Assembly (NCBI GenBank): GCA_902783895.1
Contig: CACZST010000036.1
Location: 3,278 to 67,277 of the forward strand
DNA: 64,000 nucleotides
From: an uncultured Erysipelotrichaceae bacterium
Lineage (GTDB): Bacteria > Bacillota_I > Bacilli_A > RF39 > UBA660
Direction of reading: 5' to 3'
The notes beneath the pieces were generated by a model. That model did no database searches. It was not told the DNA's origin and saw nothing but the letters and a program-made list of their open reading frames with translations. Below are positions 1-64,000 of this stretch, piece after piece. Numbering within the stretch: position 1 is the first letter of the stretch; each line of letters opens with the position of its first letter. Made by a program: the position numbers and the translations under genes.

Positions 1-511
1 AATATATTGGCTGAAGTTTATTTAAAACAATATATGTTAATACTTCTTTAAAAAAAGAATAATAATCTTCAGTTTGAATTAATTTATAAATATCTTCCGG
101 AAAAGTTCGCGGAACTGTTTCATCATTTTTAGATAAGTTATATAAATCTAAACTTAATCTTTTTATTTGAGGACTTTTTTTTAGATATTTTTTTAATGTG
201 TTAATGTTTTCAAATGTATGAATTCTTCCTTCTAGTATTGATATTAAACTTGTTACAATGGTTTCAAAATTTTCATAGTTTGTTAGTTTAAATCTTTTAT
301 AAATACTTTTATAATCACTTCCGATACTACGGTAACCAATACAATAGTTGTTGACGGTAGAATCACTTATATTATCAATATTAAAAATTGCACAAAAGAT
401 ATCTGTTTGGCAAGCAAAGGCTTTATTAACTGAATTTTCTTTAATAATACGGCATAAGTTGCCTAAGGATAGTTGATTATCATTATTATTTAATTTAACA
501 TAGTTTTTCAT
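1..511 (-). CDS. hypothetical protein, N-terminal part only (ORF runs off the left edge)
   Basis: Absent from the ORF track because there is no stop in the window. Own translation from ATG (comp.) at 511 gives MKNYVKLNNNDNQLSLGNLCRIIKENSVNKAFACQTDIF..., open to nt 1. It starts 4 nt after the stop of 515..1885, so probably the same operon. Confidence 0.5.
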   Translation of the reverse strand, partial: MKNYVKLNNNDNQLSLGNLCRIIKENSVNKAFACQTDIFCAIFNIDNISDSTVNNYCIGYRSIGSDYKSIYKRFKLTNYENFETIVTSLISILEGRIHTFENINTLKKYLKKSPQIKRLSLDLYNLSKNDETVPRTFPEDIYKLIQTEDYYSFFKEVLTYIVLNKLQPIY

Positions 512-514
512 TTT

Positions 515-1885
515 CTACCTTCTTCCATTTAGCTTACTTTCATAATCAGCATCATAAATTAAAGCATTATGTTCATCTAGGCTACCAACATAACCGCGGA
601 AATTTTCCATTTTTTGTTTAAGTCTTTTTCTTTCTAATAAAGCATTAGCAATAGCTTCAGTTTCATTTTCGTTTGGATTTAATAATTCTGTTTCTGATGC
701 GATAATATATTTAATTATTTGAGGGTTTTCGGTTTGAGTAAATTCCATATAATAATACTGATTTATATTATTATCAATTTTTTTCTTATCACTTATTATA
801 AAACTAGTTCCATCATCTCTTCGGTAAGTCCTATAATCGCTTGTTATTTGGCTTTGAATACCTATAAATCCACCATTTTTAGTAGCCGCTTTTATATCAC
901 TTATGGTTATTATTTCTAGCGGGATATTTTTTTCGATATATATTATTTTAATTTCACCATCTAATTCAAAGTAATATTTATCCATATTATTTAAACTTTC
1001 TATTTTATAATAATTTATATTTTCGCCTATTTTATTTGTGATAGTTCTCATTTTATATATTTCTATTTTATTTTCATTTATTTTAAGGATTTTTGCGACT
1101 ATATTTTCCTCAGATAAAGTAGTAAGATTAAATTTTATTTCTTCTGGTTCGTTTGTAATATTATGAGATTTATGACTATAAAAATTTTTATCTAATCCAA
1201 AATATATAAAGGAACAATGATTTCCTTTTTTATTATCGCAGTCCCATGTTAAATCGACGCCTACATATTTATCTTCTAATTTCAAAATATTCCATGCATG
1301 AGAATTTTGACGACTTTGATAAAAACAAGGGACACCAATACGATCCATAATTTCTTTGTAAGTTAAAGCAAAGCCAGCGCATACAAATCTTTTATATAAT
1401 ATTCCTGTAAGGTTTCTGATAACTTCATAATCATTATCGTCTATTTTTTCTCTTGCGTTTTCATCATCATATTGGTAATGACATTCTTCTACTATTTTTT
1501 TATAAATATATAAACTTTTTTCGGTGTTACTCCAATTATCATTTATGCCTTTTTCTAACTTTTTTAATTTACTTATTACCTCTGATAATACTAGTGGTGA
1601 ATATATAGTTCTTTTTATATATTTAGTTTCATTATATTTTTTTATTTTTAAATAATCTAAACCACCTAAAACACTAAATTTGGTTTTTGACTTATCTATT
1701 TGTTTTATGATATCACTATCTTGATTTACGGTGTTTTTCAAAATCAATATTTTAGGTTCATTATTTTCATTTAGTTTTTTTACATCATCTAAAGTTATTT
1801 TACCTTCAACATAATATAATGGAAATGCGGATAATACTTTTATTTTCATTCTTAACTCTTCTGATAGTTTTATAAAGTTAGCCAT
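515..1885 (-). CDS. transglutaminase-like cysteine-protease-fold protein with long C-terminal extension
   Basis: Cys-His-Asp core motifs in order: 'RFVCAGFALTY', 'NSHAWNIL', 'VGVDLTWD'. Overlaps the upstream LRR gene by 8 nt. Confidence 0.6.
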   Translation of the reverse strand: MANFIKLSEELRMKIKVLSAFPLYYVEGKITLDDVKKLNENNEPKILILKNTVNQDSDIIKQIDKSKTKFSVLGGLDYLKIKKYNETKYIKRTIYSPLVLSEVISKLKKLEKGINDNWSNTEKSLYIYKKIVEECHYQYDDENAREKIDDNDYEVIRNLTGILYKRFVCAGFALTYKEIMDRIGVPCFYQSRQNSHAWNILKLEDKYVGVDLTWDCDNKKGNHCSFIYFGLDKNFYSHKSHNITNEPEEIKFNLTTLSEENIVAKILKINENKIEIYKMRTITNKIGENINYYKIESLNNMDKYYFELDGEIKIIYIEKNIPLEIITISDIKAATKNGGFIGIQSQITSDYRTYRRDDGTSFIISDKKKIDNNINQYYYMEFTQTENPQIIKYIIASETELLNPNENETEAIANALLERKRLKQKMENFRGYVGSLDEHNALIYDADYESKLNGRR

Positions 1886-2423
1886 TTTCCTTACCTACTT
1901 TTTTTATTATTTCATTTGACTTTTTTACTAATACTTTATAATTTAGGTTATTGAATAAATTTTCATTCTCTTCATATTGAGCATCAGAGATAGATAATTG
2001 ATTTACAATTATATTATCGATAGTATTGAAATTTGCTTTAGATAAATCAATTTTATTTGCGATTATTTTAATGTTTGGAATATAAACATTTTTAAGTGTT
2101 AGATTATTAACTTTTATTTCATTAATAAGGTTTAGATTAGTACTGTCAAAAACTAGATTATTTAAATTACTAATTTCACCTAAATTATTTATTATCTCAC
2201 AGTTAATTATATATAAATTTTCTAAATTTAGATTTTTTATTATATTTATTGCTTTACTGTCTATAATGGTATTTTCAATATATAATGTTTTTAAGTTTTT
2301 AAAGTTTAAAAGTTCTTCAAAGTAAACTTTAGTTATTTTATTTTCTTCAAAACTATTAATCATAATTTCAGTTATGGGATTTTGAAGCTTTATACTGTTT
2401 AAAATGCTTAGTGTTTTAATCAT
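1878..2423 (-). CDS. leucine-rich repeat (LRR) protein, no signal peptide
   Basis: Repeated LxxLxLxxN-type units (NLKTLYIENT, NLENLYIINCEI, LNNLVFDSTNLNL, VNNLTLKNVYI). Confidence 0.6.
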   Translation of the reverse strand: MIKTLSILNSIKLQNPITEIMINSFEENKITKVYFEELLNFKNLKTLYIENTIIDSKAINIIKNLNLENLYIINCEIINNLGEISNLNNLVFDSTNLNLINEIKVNNLTLKNVYIPNIKIIANKIDLSKANFNTIDNIIVNQLSISDAQYEENENLFNNLNYKVLVKKSNEIIKKVGKENG

Positions 2424-2577
2424 GTTTTATCTCCTTTTATATTAATATTTTATCACTATATTATAATTGATAGCAACGATTTATGGGCATTTTGTGAGTT
2501 TTTTGTTTTTAATTGAGTATTACTCGTTATGGATATTTTATTTTGGCAAATATATAATTACTTTGGAGGGAGAATTT

Positions 2578-3816
2578 ATGAAAAATTTATGGAAAAATTA
2601 TAAGCAAACAATTATTTTAGTTATTTCTATTATAATTGGAACTATTGCAGGTTTAATTTTTAAAGAAAAAGCAGATATTGTTAAACCTTTTGGTGATTTA
2701 TTTCTTAATTTAATGTTTGTGGTTATTGTACCTTTGGTATTTTTAACTGTAACAACAACAATTGCGAAAATGAAAAGTCCAAAAAGACTTGGGAAGATAA
2801 TGGCATCAATATTATTTGTATTTATTATAACTTCACTTGTCGCTGTACTTGTTGGAGTTGGTACAACATTTATGACTAATTTGGTTGATTCTGGTGATAA
2901 GGTTTCAATCGAAAAAATGTTTAGTTCATCTGATAAAGTAAGTGATAAGCTTAATTTCTTAGATAGTACAGTTAAACTTATTAGTGTTGATGATTTTAGT
3001 GGTTTACTATCTAAAGAAAATGTTGTAGCAATATTAGTATTTGGAATTTTATTTGGTTTAGCAATTAAAATGAGTGGTAAAAAAGCTGAACCTGTTGTAA
3101 ATTTCTTAAATGCGGCTAATGATATTACATTTAATCTAATCAAGATTATTATGTATTATGCACCTATTGGTTTAGGATGTTATTTCGCAGCTTTAGTTGG
3201 TTCCTTTGGAGCATCTATTGCAGTTGGATTTGCGAAAACATTTGTTATTTATACAGTAGTCGCAGTACTTTATTACTTTATTATATATAGTATTTATGCA
3301 TTTATATCAGGGGGTAAGGAAGGATTTAAAAGATTTTGGAAAAATATTGTACCTCCTACCTTTACAGCTTTAGCTACTTGTTCTTCTGGAGCAACTATTC
3401 CAGCTAATATTGAGGCTTCTAAAAAAATAGGTGTTCCTGATGATGTAGCAGAAACTGTTATTCCACTTGGTACAAGTTTACATAAAGATGGAACAATTAT
3501 TGGTAGTGTATTTAAAATAATGTTTTTAGTTTATCTATTCGGTATGGATATGTCTAGTAATATTGTTCAAATAATGGTAGTAGCAATTATAGCTAACTTA
3601 CTTATAAGTGCGGTACCTATTGGTGGTGGTACAGTCTCTGAAATGATGATTATTTCAATGATGGGATTCCCTGTAGCTGCCTTACCTGTGCTTACAATGA
3701 TTGCGACAATTATTGATCCACCAGCAACTATGCTTAATGCGGTTGGAGAAACATCTTCTTCAATGTTAGTTGCCAGAGTTGTTGATGGTAAAAAATGGCT
3801 TAACAAAAAAAGTTAA
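2578..3816 (+). CDS. dicarboxylate/amino acid:cation symporter (DAACS) family transporter
   Basis: Polytopic membrane protein with DAACS-like motifs 'TCSSGATIPAN', 'IPLGTSLHKDGT', 'PIGGGTVSEMM'. GGAGGG RBS lies just upstream of ATG 2578; the track start at 2467 is an upstream extension. Confidence 0.8.
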   Translation: MKNLWKNYKQTIILVISIIIGTIAGLIFKEKADIVKPFGDLFLNLMFVVIVPLVFLTVTTTIAKMKSPKRLGKIMASILFVFIITSLVAVLVGVGTTFMTNLVDSGDKVSIEKMFSSSDKVSDKLNFLDSTVKLISVDDFSGLLSKENVVAILVFGILFGLAIKMSGKKAEPVVNFLNAANDITFNLIKIIMYYAPIGLGCYFAALVGSFGASIAVGFAKTFVIYTVVAVLYYFIIYSIYAFISGGKEGFKRFWKNIVPPTFTALATCSSGATIPANIEASKKIGVPDDVAETVIPLGTSLHKDGTIIGSVFKIMFLVYLFGMDMSSNIVQIMVVAIIANLLISAVPIGGGTVSEMMIISMMGFPVAALPVLTMIATIIDPPATMLNAVGETSSSMLVARVVDGKKWLNKKS

Positions 3817-3826
3817 GTCTTTTTTA
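3787..3826. repeat. 40-nt direct repeat, copy 1 (3' end of transporter gene plus terminator)
   Basis: 36/40 identical to 4291..4330, offset 504 nt. Confidence 0.85.
3797..3825 (+). terminator. rho-independent terminator of the transporter gene (hairpin includes the stop codon)
   Basis: ggcttaac-aaaaaaa-gttaagtc followed by tttttt. Confidence 0.6.
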
Positions 3827-3898
3827 TGAAATGTGTTTTGTAACTATTGTTTTTTCTTTTTTAAAGATATATGATAAAAGTGAAAAGGAGATGATGCA

Positions 3899-4255
3899 TT
3901 GTATATGAAGGAAGAATTTAATGTTGGAACGCCAACAAAGGAAAATATTGAATATGCTTTTAAAAATTTAATATTTTATGTTACTGCTTCAGTGGATTTG
4001 AATCTTTATAAAGTTTGGCATAAAAGATTTGAGAATGTTTTGAAAAAAATTAATAAAGTTTTATCAATATACATAAATAATGGAAATCTTATGTCTATTG
4101 ATGAAAAAACTTTGCAGAATATAAAATTTGACTTGATTGATTTAGATACCCAAACAAAATCTTTAAAATCCTATTTTGCAGAATGGTCACTACTTTGGCT
4201 TGATGCAATCATTTCTTTAAGATTATCAGAAATAAAGATGCATAATCAATTATAA
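3899..4255 (+). CDS. hypothetical protein (118 aa) in a ~0.5 kb segment bracketed by the 40-nt repeats
   Basis: ORF track. AAGGAG lies 8 nt upstream of TTG 3899 (alternative ATG 3905). No recognisable motif. Confidence 0.4.
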   Translation: MYMKEEFNVGTPTKENIEYAFKNLIFYVTASVDLNLYKVWHKRFENVLKKINKVLSIYINNGNLMSIDEKTLQNIKFDLIDLDTQTKSLKSYFAEWSLLWLDAIISLRLSEIKMHNQL

Positions 4256-4290
4256 GTATATCTTATTTAGTGCTAACTATTAGAGTTATT

Positions 4291-4330
4291 GGCGAAAAAA
4301 GGCTTAACAAAAAAAGTTAGGTCTTTTTTA
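4291..4330. repeat. 40-nt direct repeat, copy 2 (duplicate terminator)
   Basis: ggcgaaaaaaggcttaacaaaaaaagttaggtctttttta versus ggtaaaaaatggcttaacaaaaaaagttaagtctttttta. Confidence 0.85.
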
Positions 4331-4373
4331 TTATAAATAACTCTTTTTCTTCATATTATTAAATGGTGATACC

Positions 4374-6278
4374 ATGTTTTTTAAAAATATTCACATTAGA
4401 ATGAAAATAGCGCTTCTTTTAATTACTTTGGTTTTTATTATTATAATTTTTAGAGTATTTTATATTCAAGTTTTCGATTATAAAAAATTAAATAATTATG
4501 CGAGTAATTTATGGAGTCGTAATTTACCTATTAAAGCTGATAGAGGTTTGATTTATGACCGTAATGGAATTGTTTTAGCTGATAATGTAACAACTACATC
4601 TTTGGTTGTTATTCCAAATCAAATTAAAAATAAGAAAGAAACTGCGACAAAGCTTTCCGAGATATTAAACGTTGATTACGATACAATGTATAAACATGTT
4701 AGTAAAAGAACTTCTATTGAAAGGGTTCATCCTGAAGGCCGTAGACTTTCTTATGAGATTGCGGACAAGATTAAAGATTTAAAATTAGATGGAGTTTATT
4801 TAGTTAAAGAGTCACAGAGGTCATATCCTTATGACACTTATATGGCCCATACATTAGGATTTGTGGGTGTTGATAATCAAGGACTTTCTGGTATCGAACT
4901 TACTTATGATAATTATTTAACTGGTCAAGATGGAGCAATTAAATATTATAGTGATGCGAAAGGAAATAAGCTTAAGCTTAATGAAGTTTATCAGCAGCCT
5001 CAAGATGGGATGAATATTACATTAACGATTAATAATGAAATTCAAGCTTCTTTAGAAAGAGAGCTTAATAATGCGGTTACTAAATTTGATCCTGATAGAG
5101 CTATTGGTCTTGTGATGGATCCAAATAGCGGTGAAATTTTAGCTATTTCGGCTAGGCCAAACTTCTCCCCTAGCTCATATCAAAAATATAGTATTGAGGA
5201 AATTAATAGGAATCTTCCTATTTGGGCAACTTATGAGCCTGGTTCAACTTTTAAAATTATCACTTTAGCGGCGGCTTTGGAGGAAAAAAAGGTTGATTTA
5301 GATAAGGATACCTTTGTGGATACTGGTAGTGTTAAGGTTGAAAATTCAACACTTCACTGCTGGAAACATGGTGGACATGGACATGAAACGTTCTTACAAG
5401 TTGTTGAAAATTCATGTAACCCAGGATTTGTTGAATTAGGTCAAAGGCTTGGAAAAAATACTTTATTTAGTTATATTAATAAATTTGGCTTTGGAAAAAA
5501 GACTGGGGTTGATTTAAATGGTGAGGCTTCTGGGATTATATTTAATTTAAATAAGGTTGGTCCAGTTGAACTAGCAACTACGGCTTTTGGTCAAGGGGTT
5601 TCGGTTACTCCTATTCAGCAGGTAACTGCAGTTTCGGCAGCTATTAATGGTGGAACATTATATAAGCCATATATTGTTAAAAGTATAAATGAACCTGAAA
5701 CAAATACAATTATTAAAGAAAATAAAAAACAGGCTGTAGGAAAAGTTATTAGTGAAGATACAAGTAAAGAAGTTAGAAGAGCTTTAGAAAGTGTTGTCGC
5801 AAATGGTAGTGGGCGAACATCTTATATTGATGGTTATAGAGTTGGTGGTAAAACAGGAACGGCTCAAAAGGTTTCTAATGGTAAATATTTAGCTAATAAT
5901 TATATTTTGTCGTTTATAGGATTTTTACCTGCTGATGATCCAAAGGTTGTTGTTTATATTGCAATTGATAATCCTAAAGGAACTGTTCAATATGGAGGAA
6001 CAACTGTTGGACCAATTTCTAAGGCAGTTTTGCAGGACAGTATTAAAGCATTAAATATTGAAAAAAGAGAAGATGGTTTAGATAAGAAGTATAAATGGCC
6101 TGATCCTAAAACTTTGAAGGTGGAAAATGTTGTTGGTATGGATGTAGAAGATGCGAAAGATAAGTTAAAAGGATTTGAAGTTATTGTAGAGGGAAACGGT
6201 GATAAGGTAATTCATCAATCACCTGATGAAGGAACTACACTTGATGAGGGAAAAACTGTAAGAATTTTTACAGAATAG
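4374..6278 (+). CDS. spoVD: class B penicillin-binding protein, SpoVD-like (one C-terminal PASTA domain)
   Basis: N-terminal TM. Transpeptidase motifs 'STFK', 'SCN', 'KTGT'. Single PASTA-like tail 'VENVVGMDVEDAKDKL...'. Followed by mraY. Confidence 0.8.
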   Translation: MFFKNIHIRMKIALLLITLVFIIIIFRVFYIQVFDYKKLNNYASNLWSRNLPIKADRGLIYDRNGIVLADNVTTTSLVVIPNQIKNKKETATKLSEILNVDYDTMYKHVSKRTSIERVHPEGRRLSYEIADKIKDLKLDGVYLVKESQRSYPYDTYMAHTLGFVGVDNQGLSGIELTYDNYLTGQDGAIKYYSDAKGNKLKLNEVYQQPQDGMNITLTINNEIQASLERELNNAVTKFDPDRAIGLVMDPNSGEILAISARPNFSPSSYQKYSIEEINRNLPIWATYEPGSTFKIITLAAALEEKKVDLDKDTFVDTGSVKVENSTLHCWKHGGHGHETFLQVVENSCNPGFVELGQRLGKNTLFSYINKFGFGKKTGVDLNGEASGIIFNLNKVGPVELATTAFGQGVSVTPIQQVTAVSAAINGGTLYKPYIVKSINEPETNTIIKENKKQAVGKVISEDTSKEVRRALESVVANGSGRTSYIDGYRVGGKTGTAQKVSNGKYLANNYILSFIGFLPADDPKVVVYIAIDNPKGTVQYGGTTVGPISKAVLQDSIKALNIEKREDGLDKKYKWPDPKTLKVENVVGMDVEDAKDKLKGFEVIVEGNGDKVIHQSPDEGTTLDEGKTVRIFTE

Positions 6279-6288
6279 GAGGAATTAT

Positions 6289-7281
6289 ATGCTGATACTT
6301 ACTAAATCTGTAATGGCTATGATGATTGGGTTTATTTTTTCAACTATTTTGGGTCTTATTATCATTCCTATTTTAAGAAAATTACATGCCGGACAAACTA
6401 TTAGTAAATGGCTTAAAAATACACACAATTCAAAGCAAGGAACACCCACAATGGGTGGTCTTATATTTATTGTTCCTTCTTTTTTAGTAATGATTTTACT
6501 TTGGTTTTTAGGAAAAGTTAGTTTTAACTACTCTCTTGCGATTATTTTATTTACATTTATTGGTTATGCGGTAATTGGATTTATTGATGATTTTCTTATT
6601 ATTTTAAAGCATGATAATAAAGGTCTTACTAAAAGTCAGAAATTTATGATGCAAGTTTTTGTTTCGATAATATTCTTTTATTTATTTATGAAAGGTGGTA
6701 ATGAACCCCTACTTTGGGTTCATGGACTTCATTTCAAACTTAATATAGGATGGATGTATGGACTTTTCATTTTGTTTGTTTTAGTGGCAAGTAGTAACGC
6801 GGTTAATTTAACTGATGGTTTGGATGGTCTTGCTGGTGGGCTTTCTGTAATATGTTTTTTAACATTTGGGATTATTTCTTGGAATACTCAGTGGCTTTTA
6901 GGATATGAAGAGCTAGCTTTATGGGCTTTTTTACTGGTTGGAAGTTTACTTGGATTTTTAGTTTATAATACTAACAAAGCTAAGGTTTTTATGGGTGATA
7001 CTGGTTCACTTGCTTTAGGAGCAACACTTGGAGCATATGCGATTATGACAAGACATGAACTTTTACTTGTTTTAATTGGTATTGTTTTTGTAATAGAAAC
7101 ATTAAGTTGTATGATTCAAATATGCGTGTTTAAATTAACTGGTAAAAGAGTTTTTCCGATGACTCCTATTCATCATTCTTTTGAGAAAAAAGGAATGAAA
7201 GAGACGGATATTGTAAAATTATTTTGGACTGTTGGTTTAATTGCTTCAATGATTTCCTTAGTATATGGGGTGTGGCTATGA
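6289..7281 (+). CDS. mraY: phospho-N-acetylmuramoyl-pentapeptide transferase
   Basis: Polytopic protein with 'GFIDDFLII', 'NAVNLTDGLDGLA', 'FMGDTGSLALG', 'PIHHSFE' typical of MraY. Confidence 0.95.
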   Translation: MLILTKSVMAMMIGFIFSTILGLIIIPILRKLHAGQTISKWLKNTHNSKQGTPTMGGLIFIVPSFLVMILLWFLGKVSFNYSLAIILFTFIGYAVIGFIDDFLIILKHDNKGLTKSQKFMMQVFVSIIFFYLFMKGGNEPLLWVHGLHFKLNIGWMYGLFILFVLVASSNAVNLTDGLDGLAGGLSVICFLTFGIISWNTQWLLGYEELALWAFLLVGSLLGFLVYNTNKAKVFMGDTGSLALGATLGAYAIMTRHELLLVLIGIVFVIETLSCMIQICVFKLTGKRVFPMTPIHHSFEKKGMKETDIVKLFWTVGLIASMISLVYGVWL

Positions 7282-8354
7282 AGAAAATGGATATTGGACT
7301 TTTTTTAGCAGTAATTATTTTATCTCTGTTTGGACTTTTAATGGTTTACTCTTCTTCAGCAATTTGGGCAGATTATAAATTTGATGACCCTTTTAAATAT
7401 GTGAAAAGTCAAGGAATGTTTTTAATTATTGGAACTATTTTTATGTATTTTTTTAGTAAAATAGATTATGAGAAGTATTATGATAATAGTAATAAACTTT
7501 TTTTAATATGTTTTTCCTTGCTTATATTAGTTTTATTTTTTGGAACTGAAAGAAACGGTAGTAAGAGTTGGTTTGGGATTGGGCCTTTTGGTATTCAACC
7601 AAGTGAATTTATGAAACTATCAATGGTTATTTTTACTAGTAAATATTTATATAATAATAAAGCTGATATTACAAATATTAAAAAAGGAGTTATTCCTATT
7701 TTATGTCTTACTTTACTTATATTTGGGCTTATAATGATGCAGCCGGATTTTGGAACTGGGGTTATACTTGTAATTGGAGTTATTGCTTTATTATTTGTTG
7801 GTGGAGTTTCAATTAGTTTTTTCTTAAAAATTGGTGTGGTTGGAATTTTAGGGGTTATTGGTTTAATTTTAGCTGCCCCTTATAGACTTAAAAGAATATT
7901 ATCATTTTTAAATCCATGGAGTGATCCTTTAGGGGCTGGTTTTCAAATCATACAATCACTATATGCGATTGGGCCTGGTGGTTTATTTGGATTTGGTCTT
8001 GGTGGTTCCAGACAAAAACACTTTTATCTGCCTGAGCCGCAAACTGATTTTATTTTTTCAATTATAAGCGAAGAATTTGGATTTCTAGGAGTATTAATTG
8101 TTTCATCTTTATTTTTAATTATAATTTATAAATCTATTAAAATTGCTTTAAAATGCCAAAACTTATTTGGTAAATATTTAGTATTTGGGATTAGTTTTAT
8201 GCTTAGTTTTCAAGCATTACTTAATTTAAGTGTTGTGATTGGTCTTATTCCAGTTACTGGTGTTACTCTGCCCTTTTTAAGTTATGGTGGTTCTAGTTTA
8301 CTTATTACTTTATGTAGTATGGGGATTATATTAAATGTTTCAAGGCATATATAA
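7278..8354 (+). CDS. ftsW: FtsW/RodA/SpoVE (SEDS) family peptidoglycan polymerase
   Basis: Polytopic protein with 'QPSEFMKL', 'MQPDFGT', 'LPEPQTDFIFS', 'TGVTLPFLSYGGSS'. ATG 7278 overlaps the mraY stop by 4 nt; the track start at 7224 is an extension. Confidence 0.85.
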   Translation: MKKMDIGLFLAVIILSLFGLLMVYSSSAIWADYKFDDPFKYVKSQGMFLIIGTIFMYFFSKIDYEKYYDNSNKLFLICFSLLILVLFFGTERNGSKSWFGIGPFGIQPSEFMKLSMVIFTSKYLYNNKADITNIKKGVIPILCLTLLIFGLIMMQPDFGTGVILVIGVIALLFVGGVSISFFLKIGVVGILGVIGLILAAPYRLKRILSFLNPWSDPLGAGFQIIQSLYAIGPGGLFGFGLGGSRQKHFYLPEPQTDFIFSIISEEFGFLGVLIVSSLFLIIIYKSIKIALKCQNLFGKYLVFGISFMLSFQALLNLSVVIGLIPVTGVTLPFLSYGGSSLLITLCSMGIILNVSRHI

Positions 8355-8356
8355 AA

Positions 8357-8379
8357 AGGTAAGCTATATTTGCTTACCT
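8357..8379 (-). terminator. hairpin terminator between convergent ftsW and srtB
   Basis: aggtaagc-tatattt-gcttacct. An A-run on the + side gives a T-run on the - strand. Overlaps the srtB stop. Confidence 0.5.
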
Positions 8380-9086
8380 ATTACTAGTCTGAAACCATCG
8401 CTTTTATTATTTGTATAAGTACATGTTTGAAGGATAATAATTTTAGAGTCTTTATTTATTTCAATATTGGTTTTATAATCCGAATTATTTTTTAATCTAT
8501 TTAAATGCTTTTCATAAGTAGTATTAAAATCTTTTAAATTAACATAATCAAAGTTATCATTTTCTTTATAACTTGAGAAAATATCAAATTCTTTTTTACC
8601 ATCTAAAGTATATAAGAATATTTTAGGATGTTTTTCATAATACTGTTTACTACTATAGTAAGTAAGCGTTCTAAATGGTAATACACTGTTTAGATTGTTG
8701 TGACCATAAATTATTATTTTGTTATAGTCATTTAAGTTAATTCTATAATCAAGAAATATAGCTCCATCTTTGTTTTCTTTTTTGTATAAATCATGAGTTA
8801 AATAATAGTTGTTATCTTTGGCTTGGGTAACCGGTTCTTTTAAAACACCAGGTATTTCTAGAATGGCTACTATCTCATCATTATTATACTGTTTTCTTAA
8901 ATTTTCAATTTCCTTTTTATAATCATATATTGGGATATCTACTTTTTTTTCTTCGTTTAATGTTTTGGTAGTACTTTTAGAAGTACTTATTAAAAGTGGG
9001 TACATACCTATCACGATAAATATAATTCCTAAGGCAATTAATATTTTTTTCACTTCTATCACCTTTCTTTGGGTATATTGTAACAA
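8364..9086 (-). CDS. srtB: class B sortase
   Basis: N-terminal TM. 'AKDNNYYLTHDLYKKENKDGAIFLD', 'IYGHN' and catalytic 'ILQTCTY' (TLxTC-like). Lies 46 nt downstream of the adhesin gene. Confidence 0.8.
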   Translation of the reverse strand: MLQYTQRKVIEVKKILIALGIIFIVIGMYPLLISTSKSTTKTLNEEKKVDIPIYDYKKEIENLRKQYNNDEIVAILEIPGVLKEPVTQAKDNNYYLTHDLYKKENKDGAIFLDYRINLNDYNKIIIYGHNNLNSVLPFRTLTYYSSKQYYEKHPKIFLYTLDGKKEFDIFSSYKENDNFDYVNLKDFNTTYEKHLNRLKNNSDYKTNIEINKDSKIIILQTCTYTNNKSDGFRLVIGKQI

Positions 9087-9132
9087 ACGTTTATATGAAA
9101 TGCAAGAAAAAACATACCTCGGTATGTTTTTC

Positions 9133-12100
9133 TTAATTTACTTTTCTATAAGCTAATCCTAGTGATAATAATCCTAATAAGATAAATAATATATTTGAAT
9201 TTGTATTAACATTACCTGTTTGTGGTGGGATTATTTCAGTATTTTCATATTTTTTAGTTAAAGTGTTTATAATATTAAATCCATCATATGATGTTTCATA
9301 ATTTTCCACTTCTTCTTCCATAACACTATAGTCTATAAGTTTTCCAGCTGAGTATTTTGGAAGATCTTTGAATGTATATGTCCATCCCATTTCTTTGGTA
9401 ATTATTACTTCTTTAATGATTATTCCATTAGCTTTTAAATATACCTTAATTGAATTTGGTCTTTCAGCACTATTATCGTCATTCCAAATTTTATTAACTG
9501 TGATTTCAGTTTTTTCAATTTTGTGAGTGTTTGTGATAACTGATGAGATATTATTATTTTCATCAATTGTTCCAGATTCAATAGTTGAAGTATATCCTTT
9601 AACTTCAGATTCGATTATTTCATATTTGATTTCTTTTCCATTTTCATAACGTGGTAAGTTTTCAAATGTATAAGTCCAGTTATTAGCTTCTGATAATTTA
9701 ACTGATTGAATAATATTTCCATTAGCTTTTATAGAAACTGTAATTTCATCTGGTCTTATATTATCATTATTGTTATTATCATTCCAGTTTTTAGTAACTG
9801 TATACGTAAGTGTTTCAGGAGTGTGGGTGTTAGTTATATTAAAGTCTATTATTTCTGCTGTATATCCATCTACATCTTCTTCAGTTACAGTATATTTGAT
9901 TTCTTTACCATCTTTATATTTATCTAAATTTCCGAAATCAAATTTCCAATTATTTTCAGCAGTAACTTCTACTGTTTTAACTATACTTCCGTCAGCAAGT
10001 AAATTAACTGTAATTGACTGTGGTCTTTTACCATCTTGATCATCATTATCATTCCATGTTTTTTGACCTGATATATTAACTTGTTCATTACTATGAGTAT
10101 TTGTTATATCAAAACCATTTTCAGTAGATTTAATTTCAGTACTATATCCTTCAACTGCATTTTCAGTTACAGTATAATTTATAAGGCTTCCATTATTATA
10201 TTCAGGTAGATTTTCAAAGTTATATTCCCAGTTTGTCTTTTCAGAAACTGTTTGTGTTTTATTTATAACTTCATTTTCGCCTACTTTACCGCTTAAAGTT
10301 ACAGTAATTTCACTTGGTCTTATACCATCGTTATTATTACTATCATTCCAGATTTTTTTACCAGAAATTGTTTTTTCACTTGGACTGTGAGTATTAACAA
10401 TGTTGTTTTGATCATATGATACCTCATATCCGTCTGCGACATTTACTTCTTCAAATGTATAAACAATTTCTTTACCATCTTTGAATTTATCTAAATTATC
10501 AAATTTGTATGTCCAGTTATCTGCGGCTGTTATTTCTTTTGAATCAACTTTTTCTCCATTGGCAAGTAAATTAACTGTGATACTATTTGGTCTTATACCA
10601 TCTTGGTTATTACCATCAACCCATGATTTTTGAACAGTTATTGAAGTTTTAATTGGTGAGTGTGTATTTGTTATATCATATCCATTAACATTTCCAGTAT
10701 AACCATCTACTGTGTCTTCAGATACTGTATAAACAATTTCTTTACCATCTTTGAATTTATCTAAATTATCGAATGAATATGCCCAGTTATCTTCCTCTGT
10801 TACTTCTTTGGAATCAACTTTTGTTCCATCAGCGTATAAGTTAACTGTGATACTATCTGGTCTTATACCATCTTGGTTATTATTATCATTCCATGTTTTT
10901 GTACCTTCTACTGATACTTTTTCTATTTCGTGAGTATTAGTAATGTTATATCCGTTTATTTCAGAAGTATAACCACTAACATTTTCTTCTTTAACTGTAT
11001 ATTCAATCTCATAATCATTGTCATTTTCATGACCTTCTTGATATTTATTTAAATCATCGAATGAATATTCCCAGTTATCTGTAGCTGCAATTTCTTTTGA
11101 AGCAATTCTTGTTCCATCAGCGTATAAGTTAATAGTAATACTATTTGGTCTTATACCATCTTGGTTATTATTATCATTCCATGTTTTTGTACCTTCTACT
11201 GATACTTTTGCTTTTGGAGCAATTTCGATTGTTACTGTAGAAGTATTACTATGAACGGTGTCATTACTTCCGTTTGTAGTAACTATTGTATCTACTGAGT
11301 ATGTAAATTCCACATTACCAGTTACACCAGGTTCTGGAGTAAATGTAAATTTACCATCATTATTTATTGATAATGTTCCTTGAAGAGTTCCATCTTTATA
11401 AATTGAATATGTTCCGTCACTGTTTTTCTTAACGCTTTCATTTTCATTTATAATTAATGTATCAGAAACTGTTAAATTATCACTTGCATTTTCTTTGTCA
11501 GTAAATGTGTTTTTATTTAGATCATTGTCTAAAATAGAACCACTAACTGCCTCTCCTTCATAAGTACTATAATTATCATCTTTAGTAATAGTTGGCACCT
11601 CAGTTGTTGGTTTGTTAAATTCAAGGTCAACATTAATATCAGTGTATGCTGGATTATCTTCAGATACAGTTGTATTTAAAGTTGCACTTGTATTTGTATA
11701 CATTGAACCATGATAATCATCTTTTGCTACAACATCGTAAGTAAGTGTGTAGTCTTGGTTTGCAGTTAAATCTCCGATATTCCAAGTTAGGGTTGTTGTT
11801 CCGTCACTATTTTCAGTAACAGTTACACCAGCTGCTTCTAATTTGGTTTTTGAATCAGCAGATAATGTAAACGTATTTGGTATAGTATCTGTAACTACAG
11901 TTCCTCTACCAATTGTATTTATTGTTTGAGTAAGTATTTCCTCGAATAATTTGTTTAAATCATCTTCTGTTAGAGCTTCATAATTTTTATATGAAGGATT
12001 TTCTTGTTCAGGATTTACTTCTTTTAATATTTCTGCGGCTTCAGCTTCATTTCCTAATGTAATTGTATATACGTCAGCTTCTTTGAAATCTGATTTTAAA

Positions 12101-12810
12101 GAATCAAGTTCTTCTTTTGCTGCTTGTGATGGTGTAATACTTAGATTATTACACATTCTTTGGTTTGAATAATTGTTACCATTTCCTGGGCCTGGTTTAT
12201 TTTCACTTCCGTCACCACATACAACTCCATTGTGATTGTAGAATGTTGGAATTCCATCAGTTAGAATTACAACCAATGTTTTAGCATCCGGACGAGAACC
12301 TGCTTCTAGTATTTCTTTAGCTTTGGCTATACCAGATTGTAAGTTTGTTCCTCCATTTGCATCATATTTATTAGCAATGAAGTTATCAATTGTTTGTCTG
12401 TTGTTTGTTAAATTTTGGGTGTCTTTAACATTTGTTCCATATTCAACTATACCCATTTCAACATCATATTTACCATTCATTAAACTATTAACGAATGCTG
12501 TTGCGGATGTTTTGGCAGCTTGAAGTCTGTTTGGTCTTGAATAATCATATTGACCATTTGGACCGTAAGCCATACTTCCAGAACCATCCATGACTAAAAC
12601 AACATCAATTTTTTGACTAGATGTGTAACCATTTGCATTAGCTTTTAATGATACTGTAGATGTTCTTCCGTAATCATCTTGTCTTTGAGCAGTTTTACTT
12701 AAATTTATTTCACCTGGATTTCCAGCTGCTTGAATTATAGTAAATAGACCTAAGACAGATAAGCACAAAGTTCCCATAAAGAATTTAAATTGTTTAAATC
12801 TATCTTTCAT
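9133..12810 (-). CDS. cell-wall-anchored adhesin: signal peptide, vWA (MIDAS) domain, 7 CnaB-type repeats, PPQTG sorting signal
   Basis: MIDAS 'VMDGSGSM', 'GGTNL', 'LTDGIPT'. Seven ~90-aa repeats 'TKTWNDNNNQDGIRPxSITVNLxADG...NW.Y.F.NL.K...GKEI.YTV.E..V.GY'. C-terminus 'PPQTG' (nt 9214..9228) plus hydrophobic stretch plus 'RKVN'. Confidence 0.85.
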   Translation of the reverse strand: MKDRFKQFKFFMGTLCLSVLGLFTIIQAAGNPGEINLSKTAQRQDDYGRTSTVSLKANANGYTSSQKIDVVLVMDGSGSMAYGPNGQYDYSRPNRLQAAKTSATAFVNSLMNGKYDVEMGIVEYGTNVKDTQNLTNNRQTIDNFIANKYDANGGTNLQSGIAKAKEILEAGSRPDAKTLVVILTDGIPTFYNHNGVVCGDGSENKPGPGNGNNYSNQRMCNNLSITPSQAAKEELDSLKSDFKEADVYTITLGNEAEAAEILKEVNPEQENPSYKNYEALTEDDLNKLFEEILTQTINTIGRGTVVTDTIPNTFTLSADSKTKLEAAGVTVTENSDGTTTLTWNIGDLTANQDYTLTYDVVAKDDYHGSMYTNTSATLNTTVSEDNPAYTDINVDLEFNKPTTEVPTITKDDNYSTYEGEAVSGSILDNDLNKNTFTDKENASDNLTVSDTLIINENESVKKNSDGTYSIYKDGTLQGTLSINNDGKFTFTPEPGVTGNVEFTYSVDTIVTTNGSNDTVHSNTSTVTIEIAPKAKVSVEGTKTWNDNNNQDGIRPNSITINLYADGTRIASKEIAATDNWEYSFDDLNKYQEGHENDNDYEIEYTVKEENVSGYTSEINGYNITNTHEIEKVSVEGTKTWNDNNNQDGIRPDSITVNLYADGTKVDSKEVTEEDNWAYSFDNLDKFKDGKEIVYTVSEDTVDGYTGNVNGYDITNTHSPIKTSITVQKSWVDGNNQDGIRPNSITVNLLANGEKVDSKEITAADNWTYKFDNLDKFKDGKEIVYTFEEVNVADGYEVSYDQNNIVNTHSPSEKTISGKKIWNDSNNNDGIRPSEITVTLSGKVGENEVINKTQTVSEKTNWEYNFENLPEYNNGSLINYTVTENAVEGYSTEIKSTENGFDITNTHSNEQVNISGQKTWNDNDDQDGKRPQSITVNLLADGSIVKTVEVTAENNWKFDFGNLDKYKDGKEIKYTVTEEDVDGYTAEIIDFNITNTHTPETLTYTVTKNWNDNNNNDNIRPDEITVSIKANGNIIQSVKLSEANNWTYTFENLPRYENGKEIKYEIIESEVKGYTSTIESGTIDENNNISSVITNTHKIEKTEITVNKIWNDDNSAERPNSIKVYLKANGIIIKEVIITKEMGWTYTFKDLPKYSAGKLIDYSVMEEEVENYETSYDGFNIINTLTKKYENTEIIPPQTGNVNTNSNILFILLGLLSLGLAYRKVN
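9256..11215 (-). repeat. tandem CnaB-domain coding repeats (7 units, ~270-290 bp)
   Basis: Units recognisable at the protein level. At the DNA level 10861..10920 is identical to 11149..11208 (60/60). Confidence 0.85.
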
Positions 12811-12843
12811 AACTTCCCCTCCTCTTTAATGAAAGTGTCATTT

Positions 12844-12872
12844 ATTTTAGCTTTTTTTTGTTATCAAGTCAA
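12844..12872 (-). promoter_or_regulatory. putative sigma-A promoter of the adhesin-srtB operon
   Basis: Minus strand TTGACT - 17 nt - TAAAAT, ~30 nt upstream of the GAGGAGGGG RBS. Confidence 0.5.
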
Positions 12873-13023
12873 TCAAAAAGTGAAATTTTTGTGATTTTTT
12901 TTGAACTTTTGGCATTTTGTGGATTTTTTTAGTTTGAAAATCCAAAATTTAAACTTTTTTCAACACTTTTATTATAGTCAAAAAAATAATTATTATTCAT
13001 AGTAACCCCCCTATATTAAAAAA

Positions 13024-13043
13024 ATTGTAATTAAGATTACAAT
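13024..13043 (-). terminator. rho-independent terminator of cls
   Basis: attgtaat-taag-attacaat abutting the stop codon, followed on the - strand by a T-run (plus A-run 13018..13024). Confidence 0.6.
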
Positions 13044-14588
13044 TTACATTAAGGGGGCAAATGCTTTTAATATTTGTCTTTTTAAACTATCAAGGAAGGA
13101 TAATTTTTGTCTTTTTTTCAATTTTATTTGCTTAGATTTTTTTAGTGTGTTTTCAATATCTTGTTTTATTTGATTTATTGTATGGCTGTGATACATCCAA
13201 ACTCCACATTCAAAGTGCAGGTAAAGACTTCGATAATCTAAATTAACTGTTCCAACAACAGAATATTCATCATCAACAACAAATGTTTTAGCATGAATAA
13301 ATCCTTTGGTAAACTCATATATTTTAATTCCACCTTCAATTAATTGGTCATAGTAAGCTTTTGTTACTTCATTAACTGTTTTTTTATCAGGTATACCAGG
13401 GGTAATTATTCGAACATCGACGCCTCTTTTGGCTGCAGTAATTAAAGCTGTTATCATTTCATTATCAATGATTAAATAAGGGGTGGTTATATAAACATAA
13501 CGATTTGACTTATTTATTAGGTTTAAGTAAATTGTTTCACCTACAGCTTCGTTATCCCATGGACTATCATTATATGGGATGATGTAGCCGTCTGTTTTTG
13601 TTTGATAAATAAGGTCATGGTCTGGCTTGTATAATTTATAATCAGTTGTTTCATTTTTTATGTAATCCCACATTGATAAGAACATAACGGTAAAATTCCA
13701 AGCGGCCTCTCCTTCAAGCATAATCCCATTATCTTTCCAGTATCCAAATCTTACTTTTTTATTCATGTATTCATCAGCTAAATTGATTCCACCTGTAAAG
13801 GCTATATAACCATCAATGACAGCAATTTTTCGGTGGTCACGGTTATTAAATCTCGAACGTAATGTGGGAATTAATTTATTAAATATGGCAACTTTAATAC
13901 CTTGTTTTTCCAATTTTTTATCATAATGATTTGGTAAGGTGGTGATACATCCAAAATCATCATATATAATTCTTACTTCAACACCTTCTTTTATTTTTTC
14001 TTTTAATATGTTTAGTATATTTGTCCACATATATCCTTTTGAAATGATGAAGTATTCTAAAAATATATATTTTTTAGCATTTTTTAAAGCTTTTATTAAA
14101 TAGTTATAATATTCTTCTCCATTTTTTAGATATGTGGTTTTTGTATGTTTACAAACTGTAGTTGGTGAATATTCAGTTATATATATAGCCTGCCCTAAAG
14201 CAACAATACTTTCATATTTAAGTTCTTCTAATATGAGATTTTTATCAAGATTTTCTTTACTTTTATAGTATATTTTTTTTAACTTTTCTTTTTCTTTTTC
14301 GCTTACTTTATTCATACCAAATATAAAGTATAAAATTACTCCAAAGATTGGGAGTCCCATAACAGGGATTATCCAGGCAATTTTATAACTGGGATTTGAT
14401 TTACCATTAATGATATACAATGTCATTAAAATACTTATTACTGAACTTATTAAATAAAAATGAACGATATATTCTTTATAATCTAAAACAATTAAAAATA
14501 TTAAAGCAATTTGAGCAATCATTAGTAATGGGATTAAAAATATTCGGTGAGTTATTAATTTTATAATATTTTTTAATAGTTTAACCAT
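13044..14588 (-). CDS. cls: cardiolipin synthase
   Basis: Two N-terminal TM helices and two PLD HKD motifs: 'HRKIAVIDGYIAFTGGINL' and 'HAKTFVVDDEYSVVGTVNLD'. Confidence 0.9.
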   Translation of the reverse strand: MVKLLKNIIKLITHRIFLIPLLMIAQIALIFLIVLDYKEYIVHFYLISSVISILMTLYIINGKSNPSYKIAWIIPVMGLPIFGVILYFIFGMNKVSEKEKEKLKKIYYKSKENLDKNLILEELKYESIVALGQAIYITEYSPTTVCKHTKTTYLKNGEEYYNYLIKALKNAKKYIFLEYFIISKGYMWTNILNILKEKIKEGVEVRIIYDDFGCITTLPNHYDKKLEKQGIKVAIFNKLIPTLRSRFNNRDHRKIAVIDGYIAFTGGINLADEYMNKKVRFGYWKDNGIMLEGEAAWNFTVMFLSMWDYIKNETTDYKLYKPDHDLIYQTKTDGYIIPYNDSPWDNEAVGETIYLNLINKSNRYVYITTPYLIIDNEMITALITAAKRGVDVRIITPGIPDKKTVNEVTKAYYDQLIEGGIKIYEFTKGFIHAKTFVVDDEYSVVGTVNLDYRSLYLHFECGVWMYHSHTINQIKQDIENTLKKSKQIKLKKRQKLSFLDSLKRQILKAFAPLM

Positions 14589-14706
14589 TTAATCATCTCC
14601 CTTGGCATTTTGATTATACCTTATTTTGGTTTTTGTTTCAATAATTTGACTTTTTTTGTGTAATTGGTATACTAACTTACATAAGTTTGAAAAAGAGGTA
14701 TTATTT

Positions 14707-15360
14707 ATGGACGACAAAATTTTCGCACGTGGCGTATGTTTAAAAAAAATATTTTGGGTTTTCTTATTTGGATGCGTATTTGGCTGTGTTTTTGAAATGG
14801 TTTTAACCTTTTTCCAAAGAGGTGTTTGGGTAAGCAGACAAGGTGTTATATATGGACCATTTAATCCGGTTTACGGTCTTGGGGCGGTTATCTTTACTAT
14901 TTTTTTAACAAGGTATAAAAATCCCCTTAAGATATTTTTAGGTGGTATGCTTTTAGGTGGAGGTTTTGAATATATTTGTTCATTACTTCAGCAGATGATA
15001 TTTGGTACTACTTCTTGGAATTATAGTAAGCAATTTTTAAATATTGGTGGACGAACTAGCTTTTGGATAATGGTTGGCTGGGGTATTTTAGGTTTGATAT
15101 ATATAAAATTAGTATATCCGGTTTTATCAAAACTTATCGAAAAAATTCCTGTTAGGATTGGAAATGTTCTTACTATCATTTTAGCTTTATTTATGATTGT
15201 TGACTGCGGAATATCAGCTTCAGCTTGTTTAAGGCAATCAGAAAGAGACAGTGGTATTAAAGCTGAAAATAAATTTGATGTATTTTTAGATAAGCATTAC
15301 CCTGATAATCGTCTTGAAAAAGTATTTGAAAATGCTAGAAATGTTGCAAAACAAAACTAG
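14707..15360 (+). CDS. polytopic membrane protein (ABC-transporter type IV / DUF1113-like)
   Basis: Several TM segments. Family assignment is from memory of 'GVIYGPFNPVYG...GGGFEY'-type sequences. The in-frame ATG at 14707 is taken as the start. Confidence 0.4.
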   Translation: MDDKIFARGVCLKKIFWVFLFGCVFGCVFEMVLTFFQRGVWVSRQGVIYGPFNPVYGLGAVIFTIFLTRYKNPLKIFLGGMLLGGGFEYICSLLQQMIFGTTSWNYSKQFLNIGGRTSFWIMVGWGILGLIYIKLVYPVLSKLIEKIPVRIGNVLTIILALFMIVDCGISASACLRQSERDSGIKAENKFDVFLDKHYPDNRLEKVFENARNVAKQN

Positions 15361-15366
15361 AAGATT

Positions 15367-17529
15367 TTATTCTTCTAGTTTTATTTTAACTATATTTCCA
15401 TTTGTATCTGTGCCTGCAGGAATGGATTGCTCTTTAACATGTCCATAACCTTCTATTTCATATTTTATATTTAAAGTGTTCATTAAATATATTGTTTCAG
15501 ATCTAGTTAAACTTGTTAGATCTGGCATTTTACCAGCACCCCCGTTGGTGATTAAAAATACTTTATCATAAGAAAGTACTGTATTACCTTTTTCTGGATA
15601 TTGGTTAATTATTTTGTCACCATCTCCAATAACAATCGTTTGGATATTATTTGAATTTAGAATATTCGTGACTTCTTTTGTGCTTTTGTTTGTATATGAA
15701 TCTAATTTTATAGATGTGACACTACTATTATTTTGCTGTTTTTCTGTGAACATATTTCGATATTTAGCGATATTTTTCATTAAATTATTTACACTATCAC
15801 TAACAACTGAGGATGAAGGTGTATTTGGTTTTTTAACTGCAGCATAAATTATTATTTCTGGGTTATCTTTTGGATACATACCAGCGAATGAATAAATATA
15901 ATCATTTTCACCTCTTAGATATCCTCCATTTTTAGCGTCATATAACTGACTTGTTCCTGTTTTTCCTATAACATCAAAGCCTTCGATTTTATATTTTTTA
16001 CCTGTTGTTCCAGCATCGTCGTTATTAACAACTTGATACATTAAATCTTTTATTTTATCAACGGTTTCTTGTTTAACTAATTTACTTGTTTTTTCAACTT
16101 TTCTTTGGTATTTTACTTTACCTGAATTTGGGTCGACAATTTTTCTAACTACGTGAGGCGTTAATTCATGACCGTCATTGGCAATCATTGATAATGCTTT
16201 TAGATGCTGAATAACGGTTGTATTAATTCCTTGTCCAAATGCAGCATTGGCAACTTCAACTGGATATTTAAATCCTAAGTTACCAGCTGATTCTTTGGCC
16301 ATTTCAATGCCTGTGGCTGAACCAAAGCCATATTTTTTATAGCATTGTTTTAATTCTTCACCATTTATGAAGTTTTTAACAATATTTACAACACCAACGT
16401 TACTTGAATATTCAAATCCTTTATCATATGTTATCGTGCCCCATCCAACATTATTCCAGTCTTTTATTGTGGCATCGGCTACTTCAATAGTTCCAGAGTT
16501 AAATGTATCATCACCTTTATATGTTCCCTTTTCTAAGGCACACATGTAAGTATATATTTTCATTGTTGATCCTGGTTCAAAAACTTTAGTGACTAGTGGA
16601 TTTTCATAACTTTGTAGATTTCTTAAGTTAGGGTTATATGATGGTGATGAAGATGCAGCTAGGATATCACCTGTTTTAGCATCCATAACAGCAAATACTG
16701 CCCATTCTGGTTTGTATTTACTTTCGATGTTTTTTACTTCTGTTTCAGCAAATCTTTGAATTGTTGAATCTAGTGTTAGATATATATTACTACCGTTTAT
16801 TGCATCAATTCTTTCTTCTTTTGTGTCTGGTATCTTATATCCTTGACGATCTTGTTGATATCTTAAGTATCCATCTGTTCCTTTAAGTTCGCTGTCATAT
16901 TTGGCTTCAATTCCAAGTTCACCATCAATACTTGTAACTTGTTTATCATTTTTATCAGTATATTCGTTAGTTTTAGCATAACCAATAATATATGATGCGA
17001 AATCACCATTTGGGTAATATCTTTTATATGTTTCTTCGTAATCTAAACCTGGTAAATTAAGTTTATCGATTTCAGCTTTTTTTAGTTCGGTTATATTTTT
17101 ACCAATCGTTCCAAACTCAACTTGATATTTTCCGCTATTTTTTCCATTTTGCAAAATTTGTTTTAATTTTGAAGCATCTGTTTCTAATATTGGCGCTAAA
17201 GCTTCAGCTGTTTTATCTATATCTTTGACGTGGTTTATTTTAGTTTTAGTACTTCTGCTTGGGTCTAAATATGCGATTAAGGTATATGATGAAACATTAT
17301 TTGCAAGAATATTTTCTGAACTATCATATATTGTTCCACGGCTAGCTTTTAAGACTTTTGAGGTTGTATTACGGCTGGCGGCAAATTTTTGGATATTTCT
17401 ACCATTTATAGTTGGTGATACAGCTAGGAAGCAATATCTTACAAAAATTAAAAAGATGATAAACAAAAAAACAAGAAAAATTTTTCTTGGATAATTCCAT
17501 TCAGTTTTTTTCTTTGCTTTTTTGATCAC
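15367..17529 (-). CDS. pbpB: class B penicillin-binding protein 2B (division transpeptidase, two PASTA domains)
   Basis: 'STMK', 'SSN', 'KTGT' motifs and two C-terminal PASTA-like units. Follows mraZ-rsmH-ftsL. Confidence 0.85.
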   Translation of the reverse strand: MIKKAKKKTEWNYPRKIFLVFLFIIFLIFVRYCFLAVSPTINGRNIQKFAASRNTTSKVLKASRGTIYDSSENILANNVSSYTLIAYLDPSRSTKTKINHVKDIDKTAEALAPILETDASKLKQILQNGKNSGKYQVEFGTIGKNITELKKAEIDKLNLPGLDYEETYKRYYPNGDFASYIIGYAKTNEYTDKNDKQVTSIDGELGIEAKYDSELKGTDGYLRYQQDRQGYKIPDTKEERIDAINGSNIYLTLDSTIQRFAETEVKNIESKYKPEWAVFAVMDAKTGDILAASSSPSYNPNLRNLQSYENPLVTKVFEPGSTMKIYTYMCALEKGTYKGDDTFNSGTIEVADATIKDWNNVGWGTITYDKGFEYSSNVGVVNIVKNFINGEELKQCYKKYGFGSATGIEMAKESAGNLGFKYPVEVANAAFGQGINTTVIQHLKALSMIANDGHELTPHVVRKIVDPNSGKVKYQRKVEKTSKLVKQETVDKIKDLMYQVVNNDDAGTTGKKYKIEGFDVIGKTGTSQLYDAKNGGYLRGENDYIYSFAGMYPKDNPEIIIYAAVKKPNTPSSSVVSDSVNNLMKNIAKYRNMFTEKQQNNSSVTSIKLDSYTNKSTKEVTNILNSNNIQTIVIGDGDKIINQYPEKGNTVLSYDKVFLITNGGAGKMPDLTSLTRSETIYLMNTLNIKYEIEGYGHVKEQSIPAGTDTNGNIVKIKLEE

Positions 17530-17539
17530 TTATATTCAC

Positions 17540-17836
17540 CTACTCATCTATAACTATAATATTATCATTATTATACGCTAAACCCATTTCGCTGACAACC
17601 TGTTTAACGTTTTCAAATGACGTTAATTCGTTTACTCTCATGGTTAAACTTTCATTTTTCTTTTCTTGAACATCAATATTATATTTTATTTCTTCGATAC
17701 TCATTTTTAATTCCCCTACTTGGGCTCCACAAAATATTTTTACACCGAGCATTAAAATAAAGGCCACAGTTGCATAAAAATATAAATATTTTTCACCTTT
17801 GGTAATTCGTGATTTTTTGTTTTTCTTTTTGGCCAT
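17540..17836 (-). CDS. ftsL: cell division protein FtsL
   Basis: Small bitopic protein (basic N-terminus, one TM, coiled-coil) between rsmH and pbpB. AAGGAG 8 nt upstream of ATG 17836. Confidence 0.7.
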   Translation of the reverse strand: MAKKKNKKSRITKGEKYLYFYATVAFILMLGVKIFCGAQVGELKMSIEEIKYNIDVQEKKNESLTMRVNELTSFENVKQVVSEMGLAYNNDNIIVIDE

Positions 17837-17840
17837 AGTT

Positions 17841-18752
17841 TTAGCTCCTTTCAATTACTCTAAGTCTACTACTTCTTGAGCGTTTATTTTCTTTTATTTC
17901 TTCATCTTTTGGACTGACATTTGCGATTAATTTATATTTTGGTTTATATTCATCAGGAATAATTGGTAGTTTTTTAAGTTCATTTGGAACTGAACTTACT
18001 TCATTAAATATTTGTTTACACATTTTATCTTCTAGGGAGTGGAATGTGATAACACATAATCTACCTTTTTGATTTAATATCTCTAATGCATCTTTTAAAG
18101 CTTTTTCTAAAACATCTAGTTCGTGATTTACTTCAATTCTAATTGCTTGGAAAGCTTTTCTAGCAGGGTGTGATTTTTGACGATATTTTTCTGGAACATT
18201 ATCTTTTATTATTTCGGCAAGTTCTAGAGTTGTTTCAATTGGTTTTTCTTCTCTTTTTTTAATTATAGCTTTGACAATGCTTTTGGCATATTTTTCTTCA
18301 CCATATTTTAATAAAATTTGAATTAATTTTTTTTCATCATAAGTGTTTACAACTTCATAAGCATCTAAATTTGCATCTTGGTTCATTCGCATATCTAATC
18401 TAGCATCATGGTGGTAAGAGAAACCTCTTTCTGGAACATCTAATTGTGGTGATGAGACACCTAAATCAAATAAGATTCCATCTGGTTTAATACCCCTTTT
18501 ATTCATTTCTTCTTTTAGATTAACAAAGTTGGTGTTTATTATTTCAAAATTATTTCCAACTTTTTCAAGCCTTTCTTTAGCATGTTTAATTGCTTCTTTA
18601 TCTTGGTCAAAAGCATATAGGAAACCTTTGGGAATTCTTTTTAAAATTTCACTACTATGTCCACCATAACCTAATGTACAATCGACGATTACACTATCTT
18701 CTTTTAAATTTAAATATTCAATACTTTCATTTAATAAAACACTTTGATGCAT
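17841..18752 (-). CDS. rsmH: 16S rRNA (cytosine1402-N4)-methyltransferase
   Basis: 'HQSVLLNE', 'DCTLGYGGHS', 'LFDLGVSSPQLD', 'ITFHSLEDK' characteristic of RsmH/MraW. Confidence 0.95.
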   Translation of the reverse strand: MHQSVLLNESIEYLNLKEDSVIVDCTLGYGGHSSEILKRIPKGFLYAFDQDKEAIKHAKERLEKVGNNFEIINTNFVNLKEEMNKRGIKPDGILFDLGVSSPQLDVPERGFSYHHDARLDMRMNQDANLDAYEVVNTYDEKKLIQILLKYGEEKYAKSIVKAIIKKREEKPIETTLELAEIIKDNVPEKYRQKSHPARKAFQAIRIEVNHELDVLEKALKDALEILNQKGRLCVITFHSLEDKMCKQIFNEVSSVPNELKKLPIIPDEYKPKYKLIANVSPKDEEIKENKRSRSSRLRVIERS

Positions 18753-18761
18753 ATGTTCCTC

Positions 18762-19187
18762 CTAGATGTTTGAGAAAATGTTATCAGCTATTTTCGATAA
18801 ATTATTTTCATTTTCTTCAATAAAATTGTTCCAGTGGTTTAAGCTCCATATTTCTACTCTATCACCTACACCGATTATTACACATTCTTTTGTGATATCG
18901 GCATAATTTAATAATATTTCGGGAATATTTATTCTTCCTTGTTTATCGACATTTGTTATTGATGCGGATGATAGGAAGAATCTCATAAAGTTTCTAGTGT
19001 CTTTGGTATTTGGCAAATTTTCATATTTACTCATAATATTTTGCCAAGTACTGTTTGGATATATAAATAAACATCCATCAAGTCCACGGGTAACAATAAA
19101 GTTATCTTTTAGTTCATATCTAATCTTTGATGGGATAGTTAATCTACCTTTATCATCAAGATTGTGATGGTACTGTCCAATAAACAT
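18762..19187 (-). CDS. mraZ: transcriptional regulator MraZ
   Basis: 'MFIGQYHHNLDDKGRLTIPSKIR' and second 'DKQGRINIP' SpoVT/AbrB-like repeat. True start is ATG 19187, not the track start at 19220. Confidence 0.9.
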   Translation of the reverse strand: MFIGQYHHNLDDKGRLTIPSKIRYELKDNFIVTRGLDGCLFIYPNSTWQNIMSKYENLPNTKDTRNFMRFFLSSASITNVDKQGRINIPEILLNYADITKECVIIGVGDRVEIWSLNHWNNFIEENENNLSKIADNIFSNI

Positions 19188-19195
19188 ATTTATCA

Positions 19196-19230
19196 CCCAC
19201 TTTTCCCCACTATGATACATTTTATACCAC
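19196..19230 (-). promoter_or_regulatory. putative MraZ operator: three GTGG(G) boxes with 10- and 20-nt phasing
   Basis: Minus strand aGTGGt-N-aGTGGGg-N-aGTGGGt. Plus-strand (c)ccac at 19196-19200, 19206-19210 and 19226-19230. Lies between the putative -10 and the mraZ ATG. Confidence 0.55.
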
Positions 19231-19231
19231 T

Positions 19232-19261
19232 ATTTTACTATAATAAGGGCTTTTTTGTAAA
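19232..19261 (-). promoter_or_regulatory. putative dcw (mraZ) promoter
   Basis: Minus strand TTTACA - 18 nt - TAAAAT immediately upstream of the first GTGG box. Confidence 0.4.
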
Positions 19262-19318
19262 TAGAATATACTATCTTTTGTTTTTTATAGAGTATATTTT
19301 ACATTTTTTGATATAAAA

Positions 19319-19338
19319 AAGAAGTCGTTTGACTTCTT
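19319..19338 (-). terminator. rho-independent terminator after micro-ORF
   Basis: aagaagtc-gttt-gacttctt, with a T-run on the - strand (plus A-run 19315..19320). Confidence 0.6.
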
Positions 19339-19465
19339 AATAGTAAAGATATGAACCTAGTAAAATAGCTAAAAGAATATAGAGAACTAGGATAATTAAA
19401 TAGCCATTACTAGAACCAGATGTAGGTTGCACTACTGGTTTTTCACATGAATTGTTACAAGCCAT
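19337..19465 (-). CDS. 42-aa YjcZ-like small hydrophobic (sporulation-type) peptide
   Basis: Below the ORF-track cutoff. Own translation: MACNNSCEKPVVQPTSGSSNGYLIILVLYILLAILLGSYLYY. GGAG RBS upstream and a terminator downstream. Confidence 0.5.
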   Translation of the reverse strand: MACNNSCEKPVVQPTSGSSNGYLIILVLYILLAILLGSYLYY

Positions 19466-19487
19466 AGATTAACTCCTTTCTAGGCGT

Positions 19488-19571
19488 TTATATATATGCC
19501 CCAAGTATGATTATTAAAAGAATAAACAAAACTAGTATAATAGCTGCAGAACTTATTCCTGTATTACACAT
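19488..19571 (-). CDS. 27-aa YjcZ-like small hydrophobic (sporulation-type) peptide
   Basis: Own translation: MCNTGISSAAIILVLFILLIIILGAYI. GGAGG ~9 nt upstream. Resembles the 'ALIVVLFILLIIVG' core of the YjcZ family (from memory). Confidence 0.5.
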   Translation of the reverse strand: MCNTGISSAAIILVLFILLIIILGAYI

Positions 19572-19706
19572 ATAAATCATCCTCCTTTTTGTCTTTTCAC
19601 ATTATTTTATGGAAAAATGCAAAATACGTGATAGGTTTACGTGGAAATATTGTGAAAAATATTGTTTTTTCTTTGAAAATTTGCTATTATTGATTATGTA
19701 AAAGTT

Positions 19707-20732
19707 ATGAAAGGAAGATTAAAATTGAATAAGAAATTATTGACTATTGGTGCTGCTGCTATATTACTTTTAACTGGTTGTGGACATTCTACAACATTAA
19801 AAGATGGCAAGGATGTTGTTGCTAAGTTAGATGGTAAAACAATTACTGCTGAGGATCTTTATGATGAACTAAAAAAACAAGGTGGTAATGTTACTTTAAC
19901 TAATATGATTGATGATTATATTTTAAATAAAGAATATAAAACTGATGATGATGCTAAATCATATGCAGATTCTCAACTTAAAGCATATAAACAATCATAT
20001 GAAAGTTATGGTAAAAACTTTAATGATGCTTTAAAAAGTGCTGGGTATGAAAATGAAGATGCATTTAAAGAGTCACTAATATTAGAATACAAGAAGAAGG
20101 AAGCTACTGAAGATTATATTAAGAAAAATATTTCTGATAGCGAAATAAAAAAATATTATGATGATAATATTTTTGGAGATTTAGAAGTTAAACATATTTT
20201 AATTAGTCCAAATACTAAAGATGATATGTCTGATGAGGAAAAGAAAAAAGCTGAAGAACAAGCTAAAAAAGATGCTGAAGAAATTATTAAAAAATTAGAT
20301 GATGGTGAAAATTTTGATGATTTAGCTAAAGAAAAATCTGATGATTCGGGTACTGCTTCAAATGGTGGTAAACTTACTGCTACTTATGGTGAAGTTGAAC
20401 AAGCTTTCTGGGATGCTGCTGATAAGTTAAAAGATAATACTTATACTACTGTTCCTGTTGAAACTCAATATGGTTATCATATTATATACAGAATTAAACA
20501 AGATGCTAAACCTGAATTAAGTAAGGTTAAAGATACTATTATTGAAAAATTAGTAGAGCAAAAAATGAATGATGATCCTTCAATTGAAACTAAAGCAATG
20601 GTTGAACTTAGAAAGAAATATAAATTAGAAATTTCTGATAGTGATATAAAGAAAAATTATGATAATAGTATAAATAGTATACTTAATTCTTCTAATAATA
20701 ATTCTGATACTAGTACATCAACAAATAATTAA
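19707..20732 (+). CDS. prsA: foldase lipoprotein PrsA (parvulin-type peptidyl-prolyl isomerase)
   Basis: Lipobox 'LLLTGCG'. Parvulin core 'VKHILIS...' and 'ETQYGYHIIYRI'. Confidence 0.8.
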   Translation: MKGRLKLNKKLLTIGAAAILLLTGCGHSTTLKDGKDVVAKLDGKTITAEDLYDELKKQGGNVTLTNMIDDYILNKEYKTDDDAKSYADSQLKAYKQSYESYGKNFNDALKSAGYENEDAFKESLILEYKKKEATEDYIKKNISDSEIKKYYDDNIFGDLEVKHILISPNTKDDMSDEEKKKAEEQAKKDAEEIIKKLDDGENFDDLAKEKSDDSGTASNGGKLTATYGEVEQAFWDAADKLKDNTYTTVPVETQYGYHIIYRIKQDAKPELSKVKDTIIEKLVEQKMNDDPSIETKAMVELRKKYKLEISDSDIKKNYDNSINSILNSSNNNSDTSTSTNN

Positions 20733-20737
20733 AAAGT

Positions 20738-21508
20738 TCATTTTACTGAACTTTTTTTGTTTATATAATTATTTATTTCTTCGATGGTAAATCCTTTACT
20801 ATATAATTTAGCTTTTAATTTTTGACTAAAGTTTTGGGGATTTTTTTTAATTAATTTATTGTATATTTTATCCATTTCACTCGTTAAATCATTTTCTTTA
20901 AAGGTATGTTTTTCTAAATTTCGGTTTATATCTTCTATTTCATATCCTTGGTTTATTAAATAAGCGGTTATTTTTTGTTTTAAAATGACATTTGTATTTT
21001 TGGTGTTAGATTTTATTTTCTTTTCGATTATTTTATTTATATGTGAATCAATTATTTTCGGATCAATATTATTAATAGCATTTTCGATATACTCATTTTT
21101 GATATGATGTTTTTGAAGGTTATTTTTTATTTTAGCGGGTCCATCGCTTGTTAAATGTATTTTATCGTTTGTATATGCTTGAGCAAATCTTTCGTCATCT
21201 AATAATCCAACTTTAATTAAGTTATTTATGATTTTCTCTTCGTATTCTTTACTTACATTTTCTTTAGTTAGGTATTTTTTTATTTCATATATACTTTTTA
21301 ATCTGGTGTTTATCATTTTAACAACTTTATTATATTTTTCATAATATTCAGTATCATTTTGAATTTTATTTAATAAGGTTTGGTCTAACCTTTTATGGTA
21401 TAAAAGTCCATAATCTAATATGACACTATCATATGTGGTGATTATTTCACCAGTATCTAGAATTAATTTATATTTGGAACCTGATTTAGTTATTTTTTCT
21501 ATTTTCAA
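20738..21508 (-). CDS. recX: recombination regulator RecX
   Basis: Three-repeat helical RecX-like architecture, 'LLDDERFAQAYTNDK'. Confidence 0.65.
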   Translation of the reverse strand: MKIEKITKSGSKYKLILDTGEIITTYDSVILDYGLLYHKRLDQTLLNKIQNDTEYYEKYNKVVKMINTRLKSIYEIKKYLTKENVSKEYEEKIINNLIKVGLLDDERFAQAYTNDKIHLTSDGPAKIKNNLQKHHIKNEYIENAINNIDPKIIDSHINKIIEKKIKSNTKNTNVILKQKITAYLINQGYEIEDINRNLEKHTFKENDLTSEMDKIYNKLIKKNPQNFSQKLKAKLYSKGFTIEEINNYINKKSSVK

Positions 21509-21720
21509 TGTTATACCTCCTTTAGGTTATTTAATTTTAATTATTTCCCAATTAAAATATACAATATTTTAAGGTTTAAGGCAAATGATTAATTATGGTA
21601 AATTTATATGTCTTTCTTTTAAAATACATGCATTTTAAAGTTATTTTTTACTTTATTTTTTGTATTTTTAATTTATAACTTTATTTAAATAGACAAAATT
21701 AAAAAGATCAAAATGATCTT

Positions 21721-22275
21721 TTAAAATTTAACTTGTGGTGTTTCTTTTTCTTTTTCAGTAGCTTCAAAGAATTCTTCTGGTTTGAAACCAAACATACTAG
21801 CAACTATATTTGATGGGAACATCTCAAGTTTGTTTTTGTATGCGAGAACACTGTCGTTATAAAATTGACGAGCATATGATATTTTATCTTCTGTTTCTTT
21901 TAAGTTACTTTGTAAATCTAAAAAGTTTGTATTAGCTTTTAAATCTGGATAAGCTTCTGCGACAGCGAATAAATGTGTTAAAGCGTCTGTCAAAACATTA
22001 GCACTTTCAATTTCTTCGGCTTGAGTTTTAGCGTCAACTGCATTATTTCTAGCGGCAATAACAGCATTTAATGTTTCTTTTTCATGAGTTGCATATCCTT
22101 TTACAGTTTCAACAAGGTTTGGGATTAGATCATTTCTTCTTTTTAATAAAACATCAATTTGAGACCATTGATCTTTTACCTTATTTCTTAAACTTACTAA
22201 ACTGTTGTATGAAGTGATTACAAAAACAATTAAAATTAAAACAATAACTCCAATAATAATTAAAGCTGTAGTCAT
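21721..22275 (-). CDS. lemA: LemA family membrane protein
   Basis: N-terminal TM. '[33 protein letters not shown]', '[24 protein letters not shown]'. GGAGG 8 nt upstream of ATG 22275. Confidence 0.85.
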
Positions 22276-22385
22276 AAATATAACCTCCATTCTGTTTATA
22301 ATTATACACTAAATAAATTTAAAAATAAATAAATTTGGATATTTTTCATTTTTTTTGACATATTATTATTGAAAGGAATGATTAA

Positions 22386-22583
22386 ATGATTAGAAATTAT
22401 ATTATTAGTAATTTTAAAGGTTTAAGCGGTGATGATATTAGAAAATCAATTGAGGAAAGTATTGAAGATGGTGATGATGAAACATTACCAGGTTTAGGAG
22501 TTTTATTTGAAATTTTTTGGAAAAATTCTGATAATGAAAAAAAGGAAAATATTTTAAATATTTTAAGTGCGAATATAAAATAA
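22386..22583 (+). CDS. sspI: small acid-soluble spore protein SspI
   Basis: 65 aa with 'LPGLGVLFEIFW', as remembered for Bacillus SspI. Confidence 0.65.
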   Translation: MIRNYIISNFKGLSGDDIRKSIEESIEDGDDETLPGLGVLFEIFWKNSDNEKKENILNILSANIK

Positions 22584-22602
22584 AAGCACTTTTTTTGTGC
22601 TT

Positions 22603-23346
22603 TTAACTACATTTAACATAATCTTCGAATTTCGGTGTAGAAAATACATCGTTTTTGTAAGTTACTTTATATGTTGATCCAGATACTTCTTTACCTTCAG
22701 CGCAGGCGTTTGATGTTGTTTGGAATGTAAATTGTCCTTCTGCTAAACTAATGCTTGAAGGGTTTAAGTCAGATGAAGAAATTGATTTTTTATTTCCATT
22801 TTTAGTAAATGCTTTATCCTTTATTTTTTCCTCAGTTAAGACTTTTTGAAGGCTATAAATAACTTTACCATCTGGGTTTACTGCTAGTAATTCTGTCTTA
22901 TTATTATTTGTATCTAAAATGAATAATTTACTGCCGGTAATATAGAATTTTACGGCAGCTACATTATAGACTTTTGATAATACTTTTTTATCATTAATAA
23001 TAATTCCAGCTTTTTTTTGATTTTTGTCAGAGGAAACGACTGTTATTTTTAATTTAGTATTATCCAGCGTGACATTATCAATATTGTACTGTGTATATCC
23101 TCCTTGGCAGCCAGCTTTAACTAGATTATTATAATCTTCTAAACTGACATTAAATATACATTTTGGATTTGTATTTGGATATGGATTAACATTTAATGAT
23201 TTGACACTACCTGGGCTAATATTTGTTTTTTTAGGGGCATTATTTAAAACAGAAAATGTTAATGCGATTAGTAAAATTACTAGTATTATAAGTAAAATAT
23301 AAATAAAAATAAATTGTTTTTTCTCCCTATTCATTCTTTTATTCAC
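22603..23346 (-). CDS. hypothetical membrane-anchored extracytoplasmic protein
   Basis: One N-terminal TM after a basic stretch. No known motifs. Confidence 0.4.
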   Translation of the reverse strand: MNKRMNREKKQFIFIYILLIILVILLIALTFSVLNNAPKKTNISPGSVKSLNVNPYPNTNPKCIFNVSLEDYNNLVKAGCQGGYTQYNIDNVTLDNTKLKITVVSSDKNQKKAGIIINDKKVLSKVYNVAAVKFYITGSKLFILDTNNNKTELLAVNPDGKVIYSLQKVLTEEKIKDKAFTKNGNKKSISSSDLNPSSISLAEGQFTFQTTSNACAEGKEVSGSTYKVTYKNDVFSTPKFEDYVKCS

Positions 23347-23388
23347 CTCTATTTTAATGATAACATAAATATTTTGAAAAATACAGTG

Positions 23389-26268
23389 TTAGTTTAGCTT
23401 TTGAATTTGACTAGCAATTACTTGCATTTGATCAAAGCGTTTTTCGACTCTTCCTTTGATATATAAAACATCGTTTTTTGAAATATTACTAACATTTTCA
23501 TATAATTTCGGGAAAACAACGATATCTGTTTTTTCTAGTTCATCACTTGCGGTTATGAACATCATTTTGTCTTGTTTTTTAGTTACAACTTCTTTTACTC
23601 TATCAACTGTAGCAATAATTTCAACCATTTTATCAAAATAATCATTTATGTCTTTTAAATTAATGATATTTTTATATTTTAATTTATATTCAGTCACAGG
23701 ATGATTTGATAGGTAAAAGCCATATGTTTGAAGTTCTAGGTTCATAAGTTCATTTTTAGAGTATTCTTGGTATATAGTTAATTCGGGTTTAAGGTTTTCA
23801 TTTAATAAGCCCCCTATTTCGCCATAATTTAAAATTATTTCTAGGTTTTCAATTAATGTTTTTTTATTAAGTCCAAAAAGGTCAAAAGCTCCAGCATAAA
23901 TTAATGATTCTATTGTTTTTTGGTTTACTGGTCCATTATAACATCTTGATGTAAAATCAAATATATCTTTAAATGGTCCTTCTTTTCTTTTTTCAAGTAT
24001 GTGTTTCGTTTGAACAGTTCCAACATTTTTAATGTTATTTAAAGGATATACGATATTGCCTTGGTAAATTATATAATTGTTTTCACTTATGTTTATGTTT
24101 GGTTTACTAATTTTTACTTTATTTAATTTACATTCATAAATATATTCTTTGGTTTTTTCTTCACTATTTATGGCAGATGATAGTAAGTTTCTCATAAATA
24201 TTTTAGGATAATGGGCTTTTAAATAAGCAAGACGATATGAAATCATAGCATAAGCAACTGAGTGAGATTTATTAAAACCATAATCAGCAAATTTAAATAT
24301 TAAGTTATATACTTCAGTTGCGACTTTTTCCTCGTATCCTTTTTTTATACTTCCTTCAATAAAATGAGCTTTTTCTTTTAGTAATATTTCTTCACTTTTT
24401 TTACTCATAGCTCTTCTTAATAAATCTGCCTGCGCTAGAGTATATCCAGCCATAAGTGATGCGATTTGCATAATTTGTTCTTGATAAATAATAATACCGT
24501 ATGTTGGTTTTAATATTTTTTCTAAATCAGGGTGAGGATATGTAACTTTTTCCTGACCATGACGGCGTCTTATATATGTATCAATGTTTCGCATTGGTCC
24601 AGGTCTAAATAAAGCTAAGGCGGCGACTATATCATCAAAACAGGCTGGTTTAAATTTCTTTAAGAAGTTTATCATCCCAGATGATTCAAACTGGAATATT
24701 CCAACGGTATCTACTTTGGTAAAAATATTTATCGCATCTTTATCATCTTCAGGTATGGTATCAAATGTTAAATCTGGAATTTCACTTAGAATGTTAGAGA
24801 TTAAACTTAGGTTTTTTAAGCCTAAGAAATCCATTTTTAGTAATCCTAATTTTTCTAAGTAATCTTTATCATATTCAGTTGCATACATGTCATTTAGGGT
24901 TTTATCAAGTGGTATATAATCATCTAAGTTATATTTTGACATTACAACACCTGCGGCATGAATTGAAGTATGACGTTTTAATCCTTCGAATTTTAAAGCA
25001 ATTTGATATATTTTTTTAAGTTCAGGATTAATTGATAAAAATTGTTTTATTTTAGGGTTTTCTAGGTTTTGTTTTAGATTTAATTTAGGATCTAACATTT
25101 TACTAAATATATCTGTAGTTTTTTGGTTTATTTCAAAGGTGCGGCATACATCTTTGATAGCTTGTTTAGCAGCTAAAGTTCCAAAAGTTACGATTAAAGC
25201 TACTTTTTTGTTTCCATATTTATTTATACAGTATTTGATAACATCTTCTCTTTTTATATCTTCAAAGTCGACATCAATATCAGGCATAGTTATTCTTTCA
25301 GGATTTAAAAATCTTTCGAATAATAATCCATATTTAATTGGATCAATGGTTGTGATGTTAAGGCAGTAAGCAACTAATGAACCGGCCGCACTTCCTCTAC
25401 CTGGTCCAACTAATATATTATTATTTTTGGCATAATTTATATAATCACTTACGATTAAAAAATAATTATTAAAGCCCATTTTGTTTATGACATTAAGTTC
25501 ATATTTTAATCTTTCAATATATATTCTTGGGGCTTTTTCACCAAATATTTTCTTTAACCCTTCGATACATTTCTTTTTAAGATATGTATAAGTATCTTCC
25601 TTAGTTTCATACACTGGTAGTAAGTCTTGATGAAATTTGATTTCTAAGTTACACATGTCTATTAGTTTATTTGAGGTCTCTTCATCATATTTTTTTAAAG
25701 GAATTAAACTACAGTTTTCATAGGTTTCGTTTATTTCTTTTATGGTTTTACCTTCTTTAATAGCTTTTAAGTATTTTAAATAAGGTTCATCTTCTTTGTT
25801 TAGGCATAATATGGGTTTAATATATACTTTATTATTTGAACTAATTAGTTTTCTTTCTTCTTCGTTTTCATAACCAATAAATACATTTTCATATATCTTT
25901 ATTATTTTTTGATAAAGGTTTCTTGATTTATATGGGATAACGCAAATTAAGTTATCTGAATATACTGTAAGATCATCAAGGGTTATATCTTTTTCTGATT
26001 TTATAGTTGTTAGTTTTATTAGATTATTATAACCTTCTTTATTTTTAGCGTATAATAAAATTACTTCAGGCAAATTAATTTCTAAACCAATTACTGGTTT
26101 AATACCGTTAGTGATGCATGTATCATAAAAATATGCGGCCCCATACATATTATTATCTACTATGGTTAATGCTTTTAGGTTTAATGTTTTAGCTACTTTA
26201 ATTAACTCTTCAATTTTTATCATGCTTGTTAGTAGGTAGTTATTTGTTTTTATGTTTAATGGAGTCAC
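23389..26268 (-). CDS. dnaE: DNA polymerase III alpha subunit, DnaE type
   Basis: N-terminal PHP domain. 'GPGRGSAAGSLVAYCLNIT', 'MPDIDVDF', 'FNKSHSVAYA'. Confidence 0.95.
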   Translation of the reverse strand: MTPLNIKTNNYLLTSMIKIEELIKVAKTLNLKALTIVDNNMYGAAYFYDTCITNGIKPVIGLEINLPEVILLYAKNKEGYNNLIKLTTIKSEKDITLDDLTVYSDNLICVIPYKSRNLYQKIIKIYENVFIGYENEEERKLISSNNKVYIKPILCLNKEDEPYLKYLKAIKEGKTIKEINETYENCSLIPLKKYDEETSNKLIDMCNLEIKFHQDLLPVYETKEDTYTYLKKKCIEGLKKIFGEKAPRIYIERLKYELNVINKMGFNNYFLIVSDYINYAKNNNILVGPGRGSAAGSLVAYCLNITTIDPIKYGLLFERFLNPERITMPDIDVDFEDIKREDVIKYCINKYGNKKVALIVTFGTLAAKQAIKDVCRTFEINQKTTDIFSKMLDPKLNLKQNLENPKIKQFLSINPELKKIYQIALKFEGLKRHTSIHAAGVVMSKYNLDDYIPLDKTLNDMYATEYDKDYLEKLGLLKMDFLGLKNLSLISNILSEIPDLTFDTIPEDDKDAINIFTKVDTVGIFQFESSGMINFLKKFKPACFDDIVAALALFRPGPMRNIDTYIRRRHGQEKVTYPHPDLEKILKPTYGIIIYQEQIMQIASLMAGYTLAQADLLRRAMSKKSEEILLKEKAHFIEGSIKKGYEEKVATEVYNLIFKFADYGFNKSHSVAYAMISYRLAYLKAHYPKIFMRNLLSSAINSEEKTKEYIYECKLNKVKISKPNINISENNYIIYQGNIVYPLNNIKNVGTVQTKHILEKRKEGPFKDIFDFTSRCYNGPVNQKTIESLIYAGAFDLFGLNKKTLIENLEIILNYGEIGGLLNENLKPELTIYQEYSKNELMNLELQTYGFYLSNHPVTEYKLKYKNIINLKDINDYFDKMVEIIATVDRVKEVVTKKQDKMMFITASDELEKTDIVVFPKLYENVSNISKNDVLYIKGRVEKRFDQMQVIASQIQKLN

Positions 26269-26408
26269 GCTATCACCTTCCTTTTTATATTTTACTATTA
26301 ATATTAAAAAAATTAAATAAAAAGTACAATTTTCTTTTGAATATTTGACTTGAGACTTAAAATATGGTAAAGTTATATTCGATGAAAAAAAACTTAAGGA
26401 GGGATATT

Positions 26409-26582
26409 ATGGCAAGAAAAGCAACAGATAGAAAACCTTTATTTGGTAATCGTCGTTCACACGCTTTAAATGCGACTAGACATGCATTTAAAACTAATTT
26501 ACAAACTGTAAAAATTGGTGGTAAACAATATAGAGTTACTGCTAGAGAGCTAAGAACTTTAAAAAAAGTTTTAGCTGACTAA
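26409..26582 (+). CDS. rpmB: 50S ribosomal protein L28
   Basis: 'MARKATDRKPLFGNRRSHALNATRHAFKTNLQ'. AGGAGGG RBS. The track start at 26364 is an extension. Confidence 0.9.
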   Translation: MARKATDRKPLFGNRRSHALNATRHAFKTNLQTVKIGGKQYRVTARELRTLKKVLAD

Positions 26583-26605
26583 TCCAGTGTTTGCTGGATT
26601 TTTAT
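26582..26605 (+). terminator. rpmB terminator
   Basis: atccag-tgtttg-ctggat followed by tttttatttt. Confidence 0.7.
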
Positions 26606-26642
26606 TTTATATTAAAGCACAAAAAAAGAAAGCACAAAAAAA

Positions 26643-26670
26643 GCCATGATATGGGAGAGAGAGTCATGGC
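26643..26670. terminator. bidirectional hairpin downstream of the histidine kinase gene
   Basis: gccatga ... tcatggc flanked by an A-run (5') and a T-run (3'). Confidence 0.5.
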
Positions 26671-26672
26671 TT

Positions 26673-27941
26673 TTATTTTATTATAAAACATATCCCGACC
26701 TTTTCGTTTTTGATGCTTACATCGTACCCCAACAGCAATAAGGTTTGTTTAACGATTGATAAGCCTAATCCGAACTGTCCATTGATACCTTTTTTATAAG
26801 GAGTAAACATATCATCTAGGATGTTTTCATCGATTGCCTGTCCATCGTTATAAAAATATATACGGTGGGAGCGGACGGTTATTTTTATCGTTTTATCGGC
26901 ATAGCGAATAAAATTACTTAAGATATTATCGATGATGGCTTCCCACATTGTTTGGGAACCATTAAAAGTTGTTTTGGTATCATAAATCTTTAGATGCCAT
27001 TGGACATCAGGTCGGGTAACTTTGAATTTCGATACAGAGTTGTTTAACATTTCAACAATGTCAACAGTAACGTGTTTATAATTATCTGTATCTTTTGTAT
27101 TTTTGTAGTATATTAATTTGTTTAAGTATAGTAAGGAGTGTACTTTTATTTCTAATTTTTCTATTTCTTGTTTAATTATTTTTAAACCTGTTTTTTCGTC
27201 TTGAACGCCATCTTCTATTGCTTCTATATATGATTTTACAACGGTGAGAGGAGTTTTAAAATCATGTGAAATATTTTGATACATTTGGTTTTTGTATTCG
27301 TCTTGTTTATGGAGAGTAATTTTCATTTCATCAATAGCGTTGCTCAAGACTTTCAATTCATCATTGAATTTATCGTTATATTTATCTATAAAGTCGTCAT
27401 TGTCTAAGTTGTCAATTTTATCTTTTAGGTGCTTAATTCTTCCGGCAAGTGACTGGCTCCAAACAGCTACAATGATTAAAATCATTAGTAAGGTTACTAT
27501 AAGGACAGGGAACAATGCCTCCAGGATATCAGCACGCATTTTTCGAACATATTCATCATTGGTAATAGCTATTTTATAACTATTATCATCTTTGATGGCA
27601 CTATAATAATATGTTCGACCACGGTATGTAAATTTACCGTTTGGTTTTTTTATCTTTTTTATTATCTGTTTAGCCGGTATATCTATTACTTTTTTTAGGT
27701 TGCTTGAGGTTGTAAGTAAGTCGTTTTCTTTATATATGAATGCAACTGAAGTATCAATTTTACTAAGGTTTATGTCATTTCTAACGACTTCTAATGGTGT
27801 TTGTAAGTAAAGATATATATTTTTTTCGTAAAATGGGATTAACGTTTTAGGAATTACGACTGCCACGATTATATATATTAAAGCAAATATGATACAAACA
27901 ATGGTTAGTATTTGCCGATATAAGTTATGTGTTAATTTCAT
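26673..27941 (-). CDS. sensor histidine kinase
   Basis: Two TM segments. H-box 'ISHDFKTPLT', N-box 'NILSNFIRYA', G2 'GLGLSIV'. Overlaps the RR gene by 4 nt. Confidence 0.85.
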   Translation of the reverse strand: MKLTHNLYRQILTIVCIIFALIYIIVAVVIPKTLIPFYEKNIYLYLQTPLEVVRNDINLSKIDTSVAFIYKENDLLTTSSNLKKVIDIPAKQIIKKIKKPNGKFTYRGRTYYYSAIKDDNSYKIAITNDEYVRKMRADILEALFPVLIVTLLMILIIVAVWSQSLAGRIKHLKDKIDNLDNDDFIDKYNDKFNDELKVLSNAIDEMKITLHKQDEYKNQMYQNISHDFKTPLTVVKSYIEAIEDGVQDEKTGLKIIKQEIEKLEIKVHSLLYLNKLIYYKNTKDTDNYKHVTVDIVEMLNNSVSKFKVTRPDVQWHLKIYDTKTTFNGSQTMWEAIIDNILSNFIRYADKTIKITVRSHRIYFYNDGQAIDENILDDMFTPYKKGINGQFGLGLSIVKQTLLLLGYDVSIKNEKVGICFIIK

Positions 27942-28591
27942 GACAATCTATATCCAAAGCCATATACGGTTTTTATTCTAAGTTTAGGCATTTTCTTTCT
28001 GAGTCTTCTAACCAAATCGTCTACTACTCTATCGTTTCCAAAGTAATCATCACCCCAAATCGTTTCGAGAATATGATTTCGGCTAAAAGATTTATTTAAA
28101 TTTTTGATAAACATGACAAGGAGGTCAAATTCAAGAGTTGTGAGAGAGATTTCATTATTATTTTCTTTGACTACTCTTTTGTCAATGTTTATTTCATAAT
28201 CATTATAATTTATTTTCTCAGTTTCTTTTGCATAGGTTCGTTTTATTAAGTTATTGACCCGTAAGACTAATTCTTTGGGAGAATAAGGTTTAGTAACGTA
28301 ATCATCACTTCCTAACTCCAAACCTATTATTTTGTCTAAATCTTGGTCTCTAGCGGATGTGAATATGACAGGTACATTATTATTTTCTCTTATCGATTTT
28401 ATAATATCATAACCGCTGACATTGTCACCAAGCATAATATCAAGAATCCACAAGTCGGTTTTATCTTTTGTATGTTCTAATGCATCTTGTCCGCTGAAGT
28501 ATTGAGTAACTTCGTAACCAGCTCTTTCTAAATATGACTTAATTAAATTATTCAAATTTTGTTCATCTTCGACTAAACAAATTTTATACAT
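27938..28591 (-). CDS. OmpR-family response regulator
   Basis: Receiver 'LVEDEQ...DIMLGD' and winged-helix C-terminus 'IKTVYGFGYRL'. Confidence 0.9.
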   Translation of the reverse strand: MYKICLVEDEQNLNNLIKSYLERAGYEVTQYFSGQDALEHTKDKTDLWILDIMLGDNVSGYDIIKSIRENNNVPVIFTSARDQDLDKIIGLELGSDDYVTKPYSPKELVLRVNNLIKRTYAKETEKINYNDYEINIDKRVVKENNNEISLTTLEFDLLVMFIKNLNKSFSRNHILETIWGDDYFGNDRVVDDLVRRLRKKMPKLRIKTVYGFGYRLS

Positions 28592-28675
28592 TTTATCGCC
28601 TCATATATATTATATCATTTTTTCAGGGTTTGTTCATATATCACTTCCTTTCAAGGGAGAGACCAATGAATTATG

Positions 28676-28780
28676 AGGCTTTTTTCAATCCGACTAAATC
28701 AGATTCATACTTTTTTGGAAAAGTTGTTTATGCCTTACTTCTTGGCTCTGTAATAATGATACAAAAATAATGTGGTAATA
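28676..28780 (+). CDS. possible 34-aa peptide with hydrophobic tail
   Basis: Own translation: MNYEAFFNPTKSDSYFFGKVVYALLLGSVIMIQK. GGGAGAG lies 5 nt upstream of the ATG. Divergent from the RR/HK operon. Confidence 0.25.
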
Positions 28781-28911
28781 TTTTGATACAAATATGGGAA
28801 ATTGTGGGATATGGTGTTTTACATTATAAAATAAGACATTTTTATTTTATATTTTTTTATTTATTATTTTTTATGGATATTTGTGACGAAAAAAGATGAC
28901 AATTTAATCAT

Positions 28912-29745
28912 CTATTTTTTTTGATTATTCCCTATTTTTCGGTATTCTTCCTTTTCTAGTTCTTTAATAGATTTTTTAGGGGTTGGCAAGTCCTCTGGCA
29001 TAGTTCCACCTAATTCTTCTATAGCTTTTCTTACAGTCTTTCCAACTCTATAATGTGTATTTGTAGCGATTTGCTCATTTGGCTTTTTTTGCTTTTCAAG
29101 AAGTGCTTCTGTTTGTGTTATTCTAAATATATTTGCACCTAATTCAGCACTGCCCATATTATCTAAAATTTCTTCTCTATATCTTAAATTTTTTCTTTTA
29201 GCAATAGCATTTGCATCTTCACCACCATAAAGGCCTCTATAACCAGCATTAGTAAATCTATCAAAGTTTTTAACGCCTTTTTCCTTTGCAATTTTATATA
29301 AGATTTTATTACCATCTTTTGTTTGCTTTCTACGATACAATCTTTTTTCATCTTCTGTAAGTTTATTATACTCTTCTTCAGTTAACTCCATTTTTCTTGT
29401 TTGTATTGCAAAATACGTTTGTCCAAGTGCTACTGCTTTATATTTTGGATTTGCGTTTTGTACAATTAAGTAGCAAGCATATCGGCTTAATTTATAATCA
29501 ATAACTGCCTTTGTAGAAACTCCAGTTTTTACTATTTTGGTGTTTACACCAAAATTGGAATTAATGTTATTATTACTTTGAGAACAAGCAATTTGTGCTT
29601 TTTCAATAACAGCTGAAAAATATCTCCACTCTTTATAACTAAGTATTTGTTGTAATTCTCTTGCTTCCCAATATTCATTTCCGTGTTCATCAATATGTTT
29701 TATATCTTCAAAGTTTTTTTCTGTATATTCTTCTATATTACCCAT
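28912..29745 (-). CDS. dinD: DNA-damage-inducible protein D
   Basis: Collinear with remembered E. coli DinD: 'LSRYACYLIVQNANP', 'GQTYFAIQTRK', 'DEKRLYRR', 'GYRGLYGG', 'LGGTMPEDLPTPKKSIKELE'. Confidence 0.8.
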   Translation of the reverse strand: MGNIEEYTEKNFEDIKHIDEHGNEYWEARELQQILSYKEWRYFSAVIEKAQIACSQSNNNINSNFGVNTKIVKTGVSTKAVIDYKLSRYACYLIVQNANPKYKAVALGQTYFAIQTRKMELTEEEYNKLTEDEKRLYRRKQTKDGNKILYKIAKEKGVKNFDRFTNAGYRGLYGGEDANAIAKRKNLRYREEILDNMGSAELGANIFRITQTEALLEKQKKPNEQIATNTHYRVGKTVRKAIEELGGTMPEDLPTPKKSIKELEKEEYRKIGNNQKK

Positions 29746-29769
29746 TTTTACTAACCTCCTTTGCTGTAT

Positions 29770-29798
29770 ATTATAGCAAACATTTGTTCATATATCAA
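29770..29798 (-). promoter_or_regulatory. dinD promoter with LexA (Cheo-type) box in the spacer
   Basis: Minus strand TTGATA - 17 nt - TATAAT. The spacer contains GAACAAATGTTT (plus 29778..29789), i.e. GAAC-N4-GTTC with one mismatch. Confidence 0.6.
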
Positions 29799-30343
29799 TA
29801 TTTCTATAAGTAATTATCCACTTTATGTACTATGTAGTTTTTTTGAAAATACACAATTAATGTGTAATAAGTTTCAAAAACATATATAATATCTTCCTAA
29901 ACAATTTGTTTGTAATTAAATAGGAATTTTAAATGGTGAATTACTGCCATCTATCTTATGAAGATATATTAAAAATATTGAATTGTTATTACATTAAATC
30001 CGATGATATTGTATTAACCAGTGATTTATTAAAATAATAAAAAATACTTATAGCCACAAACTATAAATATTTTCGACAAACAAATTGCCATAAATGAATC
30101 ATTATCTATAATGTGGGCGTTGTGCACTTAGTTTTAAAAAATGTACAATTCCTACACTTTTTGACGTGGAACAAAAGTCCTTCGTCGATATATAATATAC
30201 CATATTTTTCGGTTTTTGTTCACTTTTTTTCTTTAAGCGATTAAAAAATCATTTTATTTAGCGATTGTTTATGTTTCATTGATATTAAATGATAGTTTCA
30301 ATCTAACTTATATTCTGGTTATTATTTGATGATTTATTACAAA

Positions 30344-31747
30344 TTATTTATTATTTTCTTCCCAGTATAATCGCATTTCTATAGGGGTCCAACCATTATT
30401 TTCCCATACTATTGAATTGTTATATATGTCCATCAAGTAGTTTAATATTTCTTGGGCATTTTTTTCTGTTACTTCTAATCCATAATATTGAAGCATTTCT
30501 AGTGATGCTCCTACAAATGAATTTCCTAGTCTATACATATCGGAAATTTTTTTTATAATAGTTTCAATAATATCTGATGGAATATTCTTTCCATTTAGGT
30601 ATTTTTTAAATTTGTTTTTTGATTCAGTTTCTTCATAGTAATCATAATTAGAGTACTTGAGCAATTTTTCTAGTTTAATTGGCTTCTTTTTTATGTTTTT
30701 TTGTCTTGATACAATATTATCTAATAATGATTCTAAATCATCATAGTTTAATAATTTGTGAATAAAATACATATTTTTGTCCGTATCAATTCTATCTATA
30801 TTATCTGCCCTTTCACAAAAGAATAATGTATTATCTTGAACATTAACTTTTTTATCTTTATTATAGTATAAACTATAATAATAATTTAAATCATTATCTG
30901 AAACTACACCATATAATTCGACCATCGACCTAACTAAATAATAAATTTTACTATTCTCATCTACTATTTTTTGAAATTTGTTTAATTCTATTTTTTTTAT
31001 GATATTGTAAACATCATCTGTCATTGATATATAGAATTTATTTCCTCTTCTGAACAAAAATACTACACCTATCATGTATAGAAAATGATACTCTTCAATA
31101 TTTATATTATTATCCTGAATAGTTCCTTTGTTTGATATTATTCTTTTTAATAAGTTAAACTCCTTATCTATAAGTCTGTCAATTAAATCTGTCAATTTAT
31201 CTTTATCAGTAAGTGCATTGTAAATAATTTTAACAAGTTCTTTTTTAGGTTTATTACTTAATTTATTGACAAGTAATAAATCGCCTATATATTTTAAGTC
31301 TCTAATAGTTAATGCTGTAAGAAGTTTTTTTAAATCTTTAATTATTGGCGTGTTAGCAGCGTTTTCTAAATTAAATTTTTCTTCTGGGCTCATAGTGCCT
31401 AACAGTTTAACTATTATTTCCTTTATTTCTGTGGGTATGTAATAAGAATAATGATTACCATTTTTATATATAAAAACAAATAATGATTCTATATCTTGTT
31501 CATACGCGGACATCCACGTTGAATTTTCGTTTTTAACTAACTTTTCAAAATATATTTTAGTAAATGGATCATCATTTGAGTATTCTAAACACGTTTCAAA
31601 AGTTTCTATAATATATTCTTTTAGTTCATATATATCATCAACACCAAAGTCTTGAATTTTTTCGTTAAGCAATTTTTTATCTAATTTTTTCAATGATGAT
31701 AGTAAGTCTAATTTGTCTTTTTTTATTAAATATTTTTTACAATTCAT
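30344..31747 (-). CDS. hypothetical protein (467 aa), helical, no catalytic motif seen
   Basis: ORF track. Starts 4 nt after the upstream small gene. Possible SAP/Rho_N-like helix-hairpin 'LTIRDLKYIGDLLLVNKLSNKPKKELVKIIYNAL'. Confidence 0.5.
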   Translation of the reverse strand: MNCKKYLIKKDKLDLLSSLKKLDKKLLNEKIQDFGVDDIYELKEYIIETFETCLEYSNDDPFTKIYFEKLVKNENSTWMSAYEQDIESLFVFIYKNGNHYSYYIPTEIKEIIVKLLGTMSPEEKFNLENAANTPIIKDLKKLLTALTIRDLKYIGDLLLVNKLSNKPKKELVKIIYNALTDKDKLTDLIDRLIDKEFNLLKRIISNKGTIQDNNINIEEYHFLYMIGVVFLFRRGNKFYISMTDDVYNIIKKIELNKFQKIVDENSKIYYLVRSMVELYGVVSDNDLNYYYSLYYNKDKKVNVQDNTLFFCERADNIDRIDTDKNMYFIHKLLNYDDLESLLDNIVSRQKNIKKKPIKLEKLLKYSNYDYYEETESKNKFKKYLNGKNIPSDIIETIIKKISDMYRLGNSFVGASLEMLQYYGLEVTEKNAQEILNYLMDIYNNSIVWENNGWTPIEMRLYWEENNK

Positions 31748-31751
31748 TGTT

Positions 31752-32012
31752 TTACTCCTCTTTCAAATATTTATCTATTAATTTTTCAGCGAGCTGTTCT
31801 CCTTCTTTTGTTATAGTAACAGATTTTCCTTTACTATGATATAAATATCTATCATCAGTCAATTTATTTATCACACTAAATGAATAACCTTTCCAGCATC
31901 TTTTAACATTTCCCTCCTCTATTTCACCATCATCATTAGCTACATATCCTTTTTCTTCCCACGATGTTAAATACATAAGTAATAATGTTAATTCCTCAAT
32001 GTTTTTGTTCAT
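31752..32012 (-). CDS. small DUF6429-like protein (86 aa)
   Basis: 'LLLMYLTSWEE...CWKGYSFSVINKL...SKGKSVTITKEGEQLAEKLIDKYL'. GGGAG 8 nt upstream of ATG 32012. Family name is from memory. Confidence 0.45.
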   Translation of the reverse strand: MNKNIEELTLLLMYLTSWEEKGYVANDDGEIEEGNVKRCWKGYSFSVINKLTDDRYLYHSKGKSVTITKEGEQLAEKLIDKYLKEE

Positions 32013-32177
32013 AAATAATACTCCCATATAAAATTTTGCAATATATAATTTTTAAATAATATATTGAATATAACATTATTATATCATGCATAAAGACGCT
32101 TAGTAAATTTATAGGTTTGTGAAATACTTATTTTTTAGTATATGTAGAATTTTTAAAAGAAAAATGCAATATTGATA

Positions 32178-33026
32178 CTAATCTTTATTATTAAACAATT
32201 CTTTAACAATTAAATCTTGTGAATGTAAATTATTATTTTTACCTAATAATAAATTTTCATAAAACCTAACTAAATAACTTCTATCTTCCTTTATATTTAA
32301 ATAATTATTAAAATAATTGCTTCTTACTAACGCATTTCTAAAATACACTGATTTATTTTTAAACAAATTATTTTCTACATTGTATCCTAAACTAATTAAA
32401 TATTTTTCTATAAATAATGCCATTGTTCGGGTATTACCTTCTCTAAATGGATGTACTTGCCATATACTAGATGAGAATTTAGTTATATTATTAATAACGT
32501 CAACTATATTCATTTCTTTATAGTTTTTTTCTTTTTCTAAAGATATATCATATTCCAAAGATTCAGTTAAAGTATTACAATCTCCGTATGCTACAGAATC
32601 ATTATTTAATATTTTTTCATGTTTTGAAAAATCTATTTTTCTAAATTCACCAGCAAATTCATAAACATCTTGAAATAAAAATTTATGAACATATTTTAAA
32701 TAATCAACTGATAATTCAAATTTATCTTCATCTAATAATTCAACTATTCTAGCAGATACAAAATCACATTCTAATTCATTATGATTTATTTCATTTTTGT
32801 TTTCTTTTTCAATATAGTATTCTCTTAATTCTTTTTCTACTTCTTCTATAGTCATCTCGCCAGTGACATTTTCTTCTAAAAGTTTTTCTAGATATTTAGA
32901 AGGTTTTAAATTATCTACTTCTTGAAGACCAATAGCCATATCCCACTGTAATTGTTTTACATAGTTACTAGATTTATATTCTTCATTATATTCATTTACA
33001 CTTGAATCAAATTCTTTTTCACTCAT
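32178..33026 (-). CDS. Fic/DOC-family protein with degenerate Fic motif and VbhA-like N-terminal region
   Basis: 'HPFREGNTRTMA' versus canonical HxFx(D/E)GNGRxxR (G to T, and the last R is lost). N-terminus 'MAIGLQEVDNLKPSKYL...GEMTIEEVEKEL' resembles a VbhA-type antitoxin helix. Confidence 0.7.
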   Translation of the reverse strand: MSEKEFDSSVNEYNEEYKSSNYVKQLQWDMAIGLQEVDNLKPSKYLEKLLEENVTGEMTIEEVEKELREYYIEKENKNEINHNELECDFVSARIVELLDEDKFELSVDYLKYVHKFLFQDVYEFAGEFRKIDFSKHEKILNNDSVAYGDCNTLTESLEYDISLEKEKNYKEMNIVDVINNITKFSSSIWQVHPFREGNTRTMALFIEKYLISLGYNVENNLFKNKSVYFRNALVRSNYFNNYLNIKEDRSYLVRFYENLLLGKNNNLHSQDLIVKELFNNKD

Positions 33027-33204
33027 AATTTAGACCTCCTAACTACTTATAAATATATCATATTTTTTACTATTCTCTTATTGTTTTCGGTTAATTTGTA
33101 TTTGAAATCTATTTTTAAGGCTATTCTTGCCACCAAAAAAAATTGTGCTTCTTATTTACTTAATTCAAATATAACTGTCTAAATACCCAATTAAATCTAA
33201 CAAT

Positions 33205-33239
33205 GGTAACTAAACCCACGACCTGCCGATTATGTGTAG
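33205..33239 (-). other. tRNA-like fragment (anticodon loop to T-arm of a CAU-anticodon tRNA), not a functional tRNA
   Basis: Minus strand ACACATAATCGGCAGGTCGTGGGTTtagtt resembles CTCATAACCG..GGTCGTAGGTTCGA of Firmicute tRNA-Met/Ile2. There is no D-arm, no closing T-stem and no acceptor stem. Confidence 0.3.
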
Positions 33240-33304
33240 TTTTATTATATATTAAATTATAAATTATAAAAAACTCTTTACACTAACAAGTGAATAGCTT
33301 GATA

Positions 33305-33610
33305 TCAGTCTACAAAATATGTATGTTTAACTTTCCATTTTTTAATGGCAATTACTACCCATAATATGTAAATTCCAAATGTTATAACACATAAAAGTAA
33401 CCATTTAATCCAATTTCCAAATAGTTGCATTGCAGTACCATCAAATCTTAATCTTTTTCCTTCTATCACTGTATGTTTAATCTCCCAGTTATACACCATA
33501 CAAATAGCCCATGGATAGCAAATACCAAAAGTACATATTGTAATTAATCCTCCTAGTAATTTCCATCCGATCAATTGTAGTAATCCTCCATCAAAATATG
33601 ATTTTTCCAT
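33305..33610 (-). CDS. small membrane protein, DUF898/YjgN-like
   Basis: Two or three TM helices. 'TFGICYPWAICMVYNW' and 'ITFGIYILW' recall the DUF898 'TLGIYxPWA' repeat. Confidence 0.4.
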   Translation of the reverse strand: MEKSYFDGGLLQLIGWKLLGGLITICTFGICYPWAICMVYNWEIKHTVIEGKRLRFDGTAMQLFGNWIKWLLLCVITFGIYILWVVIAIKKWKVKHTYFVD

Positions 33611-33783
33611 AAAACACCTCTTTCACTAAATCAATTATATCATGTATGGTAATTAACTTAAAGATATAAAAGTATTATTATCTTTATATAATTGTTAATA
33701 TTGTTATTTAAGATTCATACTATTAATTTGACTTAGATTAAATAACGTGATATTTTATTGTATTAATTTGAAAGGGGTATTTT

Positions 33784-34812
33784 ATGTCTAACAGATGGAA
33801 AATTGTAGATGTTTCATATAAAATAATTGATAGAATGGAAAAGGATTTAGAAATTAATAGTGAGGCATATAAATTAATCGGATATCTTAATAAATTGGTT
33901 TCTAATGATTTAGATACTTATGGTGAATTTGGCAATTATTATGATATTTTTATAGAAGTGACAAAAAGATTATTTTATAGTGGTGAACTTATTAGGTCTT
34001 TTAGAATTCCTGATAATAAGTATTATAAAAGACAAATAGAAGTGTATAAAAATTTACCATTTACAAATCATCAAAATTGGAATAATTATTTACTTAAAAT
34101 ATTATCTTTAAGGGTGCCAAATGATGTTTATAAAAATTCATATAAAACATTTGAATATATAATTAAAAATTATAATTGCCATAATATTTGTTTGCAGTAT
34201 GAAGAGGTAAAAAATGTATTAGATTTTGCGGATAAAAATGAGGCTATTATACTTGCGAGCAAGGATGAATATTTTGAACTTGGAAAAGAAAAAGAATTAT
34301 ATAATAAAGCTAAAGATGGAAAATCTTTTAGTCAGTTAGATGAATTTAGAGAAATTAATAATTTAAACAGTAAGAGTGATGATGCAGTTAGGAAAGATTT
34401 TATATTTAAAAGAATTGGTAATATTGGTGAGATATGCACTTTTGATAAACTTAGTAAGTTAGATTTACCAATAATATTTGTCGCAAGAGATATTAAAAAC
34501 GGATTTGGATATGATATATATTTATCTGATGAAGAAGAAAAAGAAAATTTAATTGAAGTTAAATCTACAGTTAATCTTTCAAATAATAATTTTTTTAAAA
34601 TAAGTGAAAATGAATTAAATAAAGTAGAAGAAGCTTCAAAGAATGAATTTGCTAGATATATTATATGCAGAGTTAAGTTAAACAGTTTATTAGAACCTAA
34701 TTTCGAATTTTTGAGTAAAACATCTGAGGATACTTTTTCTAGTATTGATGGAAGTAATCATAAATATAAAGCAAAAATTTTAGAAAAAAGATTATTTAAG
34801 CAATTTAAATGA
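33784..34812 (+). CDS. DUF3883-like PD-(D/E)xK nuclease-fold protein, paralog A
   Basis: C-terminal block 'KRIGNIGEICTFDKL...GFGYDIYL...LIEVKST...FKISENEL...YIICRV' (GxxGE ... D ... ExK layout). N-terminal ~200 aa is unknown. Confidence 0.6.
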   Translation: MSNRWKIVDVSYKIIDRMEKDLEINSEAYKLIGYLNKLVSNDLDTYGEFGNYYDIFIEVTKRLFYSGELIRSFRIPDNKYYKRQIEVYKNLPFTNHQNWNNYLLKILSLRVPNDVYKNSYKTFEYIIKNYNCHNICLQYEEVKNVLDFADKNEAIILASKDEYFELGKEKELYNKAKDGKSFSQLDEFREINNLNSKSDDAVRKDFIFKRIGNIGEICTFDKLSKLDLPIIFVARDIKNGFGYDIYLSDEEEKENLIEVKSTVNLSNNNFFKISENELNKVEEASKNEFARYIICRVKLNSLLEPNFEFLSKTSEDTFSSIDGSNHKYKAKILEKRLFKQFK

Positions 34813-34852
34813 AATAATAAGTATTATTTATATTAGTTTAAGGAGAATATAT

Positions 34853-35854
34853 ATGACGGAAAATGAATTTATTGATAAAACATATAAACTTGCACATTAT
34901 ATAAAATGTAATGAAAAATCTACACGTTACATCGGAACAATCACAAAGGATGTAAGGAATTTCATTTTGGATAATCCAGATAATGATATAGTTATTAAAT
35001 TTGTTAAAGATACTGTTAATTATATTTTAGAATTGTTTAATAATGATATTTTTAATGACAATTTAAATAAATTTAATAATTTGTTTTATAGAAGGCAAAT
35101 TGAAATATGTAATTTCTTAAAGCTTCACATAAATAATGAATATGGTAATTGTGTTTGTTATTTAAAGAACTTGTTTAATATACCATGGGAATATAATGAT
35201 AATATATTTATTGAAACTTTATATATTTTAAATCATTATAGCTCTTATTTATCAAATAATTTAATTGAAAGAAATTTTCGAGATTTTATGAATAATAATA
35301 GGATAGTTAGTCCGTTTACTTTAGAAAATTATTATAAAGATTTAGATGAAGAAAAGAAATTTTATAACGATCCTCAAGAAAAAGAAATAATTGATTATGG
35401 TTATATAAATCATGTAATGGACTGTAATGCGGTCAAAATAAGATATATGAATAAAAGAATTGGTAATATCGGTGAATTCTATACATTAGATAGATTTAAA
35501 AAATTTGGCGAATGCATATTTGTTTCAAAAGATTTGAGCGAATTATTTGGATATGATATATACTTTTTAGATAAATATAATATTGAAAATTTACTTGAAG
35601 TTAAAACTACTACTAATAGTAATAATGGATTTTTTATAAGTGAAAATGAACTTTCTGTTGCTTTAGAAAGTAAAGTAAAAGGTGCTAAATATGTTTTATG
35701 TAGAGTTGTACTAGATAGTTTATTAAATCCGTCGTTTAGTTTTCTTAACTTAATCGATGAAGAAACTTTCTGTCAAATTGATAAGCCTGATGGAAAATTA
35801 TATAAGCGTGATTCAGATGAAGATGGTAAAATTTTATTTAAAAAATACCGTTAA
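34853..35854 (+). CDS. DUF3883-like PD-(D/E)xK nuclease-fold protein, paralog B
   Basis: 'KRIGNIGEFYTLDRF...LFGYDIYF...LLEVKTT...FFISENEL...YVLCRV', collinear with paralog A. Starts 40 nt after A. Confidence 0.6.
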   Translation: MTENEFIDKTYKLAHYIKCNEKSTRYIGTITKDVRNFILDNPDNDIVIKFVKDTVNYILELFNNDIFNDNLNKFNNLFYRRQIEICNFLKLHINNEYGNCVCYLKNLFNIPWEYNDNIFIETLYILNHYSSYLSNNLIERNFRDFMNNNRIVSPFTLENYYKDLDEEKKFYNDPQEKEIIDYGYINHVMDCNAVKIRYMNKRIGNIGEFYTLDRFKKFGECIFVSKDLSELFGYDIYFLDKYNIENLLEVKTTTNSNNGFFISENELSVALESKVKGAKYVLCRVVLDSLLNPSFSFLNLIDEETFCQIDKPDGKLYKRDSDEDGKILFKKYR

Positions 35855-35862
35855 CAAAAAAA

Positions 35863-35878
35863 AGAAACAGGAGTTTCT
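35863..35878. terminator. bidirectional terminator between paralog B and the SWIM gene
   Basis: agaaac-agga-gtttct flanked by A8 and T8 runs. Confidence 0.65.
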
Positions 35879-35882
35879 TTTT

Positions 35883-36911
35883 TTAATTGTAATTATCAAT
35901 ATAATCATTTATTTGTTTTGTTAATATTTCATCTTCACTATCTTCTAAAACTTTCCAGTTACATATATCATTTTCAATAATTGGAACTAGTTCAATTCCC
36001 CCATTATTTATTATTTCAAAACATCCATGAGAAATGCCTAAGCATAAGTAGTAATTAAAGTTTTCTACTACCTCTAATAGGTTTTCGTTAGAATTTGCAA
36101 ACATTATTTTAAAGAAACGGTTATATTTATTATTTCTTATGGCAAGTATGCTTGCGCATATATGCTTACAATAAAATTCACATGGGCAGCTACAATATAC
36201 TTGAGTAAGTTTTTCTTCTTCATTATATTTAATTATTACAACGTATTTTTCTTCCCCTTCTACTATAGAAAAATATTTATCCTCTATTTTTTCTAAATAT
36301 TTTACTTTATTTTCAAGATAATAATTCTCCCCTCTTTCTAAAATTTTTGAAGAAAATAGTTTATCCAAATTCTCATTAAACAAATCAAAGGAGAATTCTT
36401 TTTTATATTCATATTTTTCTTTTGTTCCTGTTACTTCAGCAAGTAATTCATAAAGAAAATTTTCTAGTTTTTTAGGCAGATTTTGGAAAATAATTACAAA
36501 TAAATCAGATAAATAGGACTGTGACTTTGGCAGGTATTTATTAAAGTTTAAATTAACTTTTTCATTATTTTTAGTTTTAATATTAATATTTAATTTAACT
36601 AAATCTTTTTTATTTAGATTATCATTTTTTTCTTTTATAAAATAGCTAAAACAATAATTAGTTATATCATTAATTAGATTTTCATTTATATATTCATAGT
36701 TTATATATTTATCTATTTTATTTTCATCTATTATATTTAAATCAAACCAAGATAATTTATATGACTTAGCTTTTTTAATATAATTAATCGTTATATAAAA
36801 GTAAAATCCATCATAATCTAAAAGTGATAATTCTAGATATGTTTTATCTTTTTTGAAATACTTTTTTATTTTTTCTATTTTTTTAAGGTTTTTATTATAT
36901 TCTTCATTCAT
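35883..36911 (-). CDS. SWIM zinc-finger domain protein
   Basis: 'RGENYYLENKV...YVVIIKY...VYCSCPCEFYCKHICASILAI' fits the CxCxnCxH SWIM signature. GGAGG 8 nt upstream of ATG 36911. Confidence 0.65.
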   Translation of the reverse strand: MNEEYNKNLKKIEKIKKYFKKDKTYLELSLLDYDGFYFYITINYIKKAKSYKLSWFDLNIIDENKIDKYINYEYINENLINDITNYCFSYFIKEKNDNLNKKDLVKLNINIKTKNNEKVNLNFNKYLPKSQSYLSDLFVIIFQNLPKKLENFLYELLAEVTGTKEKYEYKKEFSFDLFNENLDKLFSSKILERGENYYLENKVKYLEKIEDKYFSIVEGEEKYVVIIKYNEEEKLTQVYCSCPCEFYCKHICASILAIRNNKYNRFFKIMFANSNENLLEVVENFNYYLCLGISHGCFEIINNGGIELVPIIENDICNWKVLEDSEDEILTKQINDYIDNYN

Positions 36912-36945
36912 AGTATTAACCTCCAAGCTAATTATATAAAAAAAT

Positions 36946-36962
36946 CTAGTTTTAAACTAGAT
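36946..36962 (-). terminator. obg terminator
   Basis: tctagttt-t-aaactaga abutting the obg stop, with a T-run on the - strand (plus A-run 36939..36945). Confidence 0.6.
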
Positions 36963-38231
36963 CTATTCTTTAAATTCAAATTCAAAGTCTAATATTTGAA
37001 CGATGTCGCCTTCTTCAATACCCATATTTCTAAGTTCATCATCAATTCCCATTTTCTTTAATTTATTAGAGAATCTTAAAACGGCTTCATCAGTATCTAG
37101 TCTACTCATTTTGAATAATTTAATTACTTCGTCACCGCTTATAATATACCTGTTACCTTCTTTAGTGATTTTATACGGTTTTTCTTCTTTAAACTTATAT
37201 ATAACGTGACTTTCAAATTTATCATTTGTATATAACTGTGTTTTAGGAATAGAATCTAAAAGATCTGCTAGTTTATAAACTACTTTGTCTAATCCTTCAC
37301 CTTTAATTGCAGATATTTCATAAACTTCTTTACTAACTTTTTCTTTGAATTTTTTTAGGTTTTCTTTAGAGTCTTCCATATCCATTTTATTAGCTAGAAT
37401 AATTTGAGGCTTTTTAAGTAGATTTTCATCAAATTTACGTAATTCTTCATTTATTGTTACATAATCATCATAAGGATCATTTGTATAACCACTCATATCA
37501 ATAACATGTGCGATTACTCTTGTTCTTTCAACATGTTTTAAGAATTTATCTCCAAGTCCGGTTCCTTCAGCTGCACCTTCGATTAATCCAGGAAGATCAG
37601 CTACAACAAAACTACGTCCATCAGGAACTCTAACAACTCCTAAGTTTGGTTTTAAAGTTGTAAATGGATAATCAGCGATTTTAGGTTTAGAGGCAGATAT
37701 TTTGGAGATAATTGTAGATTTTCCAACGCTTGGTTTACCTACAAGTCCAACATCTGCTAAAAGTTTTAATTCTAATTTTATTTTAAGTTCTTCTCCAGGT
37801 TCACCGTTTTCAGCATAATTTGGAGCAGGATTAGCTTGTGTGGCAAAGGCCATATTTCCTCTTCCACCTCTTCCTCCTTTAGCAACTATTACTTCTTCTT
37901 TATCTTTTGTTAAGTCAGCTATGACAAGACCAGTATCTTCATCAATAATAGTTGTGCCAACTGGAACTTTTAAAATTACATCTTCAGCAGCTTTTCCATG
38001 CATACCTTTTCCAAGACCATTTTCTCCATGTTTTCCTTTTATTAATTTATTATATCTAAAATCTACTAAGGTGTTTAAACCGGAGTCAGCTTTAAAAATA
38101 ATATTAGCTCCTCTTCCACCATTACCACCAAATGGTCCACCTAAAGCGACATATTTCTCTCTTCTAAAAGCTAGGCATCCGTCTCCTCCATCACCGGCTT
38201 TTACTTCAACAATTGCTTCATCAATAAACAT
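36963..38231 (-). CDS. obg: GTPase Obg
   Basis: 'MFIDEAIVEVKAGDGGDGCLAFRREKY', G1 'GKPSVGKST', 'DLPGLIEGA', 'NKMD', plus a C-terminal OCT/TGS-like domain. Confidence 0.95.
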   Translation of the reverse strand: MFIDEAIVEVKAGDGGDGCLAFRREKYVALGGPFGGNGGRGANIIFKADSGLNTLVDFRYNKLIKGKHGENGLGKGMHGKAAEDVILKVPVGTTIIDEDTGLVIADLTKDKEEVIVAKGGRGGRGNMAFATQANPAPNYAENGEPGEELKIKLELKLLADVGLVGKPSVGKSTIISKISASKPKIADYPFTTLKPNLGVVRVPDGRSFVVADLPGLIEGAAEGTGLGDKFLKHVERTRVIAHVIDMSGYTNDPYDDYVTINEELRKFDENLLKKPQIILANKMDMEDSKENLKKFKEKVSKEVYEISAIKGEGLDKVVYKLADLLDSIPKTQLYTNDKFESHVIYKFKEEKPYKITKEGNRYIISGDEVIKLFKMSRLDTDEAVLRFSNKLKKMGIDDELRNMGIEEGDIVQILDFEFEFKE

Positions 38232-38343
38232 TTTTCATCACCTATCTAGTATTATACATCACAAATACTTTAATAACAAGATAAAACATTTTGGTGAAAT
38301 TATTATGATTATTAAATGATATTAAGGTAAAATAAAAAGGACA

Positions 38344-38796
38344 TTATCCGTCCCATCTTACTGTGGCGTTAGTTCCTCCCCATGGTGCGCCAAGAATAGA
38401 ATCGTTTTCACTTTTCATAATTATTAGTATTCCAGAATTACCAGAAAAGGCAGTTTGAGCGATATTTGTAATATTTTTTTTAATTGTAACATTTTTTAGA
38501 TTTTTATTAGCAAAAGCATTATCTCCGATAGAATCTATTACCACTCCATTTATTTCTTCAGGGATAAATACAGTTTTTTCACAGGCATCAGAATAATCCG
38601 TTATGATAGTTCCTGATACAGTAAAACAAGAATAATCTGTTTGAATATTTTGAACATCATCTAATGCACTTCTTTTTACTTTATCATTACTTAATTTATG
38701 GTTTGAAAAAGTTGTAAGTAAGCTTAAAATAAGCAGTAAAAAAAGTGATAATATACCATATAATAATGCGGATGTGACAAAACCTTTATTATTCAT
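38344..38796 (-). CDS. pilin-like N-terminal hydrophobic segment fused to a BspA-type LRR domain
   Basis: 'MNNKGFVTSALLYGILSLFLLL' (G/F site but no Glu at +5), then 'IGDNAFANKNLKNVTIKKNITNIAQTAFSGN'. AAGGAGGG RBS. Confidence 0.5.
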   Translation of the reverse strand: MNNKGFVTSALLYGILSLFLLLILSLLTTFSNHKLSNDKVKRSALDDVQNIQTDYSCFTVSGTIITDYSDACEKTVFIPEEINGVVIDSIGDNAFANKNLKNVTIKKNITNIAQTAFSGNSGILIIMKSENDSILGAPWGGTNATVRWDG

Positions 38797-38815
38797 AGTG
38801 CCCTCCTTTAGTTTA

Positions 38816-38844
38816 ATTATACAATAGTTAATTTGTAATATCAA
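38816..38844 (-). promoter_or_regulatory. near-consensus sigma-A promoter
   Basis: Minus strand TTGATA - 17 nt - TATAAT, ~20 nt upstream of ATG 38796. Confidence 0.6.
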
Positions 38845-39076
38845 GAGTGATTTAAAGGATAAGTTTTATGGTAATTAGGCCTTTGTCTTTAATAATTTTA
38901 GGTATATGCATATCCTATTATAGGTGATTATTATGTGGAGATGTTGGTTTGGTAAAGGTAAATGGGCATGCTTATTTTTTTGTTTACTTGTGCTTCTTTT
39001 TTATCAGCTTTTTTTAACTTTATTTTTTCTAACTAGGATTAATGTTTTTTTGCTTTTGTTTTTCTTTTTAATGTTT

Positions 39077-39958
39077 TTAGTCTGTGGTTTTAAAATTTTC
39101 TGGTGATATTAATTTATTTGTTTTATAAAGTTTATCTACCATATTTTGAACTGTTTTACATTTTTGATACTCACTACCATTTAACTTAATAATATCTGGA
39201 AAACTTATTAAAATGTAAAGTAACATTTTTTCTTCTTTTTTTAATGGATAGTTCTTTTCATAAACACTAAATATATCTTCAAAGTCAAACTCTAAAGCGT
39301 GATTTAAGTAAAGTCTATATAAATCAAAAACAGGATTTTCTAATTTGGCTTTTCGCCAGCTTATTAAATAAGGTTTTTCGTTTGTGATAAAATGATTTAA
39401 ATTTAAATTACCATGATTTAGAGTTTTTCTTATTTTTTGACTATCTTTTATAATATCATGCCAGTTTTCTAATCTTTTTTTAGTATCTGATAGGCTATCA
39501 TAAATTATTGAAATGTTTCTTGCAAGTAGCATCTCGGATGGACTCATGTATACTTTACTTTCGATAATAGTTATTAAATCAGTATAATAATCATATAAAT
39601 ATCTGATATTACCATCTAAATCTTCATAGATTTGCTGATAATCACCTTTATCGAATTCTTCATAATGAGTTGTTTTACTATGAAGTAAAGCGGTTAAATT
39701 TACCAAATCAAGGATTTTTTGCTGTTTGGGAATATTATATTCATCAATATATTTATATATTTCAAATTCATCATCCTTATTTGAAATTAATTTTGGAAAA
39801 TAATCAAAATTTCTTGAATGTAAATATTCAAGAATTTCTGGATCTATCTTTTGCTTTTTATAAATATACTTTCCTTCACTAGTATTTATTAATGTCACAT
39901 CACCAAGCTTTTCATAACCCCTTGGCGTAATATTATATTTTTTTAAATCACTATTCAT
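39077..39958 (-). CDS. ysxE: CotS/YsxE-family spore coat protein (kinase-like fold)
   Basis: 'HGNLNLNHFI' (HGD-like catalytic-loop region) and position directly downstream of the spoVID-like gene, as in Bacillus. Confidence 0.55.
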   Translation of the reverse strand: MNSDLKKYNITPRGYEKLGDVTLINTSEGKYIYKKQKIDPEILEYLHSRNFDYFPKLISNKDDEFEIYKYIDEYNIPKQQKILDLVNLTALLHSKTTHYEEFDKGDYQQIYEDLDGNIRYLYDYYTDLITIIESKVYMSPSEMLLARNISIIYDSLSDTKKRLENWHDIIKDSQKIRKTLNHGNLNLNHFITNEKPYLISWRKAKLENPVFDLYRLYLNHALEFDFEDIFSVYEKNYPLKKEEKMLLYILISFPDIIKLNGSEYQKCKTVQNMVDKLYKTNKLISPENFKTTD

Positions 39959-40787
39959 TTGGTATTATTATCTTCGCACCTATTTTCAAATCATCTAAAT
40001 TATTATATAACTCTAGTTTATCCTTATCTATACTATATTTTTCACAAATAGTTTGAATGTTATCATTTTCAGTAACTACATGCACCTTATATACAACATA
40101 CCCTTCACTTTCATCCATATTATCAAATATTGATTTTACATTTATATTATCAGCTGAAACCTGTTTTATCTCCTGTGTATCCGTATTTTCTAAGGCCACC
40201 TCTTTAAAAGAATCTTTCTGCATCGTTTCCTTAAAAACCTCTTGAGTAGGTGCCTCTTTAAAAGAAGATACCAAATCTGAGGTAGACTCACCTACAGCAT
40301 CATTAGACTCACTAAACACCTCTTTTGTATTTTCTAAACTTTTAATAATTTCAGTTTCACTTTTCATAGCATCTTCTTTTTCTTCTACTGCACTTTCTAA
40401 AGATTCTATTTCCTCATCACTTTTTTCTTCTAAAACATCTACTTCTTTCACTTCTCTTTCCTCCCTTTCCATTAACCCCTCAATTAGAAGCTCAATATTA
40501 ACCGCTAAAATCTGATTATTTACAAGCTCATAGAAGAAATCATTTATATCAACAGTCACATTTTTTGTATCATATTTCTTATCAATACTTATATCAAAAG
40601 GAACATCAAATTCAAACATATCAAGATTTACAGAAGCATCAGTAAGTTTATAATTTCCACTTATAATAAAATTCCCACTTATAACATTACTTTCCAACTT
40701 ATAATTATGTTCAAGTGAAATACTTCTTATTTCAGCAATCTTATTTTCAAATGAAATATCATGCTTAAAAGGAATAGTTTTATTCAT
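39951..40787 (-). CDS. spoVID: stage VI sporulation protein D-like (SpoVID N-domain, acidic linker, C-terminal LysM)
   Basis: N-terminus 'FKHDISFENKIAEIRSISLEH', E/S-rich middle, C-terminal LysM 'YKVHVVTENDNIQTICEKYSIDKDKLELYNNL..LKIGAKIIIP'. Confidence 0.65.
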   Translation of the reverse strand: MNKTIPFKHDISFENKIAEIRSISLEHNYKLESNVISGNFIISGNYKLTDASVNLDMFEFDVPFDISIDKKYDTKNVTVDINDFFYELVNNQILAVNIELLIEGLMEREEREVKEVDVLEEKSDEEIESLESAVEEKEDAMKSETEIIKSLENTKEVFSESNDAVGESTSDLVSSFKEAPTQEVFKETMQKDSFKEVALENTDTQEIKQVSADNINVKSIFDNMDESEGYVVYKVHVVTENDNIQTICEKYSIDKDKLELYNNLDDLKIGAKIIIPNE

Positions 40788-40852
40788 ATTTATACCTCCT
40801 AAATTAGTATATGATAGGCCAATTTAAATATGAAAAAAATGCCTATTTGGCA

Positions 40853-42025
40853 TTATTTTTTTAATACTTTCCTAGTTAAAAGAGCTGCACATGCTATAAA
40901 TATAACTCCCATACTAGCAATTATTATCGACATCTCTGCCGATGTACTTGGAACCTGGACTACATCTACTTCTTCTTTATTGTTATCTTCTACTTTGTTT
41001 TCACTTCCTGTTTGGCCACCCTTTATTTCTTCCTTATCTTCTATATATTTTTCTATTGTATATGGCTGCTCTAAAGTACCTGATCCCTCTAGGGAAGTAT
41101 TAGAAGATAGATAGAATGCAGGAAGAACACTCTTACCATAACCCACACTACCACTACCCACGCAATAATTACTCTCACCACAACCACCACCACAAGCAGA
41201 AAAAACATATGTGCTAGCAGTTTCATAAATTGAAGTTGAATATGAAGAAATCATCCATTTACCATTCCAATCTTTTGCATACAAATAATTATGTGTATTA
41301 CTCATTTTATAACAGGTTGATGGATAACCATATTTATTTACGTATGCTAACACACTCGTGCATGCATTATTTGAACTTCCTTTTACATAATCTGTCACAT
41401 TCATTAAAGCTATTTTACCCTTCCATTTATATGCAGCCTCTTCTTTCATAGAATCTGATAAGTTTGTTTGATTATAAGCTGTTGGGCCTATATTCCAATC
41501 TTTGGTGACAATTAAATCTTGAACATCTTTATCTAACGTATTATACCAATCATTATTTAAATATGTATTTAAACTTGCTTCCTTTTCTGGAAGATTTTTT
41601 AATGTTCCATTTACCTCCCATGGCATTTGCGTTACTTTATTGCCACTAGAATCTAATGTAGTTGTTTTACTTCCCCACGATTTACAGCCATATTCACTTG
41701 TACAAAAGTCATTACTATCTGTAGAATATCTAACATTTTCCTCATCCCATGCTTTACTTCCTATACTTTCGTTTTTTATTACTTTAATAGTCCCATCTTT
41801 TTCTAAAGATATAATTCTATATAGATCATTACCTAGTTTTATATAATTATTTGGATTTCCTCCTTTATAAATATATCTTCCTTCTATGGTTGGATCTACA
41901 TATAGCCCTTCTCCTTCGGTTACTACATTTTTCTTTAATGTTTCACTTGTTTTTTCCATGGCTTTTACTGGCATTATATTTAAAGATATAAATACAGCAG
42001 TTAATAATACAAACATTTTTCTCAT
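40853..42025 (-). CDS. secreted protein with C-terminal membrane anchor, function unknown
   Basis: Signal peptide 'MRKMFVLLTAVFISLNIMPVKA'. Cys-rich 'SACGGGCGESNYCVG'. C-terminal TM 'MSIIIASMGVIFIACAALL' plus 'RKVLKK'. AGGAGAG RBS. The track start at 42160 is spurious because it reads through the T18 tract. Confidence 0.6.
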   Translation of the reverse strand: MRKMFVLLTAVFISLNIMPVKAMEKTSETLKKNVVTEGEGLYVDPTIEGRYIYKGGNPNNYIKLGNDLYRIISLEKDGTIKVIKNESIGSKAWDEENVRYSTDSNDFCTSEYGCKSWGSKTTTLDSSGNKVTQMPWEVNGTLKNLPEKEASLNTYLNNDWYNTLDKDVQDLIVTKDWNIGPTAYNQTNLSDSMKEEAAYKWKGKIALMNVTDYVKGSSNNACTSVLAYVNKYGYPSTCYKMSNTHNYLYAKDWNGKWMISSYSTSIYETASTYVFSACGGGCGESNYCVGSGSVGYGKSVLPAFYLSSNTSLEGSGTLEQPYTIEKYIEDKEEIKGGQTGSENKVEDNNKEEVDVVQVPSTSAEMSIIIASMGVIFIACAALLTRKVLKK

Positions 42026-42053
42026 ACACATCTCTCCTACCTTTACTATATCC

Positions 42054-42082
42054 ATTTTATCAAAAAAAAAAAAAAAAAACAA
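42054..42082 (-). promoter_or_regulatory. putative promoter whose 17-nt spacer is almost entirely a T18 homopolymer
   Basis: Minus strand TTGTTT - (T15 GA) - TAAAAT with TGn extended -10. Lies ~30 nt upstream of ATG 42025. Confidence 0.4.
42062..42079. repeat. homopolymer A18 (T18 on the coding strand)
   Basis: Counted directly: c-a(18)-c at 42061..42080. Confidence 0.95.
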
Positions 42083-42110
42083 GTAATATTTTAGGTAAAT
42101 AACTTGTCTT

Positions 42111-42644
42111 CTATGAGTATAATTTTGAATAAACATCATACATAATAACACCTGCCGCAACTGAAACGTTTATAGAGTTAGCCATGCCAAGTAATGGAAG
42201 ATGTACATATTTATCAGAAAGATTAATAGCCCCTTCAGATACTCCATCATATTCTCTTCCAAATATTAAGCACACTTTATTTTTAGGATGATATTCTCTA
42301 TAATCAGTACTATCATCTGTTACTTCGGCAGATACAATTTCAATGTCTTCTTCTTTTAGTTTTTTAATGACATCTACTATATTTTCGTGATATTCCCACG
42401 GAACCCATTTTTCTGCACCTCGTGATTATGATCTTATTTTTTTATTTGGTGGTATTATTGTACTTCCACAAATATAAACTTTTTTAATTAATAGTGAATC
42501 AGAAAGTCTTAAGATTGTTCCAATATTATGAGCACATTTTAAACTATCCAAAATTATATATATATCATTTCTTTTTATATTTTTAAACTTTTCTTTATTT
42601 ATTTTTCTTACTCTAAGTTCTTCTTTACTTAATTGATGAGACAT
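42111..42644 (-). pseudogene. TrmH/SpoU-family RNA 2'-O-methyltransferase interrupted by one in-frame TAA
   Basis: '...NKKIRS * SRGAEKWVPWEY...LIFGREYDGVS...LPLLGMANSINVSVAAGVIMYD'. 534 nt is 178 codons in a single frame. Stop at 42423..42425. Confidence 0.7.
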
Positions 42645-42677
42645 ATTTCCTCCTTATAAAAACACCATTAGGTGTTT

Positions 42678-45161
42678 TTAAGCTTTAAAATCATCAAGAA
42701 AATCATCAATAGTCATTATTTGTTCATCCACATTTTCTAGCTTTATTTCATCAGATTCCTTTTCCGATTCATCTTCAATACTGGCTTTAATAAATACTTT
42801 ATGAATTAAATCTTTAGTAAGCTGCGTTCCTGTTTGATATCTATCACAAATTGGTAATGAAGTCATTTTATAATAAGTTATTTCATCAGTTAAAATACCA
42901 ATTTCTGGCTTACCACTTATAATAAAGGCATTTATTATATGATAAGGATTTGTTTTAACATCTCTTACAACTTGAACACCTTTTCTAGCTCTAGCTGTTA
43001 TATCAAATTCATCTATTTTAATGCGTTTAGCTGTACCTTTATCGGTAATAATAGCTAAATAATTTGCCTCATTAAATGAATCACCAGAAGCTATAAAGTC
43101 ATCTTTCAAATTAATAGCTTTGACACCACTTCCTCTTAGTCCTGTAAGTGGAATTTCTTCTGTTTTATATCTAAGTCCAAGACCATTATAAGTAGTTATA
43201 AATACCTCTTCTTTAGCAATCACTACCTTAACCATTCTATCATTTTCCTTTAATTTCATTAAAGTTATTGGTTTAGAATATCTTTGAACTTTTAAATCTG
43301 ATAGTGAGGTTTGTTTAACCATACCATTTCTAGTGAAACTTAAAAATTTAGTTTTCTCATTAAAATCTTTAGCTAAATATGAATAAATAATTTCCTCATT
43401 ACTACTTATTTTAATTATATTACTTATATGCTTTCCTAAATCCTTCCATTTCATATCTGGGAGTTCATAAACTGGAATGTAAAGGTAATTTCCTAAACTT
43501 GTAAATAATATGAGAATATCCATAGTATTGGCTTCATATATACCAATCGGAAAATCATTTTGTTTTAAACCAGTCTCATCACTCTTAGCCGCATAACTTC
43601 TTGTGGATACTCTTTTTACATATCCTTCATCAGTTACTATAACCACACAATCTTCTTTTGGAATTAAAGAGGTTGTATCTATTTTAATTTCTGTAACTTC
43701 ATCTTTTATTTCTGTTTTTCTTTCAGTAGCATACTGCGATTTAATTAGTTTAAGCTCTGTTTTCATAACATGCTTCAAAGCTTCCTCATTTTCTAATATT
43801 TCCGTCCAAATAGCTATTTCCTTTTGTCTTTCCTCCACTTCTTTTTGAAGATCTAAAACATCTGTATTAGTTAACCGATAAAGTTGAAGATTAACAATAG
43901 CTTCGGCCTGCTTTTCAGTAAAATCAAATTCTATCTGTAAATTTTTAATTGAATCTGATTTATTTTTAGATGATCTAATTACCCTAATTACTTCATCTAA
44001 AATTGATAAAGCTTTAATTAAACCTTCTAAAATATGCATTCTTGCTTCAGCAACTGATAAATCAAATTTAGTTCTTCTAATTATTACATCCTTTTGATGA
44101 TCAATATAAGCATCTAAAATTGGAATTATTCCAAGTGTCATCGGTCTTTGATTAACAATAGCAACCATATTATAATTATATGAAATCATCATATCAGTAT
44201 TTTTAAGCAAATAATTTATAATTAACTCTTCATTAGCACCTTTTTTTAAATCTATAGCTATCTGAAGACCATTACGATCAGTTTCATCCCTTACTTCACT
44301 AATTCCCTCAACCTTTTTATCAATTCTAATTTCATCTATTTTTTTAACTAAAGCAGCTTTATTAACATCGTAAGGAATTTCAGAAATAATAATTTGACGA
44401 TTTGTTTTTGGACCTATTATTTCATATTTACACCTTACCGTTATTTTCCCTCTTCCAGTTTGAAAAGCATCATTAATACCTTTGATACCTTCAGCCACTC
44501 CACCAGTTGGAAAATCAGGACCCTTAATTCTTTTTTGAATTGTTTCTAAAGTACAGTTGGGGCTTTCAATCCTTTTAATAGTCGCATCTATTACCTCACC
44601 CAAATTATGCGGAGGAATATTTGTCGCATAACCAGCACTAATACCATTAGCACCATTAACTAAAAGATTTGGAAATTTTGCAGGAAGAACTGTCGGCTCT
44701 AAGATACTATCATCATAGTTTAAACTCATTAATACAGTATCTTTGTTTATATCTTTAAGCATTTCACCGGCTATTTTAGAAAGTCTTGCTTCTGTATAAC
44801 GCATAGCAGCGGCTCCATCGCCGTCCATTGAACCATTATTTCCTTGCATTTCAATAAAACAATGATTGTTTTTCCACCACTGACTCATTCTAACTAAAGC
44901 ATCATATATACTTGAATCACCATGTGGGTGGTAATAACCCATGATATTACCAACGGCTTTGGCAGATTTTTTTGTAGGTTTATCGTAAGTGTTATTATCT
45001 TTATACATTCCATATAAGATACGTCTTTGAACGGGTTTTAGTCCATCGCGAACATCTGGTAAAGCTCTATCTTGAATGATAGTTTTAGCATATTTTGAAA
45101 AGTTGTCACCCATTATATATTCTAAGGAGTAATCATATATTCTTTTGTTTATATCTTCCAT
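42678..45161 (-). CDS. parC: DNA topoisomerase IV subunit A
   Basis: 'FSKYAKTIIQDRALPDVRDGLKPVQRRILYGM' (the KPVQRR and QDRALPD context is ParC-like). No GyrA box seen. Follows parE. Confidence 0.75.
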   Translation of the reverse strand: MEDINKRIYDYSLEYIMGDNFSKYAKTIIQDRALPDVRDGLKPVQRRILYGMYKDNNTYDKPTKKSAKAVGNIMGYYHPHGDSSIYDALVRMSQWWKNNHCFIEMQGNNGSMDGDGAAAMRYTEARLSKIAGEMLKDINKDTVLMSLNYDDSILEPTVLPAKFPNLLVNGANGISAGYATNIPPHNLGEVIDATIKRIESPNCTLETIQKRIKGPDFPTGGVAEGIKGINDAFQTGRGKITVRCKYEIIGPKTNRQIIISEIPYDVNKAALVKKIDEIRIDKKVEGISEVRDETDRNGLQIAIDLKKGANEELIINYLLKNTDMMISYNYNMVAIVNQRPMTLGIIPILDAYIDHQKDVIIRRTKFDLSVAEARMHILEGLIKALSILDEVIRVIRSSKNKSDSIKNLQIEFDFTEKQAEAIVNLQLYRLTNTDVLDLQKEVEERQKEIAIWTEILENEEALKHVMKTELKLIKSQYATERKTEIKDEVTEIKIDTTSLIPKEDCVVIVTDEGYVKRVSTRSYAAKSDETGLKQNDFPIGIYEANTMDILILFTSLGNYLYIPVYELPDMKWKDLGKHISNIIKISSNEEIIYSYLAKDFNEKTKFLSFTRNGMVKQTSLSDLKVQRYSKPITLMKLKENDRMVKVVIAKEEVFITTYNGLGLRYKTEEIPLTGLRGSGVKAINLKDDFIASGDSFNEANYLAIITDKGTAKRIKIDEFDITARARKGVQVVRDVKTNPYHIINAFIISGKPEIGILTDEITYYKMTSLPICDRYQTGTQLTKDLIHKVFIKASIEDESEKESDEIKLENVDEQIMTIDDFLDDFKA

Positions 45162-45165
45162 TTTA

Positions 45166-47073
45166 TCACCTCGTATAATTGTCTTCTAAGGTGAATTCAA
45201 TGTTTTCTTCGATCCATTCTTTTCTTGGTTCAACATTGTCACCCATTAATACACTTACTCTTTTTTCTGCGAGTGATGCATCAGTTAGGTTTACTTTAAT
45301 TAAACTTCTTTTTTCAGGATCCATTGTGGTTTCCCAAAGTTGCTGAGCATTCATCTCTCCAAGTCCTTTGTATCTTTGTTTTTCAAGTTTTATTTTATTT
45401 TGTTTTCTTATTTCTTCGGCACCAGCATCATCCCAAGCGTAACCATATATTTTATTACCATTTTTTAAGGCATATAGTGGTGGCATAGCAATATATAAAT
45501 GTCCATTTTCAATTAATGGTTTCATATATCTATAGAAGAATGTTAAAAGTAAAATTGCAATATGAGCACCATCATCATCGGCATCAGTCATAATAATTAC
45601 TTTATCATAATTACAATCTTTTATTTCAAAATCACTACCAATTCCAGCACCTATAGTTTGAATCATAGTGTTTATTTCATTGTTTGCTAAAACATCAGTA
45701 AGTGGGGCTTTTTCAGTGTTAATTACTTTACCTCTTAAAGGAAGGATTGCTTGAAATTTACGATCTCTTCCTTGTTTAGCAGAACCACCGGCTGAATCTC
45801 CCTCAACTAAGAATAATTCATTAACTTTAGGATTTTTTGACTGAGCAGGAGTAAATTTATCACTGATTGATTTTTCTTTTTTACCTTTTCCTTTACCATT
45901 TCTAGCTTCATCACGGGCTTTTCTAGCGGCTTCTCTTACTTGTTTTGATTTAACCATTTTTTCTAATATTTTAGTAGCTATTTCTTTATTTTCTTCTAAG
46001 AAAAATTGAAGTTTTTCAGTTACAATATTATCGACTACAGTCCTGGCGATTGGGGTACCTAATTTACCTTTAGTTTGACCTTCGAATTGCAGAAGTTTTT
46101 CTGGTATTTGCAGACTAATAATTGCAGTTAATCCTTCTCTGGTATCTGGTCCTTCAAAGTTTTTATCTTTGGCTTTTAGATACCCATTATTTCTAGCATA
46201 GTCATTAAATACTCTAGTTACAGCTGTTTTAAGTCCAACTTCATGCGTTCCACCATCACTTGTTTTAACGTTATTTACAAATGATATTATGTTTTCTGAA
46301 TAAGTTTCAGTATATTGAAAGGCAAGTTCAACATTAATTCCTTCTTTACTTCCAGTTGTATCTACTGGTTTATGAATAACTTTTTTATCAGCATCTAAAT
46401 ATTCAACAAATGAGTTTAAACCTTTTTCATAATGATAAGTTTCTTCTTTATCACTTATTTCATCTTTAACAATAACTGTTAGATTTTTTAAAAGGAAAGC
46501 ACTTTCCTGCATTCTTTCACAAATTGTTGAAAATGAAAATGTGGTTGTTGAAAAAATTGTATCATCTGGAAGAAAATGAACTTTAGTTCCAGAACCTATA
46601 GCTTTACCTATTTTTTTAAGCGGTGTATCTAAATTTCCACCATCTTTAAAACTTATATAGTATTCATAACCGTCTCTTTTAATATTTACTTCTAACCATT
46701 TACTTAAGGCATTTACAACTGAGGCACCTACACCGTGAAGTCCACCTGAGACTTTATATCCAGATGTTTCAAATTTTCCACCAGCATGCAAAATGGTATA
46801 AATAACTTCGGGAGTTGATTTACCACTTTCATGCATACCAACTGGTACACCACGACCAAAGTCTTCAACGGTAATACTTCCGTCTTTATGCATTGTAACC
46901 TTTATTTTATTACCATAACCATTGATAACTTCATCTATTCCGTTGTCAACAATTTCCCATACTAAATGATGAAGACCTCTTTTATCTGTTGACCCGATAT
47001 ACATACCTGGTCTTTTTCTAACAGCTTCTAAGCCTTCTAGTATTTTAATGGAGTTTTCATCATATTTTGTCAT
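45166..47073 (-). CDS. parE: DNA topoisomerase IV subunit B
   Basis: GHKL ATPase 'LEGLEAVRKRPGMYIGST', 'LHGVGASVVNALS'. Toprim 'EGDSAGGSAKQGRDR', 'DADDDGAHI'. Confidence 0.75.
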   Translation of the reverse strand: MTKYDENSIKILEGLEAVRKRPGMYIGSTDKRGLHHLVWEIVDNGIDEVINGYGNKIKVTMHKDGSITVEDFGRGVPVGMHESGKSTPEVIYTILHAGGKFETSGYKVSGGLHGVGASVVNALSKWLEVNIKRDGYEYYISFKDGGNLDTPLKKIGKAIGSGTKVHFLPDDTIFSTTTFSFSTICERMQESAFLLKNLTVIVKDEISDKEETYHYEKGLNSFVEYLDADKKVIHKPVDTTGSKEGINVELAFQYTETYSENIISFVNNVKTSDGGTHEVGLKTAVTRVFNDYARNNGYLKAKDKNFEGPDTREGLTAIISLQIPEKLLQFEGQTKGKLGTPIARTVVDNIVTEKLQFFLEENKEIATKILEKMVKSKQVREAARKARDEARNGKGKGKKEKSISDKFTPAQSKNPKVNELFLVEGDSAGGSAKQGRDRKFQAILPLRGKVINTEKAPLTDVLANNEINTMIQTIGAGIGSDFEIKDCNYDKVIIMTDADDDGAHIAILLLTFFYRYMKPLIENGHLYIAMPPLYALKNGNKIYGYAWDDAGAEEIRKQNKIKLEKQRYKGLGEMNAQQLWETTMDPEKRSLIKVNLTDASLAEKRVSVLMGDNVEPRKEWIEENIEFTLEDNYTR

Positions 47074-47144
47074 AGTCTATCACCTATATCATTGTAGCAA
47101 AAAAAAAGATAAAAAACAAGAAAAATCCCTTATTTTATAAAGGA

Positions 47145-47990
47145 TTATTCCTTAAGATGGGCTTCTAAAGAGGTCATTTGATACCCTTTTGAATTAATGT
47201 AACTTAAGAGGGCTTCAATCTGATTTTCTAAATCTTTATTAACTTCTAAAGATATTATCGCGCCTGGTGATAAAGATTTTTTTATATTTAAAAGTGGTTT
47301 TGTTTTAATAACTTTGGTTGGTTTAATCGTATATGAGTCTTGAATTTGGCATATTTTAAGGATATTTTTATTTGGTTTTTCGGTATAACAATAATTATAT
47401 TTTTGCGGTTTTATATTGGTTACAATTGTTTTAATCCAAACAAAATCACTATCTTCATAGTCTTCATTATTACTTAAATTTCCAATTGTATTTCCACTTT
47501 CAATTAAATTAATTATTTGATTGTGATTATTTTCTAAAAACGCACTATCAACAAAGAAGGATGCTTTTGTATTATTTTTATTAAGGGCTTTTATAATTTT
47601 ACTTATATTATCTTTACCTTTTGTTTTGAAGATTAAACTTATTTCTTTTTTGCTATTATTACCACTTATAATATACTTATCTTTATTTTTATCAAGTGGA
47701 TTATCAACTTCGACTGTTTTATAAACTAATAGTTTATCATCAAAATAACCTATTTTTTTCATTTCATTATAACTTTTTTCAGTGTCAACTTCCCTTCCAT
47801 TTTGGCCAGGAATAATTGTATTATCTTTAATAATTGGTGGTGTAGCATTTTCTTTGTAACCATCTTTTTTACTTTTTATTTCATTTAAAAGTTCATCGGT
47901 TTGTTTTGAGGCTGAGGATATTTTTCCTGTATATATGAAGCTGCCAATCATTAATGTTATGACACCAACCATTTGAAAGAATTTTTTCAT
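47145..47990 (-). CDS. NodB (polysaccharide deacetylase)-like protein with non-conserved catalytic motifs
   Basis: Signal/anchor N-terminus. 'EISLIFKTKG...TKASFFVDSAFLENN...IESGNTIGNLS' aligns with the TFDDG / HxxxH positions, but Asp and His are replaced. Confidence 0.4.
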   Translation of the reverse strand: MKKFFQMVGVITLMIGSFIYTGKISSASKQTDELLNEIKSKKDGYKENATPPIIKDNTIIPGQNGREVDTEKSYNEMKKIGYFDDKLLVYKTVEVDNPLDKNKDKYIISGNNSKKEISLIFKTKGKDNISKIIKALNKNNTKASFFVDSAFLENNHNQIINLIESGNTIGNLSNNEDYEDSDFVWIKTIVTNIKPQKYNYCYTEKPNKNILKICQIQDSYTIKPTKVIKTKPLLNIKKSLSPGAIISLEVNKDLENQIEALLSYINSKGYQMTSLEAHLKE

Positions 47991-48085
47991 AGTTTCACCT
48001 ATGTAAGTATATGAGATGTCTTTTTTGTTATTTCATTTTTAACAATTTTTTTCACTTTTCATATGATAATATGAAGGAGGGCTTT

Positions 48086-48274
48086 ATGAATACAAATTTT
48101 TATCCTTATGGTGGATATAATCAAGGCAGATATAACCAAAATAACAGATTGTTTGGTGGAGGATTTTTTGGTCCCTTTTTACTTGGAGGAATTACAGGTG
48201 GTTTAGTAGCTCCTTTATTTTATAGACCTCAGCCTTATTATCCATATCCATACTATGGTCCATATTATAGATAA
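48086..48274 (+). CDS. 62-aa Gly/Tyr/Pro/Asn-rich peptide (possible spore coat component)
   Basis: 'MNTNFYPYGGYNQGRYNQNN...YRPQPYYPYPYYGPYYR'. GGAGGG RBS. The track start at 48011 is an extension. Confidence 0.45.
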   Translation: MNTNFYPYGGYNQGRYNQNNRLFGGGFFGPFLLGGITGGLVAPLFYRPQPYYPYPYYGPYYR

Positions 48275-48287
48275 AAAATGCATAAAT

Positions 48288-49244
48288 TTATGCATTTTCT
48301 TTAATATAATTTTTAGATACTTCATCTAAATCTTTTATCATTATATCAATATTTTCTTCGTCTTTTATTCGCGCTCCTGAAGCATATTTATGACCGCCAC
48401 CACCATAGTTTTCTAAAACACTGTTTATTATTGGGCCTCTTGATCTGACAGATACTCTATATACACCAAAATTTTTATCTTCGGTAATTGTTACCCAAAC
48501 TAATATTTCATCAATAAAATTAAAGTTGTTAATCATATTACCTGGAGTTGGAACTTCAACATTATATTCTTTTAATATATCATCAGTTATCTTAATATAG
48601 GCAACTTGGTTTTCAGTTATAGAAAAATTACTTCCAATAAATGATTGAAATTTTATTTCTTTATAAGGTCTTAAATATAATTTATTGTAAATTTCATTAA
48701 TATCTATATTTGTCTTTTTAACTAAATTACCTACTAATTTAAATGTTTTATCAGTTGTATAGGCAAACATGAACCTATTTGTATCAGTTATTATACCAGC
48801 AAATAGTTTTTCACCAGCTTCTTTTGTTAATTTTAATCTTGTATTTTCACAAAGTTCTAAAATCATTTGACAAGCACTTGAAGCATTAGGATCAATCCAT
48901 TCAATTTTACAAGTTTTTTCAATAAATGGATGATGATCAATTTTAACTGATTTTTCAAAGTCAAATGGATTTACGCCATCAACACGATGTTTATCAGGGG
49001 TATCAGTAACAATTAGTAACCCTTCTTTATAATTTTCTGGCAGTTTATCTAATTTACCTAGAAAGGCAAATTTAGATGTTGGATGACCAACTGCGTAAAC
49101 ATGTTTTTTAGGAAATTTGTTTAAAATTATTTCTTTTAAGGCAAGTGAGCTACCTAAGGCATCGGGATCTGGTCCAATATGATGAGCTAAAATTATTGGG
49201 TCGGATTTTTGTATTTGTTTATATATTTTTTTATAAATATTCAT
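48288..49244 (-). CDS. nrnA: DHH/DHHA1 phosphoesterase (NrnA-type oligoribonuclease/pAp phosphatase)
   Basis: 'HHIGPDPDALGS', 'IDHHP', 'GGGGHKYASGA'. Confidence 0.8.
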   Translation of the reverse strand: MNIYKKIYKQIQKSDPIILAHHIGPDPDALGSSLALKEIILNKFPKKHVYAVGHPTSKFAFLGKLDKLPENYKEGLLIVTDTPDKHRVDGVNPFDFEKSVKIDHHPFIEKTCKIEWIDPNASSACQMILELCENTRLKLTKEAGEKLFAGIITDTNRFMFAYTTDKTFKLVGNLVKKTNIDINEIYNKLYLRPYKEIKFQSFIGSNFSITENQVAYIKITDDILKEYNVEVPTPGNMINNFNFIDEILVWVTITEDKNFGVYRVSVRSRGPIINSVLENYGGGGHKYASGARIKDEENIDIMIKDLDEVSKNYIKENA

Positions 49245-50226
49245 TTGTTTTCCCCTTTTCTATAGCTTCATAATCATTTATTATTTTTAAAAATTCTTCT
49301 TTAGTGTTTGTTTTAAATATTTTTTCTTTTACTTGGGATGATCCACTTAATCCTTTTAAATAGTAACTTGCTTGGGTTCTCATTTCTAATAAAGCAGTTT
49401 TTTCAGGTTTTATTTTTAATAAATAATCTAAATGTTTTCTTATCATGTTTATTTTATCTTCAAAGGTTGGTTCTTCAAGCATTTTTCCTTCTTCTAGATA
49501 AGTTACAGTTCTTTTTATAAGCCAAGGATTTCCTAAAACTCCTCTACCAATCATAATTGCATCACAACCAGTGTAGTCAAGCATATTTTTAGCATCAATT
49601 GGAGTTTTTATATCACCATTACCAATGACTGGGATATTTACAGCTTCTTTTACTTCTTTTATTATATCTAAATCAGCTTTACCACTATAACCTTGCGCTC
49701 TTGTTCTTGCGTGAATAGTTATAGCTTTAGCACCTGCTTCTTCACATTTTTTAGCTATTTCTTTAGCATTAATGTGGTTACTATCCCAACCACTTCTTAT
49801 TTTAACAGTAACAGGTACTTTAACACTTTCAGATACTGCTTTAACAATTTCGTATACTTTTTCTGGATCTTTTAATAAAGCACTTCCGGCTTGAGCTGAT
49901 ACGGCAACTTTAGGTACAGGACATCCCATATTTATATCAATAATATCAGGATTCATGTTTTCTTCAATATATTTTGCGGCTTTAACAAATGACTGTTTAT
50001 CACTACCAAATATTTGCTGAGAAATAGGTCTTTCATAGTCAGTCATATAAAGCATATCTATTGTTTTTTTACTTCCAAAGCATATAGCTTTATCACTAAC
50101 CATTTCAGCAACAACAAGGCCAACACCCATTTCTTTCGCAATTGTTCTAAAACTACTATTGGATATGCCAGCCATGGGCGCTAAAACAACTTGATTTTTT
50201 ATCTTCACGTTACCTATTTTCCACAT
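49231..50226 (-). CDS. dusB: tRNA-dihydrouridine synthase B
   Basis: 'VVLAPMAGISNSSFR', 'IDINMGCPVPKV', 'ITIHARTRAQGYSG'. ATG at 50226. Confidence 0.9.
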   Translation of the reverse strand: MWKIGNVKIKNQVVLAPMAGISNSSFRTIAKEMGVGLVVAEMVSDKAICFGSKKTIDMLYMTDYERPISQQIFGSDKQSFVKAAKYIEENMNPDIIDINMGCPVPKVAVSAQAGSALLKDPEKVYEIVKAVSESVKVPVTVKIRSGWDSNHINAKEIAKKCEEAGAKAITIHARTRAQGYSGKADLDIIKEVKEAVNIPVIGNGDIKTPIDAKNMLDYTGCDAIMIGRGVLGNPWLIKRTVTYLEEGKMLEEPTFEDKINMIRKHLDYLLKIKPEKTALLEMRTQASYYLKGLSGSSQVKEKIFKTNTKEEFLKIINDYEAIEKGKTNEYL

Positions 50227-50324
50227 CTTTACTCCTCTTTCTTTTAAAATTATAATATAAAAGTACATTTTTTTCAAGAAAATGGCTTTGTTTATAGGTG
50301 GCATTATATGTTTTAAAAAAACTA

Positions 50325-50488
50325 AAATTTATATATTTCCCCTTTTTAGTATAATTTTTCTTTATAAATTAGTAAAATTCATCTAAAAGAAAATGGGTAA
50401 ATTTATATAAAAAATCTTTAAAAATTAGGTAAAGTCACCATTTGTATATATATCAAAAGAAGTGTATATTTCCTTTGGAGGTAGTTAA
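50325..50488 (+). repeat. 164-nt conserved leader, copy 1 (includes TATAAT at 50350..50355 and GGAGG RBS)
   Basis: 145/164 identical, without indels, to 51374..51537. Similarity stops at the ATG. Confidence 0.9.
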
Positions 50489-51355
50489 ATGAATAAACTT
50501 GAAGGCACTAATAAAAATAATACTAAATGGTATCCAGGAACAAATGATTTAATGTTTAAAGCTATATTTACAAATAAAAATAATAATGATATTTTAAAAA
50601 TATTTATAGAAAGAGCTTTAGATAAAAAAATAAGTATGGTGAAGGTCCTGCAAAATGAACTTGCGAAAAATAATATATATGAAAAAGGTAAAATAGTAGA
50701 TATTTTAGCTGAAGATTTAGAGGGTAATGTTTATAATATAGAACTTAACTGCTATCCATACAAATATCTCCATATAAGAAATTTTGGATATATTGCTTCT
50801 AAATATGGTGAGGAAGTTAAGGCTGGAAATGATTATAATAATGTATCTAATTTTATTCAAATAAATTTAACTAAAGGACTTGGTAATGCTAGAACGCTTG
50901 AGGTATTCACCTTTACAAATAAACATTTAGATAAAAGGTTTATTGATAATCTAATTATATATGAATTTAATCTAGATAAAATATATAGGCAGTGGTATAA
51001 TGGTGATAAGAAATTTGACTTTATCGCAATACTTTCTTTTGAAAAAGAGGATTTAGAAAAAGTTAGAGGTGATTATTATATGGAAAAGGTAAAGGGTGAA
51101 CTTGAGCGATTAAACAAAGATACTAGATTTACTGAATTTCTTTCTGCTGAAGAAGATGATAGGAAAATAACTAATACCCTTAAAAACATCTATAAAATGG
51201 AAGGTGAAAAACACGGCATTGAGGTTGGCGTGAAAAAGGAAAAAATGGATATTGCAAAAAACATGATTAATATGAATTTGGATGATGAGACTATTTCTAA
51301 GGCAACTGGGCTTTTAAAGGATGAAATTGATAAAATTAGAACTAGCTTGAGCTAG
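50489..51355 (+). CDS. Rpn-family recombination-promoting nuclease / putative transposase (PD-(D/E)xK)
   Basis: 'NDLMFKAIF...GKIVDILAEDLEGNVYNIELN', typical of the YhgA/Rpn (Transposase_31-like) N-domain. Family assignment from memory. Confidence 0.6.
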   Translation: MNKLEGTNKNNTKWYPGTNDLMFKAIFTNKNNNDILKIFIERALDKKISMVKVLQNELAKNNIYEKGKIVDILAEDLEGNVYNIELNCYPYKYLHIRNFGYIASKYGEEVKAGNDYNNVSNFIQINLTKGLGNARTLEVFTFTNKHLDKRFIDNLIIYEFNLDKIYRQWYNGDKKFDFIAILSFEKEDLEKVRGDYYMEKVKGELERLNKDTRFTEFLSAEEDDRKITNTLKNIYKMEGEKHGIEVGVKKEKMDIAKNMINMNLDDETISKATGLLKDEIDKIRTSLS

Positions 51356-51373
51356 TTTTTTTATCATTTTTTT

Positions 51374-51537
51374 AAATTTATATGTTTCCCCTTTTTGGTA
51401 TAATTTTTCTTTATAAATTGATAAAATTCATCTAAGGAAAAATATGTAAATTTATATAAAAAATCTTTAGAATTAAGGTAAAATCACCGTTTGTATATTT
51501 ATTAAAAGAAGTGTATATTTCCTTTGGGGGTGATTAA
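51374..51537 (+). repeat. 164-nt conserved leader, copy 2
   Basis: See copy 1. Its -10 context is TGgTATAAT. Confidence 0.9.
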
Positions 51538-51804
51538 ATGGAAAATAAAAGACAAGGCCGCGGGGAATTTCTTCCAGGTGCCCATCCTAAGGTACTTAGA
51601 GCTATTATTAAAAATAAACATAACTATAATATAGTAAAAGAATTTTTAGAAGGGATTCTTAATAAAAAAATTAAAAAGTTTGAAGTTGACTGTAGTAGAC
51701 CACCTGAAGAAATAAATCTTTCTGAAGATTTTGTAATTAATCTTGTAGCTGAAGATTATGAAGGAAATAACTATTTAATTAATATTAATTCTAATTATCA
51801 TTAA
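51538..51804 (+). pseudogene. truncated, divergent Rpn-family paralog (88 aa, ends just after the D...E core)
   Basis: 'VLRAII...FVINLVAEDYEGNNYLININ' parallels residues ~20-88 of the 288-aa copy, then a stop. Confidence 0.5.
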
Positions 51805-51885
51805 ATCCATAAAAAGGCTAGCCTTCGCTAGTCTTTTTAGGTATTGTTTCTGTTTTTATTGCACTTCAGTTTTATAAATTCAATT

Positions 51886-52353
51886 TTAACAAACATCTGT
51901 TGTTATTTGACATTCATCTTTTGTTTTATTTACAATTTTTGCGGTTTTATCATTTGGTCCTTTGTAGGCACATTTTTTTAAACCACTATTATATATATAA
52001 AGTGTTATTTTACCATCACTAGTTATTAATATATTACCTGTTTCAGGACTTTCTCCACCATAATTTAAAATGTTGGATTTTGATGTACATACATTTTGTT
52101 TGTTAAGTCCTTTAGCAGTTTGATTATGACTTGCGAAAGTTATTTTAACTGGTATTAATGATTCATTATTGTATGTATTTTCACTATAATAAGTTTCGGA
52201 TATTTTTATAAGTGAATTTGCATCATCTAAAAGCGCATTTGTTTTAGAACTGTTTATAAAATTTAAGATGATTGGTGTGGTAATTGTGGCAACTATTCCA
52301 AGAATTATAATAACTGCTAATAATTCAACTAGTGTAAAGCCTCTTTTCATCAA
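51886..52353 (-). CDS. type IV pilin / pseudopilin-like protein
   Basis: Class III signal 'MMKRGFTLVELLAVIIILGIVA' (G/F cleavage site, Glu+5). Confidence 0.75.
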   Translation of the reverse strand: MMKRGFTLVELLAVIIILGIVATITTPIILNFINSSKTNALLDDANSLIKISETYYSENTYNNESLIPVKITFASHNQTAKGLNKQNVCTSKSNILNYGGESPETGNILITSDGKITLYIYNSGLKKCAYKGPNDKTAKIVNKTKDECQITTDVC

Positions 52354-52745
52354 CAGCCACCTTCTTTAAATTCAAACATGTATTTTTTAGAGGTACTGGT
52401 AACTTCAACATAATCGTCTAGAAATTTACTATTTGTTTTATCTGATATTTCATTACCATTTATATACCCATATTTAATTAAGTCTTTAACACATATTTTA
52501 CCATTTGAATAAGTTTTAACAGTATTAATGCTTTCTAATTGTTTTGGATAATCGTTTACTTTGTCACTTACATACTCAGCGGCAGCACTTTTAATTATTT
52601 CAATTATGGCATCATCATTATTTTCTTGTGATTGTTTTATCATGTTTAATGTTGATGGGAAAGCTATTAATGCGATAGTTACTAAAATGACAATTGAACC
52701 TAATAGTTCAATTAATGTAAATCCTTTTTTATTCAATTTAATCAT
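52350..52745 (-). CDS. type IV pilin / pseudopilin-like protein
   Basis: 'NKKGFTLIELLGSIVILV'. 4-nt overlap with the downstream pilin gene. Confidence 0.75.
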   Translation of the reverse strand: MIKLNKKGFTLIELLGSIVILVTIALIAFPSTLNMIKQSQENNDDAIIEIIKSAAAEYVSDKVNDYPKQLESINTVKTYSNGKICVKDLIKYGYINGNEISDKTNSKFLDDYVEVTSTSKKYMFEFKEGGC

Positions 52746-52807
52746 CTTCCTTACTATAGGTTAATTATATATTTATTTATTTATTTTTTCAAGGTAAAAA
52801 AATTAGA

Positions 52808-53572
52808 TTATCCTACTTTATGGAAATCTAATCTTAATTTATCGGCTATTGTAACCATAAACTCACTATTTGTTGGTTTGGCTTTATCGATATCAACACT
52901 ATATCCAAATATTTCTTCCATGAAATCGATGTTTCCCCTATTCCAGCTAACTTCAATCGCATGTCTTATAGCTCTTTCAACTCTTGAAGTTGTTGTATCA
53001 AATTTACTTGCTAGATCAGGATATAATTCTTTGGTGATTCCACCTATTATTCCGGGATTTTCGAAAATCATGCCGACTGCTTCCCTTATATATTGATAAC
53101 CTTTAATATGTGAAGGTATTCCAAGTTCATGGAGCATATTGGTAATTGATACTTGCAGATTACTACTATATAAATCTATATTTTTATTTTCATTTTGTTT
53201 TCCTTCAATATCATACATTCTTTTTTCTAAATCTGTTAGGTCAAAAGGTTTTAATATATAATAATTTACTCCGAATTCAGAAACTTCTCTTATTACTTCT
53301 GATGCATTGTAGCTGGTAGCGACTATTACTTTTTTCTTTATTCCTCTTTTCTTCATTTCATTTAATACATATATTCCGTCTTTGTGAGGCATTATAAGAT
53401 CTAATATTATTAGATCAAATTTATTTTGGTTTTTGCTAATTACATCAATTCCTTCTAAACCATCATGTGCCTCTAAAACTATGTCTATTTTTTCATTTGA
53501 TTTAAAATATTCTTTTACCATTTCTATTAAGTTTACATTATCATCAATCATTAATACTTTTATTTTTTCCAT
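52808..53572 (-). CDS. spo0A: sporulation master regulator Spo0A
   Basis: Receiver 'VLMIDDN...DLIMPHKDG' and the Spo0A-specific '[21 protein letters not shown]', '[17 protein letters not shown]'. Confidence 0.95.
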
Positions 53573-53674
53573 TTTTATTCTTTCTCCTTTACTATAAAAA
53601 TTATACAAATTCTTGACACTATTTTCTAGAGTGAAAAATAGCTAATTTTGTCGATAATTTGACTAAAAAAGAAG

Positions 53675-54373
53675 TTACTTTTGGGTAACTTCTAAAATTT
53701 TAATTAACTTCTCAGGGTCAGTTCCTGCTCCACCTATTAAATAACCATCAATATTTGGTATTTCTTCAAGTTTAGTGATACTTTTTTCATTTACTCCACC
53801 ACCATATAAAACATGAACATCATGCTTAAATAGTGATTTTATATAGCTAGCAATATCATCTATTTCTTCATTTGTTGGTGGCACGCCTCCTATTGACCAA
53901 ATTGGTTCGTAGGAAATATAAATATTTGAAAGGTCATCAACATCTTTTAAATTTACATCTAATTGTTTTTTTAAGAATTGTTTTGTTTTACCTTCATCTT
54001 TGGTTTTTTGGCTTTCTCCAATACATAAGAAAACTGTTAAACCATTTTTTACGGCGTTTTTTACTTTACCATTGATTAATTCTTCATCTTCTTTTAAATA
54101 ACTTCTTGTTTCACTGTGACCGATTAAAGTATATTTTGCGCCTAGGTCTTTGGCAGCTTTGGCAGATGTTTGGCCAGTATATGCGCCGGAATCTTTGGCG
54201 TATACGTTTTGGGCAGATACATTGAAACCTGCATCTGTATACAATTTTAAATATAGGTTTGATGGAGCTACTATAAATTTATCTTTATATTCTTTCATTT
54301 TCTCAATATATTCATTAACAGATTTTAAACTGTCAAAATACATTTTATGATTTGCGACTACTATTTTTTCCAT
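53675..54373 (-). CDS. tpiA: triose-phosphate isomerase
   Basis: 'VVANHKMY', 'IGHSETR', 'ISYEPIWSIG', 'YGGGVN'. Confidence 0.85.
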   Translation of the reverse strand: MEKIVVANHKMYFDSLKSVNEYIEKMKEYKDKFIVAPSNLYLKLYTDAGFNVSAQNVYAKDSGAYTGQTSAKAAKDLGAKYTLIGHSETRSYLKEDEELINGKVKNAVKNGLTVFLCIGESQKTKDEGKTKQFLKKQLDVNLKDVDDLSNIYISYEPIWSIGGVPPTNEEIDDIASYIKSLFKHDVHVLYGGGVNEKSITKLEEIPNIDGYLIGGAGTDPEKLIKILEVTQK

Positions 54374-55590
54374 ATTCCTATCCTCCTTAAGTAATTCGTA
54401 AGTTTGTTTTTTCCATTAGGAGAAGTTTCACTTATTGCTTTATTATAAACATGTAAAACTTTTTCTGCATAATATTTGGATGAATGCATTTCTGCTTGTT
54501 TTCTTGCCCCTTTACCGAGTTTTTTAAGTAATTTTTGATCGGCTGTAAGAGGCAAGATTTTCTTAATCGCATCTTTTTCAGATTCAAATATGTATCCATT
54601 TAATCCATCAATTACATCACTAAAGCTTTCATCTTTAATGCATATAGCTGGTAGTGAGGCCGACATAGCTTCAATGACTGTGAGTCCTTGAGTTTCAAAA
54701 TGACTTGCGGTTATAAATATTGAAGCAATATTATAATATTTTGGTGTTTCCTCATAAGGAACCTTCCCAGCAAAAACAGTATTATCTGTTAATTTATATT
54801 TATTTACTAGTTTCTTTAAATCTTCCATGTCTGGTCCATCACCGACTAAAAGGAGTTTTACCTTTTTATTTTTTTTGACTAATCCTTTAGTAATTTCAAT
54901 AATACATTCGATGTTTTTTTCTTTACCAATTCTTCCAATATAAAGCATTACAAAATCATCTTCTGAAAATCCTAATTTCATTTTTAAATGATTTAAATCT
55001 TCTTTTTTAAATTTTTCTTTATAAAATCTTTCAGTTTCAATTCCAGTTGGAATAATATATACTTCTCTATCATATTTGTATTTTTCTTTAAATAAATCAT
55101 ATGTTTTTTTAGTTGGCACGATTAATTCATTACAAGTTCTATCACAGTAAAATTTTGTGATATATTCGACTATTCTTTTACTACTTTTATCAAAATAACC
55201 ATGTGTGATTGTTTCAATATAATCTTCATACATTGTGTGATATGTATGAACTAATGGTATATGAAATTCTTTGGCTATTAATCTAGCAAAAGTTCCAACT
55301 CCAAATTCGGTATGAGAGTGAATAACATCTAAGTTCCATTTTGATATTTTTTTTATTACTTTAAATGGATATATTGATGTTAGACGGTAATCATATATTC
55401 CAATAGGAATACCAGGAACTCTAATAATTTTTTCATCATTTTCATATTTATAATTCATATTCTCAGGGTTTACAGTGACAACGTATACTTGGTGGCCTTG
55501 TCTTTCTAAGGCTCTTTGAAGCATTACAATACTTGTTGAAACCCCATTGATATATGGTGGGTAACTATCAGTAAATATTCCTACTCTCAT
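54361..55590 (-). CDS. GT4-family glycosyltransferase (glycolipid synthase-like)
   Basis: 'MRVGIFTDSYPPYINGV', 'GRIGKEKN', 'FETQGLTVIEAMSASLPAI' (EX7E region). Overlaps tpiA by 13 nt. Confidence 0.75.
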   Translation of the reverse strand: MRVGIFTDSYPPYINGVSTSIVMLQRALERQGHQVYVVTVNPENMNYKYENDEKIIRVPGIPIGIYDYRLTSIYPFKVIKKISKWNLDVIHSHTEFGVGTFARLIAKEFHIPLVHTYHTMYEDYIETITHGYFDKSSKRIVEYITKFYCDRTCNELIVPTKKTYDLFKEKYKYDREVYIIPTGIETERFYKEKFKKEDLNHLKMKLGFSEDDFVMLYIGRIGKEKNIECIIEITKGLVKKNKKVKLLLVGDGPDMEDLKKLVNKYKLTDNTVFAGKVPYEETPKYYNIASIFITASHFETQGLTVIEAMSASLPAICIKDESFSDVIDGLNGYIFESEKDAIKKILPLTADQKLLKKLGKGARKQAEMHSSKYYAEKVLHVYNKAISETSPNGKNKLTNYLRRIGIWKK

Positions 55591-56591
55591 TTTTTACCTC
55601 CTTTGTAGAAGTTTAAATCTAGGGCGCCTACTACAACGCCAAAATAGTATGTGACTATACGCCAAACTATCATTATACATGAAAGTTTAGGTTCTTTGAT
55701 AAAATAACCAAAGAATGCGAGAAAGCTATATTCTAATCCGCCTGTCCCCCCTGGTATGGGAACCATTGATCCTATCATCATAACGTAAGCTGATGTGACA
55801 ATTGTTATATATGGATTTAAGTATAAGTTTAGTCCTTTTATTAAAACAAATGGGATTAAGTATAGGATTATTAAAGCAATGAAATTAAGTAATATTATTC
55901 TTATAAAATTAAATTTACTTTTCATTAGTACAATCGCACTTTCATGAAAATTATTTATAAATTCTTCTGATTTTTTTAAAATTTTTTCTTTATCTTTTAA
56001 TATTTTTAATTTTAATAGTAATTTAAGACAACCATCAATTATTAATTTATTTCCTTTTGTTGAAAAGGCAACAATAAATAATACAATAATAACTATAAAG
56101 TTAAAGGCAAAACCGACCATAACTAAATATTTTAAGAATGAATCACTTGGAAATATATGCATTATTTGGTTAGATAAAATTGATACTATTCCAATTAAAA
56201 CTAAGGCAATTTGATATACAATAAAATCCTGAATTACAACATTTGTGCTTTGTCCAAGTGATAAACCTTCCTTTTTTAATTTATATATTTGCCACGGCTG
56301 GCCGCCGGCTGCAAAAGGGGTTATTATGTGAAAAAACTGAGTTGTTATCATAAGGTGGAAGCCTTCTTTTACTGTATATTTTTTATCTAATCTATTTACA
56401 CAAAAGTATAAAACTAATCCTTTTAAAAACCAGTAAGTTAATATCATTAAAAATGCAAGAATTAACCACCATGGATTAAATGATAATAAATAGTTTATTT
56501 TTTGGTTAAAATTATCTTTTAAGGTAAAATATAAAACTACAGCAGTTAGTAAGGCAATGATTATAAAATTTAGTTTATTATTCTTTTTCAT
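55587..56591 (-). CDS. UPF0104 / lysylphosphatidylglycerol-synthase-TM-like 'flippase-like' membrane protein
   Basis: Eight or more TM segments. 'PIPGGTGGLEYSF' motif. ATGA overlap with the GT4 gene and 14-nt overlap with pgk. Confidence 0.6.
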   Translation of the reverse strand: MKKNNKLNFIIIALLTAVVLYFTLKDNFNQKINYLLSFNPWWLILAFLMILTYWFLKGLVLYFCVNRLDKKYTVKEGFHLMITTQFFHIITPFAAGGQPWQIYKLKKEGLSLGQSTNVVIQDFIVYQIALVLIGIVSILSNQIMHIFPSDSFLKYLVMVGFAFNFIVIIVLFIVAFSTKGNKLIIDGCLKLLLKLKILKDKEKILKKSEEFINNFHESAIVLMKSKFNFIRIILLNFIALIILYLIPFVLIKGLNLYLNPYITIVTSAYVMMIGSMVPIPGGTGGLEYSFLAFFGYFIKEPKLSCIMIVWRIVTYYFGVVVGALDLNFYKGGKK

Positions 56592-57765
56592 CGATAATAT
56601 CTAATGCTTCTAATTTTTTACCTTCAAGATATGTTAAACTTGCGCCTCCACCTGTTGATAAGTGGTCCATTTTATCTTCAAATCCAAATTTAGTAACTGC
56701 ACTGATGGTATCACCACCACCAATTACTTTATAGGCATCTGTATTTGCGATGATTTCGCATAAGCTTTTTGTTCCTTCTTCAAATGGCTTATATTCAAAG
56801 CAGCCCATAGGTCCATTCCAGAAGATGGTTTTACTATCTTCAAGATATTGTTTAAATACTTTTATTGTACCTACCCCAATATCTAAGCCCATTTCGTCTT
56901 CTTCGATTTCATTTATAAATCTTAAATGGGTTTTTGCATCATTAGAAATTTTATCACTTGTGATTATATCTATTGGTAAAATTATTTTTTCTGGGTATTC
57001 ATCTAATAATTTTTGACATTCTGAAAGTTTATCTTTTTCAAGTAAGGAACTACCAATAGAAAATCCAGCAGCTTTTAAGAATGTGAAGGCCATTCCGCCA
57101 CCTATTAATATATAATCAGCTTTTTTAACTAAATTTTTTATTAAATCTAATTTATCACTTACTTTGGCTCCTCCTAAAACTATAACATAAGGTTTTTTAG
57201 GATTTTTTAGTAATTTATTTAGGACTTTTATTTCTTTATTTACAAGCATCCCAAGACCACTTGGTAAGTTTGAGGCGATACCAACATTTGAAGCATGATT
57301 TCGATGGATGGTTCCAAAAGCATCATTAATAAAAATATCACCTAAATTAGCCCAATATTTTCCGAGTTCTTTGTCATTTTTGCTTTCTTTTTTTCCATCT
57401 AAATCTTCAAATCTGGTATTTTCAAGTAAAATAATTTCTTTTTCTTTCATTTGTTTTACGGCATTTTCTACTTCCTTGCCTTTTGTTTTATTTATAAACT
57501 TTACTTTCTTTTTAAGCAATTTAGATAATTCATCACTTACTAATTTTAGTGAATATTTTTCTTTATCTTTGTCTTCTTTTATTCTTCCAAGATGAGAAAG
57601 CAAGATTACTTTTCCTCCATGATTAACTGCATATCTGATTGTTTTTAAACTTGATTTTATTCTTGTATTATCAGTTATTTTACCATCTTCCATAGGGACA
57701 TTAAAATCACATCTGATAATTACTTTTTTTCCTTTTAAATCGAAATCTTTTATTTGTTTTTTCAT
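56578..57765 (-). CDS. pgk: phosphoglycerate kinase
   Basis: 'VIIRCDFNVP', 'LLSHLGR', 'GGAKVSDK', 'FWNGPMG', 'STGGGASL'. Confidence 0.95.
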   Translation of the reverse strand: MKKQIKDFDLKGKKVIIRCDFNVPMEDGKITDNTRIKSSLKTIRYAVNHGGKVILLSHLGRIKEDKDKEKYSLKLVSDELSKLLKKKVKFINKTKGKEVENAVKQMKEKEIILLENTRFEDLDGKKESKNDKELGKYWANLGDIFINDAFGTIHRNHASNVGIASNLPSGLGMLVNKEIKVLNKLLKNPKKPYVIVLGGAKVSDKLDLIKNLVKKADYILIGGGMAFTFLKAAGFSIGSSLLEKDKLSECQKLLDEYPEKIILPIDIITSDKISNDAKTHLRFINEIEEDEMGLDIGVGTIKVFKQYLEDSKTIFWNGPMGCFEYKPFEEGTKSLCEIIANTDAYKVIGGGDTISAVTKFGFEDKMDHLSTGGGASLTYLEGKKLEALDIIDEKE

Positions 57766-57783
57766 GACTTCCTCCTTGATTTT

Positions 57784-58149
57784 TTAGTTTGTATAAGTAT
57801 ATATTAGTGTACAGTCATTCAAAGTTATATTTACTGTACTTGCTTCATTAATTATTTTTTGATTAGTTTCAGGGTTTACTGTACTACCATCTAAGAAACC
57901 TTCTTTTACTAATTTTTCGGTTGTTATAGCTCCTGTCCCTGTACAGTTTTTTAAGTTTGTAAAACTATCTGGATGAGTTTCAACGTATGATTCAGCAGCA
58001 TTTTCAACGGTTGCTTTAAATTCTGCAATTTCATTTTCTTTGGATGCTTTATTAGTAGTTATTAATGATGGTACTGATACTAAAACAATGACACCCAATA
58101 TTACTAATATTCCTAAAAGTTCAACTAGTGTAAATCCTCTTTTCATCAT
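57784..58149 (-). CDS. type IV pilin / pseudopilin-like protein
   Basis: 'MMKRGFTLVELLGILVILGV'. Stop is 18 nt upstream of the pgk start. Confidence 0.75.
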   Translation of the reverse strand: MMKRGFTLVELLGILVILGVIVLVSVPSLITTNKASKENEIAEFKATVENAAESYVETHPDSFTNLKNCTGTGAITTEKLVKEGFLDGSTVNPETNQKIINEASTVNITLNDCTLIYTYTN

Positions 58150-58284
58150 CTTTCACCTATTTAATATTATAAAGCAAATGGCTATTAATAACAAGTTTTA
58201 TTTGTAATTAAATAGATGGGTTCCATTTTAAATTTTACAATATTTTATAAAAAATGTATAATTATTTTAAGGAGGTCTTGTTTT

Positions 58285-58479
58285 ATGGAAAAAGATTTAA
58301 CAAAATATAGAGGTAACGTTGATGATTTTGTTAGAAGAGTTCGTGATGCGATGAGACAAGAAGGATTAGAACCAACAGAGGAAACACTTAATGAAGCAAG
58401 GAAAATTGCGCTTGGTCAAGTAGACGCTAAAGATATTGTAGATGACATTGTTGAGTCAAGGGTTGCTAAGGGAAAATAA
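58285..58479 (+). CDS. VbhA-type antitoxin of a class I Fic module
   Basis: 64 aa with 'RDAMRQEGLEPTEETL', like the VbhA inhibitory helix (S/T)xxxE(G/N) but with Ala at the S/T position. GGAGG RBS. Confidence 0.65.
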   Translation: MEKDLTKYRGNVDDFVRRVRDAMRQEGLEPTEETLNEARKIALGQVDAKDIVDDIVESRVAKGK

Positions 58480-58480
58480 T

Positions 58481-59200
58481 ATGGAATATAGAGATAATTT
58501 TAGTTTTAATGATAGTATATACTGTTACCCAAATAGTGATGTTTTAAGAAATAAACTTGGCATCCATGATAAAGATGAACTTGAAAAAACAGAAGCAGCA
58601 ATAATTGGACCAAAAATTGCTCAATTATTCTTAAGTGGTACTACTATTTTAAAAGGGCCTAAGGGAAGATTTGATTTTAATCATTTAAAGGCAATTCATA
58701 GATATTTATTTGAAGATTTATATGACTTTGCGGGAGAAGTTCGAAAGGTCGATGTGGCTAAGGGTCATATTTTCTGTAATTATTTGAATATTGATTCTGA
58801 AGCTTTGAGAATATTTGATGAACTTAGATCAGAAAATTATTATTTAGCATATGATTTTGCTGAAACTATGGAAAAAATTGTTCACTTATTTATTGAAATT
58901 GATGCACTTCATCCTTTTAGAGAAGGAAACGGAAGAAGTCAAAGAGAATTTGCGGAAGAGCTTGCGAAAATAAACGGAATATGTTTAGATTTAACTAGAA
59001 TTTCAAAGGAAGAAATGGTTTATGCTTGTGGTTTGGCAGTTAATGGTGATTATTCTATGATTACTAATTTATTTTTTGATAATGCTGAAGAAAAGCCTGA
59101 AAAGCAGGATGAATATTTAGATAAATATATGGACCCTATTTTATGTGCGAAAGCCGTAGTTCAATGTGAAAAAGATAAAAGAAGAAAAAGAAAAAAGTAA
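58481..59200 (+). CDS. Fic-domain toxin (AMP-transferase type)
   Basis: Canonical 'HPFREGNGRSQREF'. The ATG starts 1 nt after the antitoxin stop. Confidence 0.8.
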   Translation: MEYRDNFSFNDSIYCYPNSDVLRNKLGIHDKDELEKTEAAIIGPKIAQLFLSGTTILKGPKGRFDFNHLKAIHRYLFEDLYDFAGEVRKVDVAKGHIFCNYLNIDSEALRIFDELRSENYYLAYDFAETMEKIVHLFIEIDALHPFREGNGRSQREFAEELAKINGICLDLTRISKEEMVYACGLAVNGDYSMITNLFFDNAEEKPEKQDEYLDKYMDPILCAKAVVQCEKDKRRKRKK

Positions 59201-59217
59201 TGAATTTCATTACTTTT

Positions 59218-60222
59218 TTACATTTTAGATAAATATTTTGCCGTTCTGACCATTTGAGCACTATAACTCATTTCATTATCATACCAGGCAATTATTTTTA
59301 CTAACTGTCCATCTTCAGTTTCAATAACATTGGTAAGTAGTGAATCTACTATAGCTCCGTGAGTTTCACCAATTATATCACTTGAAACGATTGGGTCTTC
59401 AGTATATCCTAATGTTTCATTTGTATTATTTTTTAAAACATTATTTATTTCTTCTTTGGTTACGTTTTTATTTAACTGTAGTGTTAAATCAACTAATGAT
59501 CCTGTTGTTACTGGAACTCTTAATGCATTACCATCTAATTTCCCATTTAATGATGGGATTACTTTACCAATAGCAGATGCAGCTCCTGTAGTTGAGGGAA
59601 CGATATTAGCTGCGGCTGCTCGTCCCCTTCTTGAGTTTGCTCCTTTTGGGTGAGCAACATCTAAAACTGTTTGGTCATTTGTGTAAGCATGAACGGTAGT
59701 CATAAATCCTTTTTCGATACCAAATTCATCATTAATAACATTAACAACTGGGGCTAAACAATTAGTTGTACAAGATGCCGCACTTATAATTGTTTCACTT
59801 CCATCTAAGATGTTTTCATTAACACCATAAACTATTGTTTTTAAATCACCTTTAGCTGGTGCGGATATTATTACTTTTTTAGCGCCAGCATTTGTATGTG
59901 CTTCGGCTTTTTCTTTACTTGTAAAGTGTCCAGTGCATTCAAAAACAACATCAATATCTAAATCTTTCCAAGGAAGTAAGTTTGGATCTTTTTCTGCATA
60001 CACTTTTATTTTTTTACCCTTTACAATAATGCCATCTTCGTCATAACTTATTTCATTTGGCATGTATTTACGATGTGAAGTATCATATTTTAAAAGGTAA
60101 GCTAGCTGCATTGGATCTGTAAGATCATTTATCGCAACAACTTCTAACTGTGGATCTTCTTCCATTATTCTAAATACTAATCTTCCGATTCTTCCGAATC
60201 CGTTTATTGCTACTTTTGTCAT
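59218..60222 (-). CDS. gap: glyceraldehyde-3-phosphate dehydrogenase
   Basis: 'INGFGRIGR', 'SCTTNCLAP', 'WYDNE'. Confidence 0.95.
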
Positions 60223-60239
60223 ATTTATTTTTCCTTTCT

Positions 60240-61892
60240 TTATATTTCTCTACCAATAAATTCTCTTAAAACTGATTCTTTAGGAACAAATTCACTAGTT
60301 ATTGGTAAGAAATTTTTTAGTAAGTTAAGTAATCTTATGGCCTCAGGATATTGTTTTGATGTACTGTCGATTCCAAATAAAAGAGGTTCAGCGTAAGTTC
60401 TTAAAACATTTAGTTCATATCCTAATGATGAATTGATTATTTCATCAGCATCATCTTGATATGGATAAATGCTTTCTCTTGCTTCTTTATCAACATTTGG
60501 CCACATTTCTAGAGTGTTTTCAGCTTTAGTTCCGCGGCAACGATTATCTCTAACAATTCTTCTTATTTTTCTAACGTCAGTTGTATGGACTCTATTGTGA
60601 TTATCTAATTTTAAATGCATAAGTGGACTTATGAATATTTTAAATTTGTTTTCCCTATCTATTGTTTCGGTTAAATCATCATTTAAGGTATGAATTCCTT
60701 CAACAATCAATATATCACCTGGTTTTAGCTGCAGAACTCTATTACTTAATTTACCATCACCGGTTACAAAATCGTATTCAGGTAGTCTTACTTTTTCACC
60801 TTTTAATAGATCATTTATGTTATTGTTAAATAATTTTGTATCAATAGCTTTTATATCGGCAAAATCATATTTACCATCTTCATCTTTTGGTATTTTACTT
60901 CTGCTTACAAAATAATCATCTAAAGAAATGCGGTAGGATGTGATTCCCTGAACTTTTAAATATAAAGCTAATTTATTAGCAGTGGTTGTTTTTCCAGATG
61001 AGGATGGCCCTGCGAGTAATATTATTTTAATTTTATCTTTATTTTTACTAATTTTATTAGCAACTGAGAATATTTGCTCTTCATAGTGAGCTTCAAATAA
61101 ATCTACTGCTGTTTTATATAAACTTTCAGTTCCTAATTTGTTTAAATCAGCAACTGCAGTGATTCCTACTAGTCTTCCCCATTTTTGGTAATTTTTATAC
61201 GTATCAAAAGTTAATTTATGATGATTATATTCGTGAACATGATTAGGATCATTAGGTCCTGGATGAGATATTATAAAGCTATTATCTTTTAAATAAATAA
61301 TTTTGAATTGGCTCATAATACCAGTATTATATACAAGAGGTCCGAAAAAGTAATCATATACACCATCTAAGGAATATAAGGTGATTGTTTTATTAGTTGT
61401 ATACTTTAAATTATTAACTTTGTCTAATTGATGATGTCTTTTAAAATATTTAATAGCTTCAAACCTATCAACATACATTTCTTGATATGGAATTTCTCTT
61501 TCAACCATTTCACGCATTTTTTCTTCTATTTTATCGATGGTATATTTATTTATTTTTTGACCTGTTATCTCGCAGAATATACCGTTATCTAGGGAATAAT
61601 TAATTAAAATATCTGACTTTTCATCTAATACCCTTTTTGCGGCTACTGTTACTAAAAATTCTAAACTTCTAGCGTAAATTCGGTTGCCGACTGTTGTTGA
61701 TAAATCATAAAATTCTACTTTATTATTACTATTTATTTCAGTATTAAGTCCAACTATAAACTCACCTAATTTTGCGCCGACAATTGGGCATGAATATTCA
61801 TTTTGAACTAATTTACTTATTTCAAATAGTTTTGTTTTTGGGGTTATGTTATCGATATATATATCTTTATATTTAAGTTTTAAGTTCCTCAT
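60240..61892 (-). CDS. uridine kinase/PRK-family P-loop protein with N-terminal TGS-like extension
   Basis: Walker A '[17 protein letters not shown]', 'LIVEGIH'. Lies 17 nt upstream of gap. Confidence 0.6.
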
Positions 61893-62001
61893 GTTAGCCT
61901 CCTTTTACTATAAACAGTTTACCAAAAATATCTTATTTTGTCACTTATTTGTATGAATAAAAGACTTTATTTACACCTAATATAAATTAGGAGGGATAAT
62001 T

Positions 62002-62583
62002 ATGTCATTAGTACCAACAGTTTTAGAAAAGAGTTATGATGGTGAAATGTCTTATGATATTTATTCGAGACTTTTAAAAGATAGAATTATTATGCTTAGT
62101 GGTGAGATTGATGATGATTTAGCAAATAGTGTGGTGGGTCAACTTCTTTATTTAGATTCAGTTAATAATGACCCAATAAGTGTATATATTAATTCACCTG
62201 GTGGTAGTATTACATCAGGTATGGCTATTTATGATACAATGAATTTTATTAAAAGTGATGTGTCAACTATTTGTATTGGCATGGCTGCAAGTATGGCTGC
62301 ATTTTTACTTTCATGTGGAACTAAAGGACTTAGGTATGCGCTTCCAAATAGTGAGGTCATGATTCATCAACCATTAGGTGGAGCGAAGGGTCAAGCTACA
62401 GAAATTAAAATTGCGGCTGAAAGAATTATCAAATTAAAAGACAAGATTAATAAAATATTAAGTGAAAATACAGGTCAGAAGCTTTCGAAAATTCAAAATG
62501 ATACAGAGAGGGATTATTTTTTATCTTCGTATGAAGCTTTAGATTATGGTTTAATTGATAAGGTAATAGAAAAACAACTTTAA
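62002..62583 (+). CDS. clpP: ATP-dependent Clp protease proteolytic subunit
   Basis: '[16 protein letters not shown]', catalytic '[11 protein letters not shown]', 'MIHQPLGG'. Confidence 0.95.
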
Positions 62584-62595
62584 TAGTTGTTTTTA

Positions 62596-63264
62596 TTATA
62601 AATCTACTGTACTTTGATTATCATATGTGATGACTTTTACTTCATAGTTTAATTTTTGTTTTAAGTCTTTTTCTATTTCGCTATTTAATAGTTTGGAATA
62701 TTCGTTTTTTCTGTTTAAATTTTCAAGCCAATTATCTTTTGAATTAGATAAATCATATCTGAAACCAATTACTAAACTGTTGTTTGGTGAGAAAAATCTC
62801 TCACTGGTATTTGGTCCAAAATTTAAGAAGTAATTATTTTCTATTTTTTCATTTTTCTCTTCAATAAGCTTTTTATATGTTTTTTCAATAAAGTTTATAC
62901 TTTCATCATCTAAATTGTAATCAACATTACTCATTTTTCTTATTAAAAATTGTTTTTCCTCTTCATTTAATCTTTCAACATATATATTATTTCTTACATA
63001 GTAATAATTTAACCCTGCATTATTATAATATTGGTAAAAATCTTTAGCTTCATTTTTTACTTTTTTAAAGTCTAAATCACTATTTAAGATTAAGTCATCA
63101 TATTTTTGAAGGGAAATATATTTTATATATTTGTTTAGCAATGTTCTATATATGGTACTTAAATGTAAATATAAAATTCTATCTTGTTTTTCTAAATTAT
63201 TATAATAATTTAAACCTACTGTTGGGAAAATAGTCTTGTGACTTTCATCAATCATGTATATCAT
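62596..63264 (-). CDS. hypothetical protein
   Basis: ORF track only. Lies 1 nt downstream of the preceding gene. Confidence 0.35.
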   Translation of the reverse strand: MIYMIDESHKTIFPTVGLNYYNNLEKQDRILYLHLSTIYRTLLNKYIKYISLQKYDDLILNSDLDFKKVKNEAKDFYQYYNNAGLNYYYVRNNIYVERLNEEEKQFLIRKMSNVDYNLDDESINFIEKTYKKLIEEKNEKIENNYFLNFGPNTSERFFSPNNSLVIGFRYDLSNSKDNWLENLNRKNEYSKLLNSEIEKDLKQKLNYEVKVITYDNQSTVDL

Positions 63265-63265
63265 A

Positions 63266-64000
63266 TTATTTTCCTACCTTTAATGTTGAAGAAATGATAC
63301 TAAAGTTATTACCTTTTAAGTCTTCCCATGGAACAGTGAATGATTTACCAAATGTGGATGTTGTCAATCCTTTTTCATCTACACCTGTTACATATGTGCA
63401 ATTATCAGAATTTGCAACATTATCATACCATGTATGTACATCGTATGTTTTGGCATTATTATTCAATGTTTCTGCCTTATTTTGTGTTTGCGCGGTATTT
63501 AATGTTTCTGTAGTGTTTTGTGTTTGCGCAATTTTATCATTAGGTATTAATCTAATATCATTATTAGCATCTGTTTCACTATTTCTAATGGATAGTGTTA
63601 CTTTATTATTATTTTCTAGTTCATTTGTTACAGCTTGTTTTATTTTATTTGTATCATATTCATTTGTTCCATCTTTATAAAATTCTTTTGAATTTTCTTT
63701 TCCTAGTAATGTTTTAGAAGAATAATTTGAATCTTCATTTTTGTCTTTTAAATATTTATTGATAGTTTCATCATCAAATTTTTCATCTTTTATTAAAGTT
63801 TTTTGGTTTTCAAATACATTATTTCCTTTTTTTACACTTTCTGGATCAATAGTTACTTTTCCATCTTTATCTTTAACAAATAATTTATCATTATTAGTGA
63901 TAAACATATTTGTCATTAGTGCAGCCGAGTTAAGAGCTCCACTTTTATTGTACATACTAAAGCCAAAGTCTTTTTCGAATTGTTCTGGATTATTTTTGTA
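63266..64000 (-). CDS. hypothetical protein, probably 5'-truncated by the window edge
   Basis: The frame stays open upstream of the track ATG (63955) to nt 64000 (...YKNNPEQFEKDFGFS-MYNKS...). Contains a 36-bp tandem duplication. Confidence 0.4.
   Translation of the reverse strand, partial: YKNNPEQFEKDFGFSMYNKSGALNSAALMTNMFITNNDKLFVKDKDGKVTIDPESVKKGNNVFENQKTLIKDEKFDDETINKYLKDKNEDSNYSSKTLLGKENSKEFYKDGTNEYDTNKIKQAVTNELENNNKVTLSIRNSETDANNDIRLIPNDKIAQTQNTTETLNTAQTQNKAETLNNNAKTYDVHTWYDNVANSDNCTYVTGVDEKGLTTSTFGKSFTVPWEDLKGNNFSIISSTLKVGK
63462..63533 (-). repeat. 2 x 36-bp imperfect tandem repeat inside the CDS
   Basis: 'aatgtttctg' recurs at 63465 and 63501. Encodes AQTQNTTETLNT / AQTQNKAETLNN. 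Confidence 0.7.

Follow-up and report, generated by a model that had tools for sequence, protein, structure and literature searches.

The 64,000-nucleotide stretch of DNA analysed here (the window), from an uncultured Erysipelotrichaceae bacterium, contains an accessory island located between a two-component system and obg. Within this island, a Fic2-type cassette is followed by a separate DUF6429–P467 operon, and the two are probably independent elements that stand side by side. The minus strand carries all three genes. The features of the Fic gene are as follows:

32178–33026, minus strand: Fic-fold protein of 282 aa, GNTR or Fic2-type (Pfam Fic E 1.3e-11; PADLOC PDC-S72 E 1.7e-78).
32418–32453, minus strand: active-site loop H192-P-F-R-E-G-N-T199-R-T-M-A203, translated as HPFREGNTRTMA.
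32799–32969, minus strand: VbhA-like three-helix module, residues 20–76, W..AIGLQxVD(G/N)LxPS..G (model helices; Pfam VbhA below threshold).

Unlike canonical AMPylating Fic proteins, which carry the motif HxFx(D/E)GNGRxxR, the window Fic has T199 in place of the second glycine and A203 in place of the last arginine, as its translation confirms for the two positions named in a preliminary description of this DNA. The residues H192, F194, E196, G197 and N198, which mark the Fic/Fido superfamily (PF02661), are all there. The GNTR loop is not a strain-specific mutation. Specifically, among 139 diverse relatives (representatives clustered at 50% identity), the His, Phe, Gly and Asn of the motif are invariant (139/139), Glu is found in 133 and the first Arg in 136, Thr replaces the second Gly in 137, and Ala occupies the last-Arg position in 122. 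Judged from these representatives, the HPFREGNTRTMA motif is a deep subfamily signature. One relative, P0242, has a canonical GNGRSTR after residue 207; it was not taken as a sign of motif variability, because its match to the query ends at residue 207 and it looks chimeric. The dN/dS of the Fic gene lies between 0.09 and 0.29, indicative of purifying selection. In the AlphaFold2 model (pLDDT 94.2), the predicted core fold is class-I-like. Foldseek ranks class I Fic proteins as its best matches (Bartonella Beps, VbhT, Fic-1/AntF and EcFicT), with a probability of 1.0 for VbhT, Beps and EcFicT.

The N-terminus had been described as resembling a fused VbhA-type antitoxin helix, but lacking both the S/T and the G/N of the inhibitory motif (S/T)xxxE(G/N). 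A VbhA-like module fused in cis is supported. The modelled helices span residues 20–38, 44–54 and 60–76 with a pLDDT of 95–98 (AlphaFold2); D38 shares its column of the Pfam VbhA model (PF18495) with E26 of a stand-alone VbhA-like antitoxin that is also encoded in the window, and hhalign aligns the Fic N-terminus directly with this antitoxin (E 0.011). The Pfam VbhA match itself is below threshold, with an E-value of 0.036–0.038 for the window Fic and of 9e-4 to 0.084 for four of the six relatives scanned, all under the 25.9-bit cut-off. The register of the helix is L34-x-x-x-D38-N39, in which Leu replaces S/T and Asp replaces Glu. The absence of S/T is therefore borne out, whereas the G/N cap is present, as N39 in the window Fic and as Gly in most relatives. 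The residue at the D38 position is Asp, never Glu, wherever the subfamily has the motif. By this register, D38–N39 sits in the place of the inhibitory E-(G/N). Accordingly, the protein is neither a class II Fic, whose in-cis helix bears (S/T)xxxE(G/N), nor a class I Fic with a separate small antitoxin bearing that motif, as its element is fused to Fic and no conserved ORF flanks the gene. Searches of PDB sequences with the Fic N-terminal fragment or a 35-sequence profile retrieved no antitoxin chain, only chance matches, and a PF18495 search for stand-alone VbhA genes in 150 class-level genomes gave one weak match. A canonical Fic pair is found in the same window:

58285–58479: 64-aa antitoxin with AxxxEG.
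58442–59200: Fic protein with HPFREGNGRSQR.

The GNTR subfamily is already known through the toxin Fic2 of Campylobacter fetus, and the window Fic is a further member, as it shares both the signature HxFxEGNTRTxA and full-length homology with Fic2. Two Fic genes lie in tandem on the C. fetus plasmid NZ_CP059433. The second, which we take to be Fic2 because of its His184, its HPFREGNTRTIA motif, its 1-bp overlap with the neighbouring gene and its C-terminal KEKE, encodes a protein 43% identical to the window Fic over 256 aa (E 7e-61). The homology includes the N-terminal GL..VD.LKPS module, the His-Thr-Ala spacing is the same, and the Fic2 motif shows the same two deviations. The two proteins differ in length, 306 aa with a KEKE tail in Fic2 and 282 aa in the window Fic. 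Additionally, fic2 shares 1 bp with the class II gene upstream of it, fic1, which encodes its neutraliser, whereas the window Fic is solitary: no Fic gene flanks it, and the genome has its other Fic-fold genes at different places. Fic2 resides on a pathogenicity island or on conjugative plasmids; the island that carries the window Fic is of the defence type and belongs to a gut Bacilli MAG with a small genome. Fic2 of C. fetus subsp. venerealis is toxic in E. coli and disturbs ribosomal subunit joining, whereas its H184A mutant is non-toxic (Sprenger et al. 2017, PMC5651007). The preliminary description had allowed for a well-characterised class; the subfamily has one partly characterised member, Fic2, for which alone His-dependent toxicity is shown.

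Other known Fic families can be compared as well. The PDC-S72 profile covers Fic residues 10–280 with its positions 6–275 of 377; many relatives have a C-terminal wHTH (Fic-like_C or HTH_24), which the window Fic lacks. PDC-S72 is a candidate family without published validation, and a literature search by that name found nothing. The class I pairs VbhT–VbhA and FicT–FicA are the closest solved folds and have the three-helix VbhA-like element in common with the window Fic. Their antitoxin is a separate protein, whereas the antitoxin-like element of the window Fic is fused in cis, with Glu changed to Asp, S/T to Leu and the Glu-pairing Arg to Ala. Doc of Phd–Doc is a Fic-fold kinase that targets translation; its loop reads GNKR, with a non-glycine residue at the second glycine, and the substitution at this same glycine alters its chemistry instead of abolishing it. 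Doc has Lys where the window Fic has Thr, and the window Fic is larger and carries the VbhA-like module; its PHROG Doc-like match (E 0.0023) does not make it a member of that family by sequence. SoFic, which carries the canonical Fic motif, differs in architecture, and its HMM matches the window Fic weakly (E 3.6e-4).

We propose that the window Fic is an active enzyme of the GNTR subfamily, in which a class-I-like core is combined with an N-terminally fused VbhA-like antitoxin module, and that its most likely action is that of a toxin which arrests growth and depends on His192. Its target, judged from C. fetus Fic2, would probably be the translation apparatus. Its chemistry is probably unlike canonical AMPylation: Thr takes the place of the second glycine in the phosphate-binding loop and Ala that of the arginine that normally holds the γ-phosphate and pairs with the inhibitory Glu, which correspondingly has turned into an invariant Asp. 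Altered chemistry, one of two readings that the preliminary description had offered, is the best reading, as the subfamily has fixed both the G-to-T and the R-to-A change while its other motif residues vary little or not at all, and dN/dS is low. With a fixed signature, and with Asp in the place of the inhibitory Glu alongside the lost Arg partner, the GNTR subfamily offers a clean case in which to look for a new Fic chemistry or mode of regulation. Control would probably be exerted in cis by the fused module; this is an assumption, because a class II Fic1 neighbour of the Fic2 kind is absent here. C. fetus Fic2 carries the same N-terminal module, yet is toxic when over-expressed, an observation that counts against cis-control.

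Fic moves as a single-gene cassette, and in this bacterial family defence islands form a hot spot with Fic as its conserved anchor. In other contexts, blastn finds DNA identity of 86–92% that is confined to the coding sequence and ends about 43 nt upstream and about 25 nt downstream, so there is no room for a conserved small ORF at its flanks. Contigs that encode a Fic protein 86–91% identical to that of the window share a layout of an Amidase_3 fragment (in several contexts), slot 1, Fic and slot 2. Slot 1 holds Hachiman-like (HamA and helicase), Gabija-like (AAA_15/TOPRIM and UvrD), AbiE or AAA ATPase genes, and slot 2 holds type I restriction-modification, Dcm with McrBC, or Mrr with MazG and a SLFN helicase. 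The parts of this setting present in the window are:

33051–33241, minus strand: non-coding stretch upstream of Fic; in Fic-anchored islands elsewhere the same sequence comes after the Amidase_3 gene fragment on their left border.
28912–29745, minus strand: DinD (DNA-damage-inducible protein D, Bro-N), the cargo gene that comes next in the island (NCBIfam PRK11525 E 3.7e-96; PADLOC PDC-S13 E 4e-94).

The non-coding stretch matches L052:1603-1781, L058:1700-1773 and L019:6619-6694 at 73–80% identity (blastn). A search of the window found no Rfam family, and a repeat scan found no repeats bounding the island, only AT-rich chance matches. Fic proteins of the GNTR subfamily are very common: the gene is present in 109 of 401 genomes of the family (27%), a homology search yielded at least 8000 candidates at 90% clustering, and members are also found on Campylobacter, Bacteroides, Treponema and Paraclostridium plasmids. 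As Fic is a one-gene cassette and the anchor of a defence hot spot, its biological role is probably abortive-infection defence or island stabilisation. The defence role is guilt by association, and PDC-S72 is a candidate family only. The hot spot gives a practical handle on new defence cargo in little-studied gut Bacilli, including the DUF6429/P467 network described below.

Two other readings of the Fic gene, and one that reaches further than ours, bear on this proposal. That the protein is a catalytically dead pseudo-enzyme, as the preliminary description had considered, and serves as a scaffold or an antitoxin-like Fic would fit the loss of two canonical ATP-binding residues (T199 for Gly, A203 for Arg). 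However, the subfamily shows little or no variation at the catalytic His, the Mg-binding Glu, the Gly-Asn and the first Arg, the gene is under purifying selection, and Doc provides a case in which substitution at this glycine changes the chemistry without killing it. Since the toxicity of the homologue Fic2 also needs its catalytic His, being abolished by H184A (PMC5651007), we consider a dead enzyme highly improbable. A much less remote reading, possible although not the one we favour, is that Fic has no part in phage defence but is the backbone or the maintenance (addiction) gene of a mobile island, with the surrounding defence systems as co-travelling cargo. It alone stays the same while the slots on either side vary, one edge is marked in several contexts by a large serine recombinase and the Amidase_3 fragment, Fic is 88–93% identical across different genera, and relatives occur on Campylobacter conjugative plasmids and beside replication genes on a Paraclostridium plasmid. 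Against island maintenance, no cognate antitoxin gene travels along and the window copy has neither recombinase nor amidase fragment nearby; defence and maintenance are, moreover, compatible with each other. More speculatively, and with considerable doubt on our part, GNTR Fic would be a non-AMPylating, self-contained toxin (for example with Doc-like phosphoryl transfer or another donor) under cis control by the Asp-bearing VbhA-like module, acting as a one-gene abortive-infection system and, in gut Bacilli with small genomes, as the anchor of a defence hot spot that is mobile; the DUF6429/P467/HipA-like/UPF0158 network in the same slots would be a new family of defence or conflict systems.

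Downstream of Fic, DUF6429–P467 is a real coupled pair that forms a separate two-gene operon:

32078–32107, minus strand: promoter-like site between Fic and DUF6429, TTTACT, 18 nt, TG-TATAAT (consensus scan).
31752–32012, minus strand: DUF6429 small protein of 86 aa, operon leader (Pfam DUF6429, PF20008, E 3.6e-19).
30344–31747, minus strand: P467, an orphan protein of 467 aa, translationally coupled to DUF6429.
31394–31747, minus strand: N-terminal module of P467, residues 1–118, separable, as it is rearranged in relatives.
31208–31333, minus strand: P467 residues 139–180, LKKLLTALTIRDLKYIGDLLLVNKLSNKPKKELVKIIYNALT, Rho_N/SAP-like helix-extension-helix (translation).

The spacing had been correctly described; that all three genes lie on the minus strand is a correction. 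The DUF6429 ORF extends to 32027, 150 nt from the Fic stop, and encodes 91 aa from this first ATG (32027–31752); the ATG at 32012 lies behind a GGGAG ribosome-binding site and gives 86 aa. The stop codon TAA is followed by AACA (4 nt) and then by the ATG of P467. The promoter-like site matches 10 of 12 positions and has an extended −10 TG, a consensus match only; the same scan found no terminator-like site. The DUF6429 identity likewise holds, with 68.7 bits against a 31.6-bit cut-off. The protein looks like a winged helix-turn-helix protein by sequence, in view of weak wHTH-type matches (MntR, PADLOC WH_III-A). Only 9 of the order's 201 genomes carry DUF6429; at other loci it stands near P467, an integrase-SAM-like protein, PRiA4 or an unknown protein of 399 aa. 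In plasmid and phage collections it matches a single record, a 2.1-Mb entry of Fusobacterium vincentii that has the size of a chromosome; P467 is absent from these collections.

P467 matches no family in Pfam, NCBIfam, PADLOC or PHROG. A search of 5.8 billion proteins found only 124–140 clusters of it, and none of them carries a Pfam domain. Its AlphaFold2 model has a pLDDT of 87.5, and Foldseek against PDB and BFVD found no fold match (best E 0.095). Its PDB sequence matches were all to designed repeat proteins and were judged spurious. The dN/dS is 0.11–0.26. The N-terminal module is missing from 346-aa forms, lies C-terminally in P0216 and L026-28, is a separate gene in L029 and stands alone in L030, L090 and L091. 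The SAP/Rho_N-like hairpin of the preliminary description retains weak support: of the 23 members of the P467 family, three match Pfam Rho_N, the best with E 1.5e-4, and so does the distant relative L034 (E 0.0058), all below threshold. P467 would be a multi-domain protein without enzymatic motif, probably nucleic-acid binding through winged-helix-like units and the Rho_N/SAP-like hairpin, and the pair is perhaps most likely the regulator or sensor unit of a conflict system.

DUF6429–P467 belongs to a set of rare, lineage-restricted, shuffling modules that includes a HipA-like kinase, UPF0158, PRiA4_ORF3, SWIM and integrase-SAM-like proteins. P467 is found in 16 of 401 family genomes. DUF6429 stands immediately upstream of it in 6 of 34 loci and nearby in four more, a recurrent same-strand adjacency; a HipA-like kinase lies directly upstream in 10 of the 34, on the same strand with tight spacing. 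Other tight same-strand partners are integrase-SAM-like proteins (six loci), UPF0158 downstream (five) and PRiA4 (five). The modules fill the same island slots as known defence systems. A literature search on DUF6429, and on the combination of UPF0158, PRiA4, SWIM and SEC-C, found nothing useful.

The kinase association raises the question of whether the pair is what is left of a HipA-like kinase toxin-antitoxin operon, an antitoxin or regulator that has been orphaned and has no function of its own here. HipA families with downstream putative DNA-binding antitoxins exist (Gerdes et al. 2021, PMC8262856), and P467 follows the kinase in 10 loci, in the antitoxin position; additionally, the window's genome has no HipA-like gene, and several P467 copies elsewhere are decayed. 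On the other hand, P467 is unrelated to HipB, HipS, HipN and HipR, the same HipA-like kinase is also found without P467, and the DUF6429–P467 form recurs intact in six species with a dN/dS of 0.11–0.43. We regard a functionless remnant as unlikely. Still less likely is a three-gene system, in which Fic would be the effector and DUF6429 and/or P467 its antitoxin, regulator or trigger sensor. The genes are adjacent on one strand in this species and are kept so in 24 contigs with a 96%-identical P467, which are not independent observations because they come from the same species and locus. At the genome level, Fic and P467 co-occur more often than expected (11/16 versus 98/385; odds ratio 6.4, Fisher p 5e-4, without phylogenetic correction). 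Precedent exists in SoFic, a Fic-domain toxin of defence islands that acts in abortive infection by AMPylation and has a small adjacent downstream antitoxin, AS1 (PMC12249575), an arrangement also present after the window Fic. However, Fic lies within 6 kb of P467 in only 2 of 34 P467 loci, in different arrangements, and neither P467 nor DUF6429 occurs within 1.5 kb of Fic in any of 15 other Fic loci of relatives; a partner is thus missing from 32 of the 34 and from all 15. A survey for conserved synteny found Fic–P467 adjacency in 2 of 109 Fic-bearing genomes (G000 and G222, of this genus only), and about 100 of the 109 have no P467 at all. The three genes are non-syntenic outside this species, and the two unknown partners suggested for Fic by the preliminary description are not supported. 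Conservation of Fic DNA stops less than 45 nt from the gene, and a promoter-like site separates it from the pair. The synonymous divergence between the window and L012 is 0.38 for Fic, 0.87 for P467 and 1.09 for DUF6429, a more than two-fold gap, indicating that the pair has a divergence history different from that of Fic. The reading of Fic as autonomous, beside an independent DUF6429–P467 operon, spares experiments on a three-gene system.

Fic is co-located with the DUF6429/P467/HipA network five times independently: in the window, L012, L019, L091 (P467 N-module, HipA-like kinase, Fic) and L092/L099 (DUF6429, further on a 519-aa protein, Fic). The 519-aa protein that replaces P467 in L092 was rejected as a P467 relative, because hhalign with the P467 profile shows no relationship. 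Every co-location differs in order, spacing and composition, which argues against a fixed three-gene unit; because there are five of them, a loose functional link between Fic and the network may exist.

Three genes lie in succession on the minus strand of the window:

33026..32178, minus strand: Fic-fold protein with a GNTR-type loop (hereafter Fic), 282 aa
32027..31752, minus strand: DUF6429 ORF, with translation likely starting at 32012 (an ATG preceded by the ribosome-binding site GGGAG), giving 86 aa
31747..30344, minus strand: ORF of an orphan protein (hereafter P467), 467 aa, starting 4 nt past the DUF6429 stop

The preliminary description had noted this arrangement, and its observation is confirmed. 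In Pfam, the first protein matches Fic (E 1.3e-11) and the second DUF6429 (E 3.6e-19). P467 has no match in Pfam, NCBIfam, PADLOC or PHROGs. The active-site loop of Fic, translated from 32453..32418 on the minus strand, reads HPFREGNTRTMA.

A homology search for Fic returned at least 8000 candidate clusters, the best 120 of which are 86-99% identical to it, and an exhaustive search against representatives clustered at 50% yielded 300 proteins below E 1e-30. Among the best 150 of these 300 representatives, 139 possess a recognisable loop, in which His, Phe, Gly and Asn never vary; 133 of the 139 also retain Glu and 136 the first Arg. Outside the loop, R230 and R235 are conserved as well. Specifically, the second Gly is replaced by Thr in 137/139 and the last Arg by Ala in 122/139 of these diverse relatives; GNTR is therefore a deep subfamily signature and not the strain-specific mutation that the preliminary description had considered. 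Additionally, the dN/dS of Fic against 14 homologues is 0.09-0.29, and the protein matches the PADLOC candidate defence family PDC-S72 (E 1.7e-78). Longer relatives carry an extra C-terminal wHTH (Fic-like_C or HTH_24), whereas the window's Fic lacks it. On a C. jejuni plasmid (L080) and a C. corcagiensis plasmid (L081), a GNTR-type Fic occupies the centre of a tight three-gene string, its two neighbours encoding uncharacterised proteins, one of about 261-265 aa and one of about 579-645 aa, which make up yet another partner set.

Fic is a fresh member of a known, biochemically unsolved kind of Fic protein. The toxin Fic2 of Campylobacter fetus subsp. venerealis has the motif HPFREGNTRTIA, with the deviations G191T and R195A, the same as in the window's Fic (Sprenger et al. 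2017, PMC5651007). Fic2 causes growth arrest and filamentation in E. coli, neither of which is seen with H184A, and it increases free ribosomal subunits at the cost of 70S ribosomes; the class II Fic1, encoded upstream and overlapping, neutralises it (PMC5651007). A direct tie to Fic2 came from a tblastn search of plasmids, which led to C. fetus plasmids. One of these, NZ_CP059433, carries two Fic genes overlapping by 1 bp, the first with S31xxxE35G and the second with His184, the Fic2 motif and a KEKE tail. The window's Fic aligns to the second over 256 residues at 43% identity (E 7e-61), and the alignment includes the N-terminal module. Because Fic aligns to Fic2, whose toxicity is lost in H184A, it is unlikely to be the pseudo-enzyme that had been offered as one of two readings. 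The other, a Fic enzyme with altered chemistry, is reasonable and gains experimental backing from this homologue, and the analysis supports reading Fic as a probable toxin whose chemistry is yet to be established.

The AlphaFold2 model of Fic is confident (pLDDT 94.2, pTM 0.89), and its closest solved folds are class I Fic toxins with separate antitoxins, namely the Bartonella Beps, VbhT, Fic-1/AntF and EcFicT. In the model, residues 20-76 form three helices ahead of the core, and the pattern W..AIGLQxVD(G/N)LxPS..G is conserved in the N-terminal region across the subfamily. Pfam VbhA aligns to this N-terminus below threshold (E 0.036-0.038), as it does to four of six relatives scanned (E 9e-4 to 0.084). 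A canonical class I Fic toxin-antitoxin pair in the window (58285-59200) served as an internal control for the N-terminal register:

58285-58479, plus strand: VbhA-like antitoxin, 64 aa, A22xxxE26G27-LEPT, Pfam VbhA E 6e-4
58442-59200, plus strand: canonical Fic with the full motif HPFREGNGRSQR, overlapping the 64-aa VbhA-like gene

In the two alignments, E26 of the antitoxin and D38 of Fic occupy one Pfam VbhA model column, and hhalign pairs DNLKPS of Fic with EGLEPT of the antitoxin, though only at E 0.011. The proposal of a fused VbhA-like N-terminus is thus supported in its register, which agrees with that of the window's own antitoxin, but not in its statistics. The G/N cap that had been described as missing is in fact present in the N-terminal helix. 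The place of the inhibitory Glu is taken by Asp, with no reversion to Glu anywhere in the subfamily, and the last Arg, the usual partner of that Glu, is gone. These replacements suggest that the nucleotide pose in Fic may be altered and the latch changed. Two further Fic-fold genes lie outside the window on contig C34 of the genome (about 60.8-61.1 kb and 47.1-47.7 kb), one with a Doc-like loop, HPFEDGNKRSAK, and the other resembling class II, where TIEGEN and HPYFDVNGRTSR are found, bringing the total to 4 in a genome of ~1 Mb.

The 8.4 kb around the trio is AT-rich accessory DNA with a two-component system on one side and obg on the other, and nearly all remaining genes of this island match PADLOC candidate families, including DinD (PDC-S13). 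The features beyond the trio are as follows:

33051-33241, just upstream of Fic: a 75-190-nt piece that elsewhere trails an Amidase_3 gene fragment
33305-33610, minus strand: 101-aa ORF covering only the first ~48 of 336 DUF898 model positions, probably what is left of a gene at the edge of the island
33784-34812 and 34853-35854, plus strand: two tandem paralogues with C-terminal NOV_C nuclease-like domains (PDC-S36, E about 2e-8)
35883-36926, minus strand: SWIM protein, 347 aa, after the NOV_C paralogues, with a weak PDC-S62 match

The NOV_C paralogues and the SWIM protein are candidates for more defence cargo of the same island. In metagenome contigs (L052-L072 and L093-L103) whose Fic is 86-91% identical to the window's, an Amidase_3 gene fragment is followed by a variable slot 1, then Fic, then a variable slot 2; Fic keeps a fixed position and anchors a defence hot spot. 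Slot 1 holds HamA with a helicase (Hachiman-like), AAA_15/TOPRIM with UvrD (Gabija-like), AAA ATPase genes, or AbiEi/AbiEii together with a DUF6429 operon. Slot 2 is occupied by type I restriction-modification, by two Dcm genes with McrBC, by Mrr with MazG and an SLFN helicase, or by a HipA-like kinase with a PIN protein and restriction-modification. Some contigs carry a large serine recombinase past the Amidase_3 fragment; the window's Fic locus has neither the recombinase nor the fragment.

Of 34 species-level P467 loci, only two have Fic within 6 kb, both times downstream and in differing arrangements (2.5 kb away in L012; 0.6 kb away in L019, where Fic is 46% identical). Fic is present in 14/61 relatives, and in none of 15 other loci of relatives does DUF6429 or P467 lie 1.5 kb or less from it. 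Among 401 family genomes, Fic occurs in 109 and P467 in 16, and the two are neighbours only in the window's genome and in one congener, G222; the 24 contigs with an identical trio represent one species and one locus. Across contexts, DNA similarity extends no further than the Fic coding sequence and short flanks (~43 nt before it, ~25 nt after it), which likewise rules out a conserved small antitoxin gene beside it. Between the window and L012, dS is 0.38 for Fic, 0.87 for P467 and 1.09 for DUF6429, and the 150-nt Fic/DUF6429 spacer contains a promoter-like site. On these sequence comparisons, the proposal that Fic works with the two downstream proteins fails. Co-occurrence within genomes is enriched, with Fic in 11/16 P467 genomes versus 98/385 others (odds ratio 6.4, p 5e-4, uncorrected for phylogeny), and Fic is co-located separately with members of the DUF6429/P467 module network five times. 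We explain both by the genes sharing a hot spot; a loose functional link between Fic and this network may exist. In L092/L099, a 519-aa orphan (3128-4687) stands in P467's place, after DUF6429 and an integrase-SAM remnant and before Fic; its similarity to P467 is not detectable (hhalign E 0.11).

The DUF6429-P467 operon is a rare uncharacterised family. In a collection of 5.8 billion proteins, P467 accounts for just 124-140 clusters, and it occurs in 4% of family genomes, with several copies decayed. Its model is confident (pLDDT 87.5) and contains winged-helix-like units, and a fold search gave no match. None of its invariant residues is catalytic-looking, in agreement with the earlier remark that it lacks a catalytic motif; the Rho_N-like hairpin suggested there finds some support, which is weak. 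Residues 1-118 (31394-31747) constitute a mobile module that is deleted, permuted to the C-terminus, split off or stand-alone depending on the genome (L026-L028, L029, L030, L090, L091 and the homologous protein P0216), the stand-alone form lying beside PRiA4 or HipA-like genes.

P467 and its partners always share a strand, with tight spacing between the genes. Upstream they are a HipA-like kinase (10 loci) or DUF6429 (6 loci, and nearby in 4 more); further partners are a small integrase-SAM-like protein (6 loci), UPF0158 downstream (5) and PRiA4_ORF3 (5). Since DUF6429 is found in only 9/201 genomes of the order and has P467's own partner set as neighbours, the pairing is not due to chance. 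We infer that DUF6429-P467 could bind DNA or RNA and serve a conflict system as its regulator or sensor unit; the main rival reading is an orphaned antitoxin of HipA-type operons. The operon HipA-like kinase, P467, UPF0158 recurs in five loci (L001, L009, L013, L017 and L029), and in L093 the same HipA-like kinase, 83% identical, stands alone beside Fic.

Follow-up and report, generated by a model that had tools for sequence, protein, structure and literature searches.

In Shedu (SduA), a single protein combines a variable N-terminal domain, regulatory or sensory, with a conserved C-terminal PD-(D/E)xK nuclease. Single-gene PD-(D/E)xK defence systems form a recognised class, to which PD-T4-1 and Tiamat (TmtA) belong together with Shedu (bioRxiv 10.1101/2024.10.26.620412). 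For HmaA, which carries a nuclease domain of the NOV_C type (PF13020, the new Pfam name of DUF3883, in the PD-(D/E)xK clan), experiments have demonstrated Mn2+ nickase activity and defence by abortive infection, the D / ExK / alpha2-Glu set is needed for both Mn2+-dependent nicking and phage defence, and the best structural match is Hjc 1GEF (PMC11232893). In YenY4I, DUF3883 is the catalytic domain of a modification-dependent enzyme, and enzymes of the YenY4I/McaZI type are often stand-alone and often found in defence islands (PMC6765204).

The window analysed here, a 64,000-nucleotide stretch of DNA from an uncultured Erysipelotrichaceae bacterium, harbors two adjacent genes, A and B, which we take to encode self-contained sensor-nuclease defence proteins (anti-phage or anti-mobile-DNA) with two specificities, the SWIM, DUF898-like, Fic and DinD-like genes around them being separate. 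To this reading we assign a probability of roughly 0.55.

Layout and transcription signals of the locus

Gene A (33784-34812, plus strand, 342 aa) and gene B (34853-35854, plus strand, 333 aa) are separated by 40 nt and flanked by a DUF898-like gene divergent from A (33305-33610, minus strand, encoding a 101-aa two-helix membrane protein; Pfam DUF898/DUF6693) and by a gene convergent with B that encodes a SWIM zinc-finger protein (35883-36911, minus strand, 342 aa; Pfam SWIM); positions, lengths, strands and gap agree in the open reading frame list with the original prediction. A candidate promoter for A and B, from a consensus scan and reading of the sequence, lies at 33728-33756 on the plus strand (TTGACT, 17 nt, TG-n-TATTTT as extended -10), the call being a pattern match alone and not evidence of function. 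Downstream of it on the same strand are ribosome-binding sites for A (AAAGGGG, 33771-33777) and for B (AGGAG, 34841-34845, 7 nt ahead of the B ATG). No hairpin was found in the A-B spacer, and the two genes are therefore probably co-transcribed; the terminator scan found no terminator-like site there. Behind B, an inverted repeat at 35857-35884 (AAAAAAAGAAAC-agga-GTTTCTTTTTTT, no strand assigned) has perfect 12-nt arms and a 4-nt loop, with an A-run and a T-run at its sides, and could be a terminator for both B and the convergent SWIM gene. The bidirectional terminator that had been proposed thus survives as a perfect inverted repeat, but the hairpin is AT-rich and weak, and the consensus terminator scan, with its threshold of at least three G-C pairs, made no call at the site. 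Transcription of A and B together would start from one promoter and end at this common weak hairpin.

The four genes lie, together with the Fic and DinD-like genes, in a variable stretch bounded by a two-component system and obg, with a GC content of 21-25% in the island versus 31-34% in obg. As had been predicted, the domain search found no methyltransferase, helicase or ATPase among the island genes (28.6 to 37 kb). A Type II restriction-modification system was rejected because no cognate DNA methyltransferase is adjacent.

Paralogy, nuclease core and N-terminal domain

The similarity of A and B is far above chance (36% identity over 273 aa, E=2e-34, BLASTP), and the two are, as first claimed, true paralogs; they are, moreover, old ones and not sister genes, since the closest relatives of B are P0008 and P0002 rather than A. 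Identity is 10% over residues 1-75, 24% over residues 76-195 and 51% in the nuclease core, and judged by sequence identity the N-termini are unrelated. The C-terminal block, named DUF3883 in the original prediction, matches NOV_C in both proteins (38.2 bits for A and 38.1 bits for B; gathering cutoff 22.1), and PF13020 is present in all but one of 21 word-index homologs. In a 22-sequence family alignment, E216, D244, E258, K260 and E277 are invariant and kept in both A and B, and the motifs first quoted for the pair (KRIGNIGE, GYDIY, EVK, SENE, Y..CRV) are all invariant or nearly so. D244, E258, K260 and E277 of A correspond to D1084, E1104, K1106 and E1121 of HmaA.

In the AF2 model of the A protein (pLDDT 89, pTM 0.87), an all-helical N-terminal region (residues ~1-195) precedes the C-terminal NOV_C nuclease domain, and B, a divergent paralog with complete catalytic residues, has the same architecture. 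The best Foldseek matches of the C-terminal domain are Hjc resolvases, the SPARDA nuclease domain and HincII (probability 1.0, with modest E-values of ~5e-3 and a predicted, not solved, structure as query). Hjc is the nearest solved fold to the C-terminal ~115 residues (TM 0.55-0.60 on target), and no sequence match to PDB entries was detectable for A or B. According to this confident model, the C-terminal third adopts an Hjc-type PD-(D/E)xK fold (restriction-endonuclease-like, alpha/beta), in agreement with the layout originally read from the motifs, and A and B are putative metal-dependent DNA nucleases or nickases. For the N-terminal ~195 residues, which the original prediction had described as helical and unrecognisable, neither a sequence nor a structural relative was found by Pfam, PDB sequence search or Foldseek. 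Since no ligand- or DNA-binding fold can be recognised, the case for a sensor role is built on architecture and variability.

We suggest that A and B would each work as one ~340-aa polypeptide that joins a rapidly evolving all-helical N-terminal domain to a conserved nuclease or nickase of the NOV_C type. The N-terminal domain may sense a foreign cue (a phage protein, or DNA of an unusual form or with an unusual modification) or may restrain the nuclease, and the C-terminal domain would then nick or cut DNA, probably as a homo-oligomer like its Hjc-type relatives, which act as dimers. A and B would most likely represent two recognition specificities on one effector chassis. Another possibility is that they are stand-alone Type IV (modification-dependent) restriction endonucleases, in which the N-terminal domain reads modified or glucosylated DNA, NOV_C cuts, and the two copies address two modification types; this reading falls within defence but names a specific trigger. 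It would agree with the catalytic role of DUF3883 in YenY4I/McaZI and its occurrence in stand-alone genes (PMC6765204), with an island devoid of a cognate methyltransferase, and with the presence, in L019 and L040, of other NOV_C proteins beside family genes. However, no PUA, SRA, DUF3427 or other known reader was recognised in A or B by Pfam or by fold, and it would be unusual for modified DNA to be read by an all-alpha domain, so that we hold a Type IV identity to be unlikely.

Family distribution, pairs and neighbouring genes

The full-length NOV_C family comprises about 100 clusters at 50% identity among 1.8 billion representatives, with all members 320-380 aa long, and its patchy occurrence is confined to MAGs of uncultured gut Bacilli/"Tenericutes". 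The family was not found in phage, viral-contig and plasmid collections, which leaves it with no evident mobility route. Apart from shared synteny, independent contexts have no recurring neighbour family, and no antitoxin-like or methyltransferase neighbour is conserved across the family contexts; a toxin-antitoxin pair was rejected, there being no conserved small partner gene that is co-inherited. The NOV_C proteins that adjoin family genes in L019 and L040 have a different N-terminal domain. In 17/19 contexts, family genes are antisense to both flanks.

A single family gene is present in about 20 of ~27 contexts. Paralog pairs are found in four lineages, namely that of the window and three others (L020, tandem; L053/L057 and L052, divergent), and in two of the four one copy no longer has a Glu at the catalytic position or in the helix motif: L053m/L057m read IKIK at the former and are without the GNIGE helix motif, and L020a has an E to Q change in this motif. 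Recurrent adjacent pairs, some with a degenerate copy, co-transcription over a 40-nt spacer, the dimeric action of Hjc-type nucleases and the intactness of both A and B in 14/14 strain copies are what one could expect if A and B formed an obligate hetero-oligomer, either a split sensor/effector or an active plus a regulatory subunit, with the tandem pair as the functional unit. On the other hand, most family members are single genes, which implies that the chassis works alone; one shared chromosomal site has a single copy in L009 and two in L020; both window copies have full catalytic sets; and similarity is greater within pairs than between pairs, which means that 'A-type' and 'B-type' do not exist as conserved subfamilies. 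An obligate hetero-oligomer therefore has only a small chance of being correct, and of the two options initially raised, a heteromeric sensor/effector or two specificity variants, the evidence leans towards the latter. It could also be that pairs are a real unit in some lineages, where one subunit of a heterodimeric NOV_C nuclease is drifting to a non-catalytic regulatory or decoy role, and that antisense placement (17/19) is selected as a means of insulating a toxic nuclease from read-through transcription or of keeping it head-on to replication. This is a doubtful proposition, but if true, such heterodimers and the relative-less helical sensor would amount to a new single- or two-protein defence family in host-associated, reduced-genome Bacilli.

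The original assignments of the neighbouring genes all exceed their profile cutoffs, with 21.6 versus 19.6 bits for the SWIM protein (PF04434), 37.5 versus 28 bits for the DUF898-like protein (Pfam DUF898), 45.6 versus 24 bits for Fic (Pfam) and 322 versus 242 bits for DinD (NCBIfam PRK11525). Among PADLOC candidates, Fic is also matched by PDC-S72 (262 bits) and DinD by PDC-S13 (313 bits). The accessory setting first described for A and B holds, and its GC content is low. In the SWIM protein, C240, C242, C244 and H250 of the CxCxnCxH finger are invariant in 37 homologs, and its AF2 model was matched by Foldseek only to the SWIM region of ZSWIM8. Its open reading frame extends from a TTG (35883-36926), and the start taken is the ATG at 36911, which is preceded by GGAGG at a distance of 8 nt and yields 342 aa.

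The original prediction had joined A, B and the SWIM gene, perhaps with the DUF898-like gene, into one multi-gene defence module. Adjacency and the common hairpin are indeed kept in the window and all contigs of the same species, the block being fixed in this species and not variably present, and the SWIM region has weak matches to the N-termini of PADLOC PDC-S62 and of DpdE. However, the SWIM gene stands beside family genes in the window's own species only, and never in about 20 other contexts; SWIM homologs occur in three unrelated contexts (L012-L015) without NOV_C and make up more than 250 clusters (at 50-64% identity) versus about 100 for the NOV_C family; and the SWIM gene lies downstream of obg on the same strand with its own ribosome-binding site. 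obg has its own hairpin and T7 run at 36938-36962. Homologs of the DUF898-like protein are found throughout Firmicutes (at least 2,572 clusters at 74-86% identity), and only 3 of about 27 family contexts have such a gene nearby. With the arrangement limited to one species and the family gene alone or with a paralog elsewhere, the module was rejected; largely refuted by its distribution, it is highly improbable. We judge the SWIM protein to be an independent neighbour and not a partner of A and B, and the DUF898-like protein to be an incidental one; together with Fic and DinD-like, they would be separate accessory genes in the variable stretch. Adjacency in one species is no proof of a module, and neither the SWIM nor the DUF898-like gene should carry a partner annotation.

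Returning to A and B as self-contained defence proteins, about half of the family neighbourhoods contain defence genes, as a plain count and not as an enrichment over baseline. Outside the window these neighbours include Abi_2, RT, PRTase-CE, NERD, SIR2 and Mrr, and further AbiD, AbiEi, SspH, MzaB, DRT and PDC-S11. Several other contexts are plain housekeeping (ECF/ABC transporters, MatE, NUDIX, MMPL). Besides the patchy occurrence and low GC content, within-species pN/pS values of 0.41 for A and 0.89 for B, compared with 0.04 for obg, would agree with an accessory, defence-like status. The defence role originally suggested for A and B is plausible. One could alternatively assume a lineage-specific DNA repair or recombination nuclease (an Hjc-like resolvase), or a duplicate that is selfish, toxin-like or in decay and at present has no role. 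Holliday-junction resolvases head the fold matches, the species shows no variation in the presence of the block, the housekeeping contexts would fit, and the pN/pS of B (0.89) is near 1, which could reflect decay rather than diversification. Nevertheless, the rare and patchy distribution, the hypervariable N-terminus, the low GC content, the antisense placement resembling that of an inserted gene and the frequency of defence genes as neighbours all speak against a non-defence role, as do the intactness of all copies, the retention of catalytic residues over deep divergence and the lack of an antitoxin-like conserved neighbour, and we regard such a role as very unlikely.

If confirmed, A and B would extend the NOV_C-based defences by a compact immune nuclease of one ~340-aa protein whose helical recognition domain has not been seen before; its hosts, uncultured gut Bacilli/"Tenericutes", have a barely explored defence repertoire. 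A variable N-terminus on a constant nuclease would offer a natural system for the evolution of new recognition specificities, and the strict antisense placement is a testable feature of genome organisation.

Comparison with known systems

The locus had been called undescribed. This stands insofar as the full-length family has no name and is not spanned over its whole length by any PADLOC or Pfam model, but single-protein candidates on a NOV_C core have already been catalogued (PDC-S36, PD-T4-1, Tiamat TmtA, HmaA). PDC-S36, the top PADLOC match of both A and B, is likewise a single gene with a C-terminal NOV_C-type PD-(D/E)xK core and a family-specific N-terminal ~185 aa. However, A and B cover only positions 186-248 of its 280-position (~280 aa) profile (~32 bits), whereas the true members L021 and L023 cover positions 4-279 (324-329 bits); the N-terminal domains are unrelated, and the PDC-S36 members found here come from Bryobacterales and Proteobacteria, not gut Bacilli. 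A and B were thus rejected as PDC-S36 for want of a full-length profile match.

HmaA shares with A and B the NOV_C nuclease domain, the D / ExK / alpha2-Glu set and Hjc as best structural relative. It is, however, a protein of ~1,190 aa in which an ATP-dependent Snf2 helicase is fused to NOV_C, whereas in a Pfam search at E<=0.1 neither A nor B has a helicase or NTPase domain; an Hma system was rejected, the Snf2-related helicase and Helicase_C being absent and the N-terminus being an all-helical domain of ~195 aa. Archaeal Hjc itself (15-19% sequence identity) is ~120 aa long, has no extra domain and plays a core recombination role. The YenY4I/McaZI enzymes resemble A and B in having a catalytic DUF3883/NOV_C domain behind an N-terminal module, which in these enzymes is a specificity module, but their readers are beta-rich PUA-superfamily or DUF3427 domains and the N-terminus of A and B is an unrelated all-helical domain; membership was rejected since Pfam found no PUA or DUF3427 reader.

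With the PADLOC models of PD-T4-1 and TmtA, A and B have a NOV_C-like core in common and nothing more. TmtA has 1,300-1,800 aa with an ATPase region, against ~340 aa for A and B, and Tiamat was rejected because only the last ~60 TmtA profile positions match (10-17 bits). PD-T4-1 was rejected for lack of a match at E<=0.1; the family member P0008 matches its C-terminal core at 31.8 bits. The Shedu nuclease is DUF4263 and that of A and B NOV_C, and Shedu was rejected as neither DUF4263 nor the Shedu models were matched in Pfam and PADLOC. A and B are analogous to Shedu, PD-T4-1 and PDC-S36, and are members of none of them.

Gene layout and site of the block

The reading frames lie as the original prediction had them. 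A (33784-34812, + strand) encodes 342 aa and B (34853-35854, +), beginning 40 nt past A, encodes 333 aa; the SWIM-finger gene is convergent with B (- strand, ORF 35883-36926 from a TTG), and a gene for a 101-aa DUF898-like protein (33305-33610, -) is divergent from A. An ATG at 36911, with GGAGG 8 nt upstream, gives a SWIM protein of 342 aa, a length also called for it in every related contig. The SWIM, DUF898, Fic and DinD assignments were borne out by domain profiles. A promoter-like site, TTGACT-17-TGnTATTTT, was found ahead of A by consensus scan and by reading of the sequence, B is preceded by an AGGAG site of its own, and the spacer between A and B showed no hairpin, either in the sequence or in a scan. 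Between B and SWIM, the spacer consists of a perfect 12-nt inverted repeat framed by A- and T-runs, so that the inverted repeat of the proposed shared bidirectional terminator is present, although its hairpin is weak, AT-rich and was not called by the scanner. The end of obg has a separate hairpin and T7 run. GC content is 21-25% at approximately 29.5-36.9 kb as against 31-34% in obg, and this low-GC stretch has a two-component system (26.7-28.6 kb) on one side and obg on the other.

The order obg-SWIM-B-A-DUF898-like-Fic-DUF6429-467aa-DinD occurs in every same-species contig, among them those of two NCBI MAGs and of samples from several studies, and is thus fixed in the species; it was seen nowhere outside it. 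No empty-site relative was found, the block being present in all same-species contigs and the species representative set holding no closer relative. Between Fic and DinD (30344-32027, -) lies a gene for a DUF6429 protein (91 aa) followed 4 nt on by one for a 467-aa protein, which likely form a two-gene operon; the 467-aa protein had no match in Pfam, NCBIfam, PHROGs or PADLOC, and approximately 600 nt downstream of the two genes (29746-30343) are non-coding. The window's copy of the DinD-like (Bro-N) gene (28912-29745) is intact (NCBIfam DinD, 322 bits; PADLOC candidate PDC-S13, 313 bits), and two same-species contigs (L074:8755-9592, L075:6299-7136) have the gene split into ORFs of 58 and 232 aa, so that it is decaying in some strains. 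In two strains of the species (L084:2795-12586, L086:1148-6448), a conjugative-element-like block containing DUF7695, ParB_N, SpaA adhesin, sortase, SSB and T4SS pilin genes adjoins the DUF898-like gene in place of Fic, which makes this junction (near 33300 in the window) a variable or integration site.

Nuclease core and N-terminal domain

The assignment of a C-terminal DUF3883 domain to both proteins was right: Pfam PF13020, now named NOV_C, scores 38 bits in A and in B against a cutoff of 22.1. DUF3883 was placed in the PD-(D/E)xK superfamily by Steczkiewicz et al. 2012 (PMC3424549). In an alignment of 22 family sequences the residues G212-N-I-G-E216, G242-Y-D244, E258, K260, T262, E277 and Y292 (A numbering) are invariant, and all of them are kept in both A and B. 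HmaA depends on its D, ExK and alpha2-Glu residues both to nick DNA with Mn2+ and to defend by abortive infection, as mutagenesis has demonstrated (PMC11232893), and A and B carry the same set. AlphaFold2 modelled A with confidence (pLDDT 89.1, pTM 0.87) as an all-helical region (residues 1-195), a long helix (199-226) bearing GNIGE, and a remaining alpha/beta core. Foldseek matched the core to archaeal Hjc resolvases (TM 0.55-0.60 on the target, probability 1.0, E about 5e-3), as well as to the SPARDA nuclease domain and HincII, and Hjc is also what the HmaA NOV_C domain resembles most closely (PMC11232893); among the viral models of BFVD, Hjc/RecU-like proteins matched the A model.

The N-terminal domain matched nothing in Pfam, NCBIfam, PHROGs or PADLOC, had no match among all PDB sequences by phmmer and profile search, and in the full-model Foldseek search there was no credible match outside the nuclease domain. 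Identity between A and B is 10% over residues 1-75, 24% over residues 76-195 and 51% in the nuclease core; the effector is thus conserved, the N-terminus hypervariable.

The reading with most support places A and B in one unnamed family of sensor-nuclease proteins, each self-contained. The variable helical domain would recognise a trigger or restrain the enzyme, the NOV_C nickase/nuclease domain would attack DNA, and the A-B tandem would most likely represent two specificities. One rival narrows this idea and would make A and B Type IV modification-dependent enzymes; DUF3883 is the active catalytic domain of one modification-dependent enzyme, YenY4I (PMC6765204).

Distribution and neighbours of the family

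A word-index search among 5.8 billion proteins returned 21 relatives only, and an exhaustive profile search of 1.84 billion representatives gave 79 clusters at E<=1e-30 and approximately 100 full-length clusters, every one of 320-380 aa. Full-length members are confined to uncultured gut or rumen "Bacilli" and "Tenericutes" MAGs, more distant matches having the nuclease core alone in common, and no source searched holds a name for these proteins. Carriage by a mobile element was rejected, because no family relatives were found in viral contigs (2.9 M), phage records (50,697) or plasmids (72,556), no repeats flank A-B, and there is no tRNA in the window.

The original prediction of a multi-gene module comprising A, B, SWIM and possibly the DUF898-like gene did not survive the comparison of contexts, since the arrangement is limited to the window's species and no partner family emerged elsewhere. 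In approximately 27 contexts gathered from three sources the family gene is mostly alone, SWIM is never beside it in the other contexts, and all-against-all clustering of neighbours gave no partner family beyond that due to shared synteny. SWIM as a partner is thus ruled out, and the A-B-SWIM module essentially excluded, on distribution. The SWIM family is much larger than the NOV_C family (more than 250 clusters at 50-64% identity, with a constant length of approximately 343 aa) and has homologs in three unrelated settings without NOV_C; the sole Foldseek likeness of its AlphaFold2 model is the SWIM region of ZSWIM8. The gene (35883-36911, -, in the window; L012:4720-8969, L014:6295-8032 and L015:7001-8035 elsewhere) is sporadically placed, following a Metallophos phosphoesterase gene in two contexts and, in one, being followed by DUF4238 at a 13-nt gap and a Type I R-M operon. 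DUF898-like genes do occur near family genes in three contexts, the copy in contig L009 being 69% identical to that of the window. Across Firmicutes, however, at least 2,572 clusters of homologs have 74-86% identity to this protein, which is thus ubiquitous and highly conserved; it was rejected as a partner, and incidental proximity is the best reading.

In the window, Fic matches PADLOC candidate PDC-S72 (262 bits), and family genes elsewhere neighbour Abi_2 with DUF3800, RT and PRTase-CE with NERD, or SIR2 with Mrr. The 123 further neighbours include PDC-S11, AbiEi, SspH, MzaB, AbiD, a GajB-like helicase and a DRT reverse transcriptase; other contexts hold ordinary transport or metabolic genes. 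Defence-type neighbours are frequent and not universal in the contexts collected. In two contexts (L019:15100-16766, L040:8056-9731) the family gene has beside it a protein of 426 aa that joins a NOV_C-type C-terminus (EVKST, YYLYR) to a different N-terminal domain and is preceded by a gene for 128-133 aa; different NOV_C nucleases thus cluster. In three contexts that otherwise differ (L008:4331-7911; L010:1549-5831, the same as L011:3517-7799; L046:2-924), the family gene adjoins an uncharacterised pair of a large (966-1183 aa) and a small (218-243 aa) protein. Its members are 29-65% identical between loci and had no Pfam or PADLOC match, and they could form another defence pair at the same hot spot or be an occasional partner. 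The pair is absent from the window, where the 959-aa and 247-aa genes were considered and dismissed, the former being DnaE and tblastn giving no match.

The near-universal antisense placement of family genes is modestly surprising. Of 19 contexts in which both flanks are available, 17 have the family gene antisense to the two genes beside it (for example window 33784-35854, L001:8001-9029, L017:9836-10894 and L018:9818-10909), versus 8% for control genes of the same loci (p=4e-17); against random orientation, with shared sites merged, p=0.002. Non-family genes in these loci number 253 on the opposite strand versus 32 on the same strand. The placement may provide insulation from read-through transcription, or may be head-on to replication.

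Paralog pairs and relation to known systems

A and B are paralogs, as had been proposed (36% identity over 273 aa, E=2e-34, well beyond chance), and their nuclease cores are 74% identical over 102 nt at the nucleotide level. A recent tandem duplication was rejected, since A is closer to P0002, a lone gene (189 bits versus 116 to B), and B to another family protein, P0008 (135 versus 116 bits to A), than they are to each other. Other pairs occur in tandem on the same strand (L020, 32-nt gap) or divergently (L053/L057 and L052). Similarity is higher within pairs than between them, implying that pairs arose more than once and not from conserved A-type and B-type subfamilies; L009 and L020 have upstream genes in common and hold one and two copies, respectively, so that copy number differs at a single site. 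That A and B form an obligate heteromer is a rival reading, to be set beside these differences in copy number and the mostly solitary family genes.

The recurrence of pairs with occasional catalytic decay is also modestly surprising. One copy at L053 (3328-4356) and one at L057 (7021-8046) have the catalytic Glu replaced (IKIK, not EVK) and have lost the GNIGE motif, and one at L020 (8232-9347) has E changed to Q in that motif (KINNIAQ), the partner copy being intact each time. Either a regulatory or decoy role as a subunit or the decay of a duplicate could explain such copies. For A and B themselves, a further rival is a non-defence repair nuclease or a decaying duplicate. Both are intact in 14 of 14 copies in the species; rough pN/pS values, from only 12-19 segregating sites, are 0.41 for A, 0.89 for B, 0.20 for SWIM, 0.09 for Fic and 0.04 for obg. 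With 12 segregating sites and 6 alleles in 14 copies, variation in B is too scant to separate near-neutral drift from diversifying selection, either of which would fit its value.

What remains is a nuclease of NOV_C type, restricted to poorly studied gut Bacilli, whose N-terminal domain is novel. Membership of A and B in Shedu, PD-T4-1, PDC-S36 or HmaA was rejected, as the tests failed for each. The PDC-S36 profile is covered from end to end, at 324-329 bits, by its true members but over 60 positions, at 32 bits, by A and B, and by Pfam these two proteins are without Snf2, ATPase, DUF4263, PUA or DUF3427 domains. The working logic proposed for A and B is nevertheless the same as that of Shedu, PD-T4-1 and PDC-S36, and likewise that of HmaA, minus the helicase.

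Follow-up and report, generated by a model that had tools for sequence, protein, structure and literature searches.

Repeat-driven promoter switches are textbook mechanisms in pathogens such as Mycoplasma, Neisseria, Haemophilus and Helicobacter, and for gut commensals, the invertible promoters of Bacteroides are the main known case of phase variation. In Neisseria meningitidis, porA and opc have spacer homopolymers, poly-G and poly-C respectively, whose slippage makes expression of the surface proteins graded or on-off. Spacer-length promoter switches were also described for vlp of Mycoplasma hyorhinis, maa2 of M. arthritidis and vmm of M. mycoides (PMC2268961). As the work of Citti & Wise 1995 is summarised in PMC2268961, a homopolymer or short repeat lies between the -35 and -10 elements of the vlp genes, and its slippage toggles transcription. 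The T-tract in the promoter of the Helicobacter pylori surface adhesin sabA (T9-T18 or more) adjoins the -35 on its upstream side and alters the alignment of UP-like elements, and its length varies in vivo (PMC4081817). In M. agalactiae vpma, a T-tract just upstream of the -10 has no role in variation, which depends on the Xer1 recombinase (PMC2268961). The vpma case calls for caution, since it means that the position of a tract alone is no proof of its function.

We analysed a stretch of 64,000 nucleotides (the window) from the assembly of an uncultured gut Bacilli bacterium (G000; 1.035 Mb, 51 contigs, 27.2% GC). A first-pass annotation had pointed to an 18-nt T homopolymer in this window as a candidate phase-variation switch in the promoter of a surface-protein gene. 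When the minus strand was re-read, its coordinates, T count and motifs were all right, and the arrangement that it had described, with TTGTTT, 17 nt (15 T plus GA), TAAAAT and the TG of an extended -10, was borne out. The features of the locus are listed below in the direction of transcription.

42111..42644, minus strand: SpoU/TrmH-type methylase gene, upstream; its stop codon TAG (42113-42111) is followed by aag and then by the hairpin
42107-42080, minus strand: conserved upstream box with an imperfect hairpin (ACAAGTTATTTACCTAAAATATTACTTG)
42107-42102 and 42084-42080, minus strand: hairpin arms ACAAGT and ACTTG, 17 nt apart
42102-42080, minus strand: genus-wide box, the 3' 23 nt of 42107-42080; A-rich, UP-element-like, ending in the TTG of the -35
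42082-42077, minus strand: putative -35 hexamer TTGTTT, made of the TTG of the box and the first three T's of the tract
42079-42062, minus strand: T18 homopolymer forming the promoter spacer (15 T plus GA, 17 nt)
42061-42060, minus strand: G-A between the tract and TAAAAT
42062-42061 and 42059-42054, minus strand: extended -10, with TG, A and TAAAAT; TGATAAAAT/TGATAAACT stands directly 3' of the tract in all family copies
42053-42023, minus strand: short leader with a putative TSS near 42047
42038-42032, minus strand: Shine-Dalgarno sequence AGGAGAG, 15 nt 3' of TAAAAT and 6 nt before the ATG
42025-42023, minus strand: start codon ATG, opening the surface-protein gene
40853..42025, minus strand: surface-protein gene P0001, 390 aa, the ORF from the ATG at 42025
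Unique flanks of the window tract: ...CCTAAAATATTACTTG / GATAAAATGGATATAG...

Genome-wide, the number of A/T runs fell with length from 1565 at 7 nt to 318 at 8 nt, 28 at 9 nt, 2 at 10 nt and none at 11-12 nt, and a second population of about 18 runs was found at 13-34 nt. From the base composition, about 0.02 runs of at least 18 nt were expected. The T18 run is real and far from chance. When oriented as poly-T, about 16 of the roughly 18 long runs sit in one conserved cassette, in which a box AAAATATTAC(C)TTG is followed by T(n), GATAAA(A/C)T, a Shine-Dalgarno sequence and ATG. The cassette consensus is aaaatattac(c)TTG, T(n), GATAAA(A/C)TGGtATtGTAAGrTAGGAGrG, about 10 nt and ATG AAA AAA, and comparison of the cassettes showed that the leader TGGtATtGTAAGrTAGGAGrG is kept among the paralogues. 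Every cassette of this genome precedes a paralogue of the same surface protein.

The fully assembled copies in G000 had tracts of T17, 18, 18, 18, 19, 19, 19, 20, 21 and 22. Six further contig ends lay within cassette T-tracts (C1:1-23, C3:23588-23607, C4:36105-36122, C17:9-21, C23:1-34 and C39:1-23), comprising right-hand halves of T20 and T18 and orphan left-hand halves of T13, 23, 23 and 34. Since six contigs end in this way, the poly-T tracts fragment the assembly. Public assemblies of the species also break at the window tract, and assemblies of the genus are systematically fragmented by such cassettes. One contig of 10.9 kb (C39) carries at least six family genes in tandem, with genes of large polytopic membrane proteins interspersed among them; its cassettes have T8, T18, T20, a fixed 17-nt spacer and the T23 at the contig end, and one of its family genes (721 aa) has two domain copies. 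Another family member has an A13 run in its first codons (C34:53530-53542), which is a tract in the coding region.

The placement of the tract in a -35/-10 spacer, as the first-pass annotation had proposed, was upheld in silico, both for the boxes and for the 17-nt spacing, by the paralogues and by the copies from the genus. The paralogues without a homopolymer (C14, C15, C29, C35, C41 and C39:8356) have TTGNNN (TTGTTT, TTGCTT or TTGCAC), exactly 17 T-rich nt and a -10 (TAAACT, TAAAAT, TATTAT or TATCAT), and their 17-nt spacers differ in sequence and end in TGa or TGc. Because the sequence is free and the length is fixed in these paralogues, the tract corresponds to the spacer, and in silico it is placed between the -35 and the -10 of the gene's own putative promoter. 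In other species, the interrupted copies likewise add up to 17 nt (for example TTGTTT-TTTTCCGCCATTTTTGA and TTGTTT-TTTTCTTTTTCTTTTGA). In the homopolymeric copies the spacer is n-1 nt, so that T18 gives the optimal 17 nt, while T20-T23 give 19-22 nt. Since the interrupted, and hence stabilised, alleles stand at 17 nt and not at 19-21 nt, the comparison of copies indicates that selection favours the spacing that T18 provides.

A third class of copies has T7-T8 tracts (at C9, C39 and C42 and twice at C34), without a -35 at a usable distance. These copies still carry intact genes, and therefore the correct spacing may be non-essential. The -35 itself is weak, as TTGTTT agrees with 3 of the 6 consensus positions; for this reason a consensus promoter scan did not list the window promoter (8/12 matches, below its threshold). 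The extended -10 probably matters, and its TG may mean that the promoter depends little on the -35. On a maximum-likelihood tree of the paralogues, promoter class (homopolymer, fixed 17-nt or short) showed 8 changes for 9 homopolymer rows, and its clustering was the same as that of shuffled labels. One strongly supported sister pair joined T8 with T20, and another (95/78 support, unstarred by the tree tool) joined T7 with a fixed 17-nt spacer. The scatter of the classes and the T8/T20 sisters argue that the spacer state turns over faster than the proteins diverge.

Length variation was then compared among public assemblies encoding exactly the same proteins as the window. The check for length heterogeneity that had been suggested for related isolates gave a positive result in assemblies of one strain, with T18 in one and T22 in the other and identity otherwise over more than 5.5 kb. 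Scaffold_343 of ERZ28615022 had 0 substitutions relative to the window and one 4-nt gap (T22 versus T18) over 4173 nt, and with overlapping loci included, this identity bar the gap reached the stated span. The difference is one between assemblies, in which homopolymer lengths from short reads can err. Within the single sample ERZ27280262, T24 stands at the end of the left contig and T18 at the start of the right one (...TATTATTTG-T18-GATAAAATGG). Control tracts at four sister loci were equal in independent assemblies (C34, T19=T19; C38, T22=T22; C3, T17=T17; C4, T21=T21-equivalent), which argues that the homopolymer length calls are reproducible, and the window tract was the sole one of the five tracts compared to change in length. 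In about 10 further public assemblies, the contigs on either side of the window tract break off within it or at it. Such breaks were considered as a sign of tract heterogeneity and set aside as weak, as the cassette recurs at dispersed sites and Illumina reads deteriorate at long homopolymers. Public assemblies with this locus derive from the runs SRR32661783, SRR29381469, SRR32661521, SRR5679019, SRR33718327 and SRR33718304, and also include ERZ28615022, ERZ27280262, ERZ28614110, ERZ28614672 and ERZ27298601. A search of JGI metagenome contigs with the exact 41-mer of the right flank gave 0 matches.

The gene behind the promoter had been described as encoding a secreted, Cys-containing, C-terminally anchored protein. 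This description held, and a large paralogous family was found, with 24 paralogues in the window's genome at 25-62% identity and with intact ORFs in all of them. P0001 has a signal peptide (MRKMFVLLTAVFISLNIMPVKA/MEK), many Cys residues, with conserved ones among them, and a C-terminal VPSTS followed by a hydrophobic helix and a basic tail. The C-terminal motif is V(E/D/Q)VP(S/P)TS with helix and basic tail present; an LPXTG sortase substrate was considered and rejected, as the motif differs. Against DUF6273 (PF19789), P0001 scored 20.1 bits (E 6e-4), below the Pfam cut-off of 23.5, while the cassette-linked relatives in two other species (G009 and G071) scored 31.2 and 26.7 bits, respectively. 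Precomputed Pfam assignments list DUF6273 for paralogues, weakly at two and with an E-value of at most 1e-5 at two. According to PMC10743442, DGRs target DUF6273 in phage receptor-binding proteins, and modelling describes it as a ligand-binding domain of the C-type-lectin-like kind. By these matches P0001 looks like a DUF6273-like, lectin-like, surface-anchored protein. An AlphaFold2 model built on a 16-paralogue alignment had a pLDDT of 46.7 and was unusable, and a PDB profile search with P0001 found no relative by sequence.

The cassette was at one point taken for a species-specific feature, as a pattern with the exact right flank GMTAAAMTGG matched G000 alone; this was rejected when a relaxed flank showed a genus-wide module. 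ATATTACTTG-T(n)-G is present in 27 of the 61 species of the genus, and the reversed control pattern gave about 0. Pure tract lengths across the genus have their peak at T16-18 and a second peak at T7-8, with few at T9-13, and the longest tracts reach T34 in the window's genome and up to T39 in the genus. The complete single-contig genome G009 has T7, 7, 8, 14, 16, 16, four T17 and four T18 (short-tract copies at C1:392199, 456863 and 525055). The tract modes of T7-8 and T14-22 are about one helical turn apart in G000 and G009. The bimodality of T7-8 versus longer tracts could reflect either a mutational trap, where short tracts stop slipping, or a second functional register. At L106 (G075:C107), T8 is followed by G8, and in its tandem neighbour T19 is followed by G3; the T8G8 is probably an artefact of two-colour chemistry, which gives poly-G after a homopolymer.

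In complete genomes, the 12-mer AAATATTACTTG, if intergenic, nearly always precedes such a tract. The box consensus across the genus is aaaCAAGTGATTTATCGAAAATATTACTTG, and the 23-nt box TGATTTATCGAAAATATTACTTG corresponds to 42080-42102 of the window and to the genus copies L082-L121. Among 48 copies, the 3' arm and the 'loop' are 90-100% conserved and the 5' arm 35-88%. Judged by these alignments, the cross-species conservation of the 23-nt box is far above what a bare -35 would call for, and the box could serve as a UP element or bind a dedicated regulator.

Most genes downstream of the cassettes in the genus carry DUF6273, with different anchors: an N-terminal membrane anchor in G009 and G024, and a signal-anchor with an Ig-like domain in G071 and G076. 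These differently anchored proteins have the common core GDGLY...GRY.YKG.NPNNY...LWRI and exceed the Pfam cut-off for DUF6273. The view that several unrelated families share the cassette was largely dismissed, since the G009, G071 and G076 proteins have one DUF6273 core; the small G075 proteins were the only unrelated downstream products. The common core across species suggests that the module stayed with a ligand-binding surface-protein family through speciation. Among distant homologues in genome contigs, which belong to other 'uncultured Bacilli' and mis-binned MAGs, the domain was internal to larger proteins, and none had the cassette.

The upstream gene, called trmH-like before, is by Pfam of the SpoU/TrmH type (E 1.4e-32), and its domain is still full across an in-frame TAA at 42426-42428. 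The 72-aa N-terminal ORF that ends at this TAA was identical in 14 public contigs, which means that the population is fixed for the stop. In the G025 orthologue, Ser occupies the stop position (KKIRSSSRGAEKW, TCA to TAA), the G002 orthologue has an in-frame TGA, and of 30 other species of the genus, just 4 keep the gene, which seems to be decaying into a pseudogene. At the orthologous trmH loci of other species, synteny was not conserved and no cassette was found downstream; the origin of the window copy is therefore untraceable that way. Directly 3' of the surface-protein gene (window 39077-40787, minus strand) are a gene for a SpoVID-N/LysM protein (278 aa) and an overlapping one for a 293-aa protein, which resembles CotS/YutH-type spore-coat proteins by eye only and has as its sole Pfam match Arg_decarb_HB, an unrelated domain (E 6e-4, weak, below cut-off). 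These SpoVID-N/LysM and CotS-like genes suggest that this small-genome lineage may keep sporulation genes. Rfam and tRNA scans of the region gave nothing relevant.

On balance, we favour the reading that the T18 run is a promoter-spacer phase-variation element of the vlp type and one of about 16 such loci in the genome. A sigma-A-type promoter with the UP-like box, TTGTTT, T15GA and the extended -10 TGaTAAAAT would drive the lectin-like surface protein. As a single long homopolymer, the spacer would gain or lose T's by replication slippage, and each gain or loss would shift the -35 and UP box relative to the -10 in distance and in helical face. Tracts of T17-19 (spacers of 16-18 nt) would give full promoter activity, while longer ones, such as T22, would give weak transcription dependent on the extended -10, or OFF. 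The roughly 16 paralogues, each with its own tract length, would then be independent loci of a multi-locus contingency system for the surface-protein repertoire. Switching at the T18 promoter is in this sense what we infer. Loss of mismatch repair was dismissed as a cause, since MutL is intact in 26 of 26 genomes checked, a contrast with mycoplasmas that weighs against the vlp-type reading; given the intact MutL, hypermutability would rest on tract length alone.

Three other explanations were weighed against this reading. Chief among them, the tract could work as a rheostat, in which an extended -10 promoter is tuned by the distance and helical phase of the A-rich box, so that output is graded and periodic and T7-8 and T17-19, about one helical turn apart, are both productive registers. 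Such tuning agrees with the TG-extended -10 found in every copy, with the conservation of the 23-nt box beyond the need of a bare -35, with lengths that are bimodal (T7-8 and T16-19) in both G000 and G009, and with the intact genes of the T7-8 copies. We nevertheless think it unlikely, as the fixed paralogues keep TTGNNN at exactly 17 nt, which points to true -35 contact, and the T7-8 class may be a mutationally stable end state. The precedent of the H. pylori sabA T-tract (PMC4081817) also loses force here, as that tract is upstream of the -35 and not in the spacer. A sequencing or assembly artefact that made the long T run or its length difference is scarcely credible to us. Illumina data are indeed prone to errors in homopolymers of at least 18 nt, the tract is where many contigs end, and the G075 copy reads T8G8; against this, the tract is at the same position in independent assemblies, tracts occur at about 16 loci of the genome and in 27 species including two single-contig genomes, and the four control tracts were identical between independent assemblies.

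The remaining explanation is that the run has no regulatory consequence, being either the over-long U-tail of a terminator-promoter junction or a neutral hypermutable spacer drifting in length. The first-pass annotation had itself offered the U-run of a weak terminator as an alternative, and this stood in part: the hairpin (ACAAGT...ACTTGT) lies directly before the tract, 3 nt after the trmH stop, and the U-run exists, but the hairpin is weak and is missing or degraded in many copies. Its dG is -4.6 kcal/mol with an A/U-rich stem and 2 G-C pairs, and even the best copies reach about -7 kcal/mol with a 9-bp A/U-rich stem and an 11-nt loop; a terminator scan did not call the window hairpin, and the fold of the whole region is no more stable than those of shuffled sequences (z = -1.0). 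Across the 48 copies, 29 keep at least 7 of the 9 stem pairs, whereas 15 keep at most 5 of 9 and so have in effect no hairpin. No change in the 5' arm has a compensating partner, because what keeps the 3' arm invariant is its place in the promoter -35/UP region and not the stem. An intrinsic terminator needs about 7-9 U, which tracts of 18-39 T exceed. Since the hairpin is weak and absent from many copies, a terminator role would be secondary at best, and the hairpin with the T run may partly terminate parC-trmH transcripts. The promoter and terminator roles are not exclusive, and the length constraint is explained by the promoter role and not by the terminator role. Neutrality gains from the stability of 4 of the 5 tracts between assemblies and from the M. 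agalactiae vpma T-tract (PMC2268961), yet drift leaves the T16-18 mode and the exact 17-nt interrupted alleles unexplained, and we regard a run of no consequence as quite improbable.

The vlp-type switch might also be extended to the whole genus, as a poly-T 'phasome' in which a portable module of box, T-tract and extended -10 is placed on DUF6273 genes, with 10-20 switches per genome of 1-1.5 Mb. We offer this wider view tentatively, as a possibility that we would not rely on. The module would be attached whether the proteins are N- or C-terminally anchored, and would also stand before a few small membrane-protein genes. The switches would slip independently despite intact mismatch repair, T7-8 and T16-19 may be two functional registers, and the interrupted 17-nt spacers would be alleles locked ON. 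If true, no larger repertoire of SSR-driven promoter switches would have been described for a Gram-positive gut commensal, and the promoter homopolymers would be the longest known. If the switch at the window locus and its paralogues is true, a small-genome gut Bacilli genus varies a lectin-like repertoire of 20-30 members through 10-20 poly-T spacers per genome, and the vlp-type mechanism extends to mismatch-repair-proficient Firmicute commensals. Tract length per locus would be a practical marker for surface-coat variation in metagenomes.

Compared with the described systems, the locus resembles M. agalactiae vpma in having a T-tract immediately upstream of the -10 of a surface-protein promoter. 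It shares with H. pylori sabA a long T-tract in a surface-protein promoter, an A-rich UP-like sequence upstream and a layout common to several loci; unlike the sabA tract, it follows the conserved TTG and runs directly up to the extended -10, so that it does not belong to the sabA type. Like porA and opc of Neisseria, it has a homopolymer in the -35/-10 spacer of a surface-protein promoter. The Neisseria tracts are G/C runs of 9-14 nt at single loci of a Gram-negative pathogen, whereas here an A/T tract of at least 18 nt recurs across a family of 16-30 members.

The closest relative is the vlp system, with which the locus has in common a tract placed between -35 and -10, a set of several paralogous surface-protein genes that have a tract apiece, and a host with a small AT-rich genome in the Bacilli/Mollicutes radiation. 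It differs in that the entire spacer is filled by coding-strand poly-T (T17-T34, with a maximum of T39 across the genus), and in that a 23-nt box stands upstream and a TG-extended -10 downstream. The products also differ: where vlp genes encode lipoproteins with repeats, these are lectin-like DUF6273 proteins that carry a signal peptide and a VPSTS/TM anchor. The host, unlike mycoplasmas, is a MutL-positive, putatively spore-forming, uncultured gut bacterium, and unlike in vlp, switching is here deduced from sequence. The element is probably a mutational expression switch of the mycoplasma kind in a new lineage. Its architecture and logic are those already known from Mycoplasma vlp-type promoter-spacer phase variation; new here are the host lineage, the DUF6273 protein family, the whole-spacer tract length, how many loci a genome carries and the conserved box upstream.
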